Part shown: in pieces, positions 1 through 64,000 of the stretch
Layout: the number at the start of each line of letters is the position of its first letter
Position numbering within the stretch: the stretch's first letter is position 1
Assembly (NCBI RefSeq): GCF_003334355.1
Contig: NZ_QOWP01000011.1
DNA from: Escherichia coli
GTDB lineage: Bacteria > Pseudomonadota > Gammaproteobacteria > Enterobacterales > Enterobacteriaceae
DNA length: 64,000 nt
Strand: one strand, 5' to 3'
Position numbers and translations under genes: made by a program
The notes under the pieces: model-generated
The model's input: the letters and a program-made list of their open reading frames with translations, nothing else
What the model was told of the DNA's origin: nothing
The model's database searches: none

Positions 1-10508: not shown

Positions 10509-10709
10509 GCAAACGATAACGCGGGCTAAATTTGCATTACCTGCTAATGTCGGCTGGTGGTACTATCGTCGCCATTCGTATAAGTAATTGTCTTAATTAT
10601 GCTAACTCGCCTCCTTTTCAGAACTTAGCCCCTTCGGGGTGCTGATATACTGGGATGCGATACAGAAATATGAACACGTTCAAAACACGAACAGTCCAGG
10701 AGAATTTAA

Positions 10710-11618
10710 ATGGCTGCCATTAATACGAAAGTCAAAAAAGCCGTTATCCCCGTTGCGGGATTAGGAACCAGGATGTTGCCGGCGACGAAAGCCATCCCGA
10801 AAGAGATGCTGCCACTTGTCGATAAGCCATTAATTCAATACGTCGTGAATGAATGTATTGCGGCTGGCATTACTGAAATTGTGCTGGTTACACACTCATC
10901 TAAAAACTCTATTGAAAACCACTTTGATACCAGTTTTGAACTGGAAGCAATGCTGGAAAAACGTGTAAAACGTCAACTGCTTGATGAAGTGCAGTCTATT
11001 TGTCCACCGCACGTGACTATTATGCAAGTTCGTCAGGGTCTGGCGAAAGGCCTGGGACACGCGGTATTGTGTGCTCACCCGGTAGTGGGTGATGAACCGG
11101 TAGCTGTTATTTTGCCTGATGTTATTCTGGATGAATATGAATCCGATTTGTCACAGGATAACCTGGCAGAGATGATCCGCCGCTTTGATGAAACGGGTCA
11201 TAGCCAGATCATGGTTGAACCGGTTGCTGATGTGACCGCATATGGCGTTGTGGATTGCAAAGGCGTTGAATTAGCGCCGGGTGAAAGCGTACCGATGGTT
11301 GGTGTGGTAGAAAAACCGAAAGCGGATGTTGCGCCGTCTAATCTCGCTATTGTGGGTCGTTACGTACTTAGCGCGGATATTTGGCCGTTGCTGGCAAAAA
11401 CCCCTCCGGGAGCTGGTGATGAAATTCAGCTCACCGACGCAATTGATATGCTGATCGAAAAAGAAACGGTGGAAGCCTATCATATGAAAGGGAAGAGCCA
11501 TGACTGCGGTAATAAATTAGGTTACATGCAGGCCTTCGTTGAATACGGTATTCGTCATAACACCCTTGGCACGGAATTTAAAGCCTGGCTTGAAGAAGAG
11601 ATGGGCATTAAGAAGTAA
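10710..11618 (+). CDS. galU: UTP-glucose-1-phosphate uridylyltransferase
   Basis: 302-aa ORF; nucleotidyltransferase motif [25 protein letters not shown]. Confidence 0.93.
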
Positions 11619-11642
11619 CATCCGTATCGGTGTTATCCACGA

Positions 11643-11673
11643 AACGGCGTTGAGCAATCGACGCCGTTTTTTT
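11643..11673 (+). terminator. galU terminator
   Basis: aacggcgt / acgccgtt stem followed by T7 run. Confidence 0.65.
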
Positions 11674-11711
11674 ATAGCTTATTCTTATTAAATTGTCTTA
11701 AACCGGACAAT

Positions 11712-11738
11712 AAAAAATCCCGCCGCTGGCGGGATTTT
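11712..11738 (-). terminator. hns terminator (A-run/T-run flanked hairpin)
   Basis: atcccgcc-gctg-ggcgggat hairpin with plus-strand A-run before and T-run after; 24 nt downstream of hns stop on minus strand. Confidence 0.65.
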
Positions 11739-11761
11739 AAGCAAGTGCAATCTACAAAAGA

Positions 11762-12175
11762 TTATTGCTTGATCAGGAAATCGTCGAGGGATTTACCTTG
11801 CTCATCCATTGCTTTTTTGATTACAGCTGGAGTACGGCCTTGGCCAGTCCAGGTTTTAGTTTCGCCGTTTTCGTCAACGTAGCTATATTTTGCCGGACGC
11901 TGAGCACGTTTAGCTTTGGTGCCAGATTTAACGGCAGCAAGGCTATTCAGCAGTTCGTTCGGGTCAATACCGTCAGCGATCAGCATTTCGCGATATTGCT
12001 GCAGTTTACGAGTGCGCTCTTCAACTTCAGCAGCAGCCGCGCTTTCTTCTTCGCGACGTTCGTTAACAACAACTTCTAATTTTTCCAGCATTTCTTCCAG
12101 CGTTTCAAGTGTACATTCTCTTGCCTGCGCACGAAGAGTACGGATGTTGTTCAGAATTTTAAGTGCTTCGCTCAT
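11762..12175 (-). CDS. hns: nucleoid protein H-NS
   Basis: 137-aa [23 protein letters not shown]...TWTGQGRTP recognised as H-NS. Confidence 0.96.
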
Positions 12176-12779
12176 TGTAGTAATCTCAAACTTATATTGG
12201 GGTGGTTTGTTGAGGTAATAATAGAGCCTTAAATTCAGTTGTGCAATAGCCAGGAATGTAAGGAATTCAAAATTGTTCTTTATTTTGTGCCGCCAATAAA
12301 TATCTTTTCATAAAATTAGCCAGAAAAGACGCGGCATATAGCCCTATTTACACCGATGATTTCGCAGCACGTGAGGTTAAAACTTCCTGATTCATGTCAC
12401 ATTTTATGGGGAGATTATCGTAGGCTGACGACCTTTCAGTCTTCTGTATTAGTTGTGTTTACGAGAATTCCCTATTAAGCGAATGATGAAAAGTAGAACA
12501 GTCGCAATAAGAGCATGGACTTAGTATTGCACTATCTCCTGGAGGTCAACAGAGGGCTATTACTTGCGCAACAGGTTAAAGATTGTGAATAGTTACCAGC
12601 AGTCATTTACCCGCTTATAACAAGCGAGGCAGTTGTAATGATAGCTCAGAAGGATTATGCAAGGCTTCGTAAGGGAGAACGCATATACCCACTTCTGTGC
12701 ATACTGTTGAGCTGAAAAACTGACGAATTATGATAAACTCCAGCCAACTTTATTTCATATCATTGAGGGCCTGTGGCTG

Positions 12780-13397
12780 ATGGCACAGCTATATTTCTAC
12801 TATTCCGCAATGAATGCGGGTAAGTCTACAGCATTGTTGCAATCTTCATACAATTACCAGGAACGCGGCATGCGCACTGTCGTATATACGGCAGAAATTG
12901 ATGATCGCTTTGGTGCCGGGAAAGTCAGTTCGCGTATAGGTTTGTCATCGCCTGCAAAATTATTTAACCAAAATTCATCATTATTTGATGAGATTCGTGC
13001 GGAACATGAACAGCAGGCAATTCATTGCGTACTGGTTGATGAATGCCAGTTTTTAACCAGACAACAAGTATATGAATTATCGGAGGTTGTCGATCAACTC
13101 GATATACCCGTACTTTGTTATGGTTTACGTACCGATTTTCGAGGTGAATTATTTATTGGCAGCCAATACTTACTGGCATGGTCCGACAAACTGGTTGAAT
13201 TAAAAACCATCTGTTTTTGTGGCCGTAAAGCAAGCATGGTGCTGCGTCTTGATCAAGCAGGCAGACCTTATAACGAAGGTGAGCAGGTGGTAATTGGTGG
13301 TAATGAACGATACGTTTCTGTATGCCGTAAACACTATAAAGAGGCGTTACAAGTCGACTCATTAACGGCTATTCAGGAAAGGCATCGCCACGATTAA
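12780..13397 (+). CDS. tdk: thymidine kinase
   Basis: 205-aa ORF with P-loop SAMNAGKST and C-terminal Cys zinc motif. Confidence 0.92.
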
Positions 13398-13411
13398 TAA
13401 GAATTTCTTTA

Positions 13412-13454
13412 CTGACAGGGTGAGCAGGGCACTTTTATCCTGTCAGTTCGTTTT
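13412..13454 (+). terminator. putative tdk terminator
   Basis: ctgacagg ... cctgtcag inverted repeat with long loop, then ttcgtttt. Confidence 0.5.
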
Positions 13455-13678
13455 ACGCACTTCTTCCGGGCTATATACCCTTCTCGGCAGTTTTTTAACG
13501 CCGCTATACGCCTCACAGGGCTCTTAAGCACCGACGTTGACTTGTGACCTGTAAAGTACAATATCCCTGTGTTTAGGCGTTATACATCGTCGCAAATATG
13601 ATGAAGGCTAATGCTGTCGGTTTATGGAAAAGTTGCTTTGGGTAAACAAAAAATACGGTCCCAGAAGGGCAATGCCGT

Positions 13679-14575
13679 TCACTTAAGAGGAGCGGCACTA
13701 TGTTTCACAGGATAACGGGTTTTTGATATCTTAACCGACCTCGGCCTTGATGGTCGGGGGCGTTTTGTTATGAACACCACTTCCAGAGCACCCCGAAGAT
13801 GCTCCAGTCGTTTCGGGATGGTCCCTGGTGACGCCGTGTTTCCCAGCTCTATCATTTCTGATGCGATATTCTTCCACGCAGGCAGTAGCCAGTGGCGGTT
13901 ACAACCCTTCTGGTTCAGCGTCAGCAGCAGGTCTTCGCTGTAAAAAAGTTTATCAAACAACGTAATAGAGTTATCCGGGATGGTGGCGAGCATGGAGTGG
14001 GCCAGCACAGTTTCGCTCTGCCGGTAAGGTGCGGTCACGGCATTCAGCAGAATGTGACTTCCCAGGTTCATTAAGGCCACCAGACGCATAACCGGGTAGG
14101 CGTTCTGCCGCTTAGTGGATGTGTTGGCAGACCCATAATATTCACGCAGCTCGGGTTTATCAGGTGTCCTGAACTGTGCGCCATCAATGGCAAAAAGTTG
14201 CAGGCCGTGCCAGTCATCCTTCAAGTAACGTTCCGCGCCCCTGTCTGTGCGGTCTGGCGGAAGAGCCATTCCACTGGGGCGGCCCCCACGCGCTGACGCG
14301 CCTGGGTGACAGCGCTGCGGGCCAGCAGGTTCATCCCCGCTTCGCCATCCGCGCTCAGGTTCAGACGGCGAACAACATCGGTAATTGGCTCATTGCACCA
14401 CCATCCAGATAACCATGTCCCCCGGTAAACGACGGCGGCGAACGGTCGCATGAGCAGAAAACGTCAGGCAGTGTTGTATCCACTCGGTGGGAAGGTGTTC
14501 TGCAAATAGTTGTGCAGAGGGCGGAGGCATAAGCGGATGGTCACTGAAATCGAGCAGATCATTGAGAAGTGGCAT
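13679..14575 (-). pseudogene. insZ: transposase-like pseudogene (IS remnant, frameshifted)
   Basis: Three consecutive minus-strand ORFs (14390-14575, 14221-14451, 13679-14269) in alternating frames with transposase-like composition; matches the position of the K-12 pseudogene between tdk and adhE. Confidence 0.65.
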
Positions 14576-14698
14576 AAGAAAACGGCTCCCTGTTGTGGAA
14601 GCCGTTATAGTGCCTCAGTTTAAGGATCGGTCAACTAATCCTTAACTGATCGGCATTGCCCAGAAGGGGCCGTTTATGTTGCCAGACAGCGCTACTGA

Positions 14699-17374
14699 TT
14701 AAGCGGATTTTTTCGCTTTTTTCTCAGCTTTAGCCGGAGCAGCTTCTTTCTTCGCTGCAGTTTCACCTTCTACATAATCACGACCGTAGTAGGTATCCAG
14801 CAGAATCTGTTTCAGCTCGGAGATCAGCGGGTAACGCGGGTTAGCGCCGGTGCACTGGTCATCGAATGCATCTTCAGACAGTTTATCCACGTTCGCCAGG
14901 AAGTCTGCTTCCTGAACGCCAGCTTCACGGATAGATTTCGGAATACCCAGTTCAGCTTTCAGCGTTTCCAGCCATGCCAGCAGTTTCTCGATCTTAGCAG
15001 CAGTACGGTCGCCCGGTGCGCTCAGACCCAAGTGGTCGGCAATTTCAGCATAACGACGGCGAGCCTGCGGACGGTCATACTGGCTGAATGCAGTCTGCTT
15101 GGTCGGGTTGTCGTTCGCATTGTAGCGAATAACGTTACAAATCAGCAGGGCGTTTGCCAGACCGTGCGGAATATGGAACTGGGAACCCAGTTTGTGCGCC
15201 ATTGAGTGACATACACCCAGGAAGGCGTTCGCAAACGCGATACCCGCGATAGTCGCTGCACTGTGAACACGTTCACGCGCTACCGGATTTTTAGACCCTT
15301 CGTGGTAGGACGCTGGCAGATATTCTTTCAGCAGTTTCAGTGCCTGCAGAGCCTGACCATCAGAGAACTCAGATGCCAGTACAGAAACATAAGCTTCCAT
15401 GGCGTGAGTTACTGCGTCCAGACCACCGAAAGCACACAGGGACTTCGGCATGTCCATAACCAGGTTGGCGTCGACAATCGCCATATCCGGAGTCAGCGCA
15501 TAGTCTGCCAGCGGATATTTCTGACCAGTAGCGTCGTCAGTTACAACCGCAAACGGAGTGACTTCAGAACCTGTACCAGAAGTGGTGGTGACAGCGATCA
15601 TTTTCGCTTTCACGCCCATTTTCGGGAACTTGTAGATACGTTTACGGATATCCATAAAGCGCAGCGCCAGCTCTTCGAAGTGAGTTTCCGGATGTTCGTA
15701 CATAACCCACATGATCTTCGCGGCGTCCATCGGGGAACCACCACCCAGCGCGATAATCACGTCTGGTTTGAAGGAGTTTGCCAGTTCTGCACCTTTACGA
15801 ACGATGCTCAGGGTCGGGTCCGCTTCTACTTCGAAGAAGACTTCAGTTTCAACGCCTGCTGCTTTCAGTACGGAAGTGATCTGATCAGCATAACCATTGT
15901 TGAACAGGAAGCGGTCAGTCACGATGAGCGCACGTTTGTGGCCATCAGTAATCACTTCATCCAGCGCGATTGGCAGGGAGCCACGGCGGAAGTAGATAGA
16001 TTTCGGAAGTTTGTGCCACAACATGTTTTCAGCTCGCTTAGCAACGGTTTTCTTGTTGATCAGGTGTTTCGGACCAACGTTTTCAGAGATGGAGTTACCA
16101 CCCCAAGAACCACAACCCAGAGTCAGGGAAGGTGCGAGTTTGAAGTTATACAGGTCACCGATACCACCCTGAGACGCTGGGGTGTTAATCAGGATACGCG
16201 CCGTTTTCATTTTCTGACCGAAGTAAGAAACGCGAGCCGGTTGGTTATCCTGGTCAGTGTACAGGCAAGAGGTATGACCGATACCGCCCATAGCAACCAG
16301 TTTCTCTGCTTTTTCTACCGCGTCTTCGAAATCTTTAGCGCGGTACATTGCCAGAGTCGGGGACAGTTTTTCATGTGCGAACGGTTCGCTTTCATCAACA
16401 ACGGTCACTTCACCGATCAGAATCTTGGTGTTTTCTGGTACAGAGAAGCCTGCCAGTTCAGCAATTTTATAGGCTGGCTGACCAACGATAGCCGCGTTCA
16501 GCGCACCGTTTTTCAGGATAACATCCTGAACAGCTTTCAGCTCTTTACCCTGCAACAGATAGCCGCCGTGGGTTGCAAAACGTTCACGTACAGCATCATA
16601 AACAGAGTCAACAACAACAACAGACTGTTCAGAAGCACAGATTACGCCGTTGTCGAAGGTTTTGGACATCAGTACAGATGCAACTGCACGTTTGATATCA
16701 GCAGTTTCATCGATAACAACTGGAGTGTTGCCCGCGCCTACACCGATAGCTGGTTTACCGGAGCTGTATGCGGCTTTAACCATGCCCGGACCACCAGTCG
16801 CGAGGATCAGGTTGATGTCTGGGTGGTGCATCAGTGCGTTAGACAGTTCAACAGAAGGTTGATCGATCCAGCCGATCAGATCTTTCGGAGCACCGGCAGC
16901 GATAGCAGCCTGCAGAACGATATCAGCCGCTTTGTTGGTGGCATCTTTTGCACGCGGGTGCGGGGAGAAGATAATGGCGTTACGGGTCTTCAGACTGATC
17001 AGCGATTTGAAGATAGCAGTTGAAGTCGGGTTAGTGGTCGGAACGATACCGCAAATAATACCGATTGGTTCAGCGATAGTGATGGTACCAAAAGTGTCGT
17101 CTTCAGACAGAACACCACAGGTTTTTTCATCTTTATAGGCGTTGTAGATATATTCAGAAGCAAAGTGGTTTTTGATCACTTTATCTTCGACGATACCCAT
17201 GCCGGATTCGGCAACGGCCATTTTCGCGAGTGGGATTCGAGCATCTGCAGCAGCCAGAGCGGCGGCGCGGAAGATTTTGTCTACTTGCTCTTGAGTGAAA
17301 CTGGCATATTCACGCTGGGCTTTTTTTACACGCTCTACGAGTGCGTTAAGTTCAGCGACATTAGTAACAGCCAT
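14699..17374 (-). CDS. adhE: bifunctional aldehyde/alcohol dehydrogenase
   Basis: 891-aa ORF; N-terminal aldehyde dehydrogenase and C-terminal Fe-ADH domains; Ala/Lys-rich C-terminal tail. Confidence 0.95.
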
Positions 17375-17850
17375 AATGCTCTCCTGATAATGTTAAACTT
17401 TTTTAGTAAATCATCTGCTCGAATACGAGAGTATAGTCAGTGCGGTGATGATTTGCTTAACCTATGAAAATCAAAAGCTTACTCGCGCTCACACTCACTG
17501 TGATTTACTAAAAGAGTTTAAACATTAGAGTTATTATCTCTAATGCGTCACTTCCAGGTGGCGTAAGCAAGATTACTCACTTCTGGGTACTGATTACGTG
17601 ATCCAAATCAAATTTTTGCAAAGCTGACACCTTTCAGCATCGCTTTTCGCCATTATAGCTAACAGTTAATAAATTGTAGTATGATTTGGTGGCTACATTA
17701 GCATGTTTTGCACAACTAGATAACAATAACGAATGATAGCAATTTTAAGTAGTTAGGAGGTGAAAAATGCTGTCAAAAGGCGTATTGTCAGCGCGTCTTT
17801 TCAACCTTATTTATGGCTAACATTATCCGGCTTTTGCTTCGGAGCTAACC

Positions 17851-18498
17851 GTGATTCAGACCTTTTTTGATTTTCCCGTTTACTTCAAATTTTTCATCGG
17901 GTTATTTGCGCTGGTCAACCCGGTAGGGATTATTCCCGTCTTTATCAGCATGACCAGTTATCAGACAGCGGCAGCGCGAAACAAAACTAACCTTACAGCC
18001 AACCTGTCTGTGGCCATTATCTTGTGGATCTCGCTTTTTCTCGGCGACACGATTCTGCAACTTTTTGGTATATCAATTGATTCGTTCCGTATCGCCGGGG
18101 GCATCCTGGTGGTGACGATAGCGATGTCGATGATCAGCGGCAAGCTTGGCGAGGATAAACAGAACAAGCAAGAAAAATCAGAAACCGCGGTACGTGAAAG
18201 CATTGGTGTGGTGCCATTGGCGTTGCCGTTGATGGCGGGGCCAGGGGCGATCAGTTCTACCATCGTCTGGGGTACGCGTTATCACAGCATTAGCTATCTG
18301 TTTGGTTTCTTTGTGGCTATTGCATTGTTCGCTTTATGTTGCTGGGGATTGTTCCGCATGGCACCGTGGCTGGTACGGGTTTTACGCCAGACCGGCATCA
18401 ACGTGATTACGCGTATTATGGGGCTATTGCTGATGGCATTGGGGATTGAATTTATCGTTACTGGTATTAAGGGGATTTTCCCCGGCCTGCTTAATTAA
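17851..18498 (+). CDS. ychE: MarC-family inner membrane protein (UPF0056)
   Basis: 215-aa hydrophobic ORF; position after adhE. Confidence 0.88.
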   Translation: MIQTFFDFPVYFKFFIGLFALVNPVGIIPVFISMTSYQTAAARNKTNLTANLSVAIILWISLFLGDTILQLFGISIDSFRIAGGILVVTIAMSMISGKLGEDKQNKQEKSETAVRESIGVVPLALPLMAGPGAISSTIVWGTRYHSISYLFGFFVAIALFALCCWGLFRMAPWLVRVLRQTGINVITRIMGLLLMALGIEFIVTGIKGIFPGLLN

Positions 18499-18511
18499 TT
18501 CCTTTCAAATG

Positions 18512-18535
18512 AAACGGAGCTGCCATGCTCCGTTT
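18512..18535 (+). terminator. putative ychE terminator
   Basis: aaacggagc / gctccgttt stem 14 nt after ychE stop; weak T-tract. Confidence 0.45.
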
Positions 18536-19235
18536 ACTTCGTCATTATTTTTACTTTGTTCCCGCGCAGTTATCAAAAGCAAAAGGAATAGGTAAAAATA
18601 TTCTTCTCAAATTACAGTTAGTTATAAGGATTTCCTTAACTGCTTCTCCTCACCATCATGTTATTTTCGCCACATCATAATCCTGGGCTTGCTGAAGAAT
18701 AATTGAAATGATATTAGTAATTCCACTGCCTTTGGTAGAGGAAAGTGCTAAATAATAATCAATTGTTAAATTATTGTGCATTTCACTACTGGAACTGTAA
18801 TCAGAAAAGATAGACATGCTTAGCCAATCTCTATTTGATTGAATTGAAAGATGTTTGTTAAGGCATGGATGCAAGCTATAGATTCTGATACGGTCAATAA
18901 AAGAGAATTGCTTAACAATTTTGCAAAATGTATTGGCGAGTAAGAACCGCATTTGGTACTTTCCGGGCAACCGCCAGACGATTCTTTATTGGTAATGAGA
19001 ATAATTAACAATTAAAGAGCGTCGCGAAAGAATAATGTGTCTCGACAGGGGAGACACAGTACGAATCGACATAAGGTGATCGTCTGAATCACCAGAATAA
19101 ATAAAGTCGGTGATAGTAATACGTAACGATAAAGTAACCTGACAGCAGAAAGTCTCCGAGCCTGTGCAGGGTCCCAATCCGGGATTACACATGCTGGTTA
19201 ATACCAGTAATTATAATGAGGGAGTCCAAAAAACA

Positions 19236-20867
19236 ATGACCAACATCACCAAGAGAAGTTTAGTAGCAGCTGGCGTTCTGGCTGCGCTAATGGCAGGGAA
19301 TGTCGCGCTGGCAGCTGATGTACCCGCAGGCGTCACACTGGCGGAAAAACAAACACTGGTACGTAACAATGGTTCAGAAGTTCAGTCATTAGATCCGCAC
19401 AAAATTGAAGGTGTTCCGGAGTCTAATATCAGCCGAGACCTGTTTGAAGGCTTACTGGTCAGCGATCTTGACGGTCATCCAGCACCTGGCGTCGCTGAAT
19501 CCTGGGATAATAAAGACGCGAAAGTCTGGACCTTCCATTTGCGTAAAGATGCGAAATGGTCTGATGGCACGCCAGTCACAGCACAAGACTTTGTGTATAG
19601 CTGGCAACGTTCTGTTGATCCGAACACTGCTTCTCCGTATGCCAGTTATCTGCAATATGGGCATATCGCCGGTATTGATGAAATTCTTGAAGGGAAAAAA
19701 CCGATTACCGATCTCGGCGTGAAAGCTATTGATGATCACACATTAGAAGTCACCTTAAGTGAACCCGTTCCGTACTTCTATAAATTACTTGTTCACCCAT
19801 CAACTTCACCGGTGCCAAAAGCCGCTATCGAGAAATTCGGCGAAAAATGGACCCAGCCTGGTAATATCGTCACCAACGGTGCCTATACCTTAAAAGATTG
19901 GGTCGTAAACGAACGAATCGTTCTTGAACGCAGCCCGACCTACTGGAACAACGCGAAAACCGTTATTAACCAGGTAACCTATTTGCCTATTGCTTCTGAA
20001 GTTACCGATGTCAACCGCTACCGTAGTGGTGAAATCGACATGACTTATAACAACATGCCGATCGAATTGTTCCAGAAGCTGAAAAAAGAGATCCCGGACG
20101 AAGTTCACGTTGATCCATACCTGTGCACTTACTATTACGAAATTAACAACCAGAAACCGCCATTCAACGATGTGCGTGTGCGTACCGCACTGAAACTAGG
20201 TATGGACCGCGATATCATTGTTAATAAAGTGAAAGCGCAGGGCGACATGCCCGCCTATGGTTACACTCCACCGTATACTGATGGCGCAAAATTGACTCAG
20301 CCGGAATGGTTTGGCTGGAGCCAGGAAAAACGTAACGAAGAAGCGAAAAAACTGCTGGCTGAAGCGGGTTATACCGCAGACAAACCGTTGACCATCAACC
20401 TGTTGTATAACACCTCCGATCTGCATAAAAAGCTGGCGATTGCTGCCTCTTCATTGTGGAAGAAAAACATTGGTGTAAACGTCAAACTGGTTAACCAGGA
20501 GTGGAAAACGTTCCTCGACACCCGTCACCAGGGTACTTTTGATGTGGCCCGTGCAGGCTGGTGTGCTGACTACAACGAACCAACTTCCTTCCTGAACACC
20601 ATGCTTTCGAACAGCTCGATGAATACCGCGCATTATAAGAGCCCGGCCTTTGACAGCATTATGGCGGAAACGCTGAAAGTGACTGACGAGGCGCAGCGCA
20701 CAGCTCTGTACACTAAAGCAGAACAACAGCTGGATAAGGATTCGGCCATTGTTCCTGTTTATTACTACGTGAATGCGCGTCTGGTGAAACCGTGGGTTGG
20801 TGGCTATACCGGCAAAGATCCGCTGGATAATACCTATACCCGGAATATGTACATTGTGAAGCACTAA
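19236..20867 (+). CDS. oppA: oligopeptide ABC transporter periplasmic binding protein
   Basis: ATG at 19236 preceded by GAGGGAG; signal peptide MTNITKRSLVAAGVLAALMAGNVALA; 543 aa. Confidence 0.93.
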   Translation: MTNITKRSLVAAGVLAALMAGNVALAADVPAGVTLAEKQTLVRNNGSEVQSLDPHKIEGVPESNISRDLFEGLLVSDLDGHPAPGVAESWDNKDAKVWTFHLRKDAKWSDGTPVTAQDFVYSWQRSVDPNTASPYASYLQYGHIAGIDEILEGKKPITDLGVKAIDDHTLEVTLSEPVPYFYKLLVHPSTSPVPKAAIEKFGEKWTQPGNIVTNGAYTLKDWVVNERIVLERSPTYWNNAKTVINQVTYLPIASEVTDVNRYRSGEIDMTYNNMPIELFQKLKKEIPDEVHVDPYLCTYYYEINNQKPPFNDVRVRTALKLGMDRDIIVNKVKAQGDMPAYGYTPPYTDGAKLTQPEWFGWSQEKRNEEAKKLLAEAGYTADKPLTINLLYNTSDLHKKLAIAASSLWKKNIGVNVKLVNQEWKTFLDTRHQGTFDVARAGWCADYNEPTSFLNTMLSNSSMNTAHYKSPAFDSIMAETLKVTDEAQRTALYTKAEQQLDKDSAIVPVYYYVNARLVKPWVGGYTGKDPLDNTYTRNMYIVKH

Positions 20868-20952
20868 TGGCAATACGTGGGGCAGGAGTGTCCTGCTCCA
20901 CGGTGTCTGATTTTTATCGCATTACAGAAGGCACAGGCCAGAAGGTAGGGCA

Positions 20953-21873
20953 ATGTTAAAATTTATTCTACGTCGCTGTCTGGAAGCGATTCCGACGCTA
21001 TTTATTCTTATTACTATTTCGTTCTTTATGATGCGCCTCGCGCCGGGAAGCCCTTTTACCGGCGAACGTACTTTACCGCCAGAAGTGATGGCCAATATCG
21101 AAGCGAAATATCATCTTAATGATCCGATCATGACACAGTATTTCAGCTACCTGAAACAACTGGCGCACGGTGATTTCGGTCCATCGTTTAAATATAAAGA
21201 TTATTCGGTCAATGACTTGGTTGCATCCAGTTTTCCCGTTTCTGCCAAACTGGGAGCCGCAGCATTTTTCCTTGCGGTAATACTGGGTGTTAGTGCTGGC
21301 GTTATTGCCGCATTAAAACAAAACACCAAATGGGACTATACCGTGATGGGGCTGGCAATGACCGGGGTTGTTATCCCCAGTTTTGTGGTTGCACCATTAT
21401 TAGTCATGATATTTGCGATCATTTTGCATTGGCTGCCGGGCGGTGGCTGGAATGGTGGGGCGCTTAAATTCATGATATTGCCGATGGTGGCGTTGTCACT
21501 CGCTTATATCGCCAGTATTGCGCGTATTACCCGTGGCTCTATGATTGAAGTATTACACTCCAATTTTATTCGTACTGCCCGGGCGAAAGGGTTACCTATG
21601 CGGCGGATCATTTTACGTCACGCATTAAAACCTGCTCTGTTACCCGTGCTCTCTTATATGGGCCCCGCATTTGTCGGCATTATTACCGGTTCTATGGTTA
21701 TCGAAACCATTTATGGTTTGCCGGGGATTGGACAACTGTTCGTTAATGGCGCATTGAACCGTGACTATTCCTTAGTGTTAAGCCTGACCATCCTGGTTGG
21801 TGCTTTAACCATTTTGTTTAATGCCATTGTCGATGTGCTATATGCGGTTATCGACCCGAAAATCCGTTACTGA
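20953..21873 (+). CDS. oppB: oligopeptide ABC transporter permease
   Basis: 306-aa multi-TM ORF, first permease of opp operon. Confidence 0.93.
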   Translation: MLKFILRRCLEAIPTLFILITISFFMMRLAPGSPFTGERTLPPEVMANIEAKYHLNDPIMTQYFSYLKQLAHGDFGPSFKYKDYSVNDLVASSFPVSAKLGAAAFFLAVILGVSAGVIAALKQNTKWDYTVMGLAMTGVVIPSFVVAPLLVMIFAIILHWLPGGGWNGGALKFMILPMVALSLAYIASIARITRGSMIEVLHSNFIRTARAKGLPMRRIILRHALKPALLPVLSYMGPAFVGIITGSMVIETIYGLPGIGQLFVNGALNRDYSLVLSLTILVGALTILFNAIVDVLYAVIDPKIRY

Positions 21874-21887
21874 TACTGGAGCTCGCG

Positions 21888-22796
21888 ATGATGTTAAGTA
21901 AGAAAAACAGCGAGACGCTGGAAAATTTCAGTGAAAAGCTGGAGGTCGAAGGGCGCAGCTTGTGGCAGGACGCACGTCGACGTTTTATGCATAACCGTGC
22001 GGCGGTTGCCAGTCTGATAGTGCTGGTGCTGATCGCGTTATTTGTAATCCTGGCACCGATGCTTTCCCAGTTTGCCTATGACGATACTGACTGGGCGATG
22101 ATGTCCAGCGCCCCGGATATGGAGTCCGGTCACTACTTTGGTACTGACTCATCCGGTCGCGACCTGCTTGTGCGCGTTGCGATTGGCGGGCGTATCTCAC
22201 TCATGGTCGGTGTTGCTGCGGCACTGGTGGCTGTGGTCGTCGGGACACTTTATGGTTCGCTTTCCGGTTATCTGGGCGGTAAAGTGGATTCGGTAATGAT
22301 GCGTCTGCTGGAAATCCTCAACTCCTTCCCATTCATGTTCTTCGTCATTTTGCTGGTGACCTTTTTCGGTCAAAACATCCTGCTGATTTTCGTGGCGATA
22401 GGCATGGTTTCCTGGCTGGATATGGCTCGTATTGTGCGTGGGCAAACCCTGAGTCTGAAGCGCAAAGAGTTTATTGAGGCGGCACAAGTTGGCGGTGTAT
22501 CGACATCGGGCATTGTTATTCGCCACATTGTGCCGAATGTACTCGGTGTGGTGGTGGTCTACGCATCACTTCTGGTGCCCAGCATGATCCTCTTTGAATC
22601 TTTCCTTAGCTTCCTGGGGTTGGGTACGCAAGAGCCGTTAAGCAGCTGGGGTGCATTGCTGAGTGATGGCGCGAACTCGATGGAAGTCTCTCCATGGTTA
22701 TTGTTGTTCCCAGCGGGATTCCTCGTGGTGACGCTGTTTTGTTTCAACTTTATCGGCGATGGCTTGCGTGATGCCCTCGACCCGAAAGATCGTTAA
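21888..22796 (+). CDS. oppC: oligopeptide ABC transporter permease
   Basis: 302-aa multi-TM ORF. Confidence 0.92.
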   Translation: MMLSKKNSETLENFSEKLEVEGRSLWQDARRRFMHNRAAVASLIVLVLIALFVILAPMLSQFAYDDTDWAMMSSAPDMESGHYFGTDSSGRDLLVRVAIGGRISLMVGVAAALVAVVVGTLYGSLSGYLGGKVDSVMMRLLEILNSFPFMFFVILLVTFFGQNILLIFVAIGMVSWLDMARIVRGQTLSLKRKEFIEAAQVGGVSTSGIVIRHIVPNVLGVVVVYASLLVPSMILFESFLSFLGLGTQEPLSSWGALLSDGANSMEVSPWLLLFPAGFLVVTLFCFNFIGDGLRDALDPKDR

Positions 22797-22807
22797 GGAG
22801 TGCAGCC

Positions 22808-23821
22808 ATGAGCGTAATTGAAACTGCAACTGTGCCGCTCGCACAACAACAGGCTGACGCACTGCTGAACGTGAAAGATTTGCGTGTCACCTTTAGTACC
22901 CCGGACGGCGACGTCACGGCGGTCAATGATTTGAATTTTTCCCTACGTGCCGGAGAAACGCTGGGTATTGTAGGTGAGTCTGGTTCGGGTAAATCGCAAA
23001 CTGCATTTGCGTTGATGGGCCTGTTGGCTGCCAACGGACGTATTGGCGGATCGGCAACCTTCAATGGGCGTGAAATCCTCAATTTGCCAGAGCATGAACT
23101 CAATAAACTGCGCGCTGAACAAATCTCAATGATTTTTCAGGACCCAATGACTTCGTTGAATCCCTATATGCGCGTCGGTGAGCAGTTAATGGAAGTGCTG
23201 ATGCTGCATAAGAACATGAGCAAAGCTGAGGCGTTTGAAGAGTCGGTGCGGATGCTCGATGCGGTAAAAATGCCGGAAGCGCGTAAACGCATGAAAATGT
23301 ACCCGCACGAATTTTCTGGCGGCATGCGTCAGCGAGTCATGATTGCGATGGCATTGCTATGTCGACCTAAGCTACTGATTGCGGATGAACCCACTACTGC
23401 GCTGGACGTCACCGTACAGGCGCAGATCATGACGCTATTAAATGAACTGAAGCGGGAATTTAATACCGCCATCATTATGATCACCCACGATCTTGGCGTG
23501 GTGGCGGGGATCTGCGACAAAGTGCTGGTAATGTACGCCGGGCGCACGATGGAATATGGCAATGCGCGCGATGTCTTTTATCAACCCGTTCATCCTTATT
23601 CTATCGGTTTGCTCAACGCGGTGCCGCGTCTTGATGCGGAAGGTGAAACAATGTTGACCATCCCTGGTAATCCGCCAAACTTGCTGCGATTACCGAAAGG
23701 TTGCCCGTTCCAGCCACGTTGTCCACATGCGATGGAAATTTGTAGTAGCGCACCGCCGCTGGAAGAGTTTACGCCTGGCCGTCTGCGTGCTTGCTTTAAA
23801 CCGGTGGAGGAACTGTTATGA
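22808..23821 (+). CDS. oppD: oligopeptide ABC transporter ATPase
   Basis: Walker A GESGSGKSQ, signature LSGGMRQR, Walker B LLIADEP. Confidence 0.93.
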   Translation: MSVIETATVPLAQQQADALLNVKDLRVTFSTPDGDVTAVNDLNFSLRAGETLGIVGESGSGKSQTAFALMGLLAANGRIGGSATFNGREILNLPEHELNKLRAEQISMIFQDPMTSLNPYMRVGEQLMEVLMLHKNMSKAEAFEESVRMLDAVKMPEARKRMKMYPHEFSGGMRQRVMIAMALLCRPKLLIADEPTTALDVTVQAQIMTLLNELKREFNTAIIMITHDLGVVAGICDKVLVMYAGRTMEYGNARDVFYQPVHPYSIGLLNAVPRLDAEGETMLTIPGNPPNLLRLPKGCPFQPRCPHAMEICSSAPPLEEFTPGRLRACFKPVEELL

Positions 23822-24822
23822 ATGCTGTAACTGAAGGAAGAAAAGTCCTCCTTGAAATCGCCGATCTTAAAGTGCACTTTGAAATCAAAGATGGCAAACA
23901 GTGGTTCTGGCAACCGCCGAAAACGCTCAAAGCCGTCGATGGTGTCACTCTTCGCCTGTATGAAGGGGAAACATTAGGTGTGGTAGGGGAATCGGGATGC
24001 GGTAAGTCCACCTTTGCTCGCGCCATCATCGGTTTGGTCAAGGCGACCGACGGTCATGTTGCCTGGTTAGGTAAAGAGTTGCTGGGCATGAAGCCCGATG
24101 AATGGCGTGCCGTTCGCAGTGATATTCAGATGATTTTCCAGGATCCGTTGGCATCGCTAAACCCGCGTATGACCATCGGCGAGATCATCGCTGAACCACT
24201 GCGTACTTATCATCCGAAAATGTCATGCCAGGAAGTTCGCGAGCGCGTGAAGGCGATGATGCTGAAAGTCGGGTTATTGCCTAACCTGATTAACCGCTAT
24301 CCGCATGAGTTCTCCGGTGGGCAGTGCCAGCGTATCGGGATTGCTCGTGCTCTTATTCTTGAACCGAAGCTGATTATCTGCGATGAGCCGGTGTCGGCGC
24401 TGGACGTGTCAATTCAGGCGCAGGTGGTCAACCTGCTCCAGCAGCTGCAACGTGAGATGGGATTGTCATTAATTTTTATCGCTCATGACCTGGCCGTGGT
24501 AAAACACATTTCCGATCGTGTGTTGGTGATGTATCTCGGCCATGCGGTAGAACTGGGGACCTATGATGAGGTCTACCACAATCCACTACATCCTTACACC
24601 AGGGCATTGATGTCGGCAGTCCCCATACCTGATCCGGATCTGGAGAAGAACAAAACCATCCAGTTACTGGAAGGGGAATTACCGTCGCCGATCAACCCGC
24701 CTTCCGGTTGTGTTTTCCGTACCCGTTGCCCGATTGCCGGTCCGGAGTGCGCCAAAACACGTCCTGTTCTGGAGGGGAGTTTCAGACACGCCGTTTCTTG
24801 CCTGAAAGTCGATCCGCTTTAA
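23818..24822 (+). CDS. oppF: oligopeptide ABC transporter ATPase
   Basis: Walker A GESGCGKST, signature FSGGQCQR; ATGA overlap with oppD. Confidence 0.93.
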   Translation: MNAVTEGRKVLLEIADLKVHFEIKDGKQWFWQPPKTLKAVDGVTLRLYEGETLGVVGESGCGKSTFARAIIGLVKATDGHVAWLGKELLGMKPDEWRAVRSDIQMIFQDPLASLNPRMTIGEIIAEPLRTYHPKMSCQEVRERVKAMMLKVGLLPNLINRYPHEFSGGQCQRIGIARALILEPKLIICDEPVSALDVSIQAQVVNLLQQLQREMGLSLIFIAHDLAVVKHISDRVLVMYLGHAVELGTYDEVYHNPLHPYTRALMSAVPIPDPDLEKNKTIQLLEGELPSPINPPSGCVFRTRCPIAGPECAKTRPVLEGSFRHAVSCLKVDPL

Positions 24823-24830
24823 ACACAATA

Positions 24831-24857
24831 AGGGCTGACAGTTGTCAGCCCTTTTTC
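24831..24857 (+). terminator. opp operon terminator
   Basis: agggctgaca / tgtcagccct hairpin followed by ttttt. Confidence 0.7.
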
Positions 24858-24874
24858 ACGCCGAAAGCGATTAT

Positions 24875-26699
<1,825 letters not shown>

Positions 26700-26841
26700 A
26701 GATTAGAAATCCTTTTGAAAGCGCATTGTTATGAGTTTACGCATATGGATTCATCTGGCAAATAAAAACGCGGGAAAAGCACTGGTCAGCGTCGGGGGCG
26801 GGGGTATAATGACCATTCTGTTATTGCATAGAGTAGTTAAC

Positions 26842-27015
26842 ATGAAGCGGAGTAGAACGGAAGTGGGGCGCTGGCGCATGCAGCGTCAGGCTAGCCGACG
26901 TAAATCGCGTTGGCTTGAGGGGCAATCGCGCCGAAATATGCGTATCCACAGCATCAGGAAGTGCATTCTAAACAAACAGCGTAACTCGTTATTGTTTGCG
27001 ATCTACAATATCTAA
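26842..27015 (+). CDS. yciY: small basic protein
   Basis: 57-codon ORF from ATG 26842 (MKRSRTEVGRWRMQRQ...); matches recalled YciY. Confidence 0.6.
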   Translation: MKRSRTEVGRWRMQRQASRRKSRWLEGQSRRNMRIHSIRKCILNKQRNSLLFAIYNI

Positions 27016-27069
27016 ATGTACTGGGCACCATTGCGGTGCCCAATAAGTTTACTCCTCCGTCTTTAAACT

Positions 27070-28323
27070 CTATTTTTGCGCCGATTCTTTACTGTCAGCT
27101 TTCGTTTCTTGTTCATCGTTATCGCTGAAAATACCATGACCTGAGTTCAACAACATTGAAACGAGCATATCATTATTAATCTCTTCACCATTTAAAACTC
27201 GCGCCAGAATTTCGCTGCCAAACAGTTGCGGTGAGAGAATGATATCCGGATGTACCATCTTAATCTTATTCAGGTTTTTGCTATCACTGACGGCGAGAAC
27301 TGTTTTGACATCACTGCTCATATCTTTTGCCGAGAGTACAACAAACGCGTTATCTGCATCGTTATCACTCAGCGCCAGAATGGCCCGGCAACGATCGATT
27401 CCCGCTTTCTTTAATACAGAACTGTCATTACTGTCACCGGGGATAACATCAGCATTATCGCCTAAGCGTTGCTCAAGTTGCTTGATATCATCTTCAGGCA
27501 AGTTGCTGATAACCGTTACGTTTTGTCCGCGTTGATTCAGTTGCAGGATCGTATTGATGGCGAGAATCGAATGTCCGCAAACAATAAAATGATCTTTACG
27601 ATGCATTGTATGATTGTTTCCTTTTACAAGTTTGTTGAATCCCCCGCGGATAAGCGGACCAAAAATTGAGGTCATAGATGTGGCAAAAACGGTAATGCCG
27701 GAAATAATGACCGAAATAGTGAACAATCGTGCTGATTCAGAAACAGGGACAATATCGCCATAGCCGACGGTTGACATGGTTTCTATCGAAAAATAGAACG
27801 CGGTCATCAAACTTTCTATTCGCGGATTAAAACCTTCGCTTAAATAAAGCGCACCGTAGGTTGAGTAAAACAGTAATGTCGTGAAACTAATAAATGCAAA
27901 AATTGTCCCGGCTGCGGCGCTACTGTGGGAGAAGTCTTTGCGCAGTATCAGCAAAAACACCAGCGTAAAAATGCAAAATCCAATACTAAATTTCAGCCAG
28001 GGATAAAAATGCAGGGTGTAAATTAGCGCTATCAACAACAAAATGATACTGATTGCCCATGCGAGCTTTGCCCGGAACAGTAAGCCAATGGAGTTCAGGA
28101 CAAGAAAGACGCCGAGCATAAAGAGTGGGGCGTTTGCCAGCAAGGAGAGATCCAACTCTGAAAATGCTTTGATATGGAAAATATCAAGCAAATTGACCGA
28201 CATACCATAGATTGTTTTAAAAATAAGCAATCCATTTAAAAAGACGGCCAGCGCGAGAATGTCGTGCCGAAGGGTCACCCATAAATTTGTTGCTGTTTGT
28301 TTGAATGTAGCCCAGTGACTCAC
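27070..28323 (-). CDS. kch: voltage-gated K+ channel homolog
   Basis: GTG start at 28323 after AGAGG; TM helices and K+ selectivity filter TVGYGD; RCK-like C-terminus. Confidence 0.88.
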   Translation of the reverse strand: MSHWATFKQTATNLWVTLRHDILALAVFLNGLLIFKTIYGMSVNLLDIFHIKAFSELDLSLLANAPLFMLGVFLVLNSIGLLFRAKLAWAISIILLLIALIYTLHFYPWLKFSIGFCIFTLVFLLILRKDFSHSSAAAGTIFAFISFTTLLFYSTYGALYLSEGFNPRIESLMTAFYFSIETMSTVGYGDIVPVSESARLFTISVIISGITVFATSMTSIFGPLIRGGFNKLVKGNNHTMHRKDHFIVCGHSILAINTILQLNQRGQNVTVISNLPEDDIKQLEQRLGDNADVIPGDSNDSSVLKKAGIDRCRAILALSDNDADNAFVVLSAKDMSSDVKTVLAVSDSKNLNKIKMVHPDIILSPQLFGSEILARVLNGEEINNDMLVSMLLNSGHGIFSDNDEQETKADSKESAQK

Positions 28324-28622
28324 TGATACCTCTGTAACCACAATTTTGTTTAATTATCTTAGCGTGCACATTTTCTGAACATACATGCAGCGCGTGAATA
28401 TGTTAAACAATAGTAGATGACTTTATCCGCAGTAATCAAAGGATTTGAGCGAGCAACTGTACCTCAGGAAAGGTCATTTTTCCTGAATATGCTCACATCA
28501 TATAAAGAAATACAGATAAAGTTATTATCTGCTTGTGGTGGTGAATGCACTGACCGGCTATAAGGAAAGGCCAAACAAGAACACGGTTGCAAAAACCGTG
28601 CCCTTAAATATTGAATCTCTAT

Positions 28623-28919
28623 TCAGAACACTTTCTTAAATGGTTTCACTGAAACGTGTTCATAGACTCCTGCCGCTACGTACGGGTCAGCATCGGCCCA
28701 GGCCTGAGCTGCTTCCAGCGATTCAAATTCAGCAATAACGGTTGAGCCAGTAAATCCCGCAGCCCCTGGATCGTTACTGTCTACCGCTGGCATTGGACCA
28801 GCTGTCAACAAACGACCTTCATCATGCAGTAACTGTAAACGTGCTAAATGTGCCGGACGAACGGAAAGGCGTTTTTCGAGGCTATCAGCTTTGTCTTGAG
28901 CGTAAATAACATACAACAC
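28623..28919 (-). CDS. yciI: YciI-like protein
   Basis: GTG start at 28919 preceded by AAGGAG; 98 aa. Confidence 0.8.
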
Positions 28920-29075
28920 GGGCACAACTCCTTGTTCGGGAAAGTTGTAAAGTACGTTATTTGAAAGGGCGAAGATCTGCAACGGAAAGATGATGTCTTT
29001 GTTAAGGCCATGCATAAAGTAAGGGTAATTACGCCAAAAATGACATTTTCACTGATCCTGATCGTCTTGCCTTAT

Positions 29076-29094
29076 TGAATATGATTGCTATTTG
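29076..29094 (+). promoter_or_regulatory. putative Fur box in tonB promoter
   Basis: gaatatgattgctatttgc resembles Fur consensus gataatgataatcattatc, about 50 bp upstream of tonB ATG. Confidence 0.45.
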
Positions 29095-29142
29095 CATTTA
29101 AAATCGAGACCTGGTTTTTCTACTGAAATGATTATGACTTCA

Positions 29143-29862
29143 ATGACCCTTGATTTACCTCGCCGCTTCCCCTGGCCGACGTTACTTTCGGTCTGCATTC
29201 ATGGTGCTGTTGTGGCGGGTCTGCTCTATACCTCGGTACATCAGGTTATTGAACTACCTGCGCCTGCGCAGCCGATTTCTGTCACGATGGTTACGCCTGC
29301 TGATCTCGAACCGCCACAAGCCGTTCAGCCGCCACCGGAGCCGGTGGTAGAGCCAGAACCGGAACCTGAGCCGATCCCCGAACCGCCAAAAGAAGCACCG
29401 GTGGTCATTGAAAAGCCGAAGCCGAAACCTAAGCCAAAACCGAAGCCGGTGAAAAAGGTACAGGAGCAGCCAAAACGCGATGTCAAACCCGTAGAGTCGC
29501 GTCCGGCATCACCGTTTGAAAATACGGCACCGGCACGCCTGACATCAAGTACAGCAACGGCTGCAACCAGCAAGCCGGTTACCAGTGTGGCTTCAGGACC
29601 ACGCGCATTAAGCCGTAATCAGCCGCAGTATCCGGCACGAGCACAGGCATTGCGCATTGAAGGGCAGGTTAAAGTTAAATTTGACGTTACGCCGGATGGT
29701 CGCGTGGATAACGTACAAATCCTCTCAGCCAAGCCTGCGAACATGTTTGAGCGTGAGGTGAAAAATGCGATGCGCAGATGGCGTTATGAGCCGGGTAAGC
29801 CAGGCAGTGGGATTGTGGTGAATATCCTGTTTAAAATTAACGGCACCACCGAAATTCAGTAA
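29143..29862 (+). CDS. tonB: TonB energy transducer
   Basis: MTLDLPRRFPW start; (EP)n and (KP)n proline-rich repeats; 239 aa. Confidence 0.93.
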   Translation: MTLDLPRRFPWPTLLSVCIHGAVVAGLLYTSVHQVIELPAPAQPISVTMVTPADLEPPQAVQPPPEPVVEPEPEPEPIPEPPKEAPVVIEKPKPKPKPKPKPVKKVQEQPKRDVKPVESRPASPFENTAPARLTSSTATAATSKPVTSVASGPRALSRNQPQYPARAQALRIEGQVKVKFDVTPDGRVDNVQILSAKPANMFEREVKNAMRRWRYEPGKPGSGIVVNILFKINGTTEIQ

Positions 29863-29868
29863 GCAGAA

Positions 29869-29900
29869 AGTCAAAAGCCTCCGACCGGAGGCTTTTGACT
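29869..29900. terminator. bidirectional tonB/yciA terminator
   Basis: Perfect 15-bp inverted repeat agtcaaaagcctccg / cggaggcttttgact between convergent genes. Confidence 0.8.
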
Positions 29901-29901
29901 A

Positions 29902-30300
29902 TTACTCAACAGGTAAGGCGCGAGGTTTTCCTTCAGGATCAACCGCGACATACTTAAATAATGCTTCTGTCGCTTTATAGCGTTGCCCAATTGGTTCAGA
30001 CGCTACTTTTTTCACCCACACTTCAATATTAATGCTGACCGATGTCGTCCCTTTCTGGACACAGCGTGCATAGCAGCACACCACATCGCCGACCGCAACC
30101 GGCCGTAAGAAAGTCATTCCTTCAACCCGCACAGTCACTACGCGACCGTGGGCAATTTCTTTTGCCAGAATAGCGCCGCCAATATCCATTTGTGACATTA
30201 ACCAACCACCAAAGATGTCACCATTGGCATTGGTATCGGCGGGCATGGCTAAAGTACGTAAAACAAGATCGCCCTGAGGGACGTTATGTGTTGTAGACAT
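29902..30300 (-). CDS. yciA: acyl-CoA thioesterase (hotdog fold)
   Basis: 132-aa ORF recognised as YciA. Confidence 0.9.
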   Translation of the reverse strand: MSTTHNVPQGDLVLRTLAMPADTNANGDIFGGWLMSQMDIGGAILAKEIAHGRVVTVRVEGMTFLRPVAVGDVVCCYARCVQKGTTSVSINIEVWVKKVASEPIGQRYKATEALFKYVAVDPEGKPRALPVE

Positions 30301-30404
30301 GGTAAAACCGACTTAAAAGGAAAATCACAGGCGCGATGCTACTATGATTTTCCTGAGGAGAACAGAGGAGATACAGCGCCAGCCCCGAAGGACTGGCAGT
30401 CTGG

Positions 30405-30944
30405 TTAGGATTTATCTTCCTGCGGCATGTGGCGGTAGATATAGATACCGCTTAACAATGTGAAGATTAAGGTAAGGGCGGTCAGGCCAAAGACTTTAAA
30501 GTTGACCCAAATATTTTGCGGCAGCCAGAATGCGATGTAGATGTTTGCCAGACCGCAAAGGATAAAGAAAACAGCCCAGGCCAGATTCAGCTTCGACCAT
30601 ACCGGTTGCGGCAGCGTGAGTTCTTTACCCAGCATCCGCTGAATTAGCGGCTTTTTCATCACCCATTGGCTGACTAACAGGGCTCCCGCAAATAGAGCAT
30701 AAATGACTGTAACCTTCCATTTAATAAACTCATCATTGTGGAAGAACAGCGTCAAGCCACCGAAGACGACCACCAGAACAAAAGTGATCAGGGCCATCTT
30801 CTCAACCTTACGAAAGCGAACCCAGCTATAGATAAGCACAATCGCCGTGGCGACGATCAGCGCCGCAGTAGCCGCATAGATGTCATAAATCTTGTAAAAC
30901 GCGAAAAAGACAACCAGCGGTAAAAAATCAAGAAACTGCTTCAT
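30405..30944 (-). CDS. yciB: intracellular septation protein A
   Basis: 179-aa multi-TM ORF. Confidence 0.9.
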
Positions 30945-30973
30945 TTTACGATTCCGTAATCAAATGCTTAAGG

Positions 30974-31717
30974 TTATTGGCGAATCAACATATACAGGCG
31001 GAACAGATAGATGAGCAATATGGCTGAAATCAGGTTGCTCAAGGTGTTCGCCAGTACGGCACCAATTTCCGGGGTTAATGCGGCAAAAGAAGAGGCAAAA
31101 AGCAGCAACAGTGTTTTTGCCAGCAACCAGCTCAGTACTGCGGGTGCCACCAGACGCATATTCGCCCAAGTCAGCCGCATACTGCTACGCATCGAGGCAA
31201 AAACGCCCATTTTGTCCTGTACCAACATCACCGGTGCCAGGGCCAGTAAAATGGCCATGATAATTCCCGGAACGACCACCAGCATGATGCCAATCTGTAC
31301 TAAAAGGGTAGTCAGAAAAATCAGAATAAATAACTTTGGCAATATCGGCGCACTGGCACCAATAGCTCGCAGCGCACTGACTCTCTGACCCGCAGACACC
31401 AGCTGGATAATTAATATTACGCCTCCGGCGAGAATGGCGTTACCGATTAATCCTGAAAAAGTGGACGCCGCTGAAGCCTGCAGCAAAATTTGTTGCTGTT
31501 CCGGTGACATATTCTGAACCAGGTCGAACAACCCACTACTGCCGCTAACGGGCACGCCGTCATTGAGCTGCGCAAGCTGTGCATCACTGGGTGAGAAAAC
31601 ATGCCCTAACACCACTGTGATAAACGCACATAGCAACGATACCAACAGAATGGTCATAAATTGATTACGGAAGAAATTTCCGGTGTCACGGTATACGGAC
31701 TGCGCCGTGATAGACAT
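30974..31717 (-). CDS. yciC: UPF0259 membrane protein
   Basis: 247-aa multi-TM ORF. Confidence 0.88.
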
Positions 31718-32073
31718 GCACTCTCCTTGAGTTTTATGCAGGTGTTAATTAGCGGGCAATTGTACCCTGGTTAAGCCTCGGGTGGCAGCATCAGGTCTTG
31801 TATGGAAAAGCATATCTTTGTAAAGCGGAGGTAATTGCTGGCCTTCAGGCATGGGCAAATCGCGGCAAGTGGCGACCGAGTTAATATTTGCGTAGCGAAA
31901 ATATTTAAAAATTGATTTAAATCACATTAACCAGGATTCTCAATGCAACTTCTAAATTAATCCAGATCAATAAAGGGTGAATTATCATATGTAATGTGAT
32001 CTATGTAGGATCATTTGTTACTCCAATGTAGGTATATTCGTCACGTTTTTATAACCATAACGACGGAGCGGAT

Positions 32074-32712
32074 ATGAAAAAGTTAACAGTGGCGGCTTTG
32101 GCAGTAACAACTCTTCTCTCTGGCAGTGCCTTTGCGCATGAAGCAGGCGAATTTTTTATGCGTGCAGGTTCTGCAACCGTACGTCCAACAGAAGGTGCTG
32201 GTGGTACGTTAGGAAGTCTGGGTGGATTCAGCGTGACCAATAACACGCAACTGGGCCTTACGTTTACTTATATGGCGACCGACAACATTGGTGTGGAATT
32301 ACTGGCAGCGACGCCGTTCCGCCATAAAATCGGCACCCGGGCGACCGGCGATATTGCAACCGTTCATCATCTGCCACCAACACTGATGGCGCAGTGGTAT
32401 TTTGGTGATGCCAGCAGCAAATTCCGTCCTTACGTTGGGGCAGGTATTAACTACACCACCTTCTTTGATAATGGATTTAACGATCATGGCAAAGAGGCAG
32501 GGCTTTCCGATCTCAGTCTGAAAGATTCCTGGGGAGCTGCCGGGCAGGTGGGGGTTGATTATCTGATTAACCGTGACTGGTTGGTTAACATGTCAGTGTG
32601 GTACATGGATATCGATACCACCGCCAATTATAAGCTGGGCGGTGCACAGCAACACGATAGCGTACGCCTCGATCCGTGGGTGTTTATGCTCTCAGCAGGA
32701 TATCGTTTTTAA
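32074..32712 (+). CDS. ompW: outer membrane protein W
   Basis: 212-aa ORF, signal peptide MKKLTVAALAVTTLLSGSAFA, beta-barrel ending in F. Confidence 0.92.
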   Translation: MKKLTVAALAVTTLLSGSAFAHEAGEFFMRAGSATVRPTEGAGGTLGSLGGFSVTNNTQLGLTFTYMATDNIGVELLAATPFRHKIGTRATGDIATVHHLPPTLMAQWYFGDASSKFRPYVGAGINYTTFFDNGFNDHGKEAGLSDLSLKDSWGAAGQVGVDYLINRDWLVNMSVWYMDIDTTANYKLGGAQQHDSVRLDPWVFMLSAGYRF

Positions 32713-32720
32713 TTCCGCAC

Positions 32721-32747
32721 AAAAACGACCCCGTAATATACGGGGTC
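32721..32747 (-). terminator. yciE terminator
   Basis: gaccccg / cggggtc hairpin with plus-strand A-run (T-run on minus transcript). Confidence 0.6.
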
Positions 32748-32771
32748 AATAAGGACATGGTATAAAGGGTA

Positions 32772-33278
32772 TTATTTCTTCGCTTCTACGCCATCAGTTT
32801 CAGAGCGAATTAAAAATTTCTCAGTTGTTTGCGGAATATTCTGAATCAGCCAGTCGGCCATTTGCTTTTCCTCATTTAAAATCGCTTCGATGGTTGGAAT
32901 TGAAGCTGTATCACCGGCATTTTTTGCTGCTGCTAATAGTGAGGTGTAACAGGCGATTTCAAATTGCTCGAAGACATATCCGCTAATAGAGCCTTTGACT
33001 ATTTCATCAGAAGGGAATATACCACCGATTGACTGCCCAAGCGCAGCCATTTTACTCATGGAATCTTTAATGACTGAACGTGAAATGTCATTACGATCAA
33101 GAATAGTTTCCAGTTGAACAATCTGGTTTTTGGTTTCACTAAGATGTTGTTCAATACGAGCGCGTAGTTCAGGATAATTATCTATACGGCTGGCCATGGA
33201 TTCAAGCATAGATTCGGCTTGCTTTTCCATTGCGTGGGCGTCACGTAACCAGTCATGATAATGTTCAATACGATTCAT
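32772..33278 (-). CDS. yciE: ferritin-like stress protein (DUF892)
   Basis: 168-aa ORF recognised as YciE. Confidence 0.9.
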   Translation of the reverse strand: MNRIEHYHDWLRDAHAMEKQAESMLESMASRIDNYPELRARIEQHLSETKNQIVQLETILDRNDISRSVIKDSMSKMAALGQSIGGIFPSDEIVKGSISGYVFEQFEIACYTSLLAAAKNAGDTASIPTIEAILNEEKQMADWLIQNIPQTTEKFLIRSETDGVEAKK

Positions 33279-33323
33279 GAAAATGTCCTCTTTATAAAAT
33301 GACTAAAAGTTAAAATTCATATT

Positions 33324-33824
33324 TCAGGCTTTATTTTCGGCTTTCTTATTTACGTTATTAATGGCCAGATCAGTCAGTTTGATGTCGGTGGCCTTTTCTT
33401 CTTCCAGGGTTTCTTTCAGAAGCTTCGCTGCTTTACGGTAACCTAATTGTTCAGCCAGCGTCGCTAATGTCCCGTAACTGGCAATCTCATAATGCTCGAC
33501 TTTCTGTGCTGCGGCAATCAGTGCGGCATCACGCACTTCGTTTTTCTCGGTACTTTCGATGACCTCATTAGCTTCTTCAATAAGACCTTCCATTGCCACA
33601 CATTTCATGCGCTTAATTTTCAGGTTCGATTCGGACTCCACAACTTGATCAATACGTTCAATCTGTCCATGAGTTTCCTCGAGGTGCGCATGAAAAGCCT
33701 GACTTAATTTTTCATTTGATGTTGCTCTTGCGAGTTTTGCCAGTGCCCGGGTTAATTGTTTTTCTGCGCTGTAGGTATCTGAAAGCAGGTGAATAAATAC
33801 ATCTTCAATGGTCTTCATATTCAT
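33324..33824 (-). CDS. yciF: ferritin-like stress protein (DUF892)
   Basis: ATG at 33824-33822 (MNMKTIEDVF...); paralogous to yciE. Confidence 0.88.
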   Translation of the reverse strand: MNMKTIEDVFIHLLSDTYSAEKQLTRALAKLARATSNEKLSQAFHAHLEETHGQIERIDQVVESESNLKIKRMKCVAMEGLIEEANEVIESTEKNEVRDAALIAAAQKVEHYEIASYGTLATLAEQLGYRKAAKLLKETLEEEKATDIKLTDLAINNVNKKAENKA

Positions 33825-33909
33825 ATTTTTCTCCAGTGAAATCACTGCGAGCCATACGGCCCGCAGATGCAATTATCTTTATCAGCTGATATTAATAATT
33901 AACGGTGAA

Positions 33910-34089
33910 TCAGGATTTGCCTGATTTATTACCACCGCTTTGTTGACCGCCTTTTTTACCCGCTTCAGATGCGCGTTGCGGATCATTTTTAAAATTACCG
34001 CCGCTATGCTGACCGCCTTTACGGCCTGCGTCGGATGCCTTCTCACGGTCTTCGGCGAAATTTCCTGAACCACCACGATGTTCGGCCAT
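33910..34089 (-). CDS. yciG: KGG-repeat stress protein
   Basis: ATG at 34089-34087; 59 aa with repeated KGG/QSGG motifs. Confidence 0.8.
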   Translation of the reverse strand: MAEHRGGSGNFAEDREKASDAGRKGGQHSGGNFKNDPQRASEAGKKGGQQSGGNKSGKS

Positions 34090-34436
34090 GTTATTTCTCC
34101 CGTTGCGTTGCATTGTTTCATTAATATGAGTGTTGTGTGTCGACACTCATTAAAATTAGTCGCTAATGAGAATTAGTCAAATTAAGCGCAACGAGAAGAT
34201 AGAGGGAAAATATATTTTGAGGAACATTCTGGATATATTAACAATTACCTGAGGAATAAGTGACTTAGAGAAAATTATTGATTTTACTGGTGTTATGTTG
34301 CGGGATTAATTTGTTTGATTATATTACTGTTGGGCGGAAAAATGACGTAAGTTGACGTTCGACCGGGGTAAGCGAAACGGTAAAAAGATAAATATTAAAT
34401 GAATTTAGGATTTTTCCGGCTTCATTAAAGAAAGTT

Positions 34437-34462
34437 AAAATGCCGCCAGCGGAACTGGCGGC
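34437..34462 (-). terminator. trp operon terminator (trp t)
   Basis: Minus-strand CAGCCGCCAG-TTCCG-CTGGCGGC hairpin followed by TTTT, 8 nt after trpA stop. Confidence 0.8.
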
Positions 34463-34469
34463 TGTGGGA

Positions 34470-35276
34470 TTAACTGCGCGTCGCCGCTTTCATCGGTTGT
34501 ACAAAAACTTTCAGTGCCGCCAGCATTTTCTCTGGCTCATTAATATGTTGCTCGATGATTTTAACAATGGCCGAACCAGAAATCGCGCCCGCAGCTCCTG
34601 CATCAATCGCTGCTTTTACCTGATCCGGGGCGGAAATACCAAATCCCTGCAATGGAGGTGCAGCGTTGTACTCTTTCAGCTTCGCAACCAGATGATTGAG
34701 GGGTAACGCGGCGCGGTTTTCTGCGCCGGTCACGCCTGCTCGTGACAGCAAATAGGTGTAACCACGACCGTAAGAGGCTATCTGGCGCAGCAGGTCGTCA
34801 TCGGCATTTGGCGGGCAGATGAAGATAGGTGCGACATTATGACGCAACGCGGCCTGGCGGAAGGGCGCGGACTCTTCAACTGGCACATCGGCAACCAGCA
34901 CCGAATCGACGCCGACTTTTTCGCACTGGGCATAAAACTCATCAATGCCTTTGTTAAACACCAGATTGGCATACATCAACAGGCCAATGGGAATGGTCGG
35001 GTGTTTCTGGCGAATCAGTGCCAGCATTTCAAAACATTGTGCCGGAGTCACACCTGCCGCAAAGGCGCGCAGAGTGGCGTTTTGAATCGTCGGGCCATCC
35101 GCCAGTGGGTCGGAGAAGGGGATACCTAACTCCAGCGCGTCAGCACCGGCTTCAATTAGCGTATCGATAATTTTCAATGACTGCTCAATGCCCGGATCAC
35201 CGAGCGTGACGAAAGGAACGAATGCGCCTTCTTTGCGCTCCTTCAACTGGGCAAACAGAGATTCGTAGCGTTCCAT
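34470..35276 (-). CDS. trpA: tryptophan synthase alpha subunit
   Basis: 268-aa [16 protein letters not shown]...; start overlaps trpB stop. Confidence 0.95.
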
Positions 35277-36469
35277 CAGATTTCCCCTCGTGCTTTCAAA
35301 ATATCGTGAACGGTGAAGATGTCTTTATCGCCGCGACCGGAAAGGTTAACCACCAGTAGCTGCTCTTTATCCGGGTTTTCGCGCATCATTTTCAACGCAT
35401 GGGCCAGGGCGTGGGAGGATTCCAGCGCCGGGATGATCCCTTCGTGCAGGCACAGCGTTTTGAAGGCTTCAAGGGCTTCATCATCGGTAATAGACACGTA
35501 ATCAGCGCGTCCAGTGCTGTTAAGATACGCGTGTTGTGGGCCGACAGACGGGAAATCCAGTCCGGCGGAGATGGAGTAAGATTCTTCAATCTGCCCGTCT
35601 TCGGTTTGCATCATCGGCGCTTTCATACCGAAATAGATACCCACGCGACCATGTTTTAGCGGTGCGCCGTGCTCGCCAGTTTCGATACCGTGACCACCTG
35701 GCTCCACACCAATCAGGCCGACGTTGGTTTCATTGATGAAATCAGCAAACATGCCGATGGCATTCGAACCGCCGCCAACACAGGCGATAACGGCATCCGG
35801 CAGGCGACCTTCTCTTTCCAGAATCTGCGCTTTGGTTTCTTCGCCAATCATCCGCTGAAACTCACGCACAATGGTCGGATAAGGATGCGGGCCAGCTGCG
35901 GTGCCCAGCATATAGTGCGCGGTTTCGTAACTACCGGACCAGTCGCGCAGCGCCTCGTTACAGGCATCTTTCAGCGTCGCGGAACCGCTATGCACCGGGA
36001 TCACTTCCGCACCCATTAAGCGCATACGAAAAACGTTAGGCGACTGGCGTTCAACGTCTTTGGCACCCATATAAATACGGCATTTCAGGCCGAGCAGGGC
36101 GCTGGCAAGGGCCGACGCCACGCCATGCTGACCGGCACCGGTTTCGGCGATGATTTCGGTTTTACCCATCCGCTTCGCCAGCAACGCCTGCCCCAGCACC
36201 TGGTTAGTTTTATGCGCGCCGCCGTGCAGCAAATCTTCACGCTTGAGATACAGCGTGGTGTTCGTCCCGGCTGTAATGTTCTGGCATTTGGTCAGCGCGG
36301 TTGGACGCCCGGCATAGTTTTTCAGCAGGTCGTTGAACTGAGCCTGAAATTCAGGATCTTTTTGCGCACTGACAAAAACTTCTTCCAGCTGGCGCAGAGC
36401 AGGCATCAGGATTTGTGGCACGTACATGCCGCCAAACTCACCAAAATAGGGGTTAAGTAATGTTGTCAT
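35276..36469 (-). CDS. trpB: tryptophan synthase beta subunit
   Basis: 397-aa ORF; PLP lysine context HGGAHKTNQ. Confidence 0.95.
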
Positions 36470-36480
36470 TGTTCCTTTCC

Positions 36481-37842
36481 TTAATATGCGCGCAGCGTCT
36501 GGAAAACCGAGGCCAAAAGACGTGCGTCTTTGATGCCCGGTTGCGACTCTACAGCAGAATTAAAATCAAGTCCGGCGCAGCCGGTTTGTGCCGCTTCCAC
36601 GCAGTTATCTGCGCCTAAGCCCCCCGCCAGCAGAACGTTGCCAAGCGATTGACCATTTAATAGTGACCAGTCAAAACGTTGCCCGCTTCCACCCTGGCCG
36701 TTGTCTAAAACATATTTATCAACGTGCTGAAACTCGCGGGCGGGCAGGGTTTCACCGACGCTTAATGCTTTCCAGATGGCAACATGTGCTGGCAGAGCTT
36801 CACGCAGCGTATCGATATACAGCTGTTCTTCATTACCATGCAGTTGCACTGCCGCCAGCGATAACACCTTAGCTTTGTCCACCACATCGGCAATATCGTG
36901 ATTGCGGAACACGCCAACATACTGCAACGGTGCCGCAGCCATCACTTCCTGCGCCTGTTCAACGTTGACGCAACGCGGTGATGTCGCAACAAAAATCAAC
37001 CCACCGTAAATCGCGCCCGCGTCATAAGCTGCTTTAGCATCTTGCCCACGCGTCAGGCCACATACTTTATTCTCACCCAGCAACACCCGGCGCACGGCGG
37101 CGTGCAAATCGTCATGGGCCATCAACGCCGAACCAATCAGAAAACCGTTAGCGAAGTGGCTTAACTCGCGCACCTGAGCGTAAGTATTGATGCCGGATTC
37201 GCTGATTACCGTCACGTTGTGCCCCAGTTTCGGCGCAAGCTCGCGGGTACGGTTGAGATCAATCGACAAATCACGCAGATCGCGGTTGTTGATGCCAACG
37301 ACCTTTGCCCCCAATGCAATGGCACGCTCCAGTTCCTCTTCATTACTGACTTCGGTCAGCACACCCATCTCCAGACTGTGGGCGACGGCGGCAAGCTGGC
37401 GATATTGTTCGTCATCCAGTACTGAAAGCATTAATAAGCAGGCATCAGCCTGGTAATAGCGCGCCAGATAGATCTGGTAAGGATCGATAATGAAGTCTTT
37501 ACATAAAATCGGCTGCGGGGCGATTTGGCTGACGATGGGGAGGAAATCAAAGCTCCCCTGAAAATATTTCTCATCAGTCAGCACCGAAATTGCCGAAGCG
37601 TAATGTTTATAAATGGCGGCAATGCGTGCTGGATCGAAATCATCACGGATCACGCCTTTTGACGGCGACGCTTTCTTGCACTCCAGAATAAACGCCGTGC
37701 GCGCACCCTGTAGCGCATCATAAAAATGTCGCGTGCTCGGCTGAACCTCATTCTGAAAACTGGCCAGCGGTTGCTGCTGTTTGCGGGTTTCTACCCAAAT
37801 CGCCTTGTCTGCGACGATTTTCGCTAAAACGGTTTGCATCAT
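36481..37842 (-). CDS. trpC: indole-3-glycerol-phosphate synthase / phosphoribosylanthranilate isomerase
   Basis: 453-aa bifunctional ORF. Confidence 0.95.
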
Positions 37843-39438
37843 TTACCCTCGTGCCGCCAGTGCGGTAACTCTGTCGTAAGCGGAACCACTGCGCAGTACC
37901 TCAAGAACGGTTTGCGCATTGGCTTGCAGATCTTCATGGCCATGCAGGCGCATTAACATGGCGACGTTCGCAGCGACGGCTGCTTCATGGGCGGCGTCGC
38001 CTTTACCTTGTAACAAGCGTGTTAAAATGTCACGGTTTTCTTCCGGTGTTCCGCCTGCCAGTTGCTCCTGGTGGTAGGGAGTCAGGCCAAAATCTTCAGC
38101 GGTCAATTGATAGCTCTTAATTTCGCCGTCATGCAGCTCGGCAACGATTGTCGGCGCGTGTAATGAAACTTCATCCATCCCGCCGCTGTGCACCACCGCC
38201 GCGCGTTGATACCCCAGCACGCGCAAGGTTTCGGCAATCGGCAGCACCAGTTCCGGACTATAAACACCAATTAACGCCAGCGGCGGATGCGCCGGGTTAA
38301 TCAATGGCCCCAGCACATTGAACAGGGTGCGGGTTTTCAGTTGCTGGCGAACCGGCATCGCGTGGCGGAATCCGGTGTGATACTTCGGCGCAAAGAGGAA
38401 ACATACACCTAACTCATCCAGCGCCTGGCGCGATTTATCGGCGTTCATATCAAGATTAATACCGAACGCCGCCAGCAGATCGGACGAACCTGATTTACTG
38501 GAGACGCTACGGTTGCCGTGTTTCGCCACTTTCAGCCCACAGGCCGCGGCGACAAACGCACTGGCGGTAGAAATATTGATACTGTTGCTGCCGTCACCGC
38601 CAGTACCGACGATATCAGCAAACAGATAATCCGGGCGCGGGAACGGCGCGGCGTTTTCCAGTAGCGCGGTTGCTGCTCCGGCGATCTCGTTCGGGTGCTC
38701 ACCGCGAATTTTCATGCTCACCAGCGCCGCCGCCAGTTGTTCCGGCTTCAGCTCGCCACGCACCACCGCTGAAAACAGCTGGTGGCTTTCTTGTTGGCTA
38801 AGCGTCTGCGCCTGATACAGTTTTTCCAGAATCGGTTGCAGCGTGTTGGCTGGCTCTAGTTTCTGCTGCGCCCAGGCCAGCGTTTGTTCCAGCAGGCGAG
38901 CGCCCTGGGTGGTGAGAATGGATTCCGGATGGAACTGGAATCCACAAACGCGATCCGCATCGTGACGTACTGCCATCACCATGCCATTAAAATGGGCGTT
39001 GATGGTTAAACCGGCCGGAATGTTACTGCCAACCAGCGAGTGATAACGCGCCACCGGCAGCGGGTTTGTTAATCCGGCAAACATCGCCTGACCGTCATGT
39101 TCAATGCTCGACGCTTTACCGTGAAGAATTTCGCCCGCCTGACCGACATAGCCCCCGTAAGCTTCGACAATTGCCTGATGTCCGAGGCAAATGCCAATAA
39201 TGGGCAGCTTGCCACGCAAGCGGGTGAGGAGTTCCGGCATACAACCGGCTTCGCTCGGCACACCGGGGCCAGGAGAAAGCATCAGTACCGGATTGCTCAT
39301 CGTCGCCAGGCGTTCAATTAAGGTCTGCGCCGGAATATGGTTGCGGTAAATCACCACGTTATGACCATTGCTGCGCAACTGATCTGCCAGGTTGTACGTA
39401 AAAGAGTCGATATTATCGAGCAGCAGAATGTCAGCCAT
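37843..39438 (-). CDS. trpD: anthranilate synthase component II / anthranilate phosphoribosyltransferase
   Basis: 531-aa ORF; glutamine amidotransferase N-domain plus PRT domain; start overlaps trpE stop. Confidence 0.95.
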
Positions 39439-41000
39439 CAGAAAGTCTCCTGTGCATGATGCGCGGTGGCAATAGCGCGCAGTACAGCGCGGGCTTTGTT
39501 ACGGGTTTCGTCGGCTTCCGACTGCGGAACAGAATCAAGGACTACACCAGCACCCGCTTGCACGGTGGCGATACCGTTTTCCACCAGCGCCGAGCGGATC
39601 ACAATGCAGGTGTCGAGATCGCCATGCGCGGTGAAATAACCTACCGCGCCGCCGTAGCTGCCGCGGCGACGACCTTCCGCCTCGGCAATTAACTGCATAG
39701 CGCGTACTTTCGGCGCACCGCTTAACGTCCCCATATTCATACAGGCGCGATAAGCGTGCAGGGCGTCAAGATCGTGACGCAGTTCGCCGACTACGCGAGA
39801 GACGAGGTGCATCACATAGGAATAACGGTCAACTTTGGTGAGATCGGCGACGTAGCGGCTGCCGGGGGTGCAAATGCGTGCCAGATCATTACGGGCGAGA
39901 TCAACCAGCATCAGATGTTCAGACAGCTCTTTATGATCGGTACGCATTTCCAGTTCAATACGGCTGTCGAGATCTCTGTCCAGTGAACCATCGGCGCGAC
40001 GACCGCGTGGGCGTGTTCCGGCAATCGGGTAGATCTCAATCTGGCGGCTGGTGGCATCATACTTGAGCGAGCTTTCCGGCGACGCGCCAAATAGGGTGAA
40101 ATCATTATCCTGCATAAAAAACATGTACGGGCTGGGATTACTCTTTTTCAGCACGTAATAGGCCGCCAGCGGTGACGGGCAGGGCAGAGAGAAACGGCGA
40201 GATGGCACCACCTGGAAAATTTCTCCAGCGCGAATCGCTTTTTGCAACAAACGCACTACGCCACCGAACTCTTCATCGCTCTGATTACATTCACAACGCA
40301 TATGCGGCACGGAAACCACTGGCAGCGGCGGCGCGGCTTCGGTCAGTTGCTGACGTAGTTCGTTCAGGCGAGCAGTGAGACGTTGTTTTTCTTCTTCATT
40401 CGGAGCAAACAGGCTGGCCTGAATACGGGTGCTTTTTTTCTGATGGTCAATCACCATCAGCGTTTCAGCGAGATAAAAACAGAAATCAGGGCAGTTATTT
40501 TCCGCTGACAGTTGCGGTAAATCTTCAAATCCCGCCACAAGGTCATAAGAGAACAGGCCGCCGAAGAACATGGCTTCTCGTTCTTCCTTCGGTACATTCA
40601 ACAGATTCTGCAATAAACGGAAAGCGTCAAAAACCGAAAGGGAGCATAAGCGGGCGTCTTCATCCAGCAGTGGACTGACAGGGGGGAAGCGCAGCACACG
40701 GCAGTTTGGTGATTGTTCACTTTCTACACCCGCAGGCAGGGCGTTATCCAGTAGTGCCAGCAGGGCTTCGCCGTTGCCGGAAAGTGCCTGGATTGTGACA
40801 GTGTCACCTAAAGCTGTAATGCGCAGCGCACTGTCTACCAGCAGCAGGCTTTTTAAATCATCTTTGCTGTCGATATCTGCGGATTCCAGCAGCAGCGTTG
40901 CCGGACGATCCCCACACAACTGGTGAAAAAGCGCGGTGGGATTGTCGCGATAAGCGCCTTCGCAGGTTAGCAGTTCGAGAGTCGGTTTTTGTGTTTGCAT
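39438..41000 (-). CDS. trpE: anthranilate synthase component I
   Basis: 520-aa [31 protein letters not shown]... Confidence 0.95.
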
Positions 41001-41021
41001 TGTTATTCTCTAATTTTGTTC

Positions 41022-41048
41022 AAAAAAAAGCCCGCTCATTAGGCGGGC
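41022..41048 (-). terminator. trp attenuator (3:4 terminator hairpin)
   Basis: Minus-strand AGCCCGCCTAATGAGCGGGCT followed by T8. Confidence 0.85.
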
Positions 41049-41091
41049 TGGGTATCTGATTGCTTTACGCATGGTGAATACACTGCCCGTT

Positions 41092-41136
41092 TCAGGAAGT
41101 GCGCCACCAACCTTTCAGTACGAAAATTGCTTTCAT
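41092..41136 (-). CDS. trpL: trp leader peptide
   Basis: ATG at 41136; 14 codons [14 protein letters not shown] with tandem Trp codons at 41104-41109. Confidence 0.85.
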
Positions 41137-41159
41137 TGTCGATACCCTTTTTACGTGAA

Positions 41160-41198
41160 CTTTCGTACTAGTTAACTAGTTCGATGATTAATTGTCAA
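41160..41198 (-). promoter_or_regulatory. trp promoter with TrpR operator
   Basis: Minus-strand -35 TTGACA at 41198-41193; palindromic operator ACTAGTTAACTAGT at 41167-41180 overlapping -10 TTAACTA. Confidence 0.8.
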
Positions 41199-41273
41199 CA
41201 GCTCATTTCAGAATATTTGCCAGAACCGTTATGATGTCGGCGCAAAAAACATTATCCAGAACGGGAGTGCGCC

Positions 41274-42155
41274 TTGAGCGACACGAATTACGCAGTGATT
41301 TACGACCTGCACAGCCATACCACAGCTTCCGATGGCTGCCTGACGCCAGAAGCATTGGTGCACCGTGCAGTCGAGATGCGCGTCGGCACCCTGGCGATCA
41401 CCGACCATGACACCACAGCTGCAATCGCACCAGCAAGAGAGGAAATTTCACGTTCGGGACTGGCGCTGAATCTTATTCCCGGCGTGGAAATTTCCACGGT
41501 CTGGGAAAATCATGAAATTCATATTGTCGGGCTGAATATTGATATTACTCATCCGCTAATGTGTGAGTTCCTCGCGCAGCAGACAGAACGGCGCAATCAG
41601 CGGGCGCAGCTCATTGCCGAAAGACTTGAAAAAACGCAAATACCTGGGGCGCTGGAAGGCGCGCAACGACTGGCTCAGGGCGGCGCAGTGACGCGCGGTC
41701 ATTTTGCGCGTTTCCTTGTGGAGTGCGGCAAAGCCAGTTCAATGGCGGATGTCTTTAAAAAGTATCTGGCGCGCGGGAAAACCGGATACGTTCCGCCACA
41801 GTGGTGTACAATAGAACAAGCTATTGATGTCATTCATCATTCTGGCGGTAAGGCGGTGCTAGCTCATCCTGGGCGGTACAATCTTAGTGCTAAATGGCTG
41901 AAAAGATTGGTTGCGCATTTTGCCGAACACCACGGCGACGCGATGGAAGTCGCGCAGTGCCAGCAATCGCCCAATGAACGCACCCAGTTGGCGACCCTTG
42001 CGCGTCAGCATCATTTATGGGCATCACAAGGATCTGATTTTCATCAGCCATGCCCGTGGATCGAACTGGGTCGTAAACTCTGGCTGCCCGCAGGCGTTGA
42101 AGGCGTCTGGCAGCTATGGGAACAGCCGCAGAACACCACAGAGAGGGAATTATGA
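41274..42155 (+). CDS. yciV: PHP-domain 5'-3' exoribonuclease (RNase AM)
   Basis: 293-aa ORF with PHP motif DLHSHTTASDG. Confidence 0.9.
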   Translation: MSDTNYAVIYDLHSHTTASDGCLTPEALVHRAVEMRVGTLAITDHDTTAAIAPAREEISRSGLALNLIPGVEISTVWENHEIHIVGLNIDITHPLMCEFLAQQTERRNQRAQLIAERLEKTQIPGALEGAQRLAQGGAVTRGHFARFLVECGKASSMADVFKKYLARGKTGYVPPQWCTIEQAIDVIHHSGGKAVLAHPGRYNLSAKWLKRLVAHFAEHHGDAMEVAQCQQSPNERTQLATLARQHHLWASQGSDFHQPCPWIELGRKLWLPAGVEGVWQLWEQPQNTTEREL

Positions 42156-42772
42156 GCCAGTTTTTTTATATTCATCCTGATAACCCACAGCAACGTCTGA
42201 TCAACCAGGCGGTGGAGATCGTGCGTAAAGGCGGGGTGATTGTTTATCCAACTGATTCCGGCTATGCGCTCGGCTGTAAAATTGAAGATAAAAACGCCAT
42301 GGAGCGTATTTGTCGTATTCGCCAGCTGCCGGACGGTCACAACTTTACCCTGATGTGTCGCGATCTTTCTGAACTCTCGACCTATTCATTTGTCGATAAC
42401 GTTGCGTTTCGTTTAATGAAAAACAACACGCCGGGCAACTATACCTTCATCCTGAAGGGGACGAAGGAGGTGCCACGCCGTCTGTTGCAGGAAAAACGCA
42501 AAACCATCGGTATGCGTGTGCCTTCTAACCCGATTGCGCAAGCGTTGCTTGAAGCATTGGGCGAACCGATGCTTTCCACTTCGCTAATGCTGCCAGGCAG
42601 CGAATTTACCGAATCCGATCCGGAAGAAATTAAAGACCGTCTGGAAAAACAGGTAGATTTGATTATTCACGGCGGTTATCTCGGGCAGAAACCAACAACG
42701 GTTATTGATCTTACCGATGATACGCCGGTCGTGGTGCGTGAAGGCGTAGGTGATGTGAAGCCTTTCTTATAA
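42152..42772 (+). CDS. yciO: YrdC/Sua5-family protein
   Basis: ATG at 42152 overlapping yciV stop (ATGA); 206 aa. Confidence 0.88.
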   Translation: MSQFFYIHPDNPQQRLINQAVEIVRKGGVIVYPTDSGYALGCKIEDKNAMERICRIRQLPDGHNFTLMCRDLSELSTYSFVDNVAFRLMKNNTPGNYTFILKGTKEVPRRLLQEKRKTIGMRVPSNPIAQALLEALGEPMLSTSLMLPGSEFTESDPEEIKDRLEKQVDLIIHGGYLGQKPTTVIDLTDDTPVVVREGVGDVKPFL

Positions 42773-42799
42773 CAAATTGCGTTCCATGGATGGAAGACT

Positions 42800-44695
42800 A
42801 TGGCAGGGAAGTTTCGCTGCATTTTGCTGTTGATAGCAGGGCTGTTTGTATCATCTCTAAGTTATGCAGAAAACACGGAGATCCCTTCTTATGAAGAAGG
42901 GATCTCGCTCTTTGATGTTGAAGCCACTCTGCAACCAGATGGGGTGCTCGACATCAAAGAAAATATTCATTTTCAGGCGCGAAATCAGCAGATTAAGCAC
43001 GGCTTTTATCGTGATTTACCACGACTCTGGATGCAGCCTGATGGGGACGCTGCACTGCTGAACTATCATATTGTTGGCGTCACCCGTGATGGTATTCCTG
43101 AACCCTGGCATCTTGACTGGCATATCGGGTTAATGAGTATTGTCGTGGGCGATAAACAACGTTTCTTGCCTCAAGGCGACTATCATTATCAAATTCATTA
43201 TCAGGTTAAAAATGCTTTCCTGCGTGAGGGGGATTCTGATCTGCTAATCTGGAACGTGACCGGTAACCACTGGCCGTTTGAAATTTATAAGACCCGTTTT
43301 TCTCTCCAGTTCTCTAATATTGCGGGTAATCCATTTAGCGAAATCGATCTCTTTACCGGAGAAGAGGGCGACACATATCGTAATGGCCGCATCCTTGAGG
43401 ACGGAAGAATTGAATCCCGCGATCCGTTTTATCGTGAAGATTTCACGGTCCTCTACCGCTGGCCTCACGCTTTACTTAGCAATGCCTCGGCTCCGCAAAC
43501 GACGAATATTTTCAGCCATCTTCTTTTACCCTCCACGTCATCGTTGTTAATTTGGTTTCCGTGTCTGTTCCTGGTTTGTGGATGGTTATATCTCTGGAAG
43601 CGCAGGCCGCAATTTACGCCGGTAGATGTGATTGAAACCGATGTCATTCCGCCAGATTACACGCCCGGCATGTTACGTCTCGATGCGAAGCTAGTTTACG
43701 ACGATAAAGGTTTTTGTGCCGATATCGTAAATCTGATTGTGAAAGGAAAAATTCATCTGGAAGATCAGTCTGACAAGAACCAGCAAATCCTGATTCGTGT
43801 TAATGAAGGCGCGACCAGAAATAATGCGGTATTACTGCCCGCAGAGCAGTTATTACTGGAAGCGTTATTTCGTAAAGGCGATAAGGTCGTTCTTACGGGG
43901 AGACGCAACAGAGTCTTACGCAGGGCATTTTTACGGATGCAGAAATTTTATCTGCCGCGTAAAAAGTCTTCGTTTTACCGGTCTGATACTTTTTTGCAAT
44001 GGGGTGGACTGGCAATATTGGCGGTCATTCTTTACGGTAACTTGAGTCCTGTAGGCTGGGCAGGAATGAGTCTGGTGGGCGATATGTTTATTATGATCTG
44101 CTGGATTATTCCTTTTTTATTTTGTTCCCTTGAGCTTTTGTTTGCCCGCGATGATGACAAGCCTTGCGTTAATCGTGTAATCATCACTTTGTTTTTACCA
44201 CTGATTTGTTCAGGCGTGGCCTTCTATTCTCTCTACATCAATGTCGGAGATGTATTCTTTTACTGGTATATGCCAGCGGGTTATTTTACCGCTGTTTTCC
44301 TGACCGGTTATCTCACTGGCATGGGGTATATTTTTCTGCCAAAGTTTACCCAAACTGGACAGCAACGTTATGCCCACGGTGAAGCTATCGTTAACTATCT
44401 TGCGCGTAAAGAGGCGGCAACACACAGTGGGCGGCGTCGGAAAGGGGAAACACGGAAACTGGATTATGCGTTGCTAGGTTGGGCGGTCTCGGCAAACCTT
44501 GGCAGAGAATGGGCAGCACGTATCACCCCATCACTCACAGCGGCTGTTCGCGCCCCGGAAATTGCCCGTAGCGGCGTTTTATTCTCATTACAGACGCACC
44601 TAAGTTGCGGGGCCTATACCAGTTTGTTGGGGCGAAGTTATTCCGGTGGTGGTGCTGGCGGCGGCGCGGGTGGCGGAGGCGGTGGTGGCTGGTAA
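42800..44695 (+). CDS. yciQ: DUF2207-family membrane protein
   Basis: 631-aa ORF with signal peptide, central TM segments and C-terminal Gly-rich tail. Confidence 0.85.
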   Translation: MAGKFRCILLLIAGLFVSSLSYAENTEIPSYEEGISLFDVEATLQPDGVLDIKENIHFQARNQQIKHGFYRDLPRLWMQPDGDAALLNYHIVGVTRDGIPEPWHLDWHIGLMSIVVGDKQRFLPQGDYHYQIHYQVKNAFLREGDSDLLIWNVTGNHWPFEIYKTRFSLQFSNIAGNPFSEIDLFTGEEGDTYRNGRILEDGRIESRDPFYREDFTVLYRWPHALLSNASAPQTTNIFSHLLLPSTSSLLIWFPCLFLVCGWLYLWKRRPQFTPVDVIETDVIPPDYTPGMLRLDAKLVYDDKGFCADIVNLIVKGKIHLEDQSDKNQQILIRVNEGATRNNAVLLPAEQLLLEALFRKGDKVVLTGRRNRVLRRAFLRMQKFYLPRKKSSFYRSDTFLQWGGLAILAVILYGNLSPVGWAGMSLVGDMFIMICWIIPFLFCSLELLFARDDDKPCVNRVIITLFLPLICSGVAFYSLYINVGDVFFYWYMPAGYFTAVFLTGYLTGMGYIFLPKFTQTGQQRYAHGEAIVNYLARKEAATHSGRRRKGETRKLDYALLGWAVSANLGREWAARITPSLTAAVRAPEIARSGVLFSLQTHLSCGAYTSLLGRSYSGGGAGGGAGGGGGGGW

Positions 44696-44907
44696 TTAAG
44701 CTGATGTTAATCGAAACAAGCTTTAACCATAAAGATAGTGTAGTATGTTGCGCCTCAAAGCCAGGCCAGTTAAAACGTCGAGTCGTTTACTTAAGGCCTG
44801 AGGAGTTCAAACAGACTTTACTATCAGTGAGTCAGATGTAAGTTCTGACTCACTGTTGCACAAAAGCATATCAGACGCCTGGGAAGGCGACACCAAAAGG
44901 AAGCTCT

Positions 44908-45783
44908 ATGAGCGAAAAGCTACAGAAAGTGCTGGCGCGTGCCGGCCACGGTTCTCGCCGTGAAATCGAATCTATTATTGAAGCCGGTCGTGTGAGTGTT
45001 GATGGCAAAATTGCTAAACTCGGCGATCGCGTTGAAGTTACCCCTGGATTGAAAATCCGTATCGATGGTCACCTTATTTCGGTACGTGAGTCCGCTGAAC
45101 AAATTTGTCGCGTTCTGGCTTATTACAAACCGGAAGGTGAGTTGTGTACCCGTAACGATCCGGAAGGGCGTCCGACGGTGTTTGACCGTCTGCCAAAGCT
45201 GCGTGGCGCACGCTGGATTGCCGTAGGTCGTCTGGACGTTAACACCTGTGGTCTGCTGCTGTTCACCACTGACGGTGAACTGGCAAACCGTTTAATGCAT
45301 CCAAGCCGTGAAGTTGAACGTGAATACGCCGTGCGTGTATTTGGTCAGGTTGACGACGCGAAACTGCGTGATTTGAGTCGTGGCGTGCAACTGGAAGATG
45401 GTCCGGCAGCTTTTAAAACCATCAAGTTCAGCGGCGGCGAAGGGATCAACCAGTGGTACAACGTTACTCTGACCGAAGGCCGTAACCGTGAAGTTCGTCG
45501 TCTGTGGGAAGCGGTTGGTGTGCAGGTCAGCCGCCTGATCCGTGTTCGTTACGGTGATATCCCACTGCCGAAAGGTCTGCCACGCGGTGGCTGGACGGAG
45601 CTGGACCTCGCCCAGACTAACTATCTGCGCGAACTGGTGGAGCTACCGCCAGAAACCAGCTCTAAAGTCGCTGTAGAAAAAGACCGTCGTCGCATGAAGG
45701 CGAATCAGATTCGTCGTGCGGTGAAACGTCACAGTCAGGTGAGCGGCGGTCGTCGTTCTGGCGGACGTAATAATAACGGTTAA
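44908..45783 (+). CDS. rluB: 23S rRNA pseudouridine synthase
   Basis: 291-aa ORF with S4 domain and RsuA-type catalytic motif [14 protein letters not shown]; basic C-terminal tail. Confidence 0.92.
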
Positions 45784-45790
45784 TCAAAGT

Positions 45791-45818
45791 ATGCCGGACG
45801 TCATATCCGGCATTTTTA
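45791..45818 (+). terminator. rluB terminator
   Basis: atgccgga / tccggcat hairpin then ttttt. Confidence 0.7.
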
Positions 45819-45822
45819 CAGA

Positions 45823-46413
45823 TTAATAATCGATCCCTATCTGCGCTTTTACACCGGCATCAAACGCATGTTTGATGGGGCGCAACTCACTCACCGTATC
45901 CGCCAGTTCAAGAATATCCCGATGACAGCCTCGACCCGTAATAATGACGGTTTGCTGATGTGGACGTTCATTTAACGCCTGCACCACTTCTTCCAGTGGC
46001 AAATAGTCATACGCCACCATATAAGTCAGCTCATCAAGCAAGACCATATCCAGTGAGGAATCAGCAAGCATCCGCTTTGCATGTTGCCAGACTTCGCGGC
46101 AGGCGGTGGTATCAGACTCGCGGTTTTGTGTATCCCAGGTAAAGCCCGTTGCCATCACCTGAAACTCAACGCCATGTGGCTCCAGCAGATTGCGTTCGCC
46201 ATTAGGCCAGGTGCCTTTAATAAACTGCACGACGCCCACTTTTTTTCCGTGACCAACTGCGCGTGTTGCCGTACCAAATGCCGCGGTGGTTTTGCCTTTT
46301 CCATTGCCGGTAAAGACGATGATAATACCGCGTTCATCCTGGGCCTGGGCCACACGAGCATCTACTTTTTCTTTCACTCGCTGCTGACGCTGTTGGTAGC
46401 GTTCATCACTCAT
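45823..46413 (-). CDS. btuR: cob(I)alamin adenosyltransferase
   Basis: 196-aa ORF with P-loop GNGKGKTTAA. Confidence 0.9.
   Translation of the reverse strand: MSDERYQQRQQRVKEKVDARVAQAQDERGIIIVFTGNGKGKTTAAFGTATRAVGHGKKVGVVQFIKGTWPNGERNLLEPHGVEFQVMATGFTWDTQNRESDTTACREVWQHAKRMLADSSLDMVLLDELTYMVAYDYLPLEEVVQALNERPHQQTVIITGRGCHRDILELADTVSELRPIKHAFDAGVKAQIGIDY

Positions 46414-64000: not shown

Follow-up and report, generated by a model that had tools for sequence, protein, structure and literature searches.

The broken reading frames between tdk and adhE in the analysed Escherichia coli DNA (a single stretch of 64,000 nucleotides, hereafter the window) are almost certainly insZ, or ISZ', a defective insertion sequence of the IS4 family (IS4 subgroup) lodged in the terminator hairpin of adhE. 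We found no evidence contradicting this identification. The names insZ and ISZ' are in use in the literature (PMC3032704, PMC3465305, PMC5009759), and in E. coli K-12 they denote an IS4-like pseudogene between tdk and adhE (PMC3465305; PMC3032704, Table 3), which is what the window contains. The relic shares with its K-12 counterpart the position between the two genes, the 897-bp pseudogene span and the lesions; it is an already catalogued, named and ordinary K-12 pseudogene. The same 897-bp span is annotated by PGAP as 'IS4 family transposase, frameshifted' in a K-12-like RefSeq genome (L001). From this record the window differs at three bases in the relic region (13659, 14224 and 14461) and at a fourth inside adhE (16595), and positions 13400-14700 are 100% identical to strain PSS-12. 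The source of the window is therefore a close K-12 relative rather than MG1655 itself.

A decayed IS4-subgroup transposase

The relic is bordered by tdk (12780-13397, plus strand) on one side and adhE (14699-17374, minus strand) on the other, and the window also carries galU and hns. The initial annotation had read three overlapping minus-strand ORFs of 61, 76 and 196 aa in alternating frames as one transposase-like protein broken by frameshifts. Both parts of this reading were borne out. The ORF list confirmed the frames, with the 61-aa and 196-aa ORFs sharing one and the 76-aa ORF lying in another (Table 1). The conceptual protein obtained by joining them across the two shifts (299 aa) matched the NCBIfam model NF033592 'IS4 family transposase' with an E-value of 5.6e-39 and 134 bits, against a curated cut-off of 115 bits, a similarity far beyond chance.

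An intact relative of 1430 bp occurs on E. coli plasmids, NZ_CP062837.1 being one of them, and on chromosomes, and a plasmid copy served as reference. It contains one uninterrupted 445-aa ORF (WP_029488891.1, annotated "IS4 family transposase") with the Pfam domains Nterm_IS4 (1.7e-30) and DDE_Tnp_1 (5.1e-22), scoring 263 bits against NF033592. The two elements are ~92% identical in nucleotide sequence, with identical terminal repeats and the same leader hairpins. The repaired relic protein aligned with WP_029488891.1 in two pieces: residues 1-240, at ~92% identity, and the final 66 residues, of which 58 (88%) were identical.

Base-by-base alignment to this intact element mapped the lesions. 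A 17-bp deletion lies between window positions 14397 and 14396 and a 1-bp deletion between 14242 and 14241, accounting for the excursion into the second frame and the return to the first. The largest lesion, which the initial annotation had missed, is a third one, an in-frame deletion of 423 bp (141 codons, with partial codons at both ends) covering about residues 242-383 of the 445-aa transposase. Its endpoints carry a TATCGC(G) microhomology in the intact element, and with it was lost YHSRWEIEVGFRNLK, the Y(2)R(3)E(6)K motif (Y311-K325) including the catalytic E318. The lengths close, as 1430 - 17 - 1 - 423 = 989. An autonomous IS has a complete frame and an intact catalytic triad; the relic has two frameshifting deletions and is devoid of E318 and the YREK motif. 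The relic of a Swiss STEC isolate (L036) has gained four further bases (TCAG), inserted after the counterpart of window position 14159. They introduce a third frameshift, indicating that decay of the relic continues; PGAP annotates only a partial pseudogene in this relic.

Table 1 Features of the relic and its surroundings in the window
Feature	Position	Strand	Basis or remark
61-aa ORF	14390-14575	minus	ORF list
76-aa ORF	14221-14451	minus	ORF list
196-aa ORF	13679-14269	minus	ORF list
Transposase pseudogene insZ	13679-14575	minus	ATG 14575-14573, TGA 13681-13679; PGAP span and NF033592
Whole defective IS4-family element (ISZ'), 989 bp	13670-14658	minus (transposase sense)	Alignment to empty site L004 and intact element L002:3001-4430
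Target-site duplication CCCAGAAGGG, tdk-side copy	13660-13669	.	Single copy in empty-site strains
Target-site duplication CCCAGAAGGG, adhE-side copy	14659-14668	.	Alignment to empty site
IRL, terminal inverted repeat adjoining the transposase start, CAATGCCGATCAGTTAAG on the minus strand	14641-14658		Identical to the intact element's end
IRR, terminal inverted repeat at the transposase 3' end, CAATGCCGTTCACTTAAG	13670-13687		Identical to the intact element's end
Segment 1, original frame, residues 1-60, start of Nterm_IS4 domain	14397-14575	minus	Ends at the 17-bp deletion
Segment 2, shifted frame, inside the 76-aa ORF	14242-14396	minus	Ends at the 1-bp deletion restoring the original frame
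Segment 3, original frame; D137- and D214-equivalent regions (AIDG, LFDK), then the C-terminal 66 residues past the deleted core	13679-14241	minus	
Junction of the in-frame 423-bp deletion	13868-13869	.	Same junction in all 1884 relic-bearing genomes
Subterminal palindrome overlapping IRL	14612-14654	minus	No mismatch in the intact element, two in the relic
IS-borne 10-bp hairpin followed by UUUUCUUAUG, terminator-like	14581-14606	minus	Terminator scan, folding
Distal half of the original adhE terminator, displaced (arm of the stem and T-tract, minus-strand reading)	13648-13659	minus	Comparison with empty site AAAAAAACGGCCCCAGAAGGGGCCGTTTATG
Proximal half of the same original stem, remaining beside adhE	14669-14678	minus	Comparison with empty site

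The IS4 subgroup is characterised by a length of 1400-1650 bp, ends of the form -AATR--------WTW (Table 1 therein), 10-13-bp target duplications and a transposase encoded in a single ORF with a D(60-110)D(100-150)E triad and the Y(2)R(3)E(6)K motif (PMC2266710). The intact relative shows all of these features, and the relic those that survived its deletions. Transposase homology (Nterm_IS4 and DDE_Tnp_1; NF033592) extends to the relic with the above-threshold score given above. The intact element has a length of 1430 bp, a single 445-aa frame without frameshifting and D137, D214, E318 and the YREK motif, compared with 989 bp and only the two Asp regions in the relic, which lacks the 17, 1 and 423 bp. 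The ends CAATGCCGTTCACTTAAG and CAATGCCGATCAGTTAAG carry AATG at positions 2-5 and TTA at positions 14-16. Target duplications are 10 bp at the relic and 10-11 bp at six other sites, and among copies of the intact element they likewise measure 10-11 bp (11 bp for the plasmid reference copy).

The transposase of this IS is 39% identical to that of IS4, making it a distinct IS of the same subgroup. IS4 (insG), the type element of the subgroup, has the same domain architecture and 11-14-bp target-site duplications; the ends of the two are alike (TAATGCC.. against CAATGCC..), and a preference for hairpin apices is common to both. A cluster look-up for the name of the intact relative returned only 'IS4 family transposase' and no ISfinder name was found; 'ISSd1' was rejected as a name, being listed under the IS3 family.

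Further copies of the same IS were encountered elsewhere. One full-length copy lies between copM and silE (L012, L013 and L017; ATCC 8739, ETEC H10407 and others), in a hairpin with the copper resistance cluster on one side and the silver resistance cluster on the other. At 1429 bp, this copy too has a frameshifted annotation; many 'full-length' copies are therefore also dead. Other chromosomal loci (H12, H13 and H16, including O157:H7) hold partial or frameshifted relics of the same IS lineage, some annotated as fragments of a 'transposase domain-containing protein', and an 87%-identical frameshifted copy resides on large plasmids of avian and human isolates (L018 is an avian-source ExPEC plasmid).

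Element ends and the split adhE terminator

Two alignments delineated the boundaries of the element, one with the empty site in L004 and one with the intact copy of 1430 bp (L002:3001-4430). The initial annotation had seen no obvious inverted repeats at the ends, a statement that did not hold: the element ends in imperfect 18-bp inverted repeats (16/18 matching), enclosed by the perfect 10-bp target-site duplication CCCAGAAGGG. Searching the 64-kb window for the repeat yielded two matches, both of them the element's own ends, with 0.05 expected by chance. The outer 18-21 bp of the relic are identical to the intact element at both ends.

Empty-site strains have a single CCCAGAAGGG copy and the whole hairpin. 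The initial placing of the relic between tdk and adhE as the remnant of an old insertion was correct. The target in empty strains is a hairpin with a 10-bp stem, AACGGCCCC-UUCU-GGGGCCGUU, followed by U7 on the adhE strand. Folding of this 56-nt site gave -23.9 kcal/mol (z -4.2), and by this prediction the hairpin is a canonical intrinsic terminator. The insertion point is its apex, 40 nt past the adhE stop codon. Folding revealed no canonical terminator kept at either junction, and regenerated terminators at the junctions were rejected on this basis. AdhE carries one accession (WP_000301651.1) in all strains compared, namely the K-12-like one with the relic, one with IS4 and two with an empty site. 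The earlier suggestion that the insertion reshaped the adhE 3' region thus applies to its untranslated part, where the terminator hairpin is split, but not to the protein. At 13659, T in place of C weakens the residual stem arm beside the target duplication.

Read-through from adhE enters the leader of the IS, which comprises the long subterminal hairpin, the 10-bp hairpin and then UUUUCUUAUG; the AUG following the leader hairpin is the transposase start. The 10-bp hairpin folds with -16.5 kcal/mol (z -6.4). Based on these folds, adhE transcripts now probably end at this IS-borne hairpin and its U-tract. Upstream of the transposase ATG, the 3' arm of this hairpin contains a GGGAG purine run, which may be read as a putative Shine-Dalgarno sequence. 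An Rfam scan of 13300-14800 yielded one sub-threshold match, ctRNA_p42d (33.4 bits against a gathering threshold of 50, E 3e-5; window 14572-14608, minus strand); a ctRNA identity of the leader hairpin was rejected, the match probably reflecting a generic terminator-like stem-loop.

On the opposite side, tdk has its own hairpin and T-run right after the stop codon (13411-13446), and no Rfam match was obtained in the ~200 bp between the tdk and adhE hairpins. In the tdk-proximal spacer (window 13398-13669, compared with L003:1499-1770), the ISZ'-bearing haplotype shows ~98.5% identity to the empty one and only ~92% to the one with the IS4 relic, and the latter two are ~94% identical to each other.

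Distribution, history and alternative readings

A megablast search of the tdk-adhE spacer against 5426 complete E. coli genomes revealed three kinds of locus: one with the relic, one with a 301-304-bp spacer without insert, and one with a different insert in the spacer. The relic was present in 1884 of the 5426 genomes (~35%), always at one locus, and the 423-bp deletion junction was likewise found in 1884 genomes. These equal counts point to a single insertion and decay, with vertical inheritance and no later mobilisation. The 423-bp segment itself was found in 266 genomes; among the matches listed it lay on plasmids or at other chromosomal positions, and none of these was a less decayed copy at tdk-adhE.

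This distribution bears directly on the idea that the relic is a non-autonomous, MITE-like element that can still be mobilised in trans, which we consider very improbable. Its ends match those of the intact element over the outermost 18-21 bp, and full-length copies of the same IS are present in 162 genomes. Yet a MITE-like derivative of 989 bp would occupy several loci with different target duplications, and the genomes with the junction equal in number those with the relic locus, with no additional loci; trans-mobilisation of the 989-bp form was rejected, as no second locus was found for it in the 5426 genomes. In agreement, no ISZ transposition was recorded in mutation-accumulation lines (PMC5009759).

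Empty sites exist in many E. coli, and no outgroup recovered had an interruption in the A-tract, GC-hairpin and T-tract just 3' of adhE; these outgroups comprised E. albertii, E. whittamii, two unnamed Escherichia species, two divergent "E. coli" species representatives, three Klebsiella and two Pseudocitrobacter. The empty state is therefore ancestral and the insertion derived; it arose once within E. coli and has been vertically inherited in about a third of the complete genomes. The relic is ~92% identical to every modern full-length copy sampled, and among the full-length copies listed the identity to the intact reference (L002) is 99% or more. The relic samples an older sister lineage of the modern copies. 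Comparison with the intact copy resulted in a dN/dS of 0.14 at a dS of 0.19, indicating that most of the divergence arose while the transposases of both lineages were functional.

Equally improbable is a domesticated fragment, such as a DNA-binding N-terminal peptide that inhibits transposition, or a cis element that persists as the supplier of the adhE terminator. The 61-aa ORF does retain the start of the Nterm_IS4 domain, the IS hairpin and U-tract are located where adhE now lacks a terminator of its own, and the relic has been kept in ~35% of the genomes. Vertical inheritance nevertheless accounts for this retention, the relic is absent from many E. coli and from all outgroups found, further frameshifts accumulate, and the putative ribosome-binding run GGGAG is located in the 3' arm of a hairpin. 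Least credible of all, with next to no probability, is a working gene that relies on programmed ribosomal frameshifting, the mode of expression of IS1 and IS3 transposases. The overlapping ORFs in alternating frames superficially resemble such genes. Alignment to the uninterrupted 445-aa homologue refutes this reading, the frame changes being exactly the 17-bp and 1-bp deletions and not native to intact homologues, which read in one frame. Absence of frameshifting is a defining trait of the IS4 family (PMC2266710), the relic has lost the catalytic Glu/YREK region, and some alleles bear the further 4-bp insertion.

For insZ/ISZ' as a defective IS4-subgroup copy, these results show the following history. 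A once-functional 1.43-kb element moved by cut-and-paste into the apex of the GC-rich terminator hairpin 3' of adhE, duplicating 10 bp of the hairpin. The copy then lost 17 bp and 1 bp, resulting in two frame changes, as well as the 423 bp with the catalytic Glu/YREK region, and in some lineages gained the further 4-bp insertion. The site was probably taken owing to a preference of this transposase, like that of IS4, for terminator-like palindromes. Transcripts of adhE would probably end at the hairpin and U-tract carried by the IS just upstream of the transposase start codon, and the relic would have no function of its own.

Terminator hairpins as insertion targets

To describe target choice, empty targets were reconstructed for seven independent insertions of this IS and for five distinct IS4 sites, the hairpin preference thus resting on 12 sites sampled from BLAST hit lists. 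For this IS, the midpoint of the duplication lay no more than 1 nt from the centre of a perfect 4-10-bp stem at 6/7 sites. Stems of 10 bp were present at three sites; at random window positions, stems of at least 10 bp occur with a frequency of 3e-4. Likewise, four of the five distinct IS4 sites were palindromic and terminator-like, with the target-site duplication centred on the hairpin apex.

In other E. coli, the adhE terminator hairpin is occupied by an intact IS4 (1426 bp; L005:3771-5196, NZ_CP098854.1) or by a 1145-bp IS4 relic, with carriers including the type strain ATCC 11775 and an O25:H4 strain. L003 and L007 are among these cases, at the same hairpin site, which corresponds to window 13660-14668. 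IS4 is inserted there in the orientation of ISZ' but with a 12-bp duplication, CCCCAGAAGGGG, instead of the 10-bp one, and the two insertions are therefore independent. The hairpin terminator 3' of gnd has likewise received an ISZ-type element (L015:401-1830) and IS4 (L034:301-1726) in different strains, and the 11-bp duplication, CAGCCTAGCTG, is the same for both. This IS and IS4 thus have two hot spots in common, the terminators of adhE and gnd.

For IS4, Mayaux et al. (1984) reportedly arrived at a target consensus of AAA-N20-TTT. A literature keyword search on IS4 target choice returned nothing specific. The hairpin preference is consistent with known behaviour rather than new.

The relic itself, an inert and catalogued pseudogene of E. 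coli K-12 and its relatives, matters very little. The tdk-adhE spacer, with its three states (empty, ISZ' relic, and IS4 or IS4 relic), provides a convenient lineage marker. Strains with the relic, laboratory K-12 among them, no longer have the native adhE terminator, and their adhE transcripts probably stop within the leader of the IS, which matters for work on the 3'-UTR and for expression engineering of adhE. The choice of site illustrates the hairpin or terminator preference of IS4-type elements, and owing to this preference insertions fit neatly between convergent genes without disrupting coding sequence. We give roughly even chances to a broader proposition: that IS4-subgroup transposases systematically target the apex of palindromes resembling intrinsic terminators (A-tract, GC-rich stem, T-tract) and carry a leader hairpin and U-tract replacing the terminator they split, rendering the insertions nearly neutral. 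If this is true, the adhE and gnd terminators would be recurrent hot spots, each used independently by two elements whose transposases are 39% identical, and a targeting rule common across such divergence would point to DNA shape or structure, and not a specific sequence, as the feature recognised.

Follow-up and report, generated by a model that had tools for sequence, protein, structure and literature searches.

Transcription of oppA starts at two sites, P1 (+1) and P2 (+246), both located by primer extension, and an RNase E site lies at +341 (PMC9988348). The two promoters and the long 5′ UTR are attributed to Igarashi et al. (1997), as cited in PMC9988348. In the oppA leader, the small RNA MicF pairs over +372 to +392/393, which is more than 100 nt before the AUG; the oppA ribosome-binding site is a target of GcvB and Hfq, and Lrp is cited as a transcriptional regulator of oppA (PMC9988348). 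In Salmonella, the oppA 5′ UTR gives rise to OppX, a sponge for MicF (Matera et al. 2022, as described in PMC9988348); a stable leader-derived fragment is reported to be undetectable in E. coli (PMC9988348).

Here we consider a long open reading frame on the opposite strand of the ychE–oppA spacer. All positions refer to the window, by which we mean the whole 64,000-nt stretch of E. coli DNA that was analysed. A first-pass annotation had left the frame as either spurious or an overlooked small protein; our data support the first option and lend no support to the second. We conclude that the 104-codon frame is very probably a chance ORF opposite the known oppA promoters and leader, and not an overlooked gene. 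The frame itself, its taxonomic restriction, the absence of a coding signature and the pattern of conservation were analysed here, while P1, P2, the RNase E site and the MicF site, together with their numbering, are taken from the literature.

An open frame in the AT-rich ychE–oppA spacer

The gene order in the window is adhE (−), ychT, ychE (+), the spacer and oppA (+). The spacer runs for 737 nt between the ychE stop codon (18498) and the oppA ATG (19236), and the orthologous spacers, which also lie between ychE and oppA across the Enterobacteriaceae, are about 665–880 nt long, mostly 745–780. As the first-pass annotation had reported, the spacer is AT-rich and holds an uninterrupted minus-strand frame of 104 codons with a TTG start; its coordinates are confirmed, and the first ATG is codon 7. 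G+C content is 0.373 in the spacer and 0.343 in the ORF, and 0.46–0.55 in the flanking genes. Of the 55 ORFs in the window that stand alone and reach 100 codons, this ORF has the lowest value. The features concerned are as follows.

18499–19235, unstranded: ychE–oppA intergenic spacer, 37% G+C, length and position conserved across Enterobacteriaceae
18512–18535, plus strand: hairpin just past the ychE stop codon, probably the ychE terminator; −14.9 kcal/mol, z = −4.55, followed by UUUACUU
18656–18970, minus strand: open frame, very probably a chance ORF; 104 codons from TTG, with an ATG at 18952 (codon 7) that gives 98 aa

The hairpin at 18512–18535 was not flagged by a simple terminator scan. 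Upstream of ychE, a 17-codon ORF at 17767–17820 (+) corresponds to ‘protein YchT’ (b4771) in MG1655 and in PGAP-annotated genomes, and sits inside a 36-aa GTG ORF (17760–17870) of the ORF list.

The frame faces the oppA promoters and leader

Window positions of P1, P2 and the RNase E site were obtained by anchoring the published numbering on the MicF site, with MicF taken from the MG1655 record. Nucleotides 1–25 of MicF form a predicted duplex with 19096–19117, a site that is nearly invariant across the family. On this numbering, the P1 and P2 starts would lie at about 18725 and 18970, and RNase E would cut at about 19065. The start coordinates (to within about ±2 nt) and the hexamer assignments are deduced. 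The plus-strand features are then as follows.

18659–18724, plus strand: oppA promoter P1 region; −35 TTGCTG at 18689–18694, −10 TATTAG at 18712–18717, start at about 18725
18725–19235, plus strand: oppA 5′ leader from P1, about 511 nt, placed by the PMC9988348 numbering and the MicF duplex
18739–18778, plus strand: conserved block spanning roughly +15 to +54 of the P1 leader, 73–89% identical to the window in 70 non-Escherichia loci
18899–18967, plus strand: oppA promoter P2 region; −35 TTGGCG at 18933–18938, extended −10 TGgTACTTT at 18954–18962, start at about 18970
19036–19058, plus strand: leader hairpin (z = −4.37) just upstream of the RNase E site (about 19065, +341)
19096–19117, plus strand: MicF pairing site, duplex with MicF nt 1–25 (PMC9988348)

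For comparison with relatives, one genome per species was used; loci were found by a YchE search and the spacer was extracted, giving 75 species. The DNA from 18659 to oppA aligns family-wide at 65–80% identity, and conservation begins abruptly at 18659. In the 70 non-Escherichia loci, it is arranged in blocks: 18659–18720, 18739–18778 and 18899–18967 are conserved at 73–97%, whereas the middle of the ORF (18779–18898) is conserved at only 19–60%. Base by base, both promoters have conserved −35 and −10 hexamers with a variable spacer between them. P2 is preceded by a conserved upstream block, its inter-hexamer spacer is poorly conserved, and conservation collapses right past 18967. The conserved blocks match the published promoters P1 and P2, whose starts fall at about 18725 and 18970, and the ORF is therefore antisense to the P1 promoter and to the first 246 nt of the 511-nt leader. 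The “conservation” of the N- and C-terminal parts of the ORF in other Escherichia arises because the two promoters are conserved there.

The first-pass annotation had allowed that the block might be nothing but the oppA 5′ leader and promoter, and this is what we find. The region lies directly upstream of oppA on the same strand, is syntenic, and contains P1 and P2 with their −35 and −10 elements as well as the MicF site.

Several further elements were noted in this region. The block at 18739–18778 may be either an operator or an RNA element; it forms a modest hairpin (z = −2.4) and contains TAAATAATAATCAA, which has two mismatches to the FNR consensus and is not above chance. At the sharp upstream edge of family-wide conservation, 18659–18674 (+) reads TGTTATTT-TCGC-CACA, with two conserved half-sites around a variable centre; its midpoint lies about 58 nt upstream of P1. 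The sequence is similar to a CRP-type dimer site, with two mismatches, although the match alone is not above chance. A Fur-box-like 19-mer, GGTAATGAGAATAATTAAC, lies at 18991–19009 (+), about +22 to +40 of P2 and outside the ORF; it has four mismatches, and 3 of 300 shuffles contained an equally good match, which places it above chance. Consensus scans for FNR and CRP gave no matches above chance. The hns gene is itself in the window, at 11762–12175 (−), about 6.5 kb from the spacer; we take its product to be H-NS from the translated N-terminus.

Published binding data also bear on the spacer. For ychE>oppA, Table 3 of a genomic SELEX study gives a peak of RpoD holoenzyme and a site for H-NS (PMC3946193). 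An FNR ChIP-seq peak assigned to oppA, among operons described as Fur-repressed, is centred at 1,298,775 in U00096.2 (PMC3688515), which converts to about position 18805 of the window. Together with the citation of Lrp, they are consistent with a promoter region under dense regulation. The first-pass annotation had suggested that the ORF might be silenced by H-NS. An H-NS site is indeed reported in the spacer, but that report refers to the entire oppA promoter region and provides no evidence of a silenced gene; the site fits control of oppA and not a hidden gene.

How often long open frames occur in the spacer

We asked how often such a frame is expected. An ORF of at least 104 codons occurred in 2.7% of 5000 dinucleotide-preserving shuffles of the 738-nt spacer, a rate that is not rare given the many long spacers in the genome, so that the frame is only mildly unexpected. 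Of the 75 orthologous spacers from other species, 16 have an ORF of 104 codons or more elsewhere, in non-homologous positions and frames and for the most part on the minus strand. The ychE–oppA spacer gains and loses long open frames. The earlier argument that a long frame is less expected by chance in DNA of this composition therefore holds mildly by the shuffles (2.7%), but the empirical rate (16/75 spacers) is higher.

A related pattern was seen further downstream. Many orthologous spacers (L008, L015, L019, L021, L039, L041, L056, L060, L063, L065, L070, L079, L080 and others) have open frames of 90–158 codons opposite the second, downstream half of the oppA leader (window 18855–19235, minus strand); by strand, there are 26 loci with minus-strand and 5 with plus-strand frames. 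This half of the leader is purine-rich on the plus strand (AT skew +0.18 to +0.26), and stop codons would therefore be rare on the complementary strand. Within the window, 38 other ORFs of at least 100 codons are nested in real genes; one of these is a 605-codon shadow ORF antisense to adhE (15206–17023, +).

The frame is broken in relatives and lacks a coding signature

We considered whether the frame could instead be a young, E. coli-specific gene of de novo origin, in which an antisense transcript would encode a protein of 98 or 53 aa and might be mostly silenced by H-NS. Consistent with this, the frame is intact in most E. coli genomes. Among the lineages compared, E. coli alone keeps it. 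We counted the alleles at codon 42 with a 34-nt allele-specific search of 5426 complete E. coli genomes, and found Ser or Leu in about 84%. The sites at which the frame varies or is interrupted within the species are as follows.

18846, unstranded: polymorphic site at codon 42; G = Ser (about 4200 genomes), A = Leu (361), T = stop (438–439)
18748–18751, unstranded: CTAA target of the IS5 (insH21) copy in K-12 MG1655, which interrupts the ORF at about codon 74
18882–18888, unstranded: target duplication of ISSen4 (IS3 family) in NCTC122, inside the ORF

The stop allele, present in 438–439 of the 5426 genomes (about 8%), includes the whole O157:H7 group, with EDL933; in O157:H7 and in FDAARGOS_946, codon 42 has changed from TCA to TAA. 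Neither the nonsense allele nor the insertions in MG1655 and NCTC122 come with any sign of compensation, which argues against a maintained gene. Since IS5 splits the frame in MG1655, expression data from that strain are uninformative for the frame. Insertion sequences have entered this spacer repeatedly: besides IS5 and ISSen4, JM83 carries an IS1 at 19104–19112, inside the MicF pairing site and outside the ORF. About 83 of 5425 matching records lacked a contiguous spacer match of at least 80%, and 13 of 5525 matching places for this chromosomal spacer were on records typed as plasmids, which could be misassigned contigs or chromosomal segments on plasmids.

Outside E. coli, the frame is not kept. 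In all five non-coli Escherichia lineages, the homologous frame contains stops and/or frameshifts; the spacer of the nearest of them is 93.8% identical, yet the frame has a stop at codon 21. It is also broken in all 70 non-Escherichia loci, each with 2–5 frameshifting indels and a median of three stops, and within the homologous stretch the median length of the longest minus-strand ORF is 37 codons. The first-pass annotation had named a broken frame in close relatives as evidence against a gene, and the five Escherichia lineages, O157:H7 and the insertions in MG1655 and NCTC122 all show such breaks.

A protein-coding sequence would be expected to leave a signature at the third codon position, and we compared the ORF with ychE in the same seven Escherichia genomes. 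Variable sites at the three codon positions number 35/44/40 in the ORF, whereas they number 18/2/104 in ychE. Among 11 E. coli strains, the ORF has 16 variable sites, distributed 5/7/4 over the codon positions; about 12 of the changes are nonsynonymous or nonsense and 5 are synonymous. The density of polymorphism is 5.1% within the ORF and 4.0% elsewhere in the spacer. Across the family, the three codon positions are conserved at 0.606/0.589/0.604, and the G+C content of the ORF is similarly flat at 0.33/0.35/0.34. Values of dN/dS are 0.4–0.6 for the ORF, on a handful of sites, versus 0.03–0.05 for ychE. The value against the nearest outgroup, 0.6, is below 1, although the counts are tiny and, with part of the frame under promoter constraint, both dN and dS are lowered. 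The check on conservation and dN/dS that the first-pass annotation had proposed thus gives no indication of coding selection: codon periodicity is absent and the frame is unconserved.

We also considered the 53-aa form that begins at an internal ATG, and rejected it: this ATG is lost in the nearest outgroup (L004), and there is no relaxation at third positions (0.806/0.72/0.724 by codon position).

The product has no relatives beyond Escherichia/Shigella in the databases searched. An exhaustive phmmer search of 1.84 billion representative proteins gave 23 matches and no homologue outside Escherichia/Shigella, and a word-indexed search of 5.8 billion proteins gave 40; in both searches, all matches were Escherichia/Shigella-type variants or fragments of the ORF. 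A match labelled Enterobacter hormaechei, with 94% identity to the query, is taken to be a mislabelled Escherichia sequence. The ORF protein matched no family in Pfam, NCBIfam or PHROG, and a single-sequence AlphaFold2 model had a mean pLDDT of 43 with no confident fold, which is weak evidence, as single-sequence models are often poor. The protein search that had been suggested for the 104-aa product therefore returned its own variants, with no domain and no confident fold.

We also looked at signals for expression of the frame. A weak Shine-Dalgarno-like GGA, read from the sequence, lies about 8–10 nt 5′ of the ATG and would favour translation. Upstream of the ORF on the minus strand, however, a simple consensus scan found no promoter-like match, and the inverted repeat at 19036–19058 reads there as a terminator-like hairpin; such scans are not decisive. 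The reported H-NS site in the spacer would be in keeping with a silenced gene. Overall, we consider a de novo gene very unlikely. A weaker form of the idea also strikes us as highly improbable: a very young E. coli-restricted proto-gene that arose by chance opposite the P1 promoter and leader of oppA, and whose antisense transcripts would be translated at a low level, for instance once H-NS silencing is lifted. If it did exist, such a proto-gene would be dispensable, having already been lost again in O157:H7 and MG1655.

Automatic annotation of the frame is inconsistent

The frame is called as a gene by PGAP in many genomes. The 98-aa form is listed as a ‘hypothetical protein’ (WP_001211520, WP_001211521, WP_001211524 and WP_001211514) in many E. 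coli genomes, and 53-aa forms with the internal start also exist (WP_000051910 and WP_000021850). The first-pass annotation had given no annotated gene here; this is true of the curated K-12 MG1655 record, but not of RefSeq in general. In ATCC 25922 and KFu014, PGAP calls the 53-aa form even though the long frame is intact in both, and the call is missing from several genomes with the same sequence, one of which is 100% identical to the window across the spacer. Inconsistent calls with two different start codons are typical of a marginal gene-caller score. A literature search found no mention of the four 98-aa accessions. WP_001211520 and its variants are a gene-caller prediction for which experimental support was not found.

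Other readings of the minus strand

The frame could also be incidental to a minus-strand non-coding antisense RNA that modulates oppA P1 and P2, either through transcriptional interference or by forming a duplex with the leader. AT-rich DNA bound by H-NS is commonly transcribed in antisense, and the consensus scan found a single minus-strand promoter-like match within the ORF (18780→18752), although this is not direct support. The region as a whole has four promoter-like matches against 2.3 ± 1.5 in shuffles, which is not clearly above expectation, and its conserved blocks are laid out as plus-strand promoters. A permissive Rfam scan of 17300–19400 returned no RNA family other than a plant miRNA model at E = 0.22, a chance match. 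We therefore regard a regulatory antisense RNA as a distinctly improbable account of the locus.

The last alternative, a remnant of a horizontally acquired, AT-rich and H-NS-silenced gene inserted between ychE and oppA, would suit the low G+C content (0.34) and the reported H-NS binding (PMC3946193), but is extremely improbable, as synteny is preserved in 75 Enterobacteriaceae species and their spacers are alike in length and AT-richness (0.34–0.45 G+C), there is no homologue anywhere and no match to a phage family, and the alignment from 18659 to oppA across the family means that nothing has been inserted. An acquired island was likewise rejected on account of the family-wide synteny and the similar spacer lengths, and the distribution is not that of a patchy insertion.

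Discussion

The data are best explained by a chance ORF opposite the oppA control region. The AT-rich block is the regulatory region of oppABCDF, with two sigma-70 promoters, P1 and P2, and a P1 leader of about 511 nt in which lie the RNase E site, the MicF pairing site and the oppA ribosome-binding site. At both ends, the ORF overlaps promoter blocks whose DNA is conserved and which by chance lack stop codons in that frame. The variable middle, about 120 nt long, is also stop-free and in register by chance, in the E. coli lineage alone. The frame is not kept by selection, and most likely no functional protein is made.

The finding matters little for biology, as the oppA control region is well studied; the region is already known, and the ORF is a spurious one that annotation pipelines call in some genomes. 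The finding is of practical use for annotation: the WP_001211520 family and its variants look like a false-positive call over the two oppA promoters. More generally, conserved non-coding blocks such as promoters can lend a spurious ORF protein-level “conservation” at its ends.

Comparison with known systems leads to the same view. The published oppA promoters P1 and P2 and the 5′ UTR correspond to the same locus, with the same strand relations as here, and we see no substantive difference. The leader is homologous to the source of OppX in Salmonella, and its MicF site is conserved across the Enterobacteriaceae; OppX, however, is a plus-strand RNA and is unrelated to the minus-strand ORF. The ORF itself most closely resembles the chance ‘shadow’ ORFs found opposite functional sequence, with which it shares a long frame, the lack of a codon-position signature and an unconserved frame. 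The present one differs in facing a promoter and leader and not a coding sequence, and consequently it stands alone and attracts gene callers.

Follow-up and report, generated by a model that had tools for sequence, protein, structure and literature searches.

What does a perfect palindrome do in the narrow space between two genes that are transcribed towards each other? The question is raised by the junction of tonB and yciA in Escherichia coli, examined here within a stretch of 64,000 nucleotides (the window, whose first letter is position 1). It has a history: in 1985, Postle and Good published a paper whose title names a bidirectional rho-independent terminator between tonB and an opposing gene (Postle and Good, 1985, Cell 41:577-585). 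As far as that title goes, the opposing gene corresponds to what is now annotated as yciA, and their terminator has the same locus and the same sequence as the palindrome, with no difference in kind. The element is therefore the already known tonB-yciA bidirectional terminator, and positions 29869-29900 very probably serve as a shared intrinsic (Rho-independent) terminator for tonB on the + strand and for yciC-yciB-yciA on the - strand. In what follows, anatomy and conservation come from the present analysis and function from publications, while we infer the positions of transcript release, the protection of the 3′ ends and the leakiness. The present additions are limited to comparative and population detail and the discovery value is small; the case is that of a genuine functional element which can be recognised from its sequence alone.

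The setting is well defined. With a 1-kb query around the site, both tonB and yciA are annotated under the match in 5,423 of 5,426 complete E. coli genomes, in agreement with the gene names given by the initial annotation, made from the letters of the DNA. Positions 28954-30454 are identical to 1310900-1312400 of the MG1655 chromosome (NC_000913.3), so that near tonB a window position plus 1,281,946 gives the MG1655 coordinate. This conversion is local: the window as a whole is 99.1-99.6% identical to NC_000913.3, and fully identical only around tonB. A 1.2-kb IS5 element found between ychE and oppA in MG1655 is missing from the window (site at about 18750). Between the tonB and yciA stop codons, which were mapped to either side of the palindrome just as had been claimed, there are 39 nt, of which the palindrome takes up 32 (Table 1).

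Table 1. Positions in the window of the tonB/yciA junction, its parts and related sites.
Feature	Position	Strand	Remarks
tonB coding sequence	29143..29862	+	annotated start; longest ORF from 29092
tonB stop codon TAA	29860-29862	+	6 nt to outer stem, 14 nt to core stem
GCAGAA on + strand, UUCUGC in yciA-sense RNA	29863..29868	-	additional U-rich tail
Whole palindrome	29869..29900	both	15+2+15; 14-bp stem and 4-nt loop as RNA
AGTCAAAA (+ strand letters)	29869..29876	-	template of the yciA-sense U-tract UUUUGACU
Core G+C hairpin GCCTCC-GACC-GGAGGC	29877..29892	both	part kept across genera
Core stem arms	29877-29882 and 29887-29892		loop 29883-29886
TTTTGACT	29893..29900	+	tonB-sense U-tract (UUUUGACU) and 3′ arm of outer stem
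yciA stop codon	29902-29904	-	1 nt to outer stem, 9 nt to core stem
yciA coding sequence	29902..30300	-	final gene of co-directional yciC-yciB-yciA
Published Rho-termination region (NC_000913.3 1311968)	30022	+	antisense to yciA, about 120 nt past the hairpin
Other junction hairpin sites in the window	11714-11738, 24830-24853, 48443-48468, 61046-61071		

The inverted repeat reads AGTCAAAAGCCTCCG-AC-CGGAGGCTTTTGACT, with two arms of 15 nt (29869-29883 and 29886-29900) that are 100% complementary and 2 nt apart. When spacers of 0-8 nt are scanned, the 64-kb window holds no longer perfect inverted repeat. When the window was shuffled 200 times with its dinucleotides preserved, no arm of 15 bp arose (mode 9, maximum 14), and the perfect palindrome first reported from the sequence, exact in letters and coordinates, thus far exceeds chance. 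The accompanying claim that both strands form the same stem-loop is right as well, except in one detail: because a loop of 2 nt is impossible in RNA, either transcript folds instead into a stem of 14 bp with a loop of 4 nt, GACC in the tonB sense vs GGUC in the yciA sense. The hairpin has a free energy of -24.5 kcal/mol in the tonB sense and -24.0 kcal/mol in the yciA sense, with z-scores against shuffles of -5.7 to -7.3. Adding 15-20 nt of flank leaves it as the fold of lowest energy on either transcript (-24.5 and -28.4 kcal/mol, with z-scores of -5.7 and -6.9).

Other inverted repeats occur in the window. The yciQ coding sequence contains a perfect 13-bp palindrome at 42878-42906 (GAGATCCCTTCTTATGAAGAAGGGATCTC), which has no U-tract and lies some 78 nt past the annotated start, just after an apparent signal peptide; arms of at least 13 bp were found in 2 of the 200 window shuffles. 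Two perfect 12-bp repeats, CAGTGAGTCAGA-7 nt-TCTGACTCACTG between yciQ and rluB (44825-44855) and CGGATGATTTGC-6 nt-GCAAATCATCCG just downstream of yciT (61607-61636), are probably terminators or leader structures. The - strand has four RtT repeats interspersed with two tRNA genes at 5961-6875, tyrT and tyrV by comparison with MG1655. Rfam finds the trp leader at 41022-41115 and the sRNA STnc180 at 53555-53757, upstream of acnA; it gives no match with E ≤ 1 in 27000-33000, and in the search of the whole window at the gathering threshold it has none at the palindrome.

Within the palindrome, two layers can be distinguished. The inner one is a core of 6 bp, GCCTCC/GGAGGC, in which five of the six pairs are G-C and which closes a 4-nt loop; the motif has a single copy in the window. 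On both transcripts this core is preceded by AAAA and followed by UUUU, and it sits just past the stop codons, 14 nt from that of tonB and 9 nt from that of yciA. A G+C-rich stem-loop of this kind on both strands, close behind the genes, is what is found at intrinsic terminators, and the arrangement AAAA-stem-TTTT within a perfect palindrome, together with the convergent geometry of the genes, is what a bidirectional one should have. The outer layer, AGUC...GACU, lengthens the A/U pairing to the full 14-bp stem and closes it with G-C pairs. The core stem pairs GGAGG, a perfect Shine-Dalgarno sequence, with CCUCC, its anti-Shine-Dalgarno counterpart, in both transcripts (29877-29892), which is probably a coincidence of a G+C-rich stem.

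The two directions share the U-tract too. By its symmetry, the element gives GGAGGC-UUUUGACU past the core in both RNAs, and the same + strand letters at 29869..29876 that template the yciA-sense tract are the A-tract and the 5′ arm of the outer stem in tonB-sense RNA. The initial annotation was thus correct to see a U-tract on the tonB side, but not in making that side its sole location. In UUUUGACU, five of eight residues are U, four of them consecutive, on both strands; most relatives have 6-8 of 8. Beyond the palindrome the two transcripts part company, yciA-sense RNA running on as the U-rich UUCUGCUUA, which on the DNA lies on the tonB-proximal side, and tonB-sense RNA as AUUACUCAAC. A U-rich tail past the full 14-bp stem is therefore present in the yciA direction only. 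This flank difference, UUCUGCUUA vs AUUACUCAAC, is the reason why a scan with a terminator consensus called the - strand alone, with the full stem and the tail TTCTGCTTAC; terminator-like sites in the region were not more frequent in that scan than in shuffles. A score of the d'Aubenton-Carafa type, to which no weight is given here, came to +7 and +10 for the core, one value per strand.

How would such an element work? On either strand, RNA polymerase would transcribe AAAA-GCCUCC-loop-GGAGGC-UUUUGACU, and the 6-bp core hairpin would fold in the exit channel while a weak rU:dA hybrid occupies the active site. By the general rule, release should then follow about 7-9 nt past the core stem, which puts the predicted mRNA 3′ ends at about 29899-29901 for tonB and at about 29868-29870 for yciCBA. 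One hairpin can serve both genes because the A-tract of one strand templates the U-tract of the other. After release, the A-tract and AGUC would pair with UUUU-GACU, so that both mRNAs would end in a nearly blunt 14-bp hairpin, and this terminal structure should shield them from 3′ exonucleases.

Termination at this site is probably leaky, moderate rather than complete, since the run of four U is short, the stop codons are 9-14 nt off, a Rho-dependent region lies downstream, and the published strength is moderate. In a study of the tR2 terminator, a terminating ribosome repressed termination in vivo at stop distances like these: a rise was reported from nearly zero, with the stop only a few bp away, to about 0.9 past 30 bp, and the stated requirement was 10-15 nt of free RNA. 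Some read-through would be handled by Rho. The downstream region, taken from supplementary file 2 of Adams et al. (2021), is a bicyclomycin-sensitive one on the + strand, listed at 1311968; its Rho score is 3.3, and reads upstream/downstream were 64/22 in untreated cells vs 59/67 with bicyclomycin. Rho at about 30022 clears either read-through from tonB or antisense transcription within yciA, and the region is a possible back-up for read-through in the tonB direction. In the same work, neither strand has a curated Term-seq 3′ end at 13117xx-13119xx, which may reflect low expression in the media used. The data of SMRT-Cappable-seq, of TERMITe and of a preprint on collision-dependent termination likewise contain no entries for a tonB/yciA 3′ end.

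Measurements of function exist for the tonB terminator, which is ranked weak to moderate. It was assayed in vivo by Cambray et al. (2013, NAR 41:5139), and there a version with 30 nt of native context beat the minimal hairpin with its U-tail, the minimal version being dropped for too low an efficiency. It has been employed in cloning vectors and is catalogued as a synthetic-biology part of moderate strength. In R. palustris it brought read-through down by 75%; the paper on that work quotes Chen et al. (2013) for rrnC being 25 times stronger in E. coli. A search of a plasmid collection for the terminator part returned 12 records, all of them chromosomal tonB-yciA segments or mislabelled chromosomes. 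The anatomy, the conservation set out below, the title of 1985 and these in vivo data together bear out the reading of the locus as a bidirectional terminator, the two-way function coming from the literature. The further description of it as compact holds for its bidirectional design, but not if it is taken to mean efficient, given the moderate published ranking and the Rho region downstream.

Which parts of the palindrome matter most can be judged from its relatives. Eighty loci from other species were gathered by means of YciA, and in 53 of them tonB is adjacent and convergent to yciA. The exact GCCTCC/GGAGGC core stands at the junction in 37 of these 53 enterobacterial species, which include Escherichia, part of Citrobacter, Enterobacter, Kosakonia, Lelliottia, Leclercia and Silvania. 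All 38 aligned sequences have the same core stem, and their loops are free in sequence and 3-6 nt long; as the 37 sequences were picked by the pattern GCCTC[AC]...[GT]GAGGC, the invariance of the core comes partly from selection. The flanks mirror each other: on the A-rich side 5-8 of 8 residues are A in 36 species, Kosakonia oryziphila being the exception with 3 of 8, and on the T-rich side 5-8 of 8 are T among all 37 core-bearing species. A constant stem with a free loop and mirrored A/T tracts is what one would expect of an intrinsic terminator that works in both directions. It is the 6-bp GCCUCC/GGAGGC core with its A/U flanks that is conserved as the functional unit, not the whole 15-bp palindrome.

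The outer pairs vary in a different way. In the alignment 7 pairs are constant and 6 outer pairs have changed on both sides; the covariation score was reached by none of 500 shuffles, and sliding the pairing partners lowers the paired fraction from 90% to 46-71%. The AGTC/GACT extension is found in Escherichia only. E. whittamii has the outer pairs AATC/GATT, both sides changed, and Escherichia sp. E1V33 is a one-sided intermediate. Such symmetry could stem from selection on pairing or from template-switch mutation in quasi-palindromes. For the core, no compensated intermediate was found among the 53 junctions, 37 being identical and 16 replaced or different. At these 16 the hairpins bear no relation to it (Salmonella, the C. 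freundii group), or there is hardly any spacer (Mangrovibacter).

Some of the departures deserve a description of their own. In Salmonella enterica subsp. diarizonae and arizonae (positions 2903-2971 of loci L011 and L013), the yciA/tonB spacer is 69 nt long and contains a CCGCCAGC...GCTGGCGG stem whose loop is long and which lacks a T-tract; there is therefore no canonical intrinsic terminator at this orthologous junction. Escherichia albertii (locus L005, 2900-4337) has a 1.4-kb insert between yciA and tonB with a 356-aa ORF on the tonB strand; the GCCTCC hairpin is missing and the C-terminus of YciA is different. In Kluyvera, Klebsiella, Raoultella and Pluralibacter, the convergent neighbour of yciA is not tonB (at about 2900-3470 of the gathered loci; L017, L025, L041, L051, L059, L063, L074-L081 and similar). 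In Raoultella ornithinolytica (L080) this neighbour encodes a membrane-like protein of 178 aa, for which an NCBIfam search gave no family, and the junction has a different shared hairpin, GCCCGG-loop-CCGGGC.

Within E. coli itself, a 41-nt query spanning the palindrome matched 3,637 records identically and 1,787 with one base off, so that about a third of the genomes differ by one base in this query. In all seven one-base variants sampled, the change is C to T at 29899, which turns GACT into GATT; none of the E. coli sequences inspected varies in the core. It follows from the 29899 variants that the perfect 15 bp are not universal even within the species. The substitution keeps a G-U pair in tonB-sense RNA and makes an A-C mismatch in yciA-sense RNA. 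Has the outer 8-bp extension (AGUCAAAA/UUUUGACU) then been selected for pairing itself, either to serve as an ‘outer’ terminator at a second stage or to give the 3′ end a blunt cap? The idea is a tentative one, and somewhat doubtful. If it were true, 29899 C to T would be a direction-specific modifier that weakens the yciCBA side only, and this common natural allele offers a ready test of a direction-specific contribution of the outer stem. The strain E. coli N64 presents another kind of change (L086, 1559-2277): an IS200C has inserted exactly at the palindrome boundary 29900/29901, between TTTTGATT and ATTACTCAAC, so that yciA is split from the shared hairpin and adjoins a CCTCCGGC...GCCGGAGG hairpin carried by the IS200C.

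The comparative data also bear on two readings in which the palindrome would not act through RNA folding at a terminator. It might act at the level of DNA, either as an operator bound by a dimeric protein or as a cruciform; the perfect 15-bp symmetry would suit either, and as single-stranded DNA the hairpin has -15 kcal/mol with a z-score of about -7. Its centre, however, varies among species in sequence and in length (3-6 nt) while the arms stay complementary, which fits a hairpin of RNA or DNA but not a protein site of fixed spacing, and the element lies at the 3′ ends of both genes with no promoter-like site adjoining. With a spacer length that differs among species, this explanation is highly improbable and was rejected. 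The palindrome could also be one copy of a dispersed repeat (REP-like, or the end of a mobile element) or a product of chance, and the junction of the Citrobacter freundii group does have REP-like sequences of the GCCGGATG type. An 86-nt query, however, finds a median of one place per E. coli genome; the palindromic 41-nt query finds two, presumably both strands of one site. The window has no second copy of the motif, related loci have one each, in every case at this junction, there is no Rfam match, and, as noted above, a 15-bp arm was not reached in any shuffle. Dispersed repeats were rejected on the ground of one locus per genome, and repeat and chance alike have a probability close to nil.

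More substantial are the two alternatives that accept an effect on transcripts and attribute it otherwise. In the one, the hairpin would mainly pause RNA polymerase, and release would come from head-on or trailing collisions between polymerases on tonB and on yciCBA. Expression of tonB is normally low, owing to repression by Fur, and at such a level collisions should be rare. The idea gains weight from a preprint of the Liu laboratory on bidirectional terminators of a class that is widespread where E. coli genes converge; there, termination at the ynaJ-uspE site was just 9% and 39% in one direction at a time and was increased by collisions; the short U-tract and moderate measured strength of the tonB/yciA site, and its predicted mRNA 3′ ends that overlap across the palindrome, would fit this pattern. 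Yet tonB/yciA appears neither in the text of that preprint nor in its supplement, the title of 1985 has both rho-independent and bidirectional, and the tonB terminator is active in one-directional reporters, where convergent transcription does not take place. Because the part works in such reporters, collisions are not required. They may contribute to termination, but as the main cause of release they are unlikely. The other alternative makes the hairpin a stabiliser of 3′ ends: polymerase would read through, Rho would terminate transcription downstream, and exonucleases would trim the RNA back to the 14-bp barrier. The Rho-dependent region some 120 nt downstream on the + strand speaks for it, as do the stem of -24 kcal/mol, nearly flush with the predicted 3′ ends, and the compensatory changes in an outer stem that termination itself does not need. 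Against it, A- and T-tracts flank the core on both sides in 37 species, which is the signature of intrinsic termination; the reporters show lower downstream expression and not merely RNA ends; and the 1985 title, again, has ‘rho-independent’. As a full account it is quite improbable. The barrier and terminator roles are nonetheless compatible, and protection of the 3′ ends as a second function is not exclusive of an intrinsic terminator acting in both directions.

How does this terminator compare with others? Its own neighbourhood provides a first scale. Eleven convergent junctions were examined in the window, and a single shared hairpin stands between the stops in eight of them (oppF/yciU, yciY/kch, tonB/yciA, ompW/yciE, rluB/btuR, sohB/yciN, acnA/ribA and yciH/osmB); galU/hns has two. 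The tonB/yciA hairpin is the longest and most perfect member of what is, among these 11, a common class. The shared hairpins often have mirrored A/T tracts. Those of oppF/yciU and galU/hns read AAGGGCTGACAGTTGTCAGCCCTT and AAAATCCCGCCGCTGGCGGGATTTT, respectively, and a 13-bp palindrome is found at yciH/osmB.

Among published systems, Cambray et al. (2013) placed tonB with five other terminators that have a nested ‘outer’ stem, which takes in part of the U-tail and has closing G-C pairs. Their idea of an inner and an outer terminator acting in sequence suits the yciA direction, where a U-rich tail follows the full stem, and suits the tonB direction less, the tail there being AUUACUCAAC. The closest relatives in design are the hypersymmetric or bidirectional terminators (Wright, Kumar and Hayward, 1992, EMBO J 11:1957), among them that of Tn10 tetA-orfL (Schollmeier et al., 1985). 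Going by the titles of these papers, the class would share with tonB/yciA a G+C hairpin between an A-tract and a U-tract, so that a terminator is encoded on both strands. The symmetry of tonB/yciA reaches past the core stem, and it would differ from the class in that its AGUC/GACU extension has G-C and C-G pairs at its end and in that only four U follow the core. The overlapping bidirectional terminators (Ju, Li and Liu, 2019; Wang et al., preprint 2022) likewise have one hairpin per convergent pair, and the predicted 3′ ends of tonB and yciA overlap as theirs do. In the preprint, the class is described as unlike intrinsic terminators and as requiring collisions, whereas tonB/yciA has a canonical hairpin and a U-run on both strands and is active in one-directional reporters.

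Follow-up and report, generated by a model that had tools for sequence, protein, structure and literature searches.

The window analyzed here is a stretch of 64,000 nucleotides from Escherichia coli (contig NZ_QOWP01000011.1 of assembly GCF_003334355.1). Near position 41,000 its minus strand carries a 162-nt leader with the short ORF trpL. The structural genes trpEDCBA lie directly downstream on the same strand (Table 1). All five ORFs, trpE, D, C, B and A, are of K-12 length and free of internal stops. TrpE, TrpD and TrpA have the K-12 protein sequences and the five Trp proteins are identical to those of K-12 or nearly so. An initial annotation, made from the letters of the window, had described the locus as intact and this was upheld.

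Table 1. Coordinates of the trp regulatory region and structural genes in the window. Numbers with a plus sign are relative to the leader transcription start (+1).
Feature	Position	Strand	Remarks
trp promoter -35 hexamer TTGACA	41193..41198	minus	identical to K-12
trp promoter -10 hexamer TTAACT	41170..41175	minus	17-nt spacer; identical to K-12
TrpR operator	41164..41183	minus	20-bp palindrome CGAACTAGTTAACTAGTACG; overlaps -10 hexamer; identical to K-12
Position -1	41163	minus	A in window, C in K-12
Transcription start +1 of trp leader	41162	minus	placed by K-12 numbering
GGGUAUC, leader ribosome-binding region	41141..41147	minus	+16 to +22; partner GAUACCC at +107 to +113 (41056-41050)
trpL leader ORF	41092..41136	minus	ATG 41136-41134, 14 sense codons, TGA 41094-41092; read from sequence
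Tandem Trp codons UGG UGG	41104..41109	minus	codons 10-11; sensing site; +54 to +59
Region 1	41093..41109	minus	+54 to +70; 5' strand of the 1:2 pause (anti-antiterminator) hairpin
Region 2	41072..41089	minus	+74 to +91; partner of region 1 or region 3
Region 3	41042..41056	minus	+107 to +121; 107-119 with region 2, 114-121 with region 4
Region 4	41029..41037	minus	+126 to +134; 3' strand of terminator stem
Terminator hairpin	41049-41029	minus	AGCCCGC 41049-41043, loop CTAATGA 41042-41036, GCGGGCT 41035-41029
U8 tract, end of ~140-nt attenuated transcript	41022..41029	minus	+134 to +141; exactly 8 T
trpE	39438..41000	minus	first structural gene, 520 aa
trpD	37843-39438	minus	531 aa
trpC	36481-37842	minus	453 aa
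trpB	35276-36469	minus	397 aa
trpA	34470-35276	minus	268 aa

At trpL the minus strand reads TTGACAATTAATCATCGAACTAGTTAACTAGTACGAAAGTTCACGTAAAAAGGGTATCGACA ATG AAA GCA ATT TTC GTA CTG AAA GGT TGG TGG CGC ACT TCC TGA. A leader ribosome-binding site (AAGGG) is located 8-12 nt 5' of the ATG and translation of the ORF is predicted from the sequence. RefSeq genomes with an identical sequence have this ORF annotated as trpL. Both the 14-codon ORF and its tandem Trp codons had been picked out in the initial annotation and both are borne out. TGGTGG occurs at 80 sites in the window, and only the one in trpL is in frame within an ATG ORF of at most 30 codons that is followed by a T run. The composite pattern of TGGTGG, 48-78 nt, GCCCGC, 4-9 nt and GCGGGCTTTT had a single occurrence in the window and did not occur in any of 100 shuffles.

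The terminator hairpin was also recovered by a terminator scan, with seven pairs of which six are G-C. Its earlier placement at 41048-41022 was correct for the hairpin, the loop and the run of eight T, while the start had to be moved by one base to 41049. The description of the 3' part as GCGGGCU plus U8 counted one U twice, as the run of eight T begins with the U that closes the stem. The trpE ATG begins at 41000, 21 nt past the last T, which agrees with the earlier statement that the terminator lies immediately before trpE. The length of the terminated transcript has been given as 137-141 nt (PMC4615214). A bidirectional terminator was considered and rejected; read on the plus strand, the hairpin is preceded by A8 and is not followed by a T run.

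The 271 nt from the promoter to the start of trpE were aligned with E. coli K-12 MG1655 and differed by a single base, the A for C at position -1, which is outside the transcript. The 162-nt leader is base-for-base that of MG1655. Compared with K-12 trpL (b1265), the window has the same peptide, regions 1-4, U8 tract, promoter hexamers, operator and distance to trpE. The genes also have the same order, trpLEDCBA, and rnm is divergent in both. RefSeq sequences matching a 351-nt query at 100% were annotated with trpL, the Trp leader region, trpE and rnm. Among complete E. coli genomes, the 162-nt leader was present in 5,422 of 5,426; of the 5,423 matching records, 5,390 had an identity of at least 99%. 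The Rfam family RF00513 (Trp_leader) matched at 41115-41022 on the minus strand with a score of 93.1 bits (E = 1e-18), covering model positions 1-100 of 100; the gathering score of this family is 41. Hrs1, isrK and a betaproteobacterial toxic sRNA also matched the terminator. Their scores of 16-17 bits compare with gathering scores of 50-56 and these matches were set aside as generic terminator resemblance. The sequence reading, the RF00513 score and the identity with K-12 together confirm the complete trp attenuation module that had been claimed for this position. Its labelling as known biology was appropriate.

Upstream of the leader lies TTGACA-N17-TTAACT, which from established knowledge we take to be the trp promoter. 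The 20-bp palindrome over its -10 hexamer gives the arrangement of a TrpR-type promoter and operator. Binding of TrpR to the palindrome is presumed here on the basis of its sequence and established knowledge. The transcription start is likewise assumed to be that known from the literature on K-12. With +1 at 41162 the elements fall at their canonical positions, with AUG at +27, UGG UGG at +54 to +59, UGA at +69 to +71 and the U tract at +134 to +141. A generic sigma-70 scan of 40800-41500 did not report the trp promoter, and its sole report was an unrelated site on the plus strand. The scan missed the promoter because TTAACT is without an A at position 2, and a negative from such a scan is weak evidence.

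Position -1 sits directly past the operator palindrome. Of 5,426 complete E. coli genomes, 166 carry A there and 5,166 carry C. The minority allele, A, might move the start of transcription by one base. An effect on the attenuator is not expected.

The leader RNA was folded by minimum energy with ViennaRNA, numbered from +1. In the free transcript two hairpins were formed. The 1:2 hairpin paired 54-70 with 74-91 (15 bp) and the 3:4 hairpin, the terminator, paired 114-121 with 126-134 (8 bp). Region 1 begins at the first Trp codon (+54). The polymerase presumably pauses just past region 2, at about +92 (41071). The trpL pause has been described as hairpin- and NusA-dependent (PMC9291695). The transcript was more stable than its dinucleotide shuffles by 3.6 standard deviations (z -3.6), and none of the 200 shuffles was as good. 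Folding of 41020-41140 had been put forward as a check that would recover the 1:2, 2:3 and 3:4 structures. Helices 1:2 and 3:4 were recovered in this way; the unconstrained fold of 41020-41140 never gave 2:3 and contained only 1:2, 3:4 and a long-range helix that joins the ribosome-binding region to a distal segment and is taken up below.

The 2:3 helix was obtained once region 1 was masked and region 4 was absent. A ribosome footprint of 30 nt, with the second Trp codon at its centre (mask 42-71), was combined with a transcript end at 125, which precedes region 4. The minimum-energy structure was then 2:3, with 74-86 paired to 107-119 (11 bp). With the footprint placed at the stop codon, region 2 was partly covered, 3:4 formed and 2:3 was absent. 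The energies of the isolated helices were -17.5, -15.6 and -14.0 kcal/mol. Helix 2:3 uses nt 74-86, which 1:2 also needs, and nt 114-119, which 3:4 also needs, so it cannot coexist with either. The initial annotation had made its claim depend on exclusive 2:3 and 3:4 pairing, and the claim stands, as the six shared nucleotides, 114-119, set these two helices against each other.

Equilibrium folding of the full-length RNA with region 1 masked was rejected as a test of 2:3, as the terminator still wins. The terminator state had -29.0 kcal/mol vs -16.8 kcal/mol with region 1 masked, and -20.3 vs -15.6 kcal/mol when the 5' part was excluded as well. The terminator state is the thermodynamic minimum of the full-length RNA even with region 1 masked. 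For this reason plain RNA folding alone cannot display the antiterminator, and co-transcriptional truncation together with a ribosome mask is needed. A terminator that wins at equilibrium points to a kinetic switch, in which readthrough would depend on 2:3 forming first. The case for the readthrough state is a kinetic one. A kinetic, pause-synchronised model is the accepted view (PMC4615214; PMC9291695).

A frame-blind scan for the composite pattern in one genome per species gave at least 120 loci. A TrpE homologue lay directly downstream on the same strand at 39 of the 120 among the matches listed. These 39 loci came from Enterobacterales, Vibrio, Shewanella, Aeromonas, Idiomarina, an Accumulibacter MAG, Sphingomonadales and a Bacteroidota genome. 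At every one of the 39 trpE-linked loci among the matches listed, a short ORF reads through TGGTGG in the frame that gives WW or WWW. Two thirds of the pattern loci listed had no adjacent trpE match. About six random matches had been expected beforehand, an estimate that was far too low because terminators of the GCCCGC/GCGGGC type are common.

The architecture was compared by a three-helix test, in which an antiterminator had to lie on at least 4 nt of the terminator 5' arm and its partner strand had to be able to pair with the Trp-codon region. With the window and E. albertii included, 40 of 41 leaders passed the test. Its background was 27 of 80 (34%) among the same-pattern loci listed without adjacent trpE, at least two of the 80 being Trp-gene leaders themselves, and 71 of 500 (14%) among shuffles of the window. 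Sequence elements, three mutually exclusive helices with 2:3 winning only before region 4 is present, and a cross-species architecture are thus in place.

Covariation was examined in an alignment of 20 Enterobacterales species. For 1:2 and 3:4, 87% of cells were paired vs 28-60% with slid partners. Conservation of 3:4 is uninformative in this alignment because the search pattern fixed its stem. In 1:2, five pairs were altered on both sides, among them one that was C-G in seven sequences and U-A in seven. GGGC at +75 to +78 in region 2 was invariant in all 20. Covariation in 2:3 was sought in the same alignment and not found; the CGGGC:GCCCG core does not vary, and the pairs distal to it could not be aligned. 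This absence speaks neither for nor against the helix. Zhu and Meyer have noted low covariation of the antiterminator and no direct structure probing of it (PMC4615214).

The trp leaders of other Enterobacterales, Vibrio, Shewanella and Aeromonas have in common with the window a short ORF in which two to three Trp codons follow one another, a U-tract terminator of the GCCCGC/GCGGGC type immediately before trpE, and the 1:2, 2:3 and 3:4 alternatives. They differ in the length of the peptide (14 to about 40 aa), in spacer lengths and in the distal part of 2:3, and the Vibrio leaders have extra Trp codons. A short ORF with WW or WWW and a GCCCGC/GCGGGC-U terminator after it was also seen at three loci where the next gene gave no full trpE match. 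In a Sphingosinicella MAG a TrpD-like ORF begins 31 nt after the terminator, in Parasutterella secunda the leader precedes a periplasmic-binding-protein-like ORF, and in Roseivirga pacifica it precedes a truncated TrpE-like ORF. These three may be Trp attenuators on other Trp-related genes.

The region in the window is almost certainly the regulatory region of the E. coli trp operon, with promoter, TrpR operator and a 162-nt leader that contains trpL and a ribosome-mediated attenuator. The sequence and structural marks of an enterobacterial ribosome-mediated trp attenuator were found, namely the RF00513 match, the leader ORF, the terminator, an exclusive 2:3 helix and a location before the trp genes. 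Nothing contradicts the attenuator explanation. The feature is already known in every respect.

By this mechanism RNA polymerase would start at 41162 and make regions 1 and 2, the 1:2 hairpin would fold and the polymerase would pause just after it. A ribosome beginning on trpL would release the pause, so that translation would be coupled to transcription. When charged tRNA-Trp is scarce the ribosome would stall at UGG UGG and cover region 1. Region 2, thus freed, would pair with region 3 as this emerges, tying up the 5' arm of the terminator and allowing readthrough into trpEDCBA. When Trp is plentiful the ribosome would reach UGA and cover part of region 2, and 3:4 would form. With trpL untranslated, 1:2 would persist and 3:4 would again form. 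Once 3:4 has formed, transcription would stop in the U8 tract and an RNA of about 140 nt would be released. Attenuation would be layered on repression by TrpR. Pausing, ribosome stalling, regulation in vivo and Trp-dependent termination and readthrough are expected to operate in this strain because its leader is identical to the K-12 leader used in the experiments. The mutational evidence for the terminator and the antiterminator has been summarised (PMC4615214).

The value of the locus is as a positive control, in that a complete attenuator was recognised from raw sequence with coordinates within 1 nt. The window is an ordinary segment of E. coli chromosome with an intact trp operon whose regulation, going by sequence identity, should be normal.

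The ORF with Trp codons and the hairpin might in principle be a chance juxtaposition before trpE that has no part in sensing, leaving regulation to TrpR repression alone. Short ORFs and GC-rich hairpins are common, and the pass rates of shuffles and of same-pattern loci in the three-helix test (14% and 34%, the latter among the loci listed) are generic points in its favour. Against it stand the single occurrence of the composite pattern in the window and its absence from 100 shuffles, the RF00513 score of 93 bits, the in-frame WW or WWW at 39 of 39 trpE-linked loci among those listed, which belong to several orders, and the compensatory changes in 1:2. The sequence is moreover identical to the allele that has been the subject of mutational work for decades (PMC4615214). 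The probability of a chance juxtaposition is close to nil and for practical purposes this explanation is already refuted. A further proposal concerns the fate of the terminated RNA. The 140-nt leader RNA (41162-41022) may also be the Hfq-dependent trans-acting sRNA rnTrpL, with a role of its own for the trpL peptide. Roles in trans have been reported from both E. coli and Sinorhizobium. In E. coli, according to a 2025 review (PMC12612679) that draws on Li et al. 2021 (PMC8354599), the 140-nt rnTrpL pairs with dnaA mRNA and destabilises it, and it also regulates sanA and mhpC. The leader in the window is identical to that of K-12, so any property of the K-12 RNA would be shared here, and the extreme conservation of the leader within E. 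coli is compatible with an added constraint. This conservation is, however, already explained by the overlapping requirements of coding and of the 1:2, 2:3 and 3:4 helices, and attenuation is far better established than the trans role. The chances that the RNA has this second role appear about even. Such a role would add to attenuation and would not replace it, giving one conserved sequence with two functions.

Other attenuators of amino acid operons were compared with the trp leader. The E. coli hisL, pheL, thrL, leuL and ilvL attenuators share its logic of a leader rich in cognate codons, a pause hairpin and alternative structures (PMC9291695; established knowledge). They differ in having other cognate codons, usually in longer runs, such as the seven His codons in hisL. 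They form separate Rfam families and their sequences are unrelated. In Bacillus subtilis the TRAP system reaches the same outcome, in that Trp decides whether the antiterminator or the terminator forms in the trp leader. The TRAP protein binds (G/U)AG repeats, 9-11 triplets spaced by 2-3 nt, with no translating ribosome and no leader peptide. No TRAP-type (G/U)AG array was seen in the 162-nt leader and a leader peptide ORF is present, so the region is not of this type. The ribosome-mediated attenuator is retained as the reading of the leader.

The long-range helix of the unconstrained fold joins the leader ribosome-binding region to a segment directly 5' of the terminator stem. In the minimum-energy fold of the terminated leader GGGUAUC and GAUACCC form a 7-bp helix. 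The duplex had an energy of -12.4 kcal/mol and 9 of 2,000 shuffles were as good. GGUAUC and GAUACC were invariant in 12 Enterobacteriaceae, and the pair adjoining this core was swapped from U-A to G-C in two taxa. The six core pairs, being invariant, showed no covariation in the 12 Enterobacteriaceae, and the alignment was unreliable outside them. Comparative support for the pairing is limited to the per-sequence duplexes and the U-A to G-C swap. The helix may be a fourth conserved pairing confined to the terminated transcript, where it would stop further translation of trpL and could shape the RNA for the rnTrpL role; the evidence for this reading is evenly poised. Pairing of the ribosome-binding site was reportedly proposed for E. 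coli by Das et al. in 1983 (PNAS 80:2879), as a limit on leader peptide synthesis. The helix probably corresponds to the pairing that was described in the 1980s as shutting off translation. If true, the present reading mostly re-confirms old work with comparative data.

Some further observations were made in the window. The whole window is collinear with K-12 1,280,749-1,345,945 at 99.3-99.5% identity. The K-12 copy of IS5 between ychE and oppA (IS5U, 1,299,499-1,300,693) is absent at about 18748-18751 of the window and is the only K-12 element lacking. The absence of IS5U and the collinearity of the rest indicate by sequence that the strain is a close relative of K-12 and not K-12 itself.

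Near the trp locus, the window and K-12 both carry a 631-aa yciQ ORF (42800-44695 of the window compared). In E. coli NT1N25 (NZ_CP075484.1), which has a trp leader region 100% identical to that of the window, rluB follows directly after yciO and no yciQ is annotated. This looks like presence/absence variation of yciQ beside the trp locus. The tyrT-tyrV locus is located at 5961-6875 on the minus strand, with tRNA-Tyr genes at 6794-6875 and 6500-6581, in the same layout as in K-12. Four copies of the RtT repeat (Rfam RF00391, 133-134 bits each) are interleaved with these tRNA-Tyr genes. A strong match to the enterobacterial sRNA family STnc180 (Rfam, 198 bits) was found at 53555-53757 on the plus strand, corresponding to about 1,335,501-1,335,703 in K-12. 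It lies in the ymiC region, between cysB and acnA.

Follow-up and report, generated by a model that had tools for sequence, protein, structure and literature searches.

The closest described counterpart of the locus analysed here is the trp regulatory region of Escherichia coli K-12, and several TrpR dimers reportedly bind the trp operator. A second point of comparison is the set of promoters with reiterative initiation, such as pyrBI, codBA and upp. The TrpR operator has been modeled as inverted GNACT half-sites spaced by 8 bp, GNACT-N8-AGTNC (PMC9413887). For E. coli RNA polymerase, the modal distance from the -10 element to the start is 7 bp; purines are strongly preferred at the start itself and pyrimidines at the base that precedes it (PMC5730371). 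A YRR or YRY triplet whose central base is the 7th or 8th coincides with the start in 67-93% of cases and increases promoter strength (PMC12641261). For efficient reiterative initiation, the start must carry a homopolymer of 3 nt or more, and template TTT is among those that serve (PMC8812562). In the literature searched, no relevant description of natural polymorphism in the trp promoter and no study of the function of an A allele at its position -1 was found.

Here, a trp regulatory region with A in place of C at -1 is described from a 64,000-nucleotide stretch of E. coli DNA (the window). We regard it as very probable that the locus is a canonical sigma-70 trp promoter, TrpR operator and leader carrying a natural and recurrent C-to-A change at -1, a minor polymorphism whose effect on regulation, as inferred from the sequence, is probably small.

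The trp regulatory region of the window

The window is filled by ordinary E. coli chromosomal DNA running from narG to pdeR. It comes from an E. coli of commensal type that is not K-12, and a non-K-12 strain was one of the two readings offered in the initial annotation: when PSS-12 was aligned to window positions 30000-54000, a single gap-free piece of 100.0% identity (rounded) was obtained, MLI023K1/K2 and others are likewise 100.0% identical over 24 kb, and the distance from K-12 is about 1% over 5.6 kb. The features of the trp locus are collected in Table 1.

Table 1. Features of the trp locus, in window coordinates
Feature	Position	Strand	Description and basis
-35 hexamer	41193..41198	minus	TTGACA; read from the sequence, same as K-12
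TrpR operator	41164..41183 (-21..-2)	minus	imperfect palindrome CGAACTAGTTAACTAGTACG, 20 bp, overlapping the -10 hexamer
-10 hexamer	41170..41175	minus	TTAACT, 17 bp after the -35 hexamer; read from the sequence, same as K-12
SNP	41163..41163	minus	A (plus-strand T) at trp promoter -1, C in K-12; read and alignment
Textbook transcription start +1	41162	minus	A; placed by distances to the trpL and trpE ATGs
trpL	41092..41136	minus	leader peptide gene; translation ends …KGWWRTS*, tandem Trp codons; trpL annotated in matching genomes
Trp_leader / attenuator RNA	41022..41115	minus	Rfam RF00513, full-length model, 93.1 bits against a gathering score of 41, E = 1.1e-18
Attenuator intrinsic terminator	41021..41049	minus	stem-loop AGCCCGCCTAATGAGCGGGCT (41049-41029), then a run of 8 T
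trpE, trpD, trpCF, trpB, trpA	34470..41000	minus	coordinates transferred from the PSS-12 annotation
rnm (yciV/trpH; RNase AM/RNM)	41274..42155	plus	divergent neighbour; TTG start at 41274

A sigma-70 promoter of the form TTGACA, 17 bp, TTAACT sits upstream of trpL, and the operator, GAACT-AGTTAACT-AGTAC, fits the inverted GNACT half-site model and overlaps the -10 hexamer. A leader peptide with tandem Trp codons is followed by an intrinsic terminator, as in the RF00513 family, and the attenuator lies directly upstream of trpEDCBA. As far as such features can be judged from sequence, every defining feature of an enterobacterial trp promoter-operator and attenuator is present. The trp promoter went unreported by a consensus promoter scan, the rule of which demands A at hexamer position 2, where TTAACT fails; this is a limitation of the tool and does not count against the promoter. 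The start was placed by distance. Position 41162 is 26 nt upstream of the trpL ATG (41136) and 162 nt upstream of the trpE ATG (41000), and because the latter distance matches the classical 162-nt leader, 41162 is taken as the textbook +1 and the variable base as -1. The variable base is the 7th past the -10 hexamer and the textbook +1 A is the 8th.

Read from 41198 to 41154, the minus strand is TTGACAATTAATCATCGAACTAGTTAACTAGTACGAAAGTTCACG, exactly as the initial annotation had given it. The K-12 sequence set down in the annotation (…TAGTACGCAAGTTCACG) also proved right when window positions 41350-40950 (minus strand, 401 bp) were aligned with K-12 MG1655 (NZ_CP169634.1), O157 180-PT54, UPEC F11 and the pig strain NT1N25. 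The reference carries C where the window has A, so the difference is real. The base at -1 is C in K-12, O157 180-PT54 and F11 and A in the window and NT1N25. Only two columns of this alignment distinguish the window from K-12, 41163 (A/C) and 41291 (G/A), the second of which falls in the coding region of the divergent rnm. From +1 to 51 nt inside trpE every base is the same as in K-12, in line with the annotated match of the leader, trpL and attenuator. The variable site, described in the annotation as just outside the TrpR palindrome and adjoining +1, is indeed one base past the 20-bp palindrome.

Other elements were noted in the window. A promoter-like site (TTCAGA-17-TATGAT, 41207-41235, plus strand) lies back-to-back with the trp promoter and faces rnm, and may be the rnm promoter. 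A full-length match to the enterobacterial sRNA STnc180 (Rfam RF02079, 198 bits) is found at 53555-53757 on the plus strand. The tyrT-tyrV locus (5961-6875, minus strand) contains four RtT repeat units, of which one separates the two tRNA-Tyr genes and the other three follow the second gene. Only two RtT features are annotated in PSS-12, a very close match over the compared 30000-54000; the difference looks like copy-number variation of a repeat of about 179 bp.

Alleles and haplotype backgrounds in E. coli

Allele frequencies were estimated with 35-mers centred on the SNP, for which all 28-base megablast seeds span -1, so that only genomes with the queried base are retrieved. Among 5,426 complete E. 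coli genomes, about 5,422 of which contain the region, the base at -1 is C in 5,153, A in 166, T in 5 and G in 1. The A allele is an ordinary natural minor allele found in about 3% (3.1%) of E. coli genomes, and the initial suggestion of a promoter variant is correct in this sense. Within the core from -11 to +10, some 97 genomes carry another change, compared with 172 genomes with a base other than C at -1. By genome number, -1 is the most often variant position of this core. The A carriers include E. coli W, KCTC 2571, the O111:H8/O111:H- clade, four O157:H7 strains and porcine ETEC (UMNF18 and others), and their sources are humans, cattle, pigs, pigeons, dogs, water and the laboratory strain W; the allele is therefore already present in public genomes, a common laboratory strain among them. 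A sequencing or assembly error at 41163, for which one can say merely that a single base is involved, is vanishingly improbable, given that the same A occurs in 166 independently sequenced complete genomes, uniformly inside clades, and that several genomes equal the window at 100.0% identity over 24 kb.

Further variants segregate around the trp promoter. At -28 (window 41190), a T-to-C change in 272 genomes of O157-type strains turns the promoter spacer AATTAATC into AATCAATC. At -16 (window 41178), a position at which the window agrees with K-12, a T-to-C change that converts the left CTAG of the operator to CCAG occurs in F11, W, Res13-Lact-EA06-22 and STEC1590. The -16 C appears to be common and, lying inside the operator core, would probably be more consequential for repression than the SNP at -1. 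The W-type strains also carry a G-to-C change at +52, which replaces Gly9 of the leader peptide by Ala beside the two Trp codons (4042-4086 of the 8-kb W locus).

To place the A allele on its haplotypes, the 8-kb loci of 10 further A carriers and 7 C carriers were collected, and 5.6 kb were aligned together with the window. The 11 A carriers, window included, represent 7-8 distinct local haplotypes (at least 7 in the 5.6-kb alignment); they differ from one another at up to 172 positions, and the main haplotype groups are separated by at least 46. Three of the A backgrounds have near-identical C-carrying counterparts over the 5.6 kb. O157:H7 PV15-279 differs from O157 180-PT54 at one position, the SNP itself, UMNF18 differs from K-12 MG1655 at two positions, and the window differs from E41 and GmM062 at four. 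Furthermore, of the genomes with the O157-type promoter haplotype, recognised by C at -28, 268 carry C at -1 and 4 carry A, and A is therefore derived there. Because three A backgrounds are near-identical to genomes with C, recurrent C-to-A mutation is the simplest reading of the presence of A on several unrelated haplotypes.

The sampled loci also differ in yciQ (DUF2207), which lies between rluB and yciO (window ~42800-44700) and varies in structure: the gene has its full 1,896 nt in K-12, UMNF18 and the group of the window, is shortened to 1,584 nt in O157, and is missing from O111:H8, W, TW10590 and PT62.

The contrasting possibility that A arose once and was moved among lineages by short tracts of homologous recombination, with no recurrence, was considered and is judged to be rather unlikely. 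Recombination is frequent in E. coli, and a short tract need leave no other trace in a region (-27 to +51) that is invariant in most strains; UMNF18 and O111:H8 have an identical tract of 1.7 kb in common and could share one origin. However, the tracts would have to be very short, as O157-type carriers are identical to the other A carriers over just 26 + 242 bp and W-type carriers to the window over just 14 + 51 bp. The A-carrying PV15-279 genome is moreover the same as a C-carrying O157 genome over 5.6 kb save for the SNP, and the same alternation of C and A is seen in genera with no exchange of this DNA with E. coli (see below). Conversion tracts of less than about 270 bp may still have carried A between some backgrounds; they would pass unseen because the sequence from -27 to +51 is otherwise almost invariant.

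A recombination import into the lineage of the window itself was rejected, since its other differences from its closest relatives are private and none is common to the A carriers. The window has private bases at 40725 (+438, G-to-A, trpE) and 38491 (+2672, T-to-A, trpD) relative to the 17 other sampled strains; both are singletons, absent from all other sampled A carriers, and no sign of an imported tract was seen in this lineage. The TrpE and TrpD proteins of PSS-12, the genome with 100.0% (rounded) identity to the window over 24 kb, are the K-12 versions.

Base preference at -1 and its possible causes

One genome per GTDB species was scanned with AACTAGTTAACTAGTACGNAAGT, which yielded 91 loci in Enterobacterales. 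The scan pattern fixes the flanks and is hence uninformative on their conservation, while the distribution at the free -1 position is unbiased. The GTDB representative of E. coli itself was unmatched by the pattern, possibly because of -16C. Among the 90 loci scorable at both -1 and -22, the base at -1 is C in 70, A in 18, T in 2 and G in none. Both C and A are found inside Citrobacter, Buttiauxella, Leclercia, Enterobacter, Kluyvera and Symbiopectobacterium. The A of other species is an independent occurrence of the base and not an allele shared by descent.

The ranking of bases at -1 is accordingly the same in E. coli (5,153/166/5/1) and across species (70/18/2/0), namely C far above A, A far above T, and T above G. 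This ranking is not the one expected from the rule of a pyrimidine at -1, under which T should be the best-tolerated substitute. In the general mutation spectrum of E. coli, as known from mutation-accumulation studies, C-to-T is commoner than C-to-A. Because the ranking fits neither the pyrimidine-purine rule nor this spectrum, two explanations remain for why A so strongly outnumbers T: a mutation bias specific to this site, or a selection that tolerates or favours A and not T.

A mutational hotspot specific to -1 and devoid of functional meaning is a possible, if doubtful, form of the first explanation. Three mechanisms are candidates: transient misalignment in which the A on the 3' side is copied (G-C-A-A to G-A-A-A), oxidation of the G on the template strand while it is exposed in the open complex of a promoter with strong transcription, and template switching in the operator quasi-palindrome, with T-22 templating A-1. 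The substituted base is always A, which is also the base at the following two positions. In addition, A at -1 adds one pair (T-22/A-1) to the operator inverted repeat, which takes the predicted DNA hairpin from -3.2 to -4.5 kcal/mol; quasi-palindromes are known hotspots in E. coli (PMC7202029), and in Pseudomonas a hotspot that depends on transcription has been described within a promoter (PMC11838912). On the other hand, a pure hotspot would not leave C as the long-term majority. Templating by the quasi-palindrome is further disfavoured across species, as T at -22 accompanies A-1 at 7 of 18 loci and C-1 at 53 of 70 (P = 0.0045, Fisher's exact test, not phylogenetically corrected), an association opposite to the one expected. 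It was thus rejected as a general cause and is retained as a minor possibility that fits E. coli. A coincidence statistic computed for three haplotype clusters with a common variable column (1.7e-6 expected) was discarded as well; it is invalid as a test for a hotspot, the clusters having been chosen for carrying both alleles.

The second explanation, in its strong form, holds that C-to-A at -1 has been repeatedly selected as an adaptive variant that tunes the output of the trp operon. The tuning could come, for instance, from a start at the modal position, from reiterative initiation sensitive to ATP, or from a small change in repression. The recurrence on unrelated haplotypes would agree with this, as would the fixation of A in whole clades such as O111:H8 and the predominance of A over T (166:5 genomes, 18:2 species), even though T would keep the pyrimidine-purine start element; the T and G alleles are confined to single genomes or to a pair from one strain series. 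Against it, A is found in just 3% of E. coli genomes and about 20% of species, with C the majority everywhere, carriers from humans, cattle, pigs, pigeons, water and the laboratory strain W show no correlation with phenotype or niche, and genome counts track the sampling of clades and not the number of events. Adaptive tuning is hence considered improbable. Equally improbable, in our estimate, is its extension to a C/A switch at -1 that is recurrently flipped in E. coli lineages and across Enterobacterales and kept by selection. If such a switch were real, promoters with A would start at the modal position, undergo ATP-sensitive reiterative initiation, or both, lineages would differ slightly in their set-point of tryptophan biosynthesis, and a single base of a textbook promoter would be a case of parallel cis-regulatory evolution.

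Predicted effects and comparison with known trp promoters

Any effect of A at -1 on initiation would follow from its position relative to the -10 hexamer. The K-12 promoter has C-A-A at bases 7-9 past TTAACT, which makes a YRR element with base 8, the textbook +1, at its centre, whereas the window reads G-A-A-A-G over bases 6-10. A pyrimidine-purine start element 7-8 bp after the -10 hexamer is thus present in K-12 as C-A and lacking in the window, where A-A is preceded by G. The loss of the pyrimidine at -1, together with the purine now at the modal base 7, would be expected to split initiation between bases 7 and 8, and a part of the transcripts would gain one extra A at the 5' end. Promoter output would change at most modestly, in a direction that the sequence leaves uncertain. 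The A allele also creates a run of AAA (non-template; TTT in the template) from -1 to +2, which counts from +1 only if the start moves to -1; any low-level reiterative addition of A would depend on that same shift.

Since -1 falls outside the primary GAACT-N8-AGTAC site, TrpR repression is expected to stay essentially as it is in K-12, and with a leader identical to that of K-12, attenuation should likewise be unaffected. Two routes to a direct effect on TrpR were examined and set aside. A putative second site shifted by 8 bp (TAACT-N8-AGTTC, -12 to +6) would place -1 in the uncontacted spacer of the GNACT-N8 model, and the proposal that the C of CAAG forms part of a CTAG-like recognition element was withdrawn once the half-sites had been placed.

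The A at -1 is genuine, yet it is an unremarkable natural variant of a textbook promoter; its recurrence and base bias are a small curiosity and do not define a new kind of system. It has little bearing on the understanding of the trp system, all regulatory elements being canonical. The textbook trp promoter is nonetheless one allele of a polymorphic site, and constructs or models derived from W, O111 and similar strains will differ from it at -1. On account of its homoplasy and base preference, the site also offers an inexpensive natural system for testing how the base at -1 affects the choice of start, or for studying mutation bias associated with promoters.

Compared with known systems, the locus is closest to the trp region of K-12, with which it shares the -35 hexamer, 17-bp spacer, -10 hexamer, operator, 162-nt leader, trpL peptide, attenuator and terminator. 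The match is base-for-base between -129 (128 bases upstream of -1) and 51 bases into trpE, with the exception of -1, where the start element GCAAG of K-12 is GAAAG in the window. E. coli W (NC_017635.1) and its relatives have A at -1 as the window does; unlike the window, the W-type strains (W, Res13-Lact-EA06-22 and STEC1590) also carry -16C and +52C, so that their trp regulatory region departs from K-12 at three positions (-16C, -1A, +52C). The relatives with A at -1 in other species, including Salmonella enterica subsp. arizonae, Citrobacter amalonaticus, C. sedlakii, Leclercia adecarboxylata, Enterobacter soli and Kluyvera georgiana, share with the window the identical core AACTAGTTAACTAGTACG-A-AAGT and differ from it in the -35/spacer and leader sequences. 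With the promoters of reiterative initiation, the A allele may have in common the minimum homopolymer of 3 nt (PMC8812562), here AAA, a run that would count from +1 only if initiation moved to the new A; the likeness points to a possible action of the trp A allele and not to its membership.

Follow-up and report, generated by a model that had tools for sequence, protein, structure and literature searches.

Stem-loops of the ompA and papA type are structural or stabilizing elements of 5' untranslated regions. The core sites of tyrosine recombinases (loxP, FRT, dif, lambda att) are built of inverted arms around a 6-8-bp overlap region, and helix 93 of the 23S rRNA (GAACGUC-GUGA-GACAGUUC), which carries U2605, is the substrate of RluB. 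Here we analyze a 64,000-nt stretch of Escherichia coli DNA (assembly GCF_003334355.1, contig NZ_QOWP01000011.1; hereafter the window), where a palindrome that we call hairpin B constitutes an unannotated but conserved structural element in the leader of rluB, a ribosome-modification gene.

With the ompA- and papA-type stem-loops, hairpin B shares stability, autonomy, a place in a long leader and a fold that stays apart from its neighbors, but it lies 70 nt from the 5' end rather than at that end, so that protection of the mRNA, a candidate role, would be possible only after upstream cleavage. Its 12-7-12 layout in E. coli and the integrase genes that abut its homologues in other genera recall tyrosine-recombinase core sites, whereas its spacer length is not conserved, the window has no integrase, and no duplicated copy was found. 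Dispersed palindromic repeats such as REP/BIME and ERIC are likewise intergenic in E. coli, but hairpin B is single-copy and has no Rfam match. Intrinsic terminators and leader attenuators offer a further likeness, being stable sense-strand stem-loops between a promoter and a coding region; the E. coli hairpin differs from these in having no U-tract, in having no 3' end mapped in the thresholded Term-seq tables of PMC7815308, and in being read through. The analysis identified neither an alternative antiterminator structure nor a sensing element in the rluB leader.

Sequence and rarity of the palindrome

The sequence-only reading of the window, which preceded this analysis, described a perfect 12-bp inverted repeat with a 7-nt loop about 50 nt upstream of the rluB start codon. 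The repeat is exactly as described, with arms CAGTGAGTCAGA (44825-44836) and TCTGACTCACTG (44844-44855) that are 100% complementary around the loop TGTAAGT, and its 3' end lies 52 nt from the ATG (Table 1). The stem is not extendable because T-T mismatches stand at both ends. The pattern occurs once in the window, even when up to three mismatches are allowed, and none of 100 shuffles has it. First-order Markov simulations predict 0.075 perfect inverted repeats with arms of 12 bp or longer and 3-10-nt loops, whereas the window holds 4, an excess of about 50-fold. As RNA, hairpin B has a predicted dG of -19.4 kcal/mol, with G-C at 6 of its 12 pairs. An Rfam scan of 44000-46000 (E <= 10) gave no match over 44754-44907.

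A second, shorter hairpin that had been noted further upstream (aaacg...cgttt) also exists and is here called hairpin A; AAACG (44773-44777) pairs with CGTTT (44784-44788) inside a helix of CAGGCC (44762-44767) and GGCCTG (44795-44800). Hairpin A is not conserved and varies within Escherichia: its edge carries a 2-nt indel in K-12, and a 21-nt deletion removes it from one Escherichia locus (L004). A minimal start-stop pair, AUG-UAA, occupies 44836-44841, its A closing the stem of the palindrome and the remainder lying in the loop; it is not kept in other genera and is therefore probably coincidental.

Other perfect inverted repeats of the window include one with 13-bp arms and a 3-nt loop (GAGATCCCTTCTT-ATG-AAGAAGGGATCTC; 42878-42906) in the 5' coding region of yciQ, and two with arms of 12-14 bp at 29869-29900 and 61607-61636, AGTCAAAAGCCTCCGACCGGAGGCTTTTGACT and CGGATGATTTGCCAAACTGCAAATCATCCG, respectively. 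The repeat AGTCAAAAGCCTCCGACCGGAGGCTTTTGACT looks like a bidirectional terminator.

Table 1. Features of the yciO-rluB region, in window positions
Feature	Position	Strand	Remarks
yciO	ends 42772		upstream neighbor of yciQ
yciQ (DUF2207)	42800..44695	+	accessory gene accompanying the long leader in E. coli
rluB promoter -10, probable (TAGTAT)	44741..44746	+	7 nt upstream of the start site; GC-rich discriminator gttgcgc follows
rluB transcription start site	44754	+	K-12 NC_000913.3:1326700
Leader hairpin A	44762..44800	+	CAGGCC...GGCCTG outer, AAACG...CGTTT inner
Leader hairpin B (palindrome)	44825..44855	+	12-bp perfect stem, 7-nt loop; +72 to +102 of the 5' UTR
A-rich spacer TTGCACAAAAGCATATCA	44856..44873	+	by alignment, counterpart of the relatives' U-rich tail plus GAAAGTATACCA
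18-nt motif GACGCCTGGGAAGGCGAC	44874..44891	+	5-bp stem, GNRA tetraloop (GGGA here, GUGA in most species)
Shine-Dalgarno AAGGAAG and rluB start codon	44897..44910	+	ATG at 44908
rluB	44908-45783	+	followed by btuR on the minus strand

Transcription through the palindrome

SMRT-Cappable-seq of K-12 lists a forward transcript, 1326700-1327761, that covers b1269 (rluB) only (PMC6131387, Supplementary Data 1 and 2). K-12 coordinates were transferred to the window through locus L083, which places this start site 70 nt upstream of the palindrome; in this leader of 154 nt the palindrome therefore occupies +72 to +102 (in the K-12 version, which has 152 nt, +70 to +100). Its assignment to the rluB leader, first made from the letters alone, thus agrees with a published start site. 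Thirty-seven reads begin there, and 25 of them get to the rluB terminator (18 end at it, 5 at most 50 bp beyond it and 2 further past), with the remaining 12 unaccounted for (PMC6131387); the method is biased to long reads, and short attenuated transcripts would escape it. A second start site at 1326297, within yciQ, also transcribes into rluB (PMC6131387).

A promoter and terminator consensus scan called no rluB promoter, which the scanner missed because the -35 is weak, and 0 terminators in 44300-45300. The accessible parts of the start-site tables of PMC4681348, PMC10301672 and PMC4782308 hold no entry for the rluB leader locus, and a literature search for rluB together with yciQ returned no paper. 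When folding begins at the start site, the predicted leader structure is a series of hairpins that are independent of one another (z = -3.5), with the palindrome in both the MFE and the centroid structure. MazF has been reported to cleave rluB mRNA at an ACA that lies 49 nt from its start codon (PMC5001579, Table 1). This site fits the ACA at 44860-44862, in the A-rich spacer 5 nt past the stem, and such a cut would remove hairpin B.

Homologous hairpins in other Enterobacterales

A module of about 60 nt that holds hairpin B lies directly upstream of an 18-nt GNRA hairpin, described below, in 25 sampled Enterobacterales loci. We found the module in 23 of 80 other species and in one of two extra loci (L094), while the other (L092) scored only 14.9 bits (E 0.35). 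Its consensus, TTACATAT-CAGTGAGTTA-(loop)-TAACTCATTG-TTTTTGAAAGTATACCA, comprises a stem base CARYG/CRYTG, a variable top and an A/U-rich spacer, and the E. coli arms fall in register with those of 24 aligned homologues from Escherichia, Leclercia, Kosakonia, Enterobacter, Cedecea, Erwinia, Pluralibacter, Pseudocitrobacter, Shimwellia and Yersinia. The homologue stems are shorter, A/U-rich and contain wobbles, and their loops range from 7 to about 20 nt.

Across the 12-pair helix, 82% of alignment cells are paired, a figure that falls to 34-49% for the structure as a whole once the partner is displaced by 1-3 columns. Double changes occur at 9 of the 12 pairs, and the observed values were reached by 0 of 500 shuffles, a control that overstates significance because the aligned sequences are related to each other. 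The ten conserved pairs hold 180 Watson-Crick cells, 29 G.U or U.G cells and 3 A.C or C.A cells, which are not phylogenetically independent, the 29 G.U cells amounting to perhaps 4-5 independent events. This excess of G.U over A.C favors pairing in the RNA of the plus (rluB) strand. Within Escherichia, the stem of L004 (CAGTGGGGCAG/CTGCCCCACTG) differs from that of the window by two compensatory pairs.

A covariance model of the module matched only directly upstream of the GACGCC motif in the 662 kb searched, including the unseeded loci L075 and L094; there being no copies elsewhere, the module is not a dispersed repeat. The conservation across enterobacteria that had been proposed as a check is therefore found, in the form of a leader hairpin common to many of them whose pairing is kept by compensatory changes. 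A start site downstream of the palindrome together with an unconserved repeat, the outcome that the same reading had set against itself, is contradicted on both counts, as the start site is upstream and the hairpin is conserved. More broadly, all alleles place a hairpin 6-20 nt upstream of the GNRA motif, with a mean best dG of -11.7 kcal/mol versus -7.6 for shuffled sequence, and hairpin B of E. coli is among the most stable of these. The promoter block GTGTAnTATGTnCGGCCACGAA upstream of the module is kept in E. coli, L094, L092, L043, L051, Yersinia and Pseudocitrobacter, and the long leader therefore looks old and native.

Two rluB leaders within E. coli

The yciQ-rluB spacer is present in 3992 of 5426 complete E. 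coli genomes, at a median of one place per genome. Another 1441 genomes (26%) carry a short allele, as does strain N96, that lacks yciQ and the palindrome module and has a 100-bp yciO-rluB spacer. The long and short leaders have only the last ~35 nt before the ATG in common, with homology beginning at GACGCC. The module is also missing in Citrobacter, E. albertii and many Enterobacter loci, and any role it has is therefore non-essential. Since a quarter of E. coli genomes dispense with the palindrome, its fitness effect is probably small. Natural isolates thus come with two rluB leaders, one of 154 nt with yciQ and a shorter one in the 100-bp spacer, which makes them a ready-made experiment on leader function.

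Where the palindrome is present it varies little. The 57 nt around the hairpin are exact in 2637 E. coli genomes and differ by one base in 1340. Five sampled one-mismatch genomes revealed three SNPs, two in the loop and one a C-to-T change that turns a G-C pair into G.U (sampled twice), so that no pair is broken. None of the E. coli matches listed carries the L004 stem variant, and the class of E. coli genomes matching at 99% or more probably consists of short proximal matches.

The short-leader loci L003-L022, L035, L045, L049 and L050 carry a conserved cTATACTacgcggcc (-10 plus discriminator) with a GC-rich hairpin within ~12 nt, often flanked by A and U runs, for example AAAACGGGCUCUGUCCCGUUUUU. 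This GC-rich hairpin would be both the yciO terminator and an attenuator at the very start of the rluB transcript.

A possible terminator origin

Hairpin B had been judged from the letters not to be a classic terminator, and three observations bear this out. Its E. coli tail, TTGCACAAAAGC, has no T-tract. The thresholded Term-seq tables of PMC7815308, as far as they are accessible, show no 3' end at 13266xx-13268xx and list an rluB end only at 1327761. Finally, 25 of the 37 long reads continue to the rluB terminator. Among relatives, a TTTT run directly follows the stem in 13 of 24 aligned homologue tails, and the consensus scanner calls the Kosakonia copy of the module (L037) a terminator. 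The closest leader to that of E. coli, in L094, has the form CAATGAG-13 nt-CTCATTG tttcataaagcatacca and has lost the U-run as in E. coli.

As a transcribed and dispensable stem-loop with homologues in relatives, retained pairing and no termination signal, hairpin B is best explained as an accessory RNA stem-loop of the rluB leader that derives from a hairpin of terminator or attenuator type and no longer terminates, a reading to which we give a probability of about one half. The U-rich tails of relatives lead us to infer that its ancestral role was termination, and its present role would be accessory and structural. Under this scenario, the ancestral stem followed by UUUUU would have been an intrinsic terminator or attenuator, a form still present in many relatives, and in the E. 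coli lineage the U-tract would have decayed while the stem grew to 12 perfect pairs. RNA polymerase starting at 44754 passes through hairpin B into rluB. The hairpin may serve as a pause or as a folding insulator, with the GNRA hairpin and the Shine-Dalgarno region folding independently, or it could possibly be a barrier to decay; it would not be a switch.

A cargo hot spot and the recombination-site alternative

The interval between yciO and rluB (window 42773-44873; compared in L001, L003-L082, L092 and L094) ranges from about 100 bp to more than 3.5 kb and holds variable cargo. In E. coli this cargo is yciQ in 74% of genomes and nothing in 26%. Beside rluB, yciQ is found in 0 of 80 other Enterobacterales species, and cargo in other species includes an island with a 555-aa integrase, prophage tail genes (a tape-measure protein), an OprB porin and an EamA/LysR pair. 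In every type of allele, homology breaks off precisely at GACGCC, where the 18-nt motif begins. This 5' edge is a previously unremarked hot spot for integrase elements, prophage ends and assorted cargo genes.

The 555-aa integrase of the Kosakonia locus (PHROG 1, E 4e-31) has its start some 25 nt left of the module, and a full, partial or remnant integrase gene stands at that distance in 11 loci, including two from Yersinia and one from Erwinia. In L026, at the left junction of a degenerate element, a short leader is kept up to ...ttcGACGC and then diverges; together with the loss of homology at GACGCC, this suggests site-specific integration there. We read these data as a family of integrative elements that would target the 5' edge of the motif and carry a homologous copy of the distal leader. 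The proximity of integrase genes in 11 loci also means that conservation of the module could partly reflect a role at the level of DNA, at the end of a mobile element.

Taken further, the hairpin module would be the integrase-proximal arm or core (attR/attP) of such elements, and the E. coli copy the scar of a decayed one. The arrangement of 12-bp arms around a 7-bp spacer matches the core layout of tyrosine recombinases, integrase copies or remnants accompany the module as described, the L026 junction and the divergence of all alleles coincide, and the E. coli module is nearest to the element-linked version (in TTACtATCAGTGAG and AAAGcATAtCA). However, arm spacing in element-linked copies is 13-20 nt rather than 6-8, and the wobble asymmetry points to plus-strand RNA. 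The module also lies behind the native promoter block in E. coli, L094, L043, L028 and 3 of 5 Yersinia loci, in all of which no integrase was detected, and neither the module nor the 18-mer is repeated, as an attL copy would be, within any locus.

Searches of viral sequence likewise speak against the module being an attachment site. An IMG/VR search with GACGCCTGKGAAGGCGAC as att core gave five matches, all inside unrelated coding sequences (DAWEGD/DACEGD peptides), and one with the element-type tail motif gave zero, so that neither motif is found at IMG/VR phage attP sites. The L037-type integrase has no match among INPHARED phages. A search with the integrase found a single IMG/VR contig, and neither it nor the Kosakonia contig reaches the other end of the element. 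The inserts of L023, L026, L030 and the window are not flanked by direct repeats. We consider the attachment-site explanation unlikely, and retain the accessory stem-loop as the preferred reading.

A near-invariant GNRA hairpin before the Shine-Dalgarno sequence

The 18-nt motif (GACGCCTGKGAAGGCGAC in the window) lies 18 nt downstream of the palindrome and directly before the rluB Shine-Dalgarno sequence. In the form GACGCCTG(G/T)GAAGGCGAC it is present in all 80 other-species Enterobacterales loci, with one base change in the stem, in Tatumella only, and G/T variation in the loop, which makes it near-invariant from Escherichia to Yersinia and Pantoea. The leader hairpin GACGCCU-GUGA-AGGCGAC resembles helix 93 of the 23S rRNA, but has an A at the position of the target U. 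In addition, 11 nt of the motif are identical to 23S positions 1206-1216 (GCCUGUGAAGG).

This resemblance raises the prospect of a feedback operator in the rluB leader, in which RluB or another 50S assembly factor would bind the helix-93-like hairpin of its own mRNA and repress translation. The palindrome would then be a helper helix that holds the adjacent GNRA operator in a defined fold, and the same sequence would double as the integration target. We regard the scheme as a whole as very doubtful. An autoregulatory site had been among the earlier suggestions for the palindrome, but the palindrome itself, which 1441 E. coli genomes lack, has nothing to speak for it in that role; the GNRA hairpin is the better candidate for an autoregulatory operator. 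It is a concrete candidate for post-transcriptional control of rluB and, together with the integration hot spot, a more interesting lead than the palindrome. A CsrA site was considered and is unlikely, as the GGA in the loop exists only in the GGGA variant.

The motif also overlaps a promoter-like element on the minus strand (44865-44893), with a -35 GTGTCG inside the motif, a 17-bp spacer and an extended -10 TGaTATGCT (complement of 44865-44873). The geometry of the extended -10 (TGnTATACT, or TGgTATACT in integrase-bearing loci) is constant in 8 of 9 loci scanned. If active, the element would fire leftwards through the palindrome toward the integrase; no K-12 start site has been reported for 44865-44893.

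Other readings of the palindrome

Hairpin B might instead terminate or stabilize the 3' end of the upstream yciQ transcript, given that 130 nt separate it from the yciQ stop codon upstream and that the segment around it comes and goes with yciQ among E. coli genomes. The promoter and start site of rluB intervene between yciQ and the hairpin, and the homologous hairpins of 23 scanned other-species loci and of L094 all occur without yciQ; on these grounds we find the idea quite improbable. The lack of both a U-tract and a 3' end in the thresholded Term-seq tables also counts against it, as does the presence in the bicyclomycin table of PMC7815308 of a site inside yciQ (1325258). This entry of the Rho-inhibitor table is on the plus strand of K-12 and corresponds to about window 43312.

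As for the two remaining suggestions of the sequence-only reading, an RNase III processing site in the rluB leader and a DNA operator, both come out as extremely unlikely. The perfect, uninterrupted stem is the sole feature that speaks for RNase III, and the stem is only 12 bp long against the ~22-bp duplex, about two helical turns (~20-22 bp), that the valley of the enzyme accommodates according to PMC6212723; stems of homologues are shorter still, A/U-rich and interrupted by wobbles, and rluB goes unmentioned in the main text of this transcriptome-wide study.

A dimeric DNA-binding transcription factor would find perfect dyad symmetry in the window and in K-12, yet the palindrome sits 70 nt downstream of the start site and its symmetry is not conserved in DNA. 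Relatives pair through G.U (29 cells versus 3 A.C), the E. coli C-to-T variant spoils the DNA palindrome while keeping a G.U pair, and homologue loops vary in length from 7 to about 20 nt; the wobble asymmetry and the variable loop together make an operator unlikely. To our knowledge no E. coli regulator consensus fits the palindrome, and neither the LexA nor the TyrR box does. An IHF site fits some relatives (AATCAATGAGTTA), not E. coli.

Antisense to the 5' end of rluB, the accessible Term-seq and bicyclomycin tables of PMC7815308 contain a site at K-12 1326939 (minus strand), about window 44995. A promoter-like site on the minus strand, TCAACA-17-AATAAT, is found at 45002-44974.
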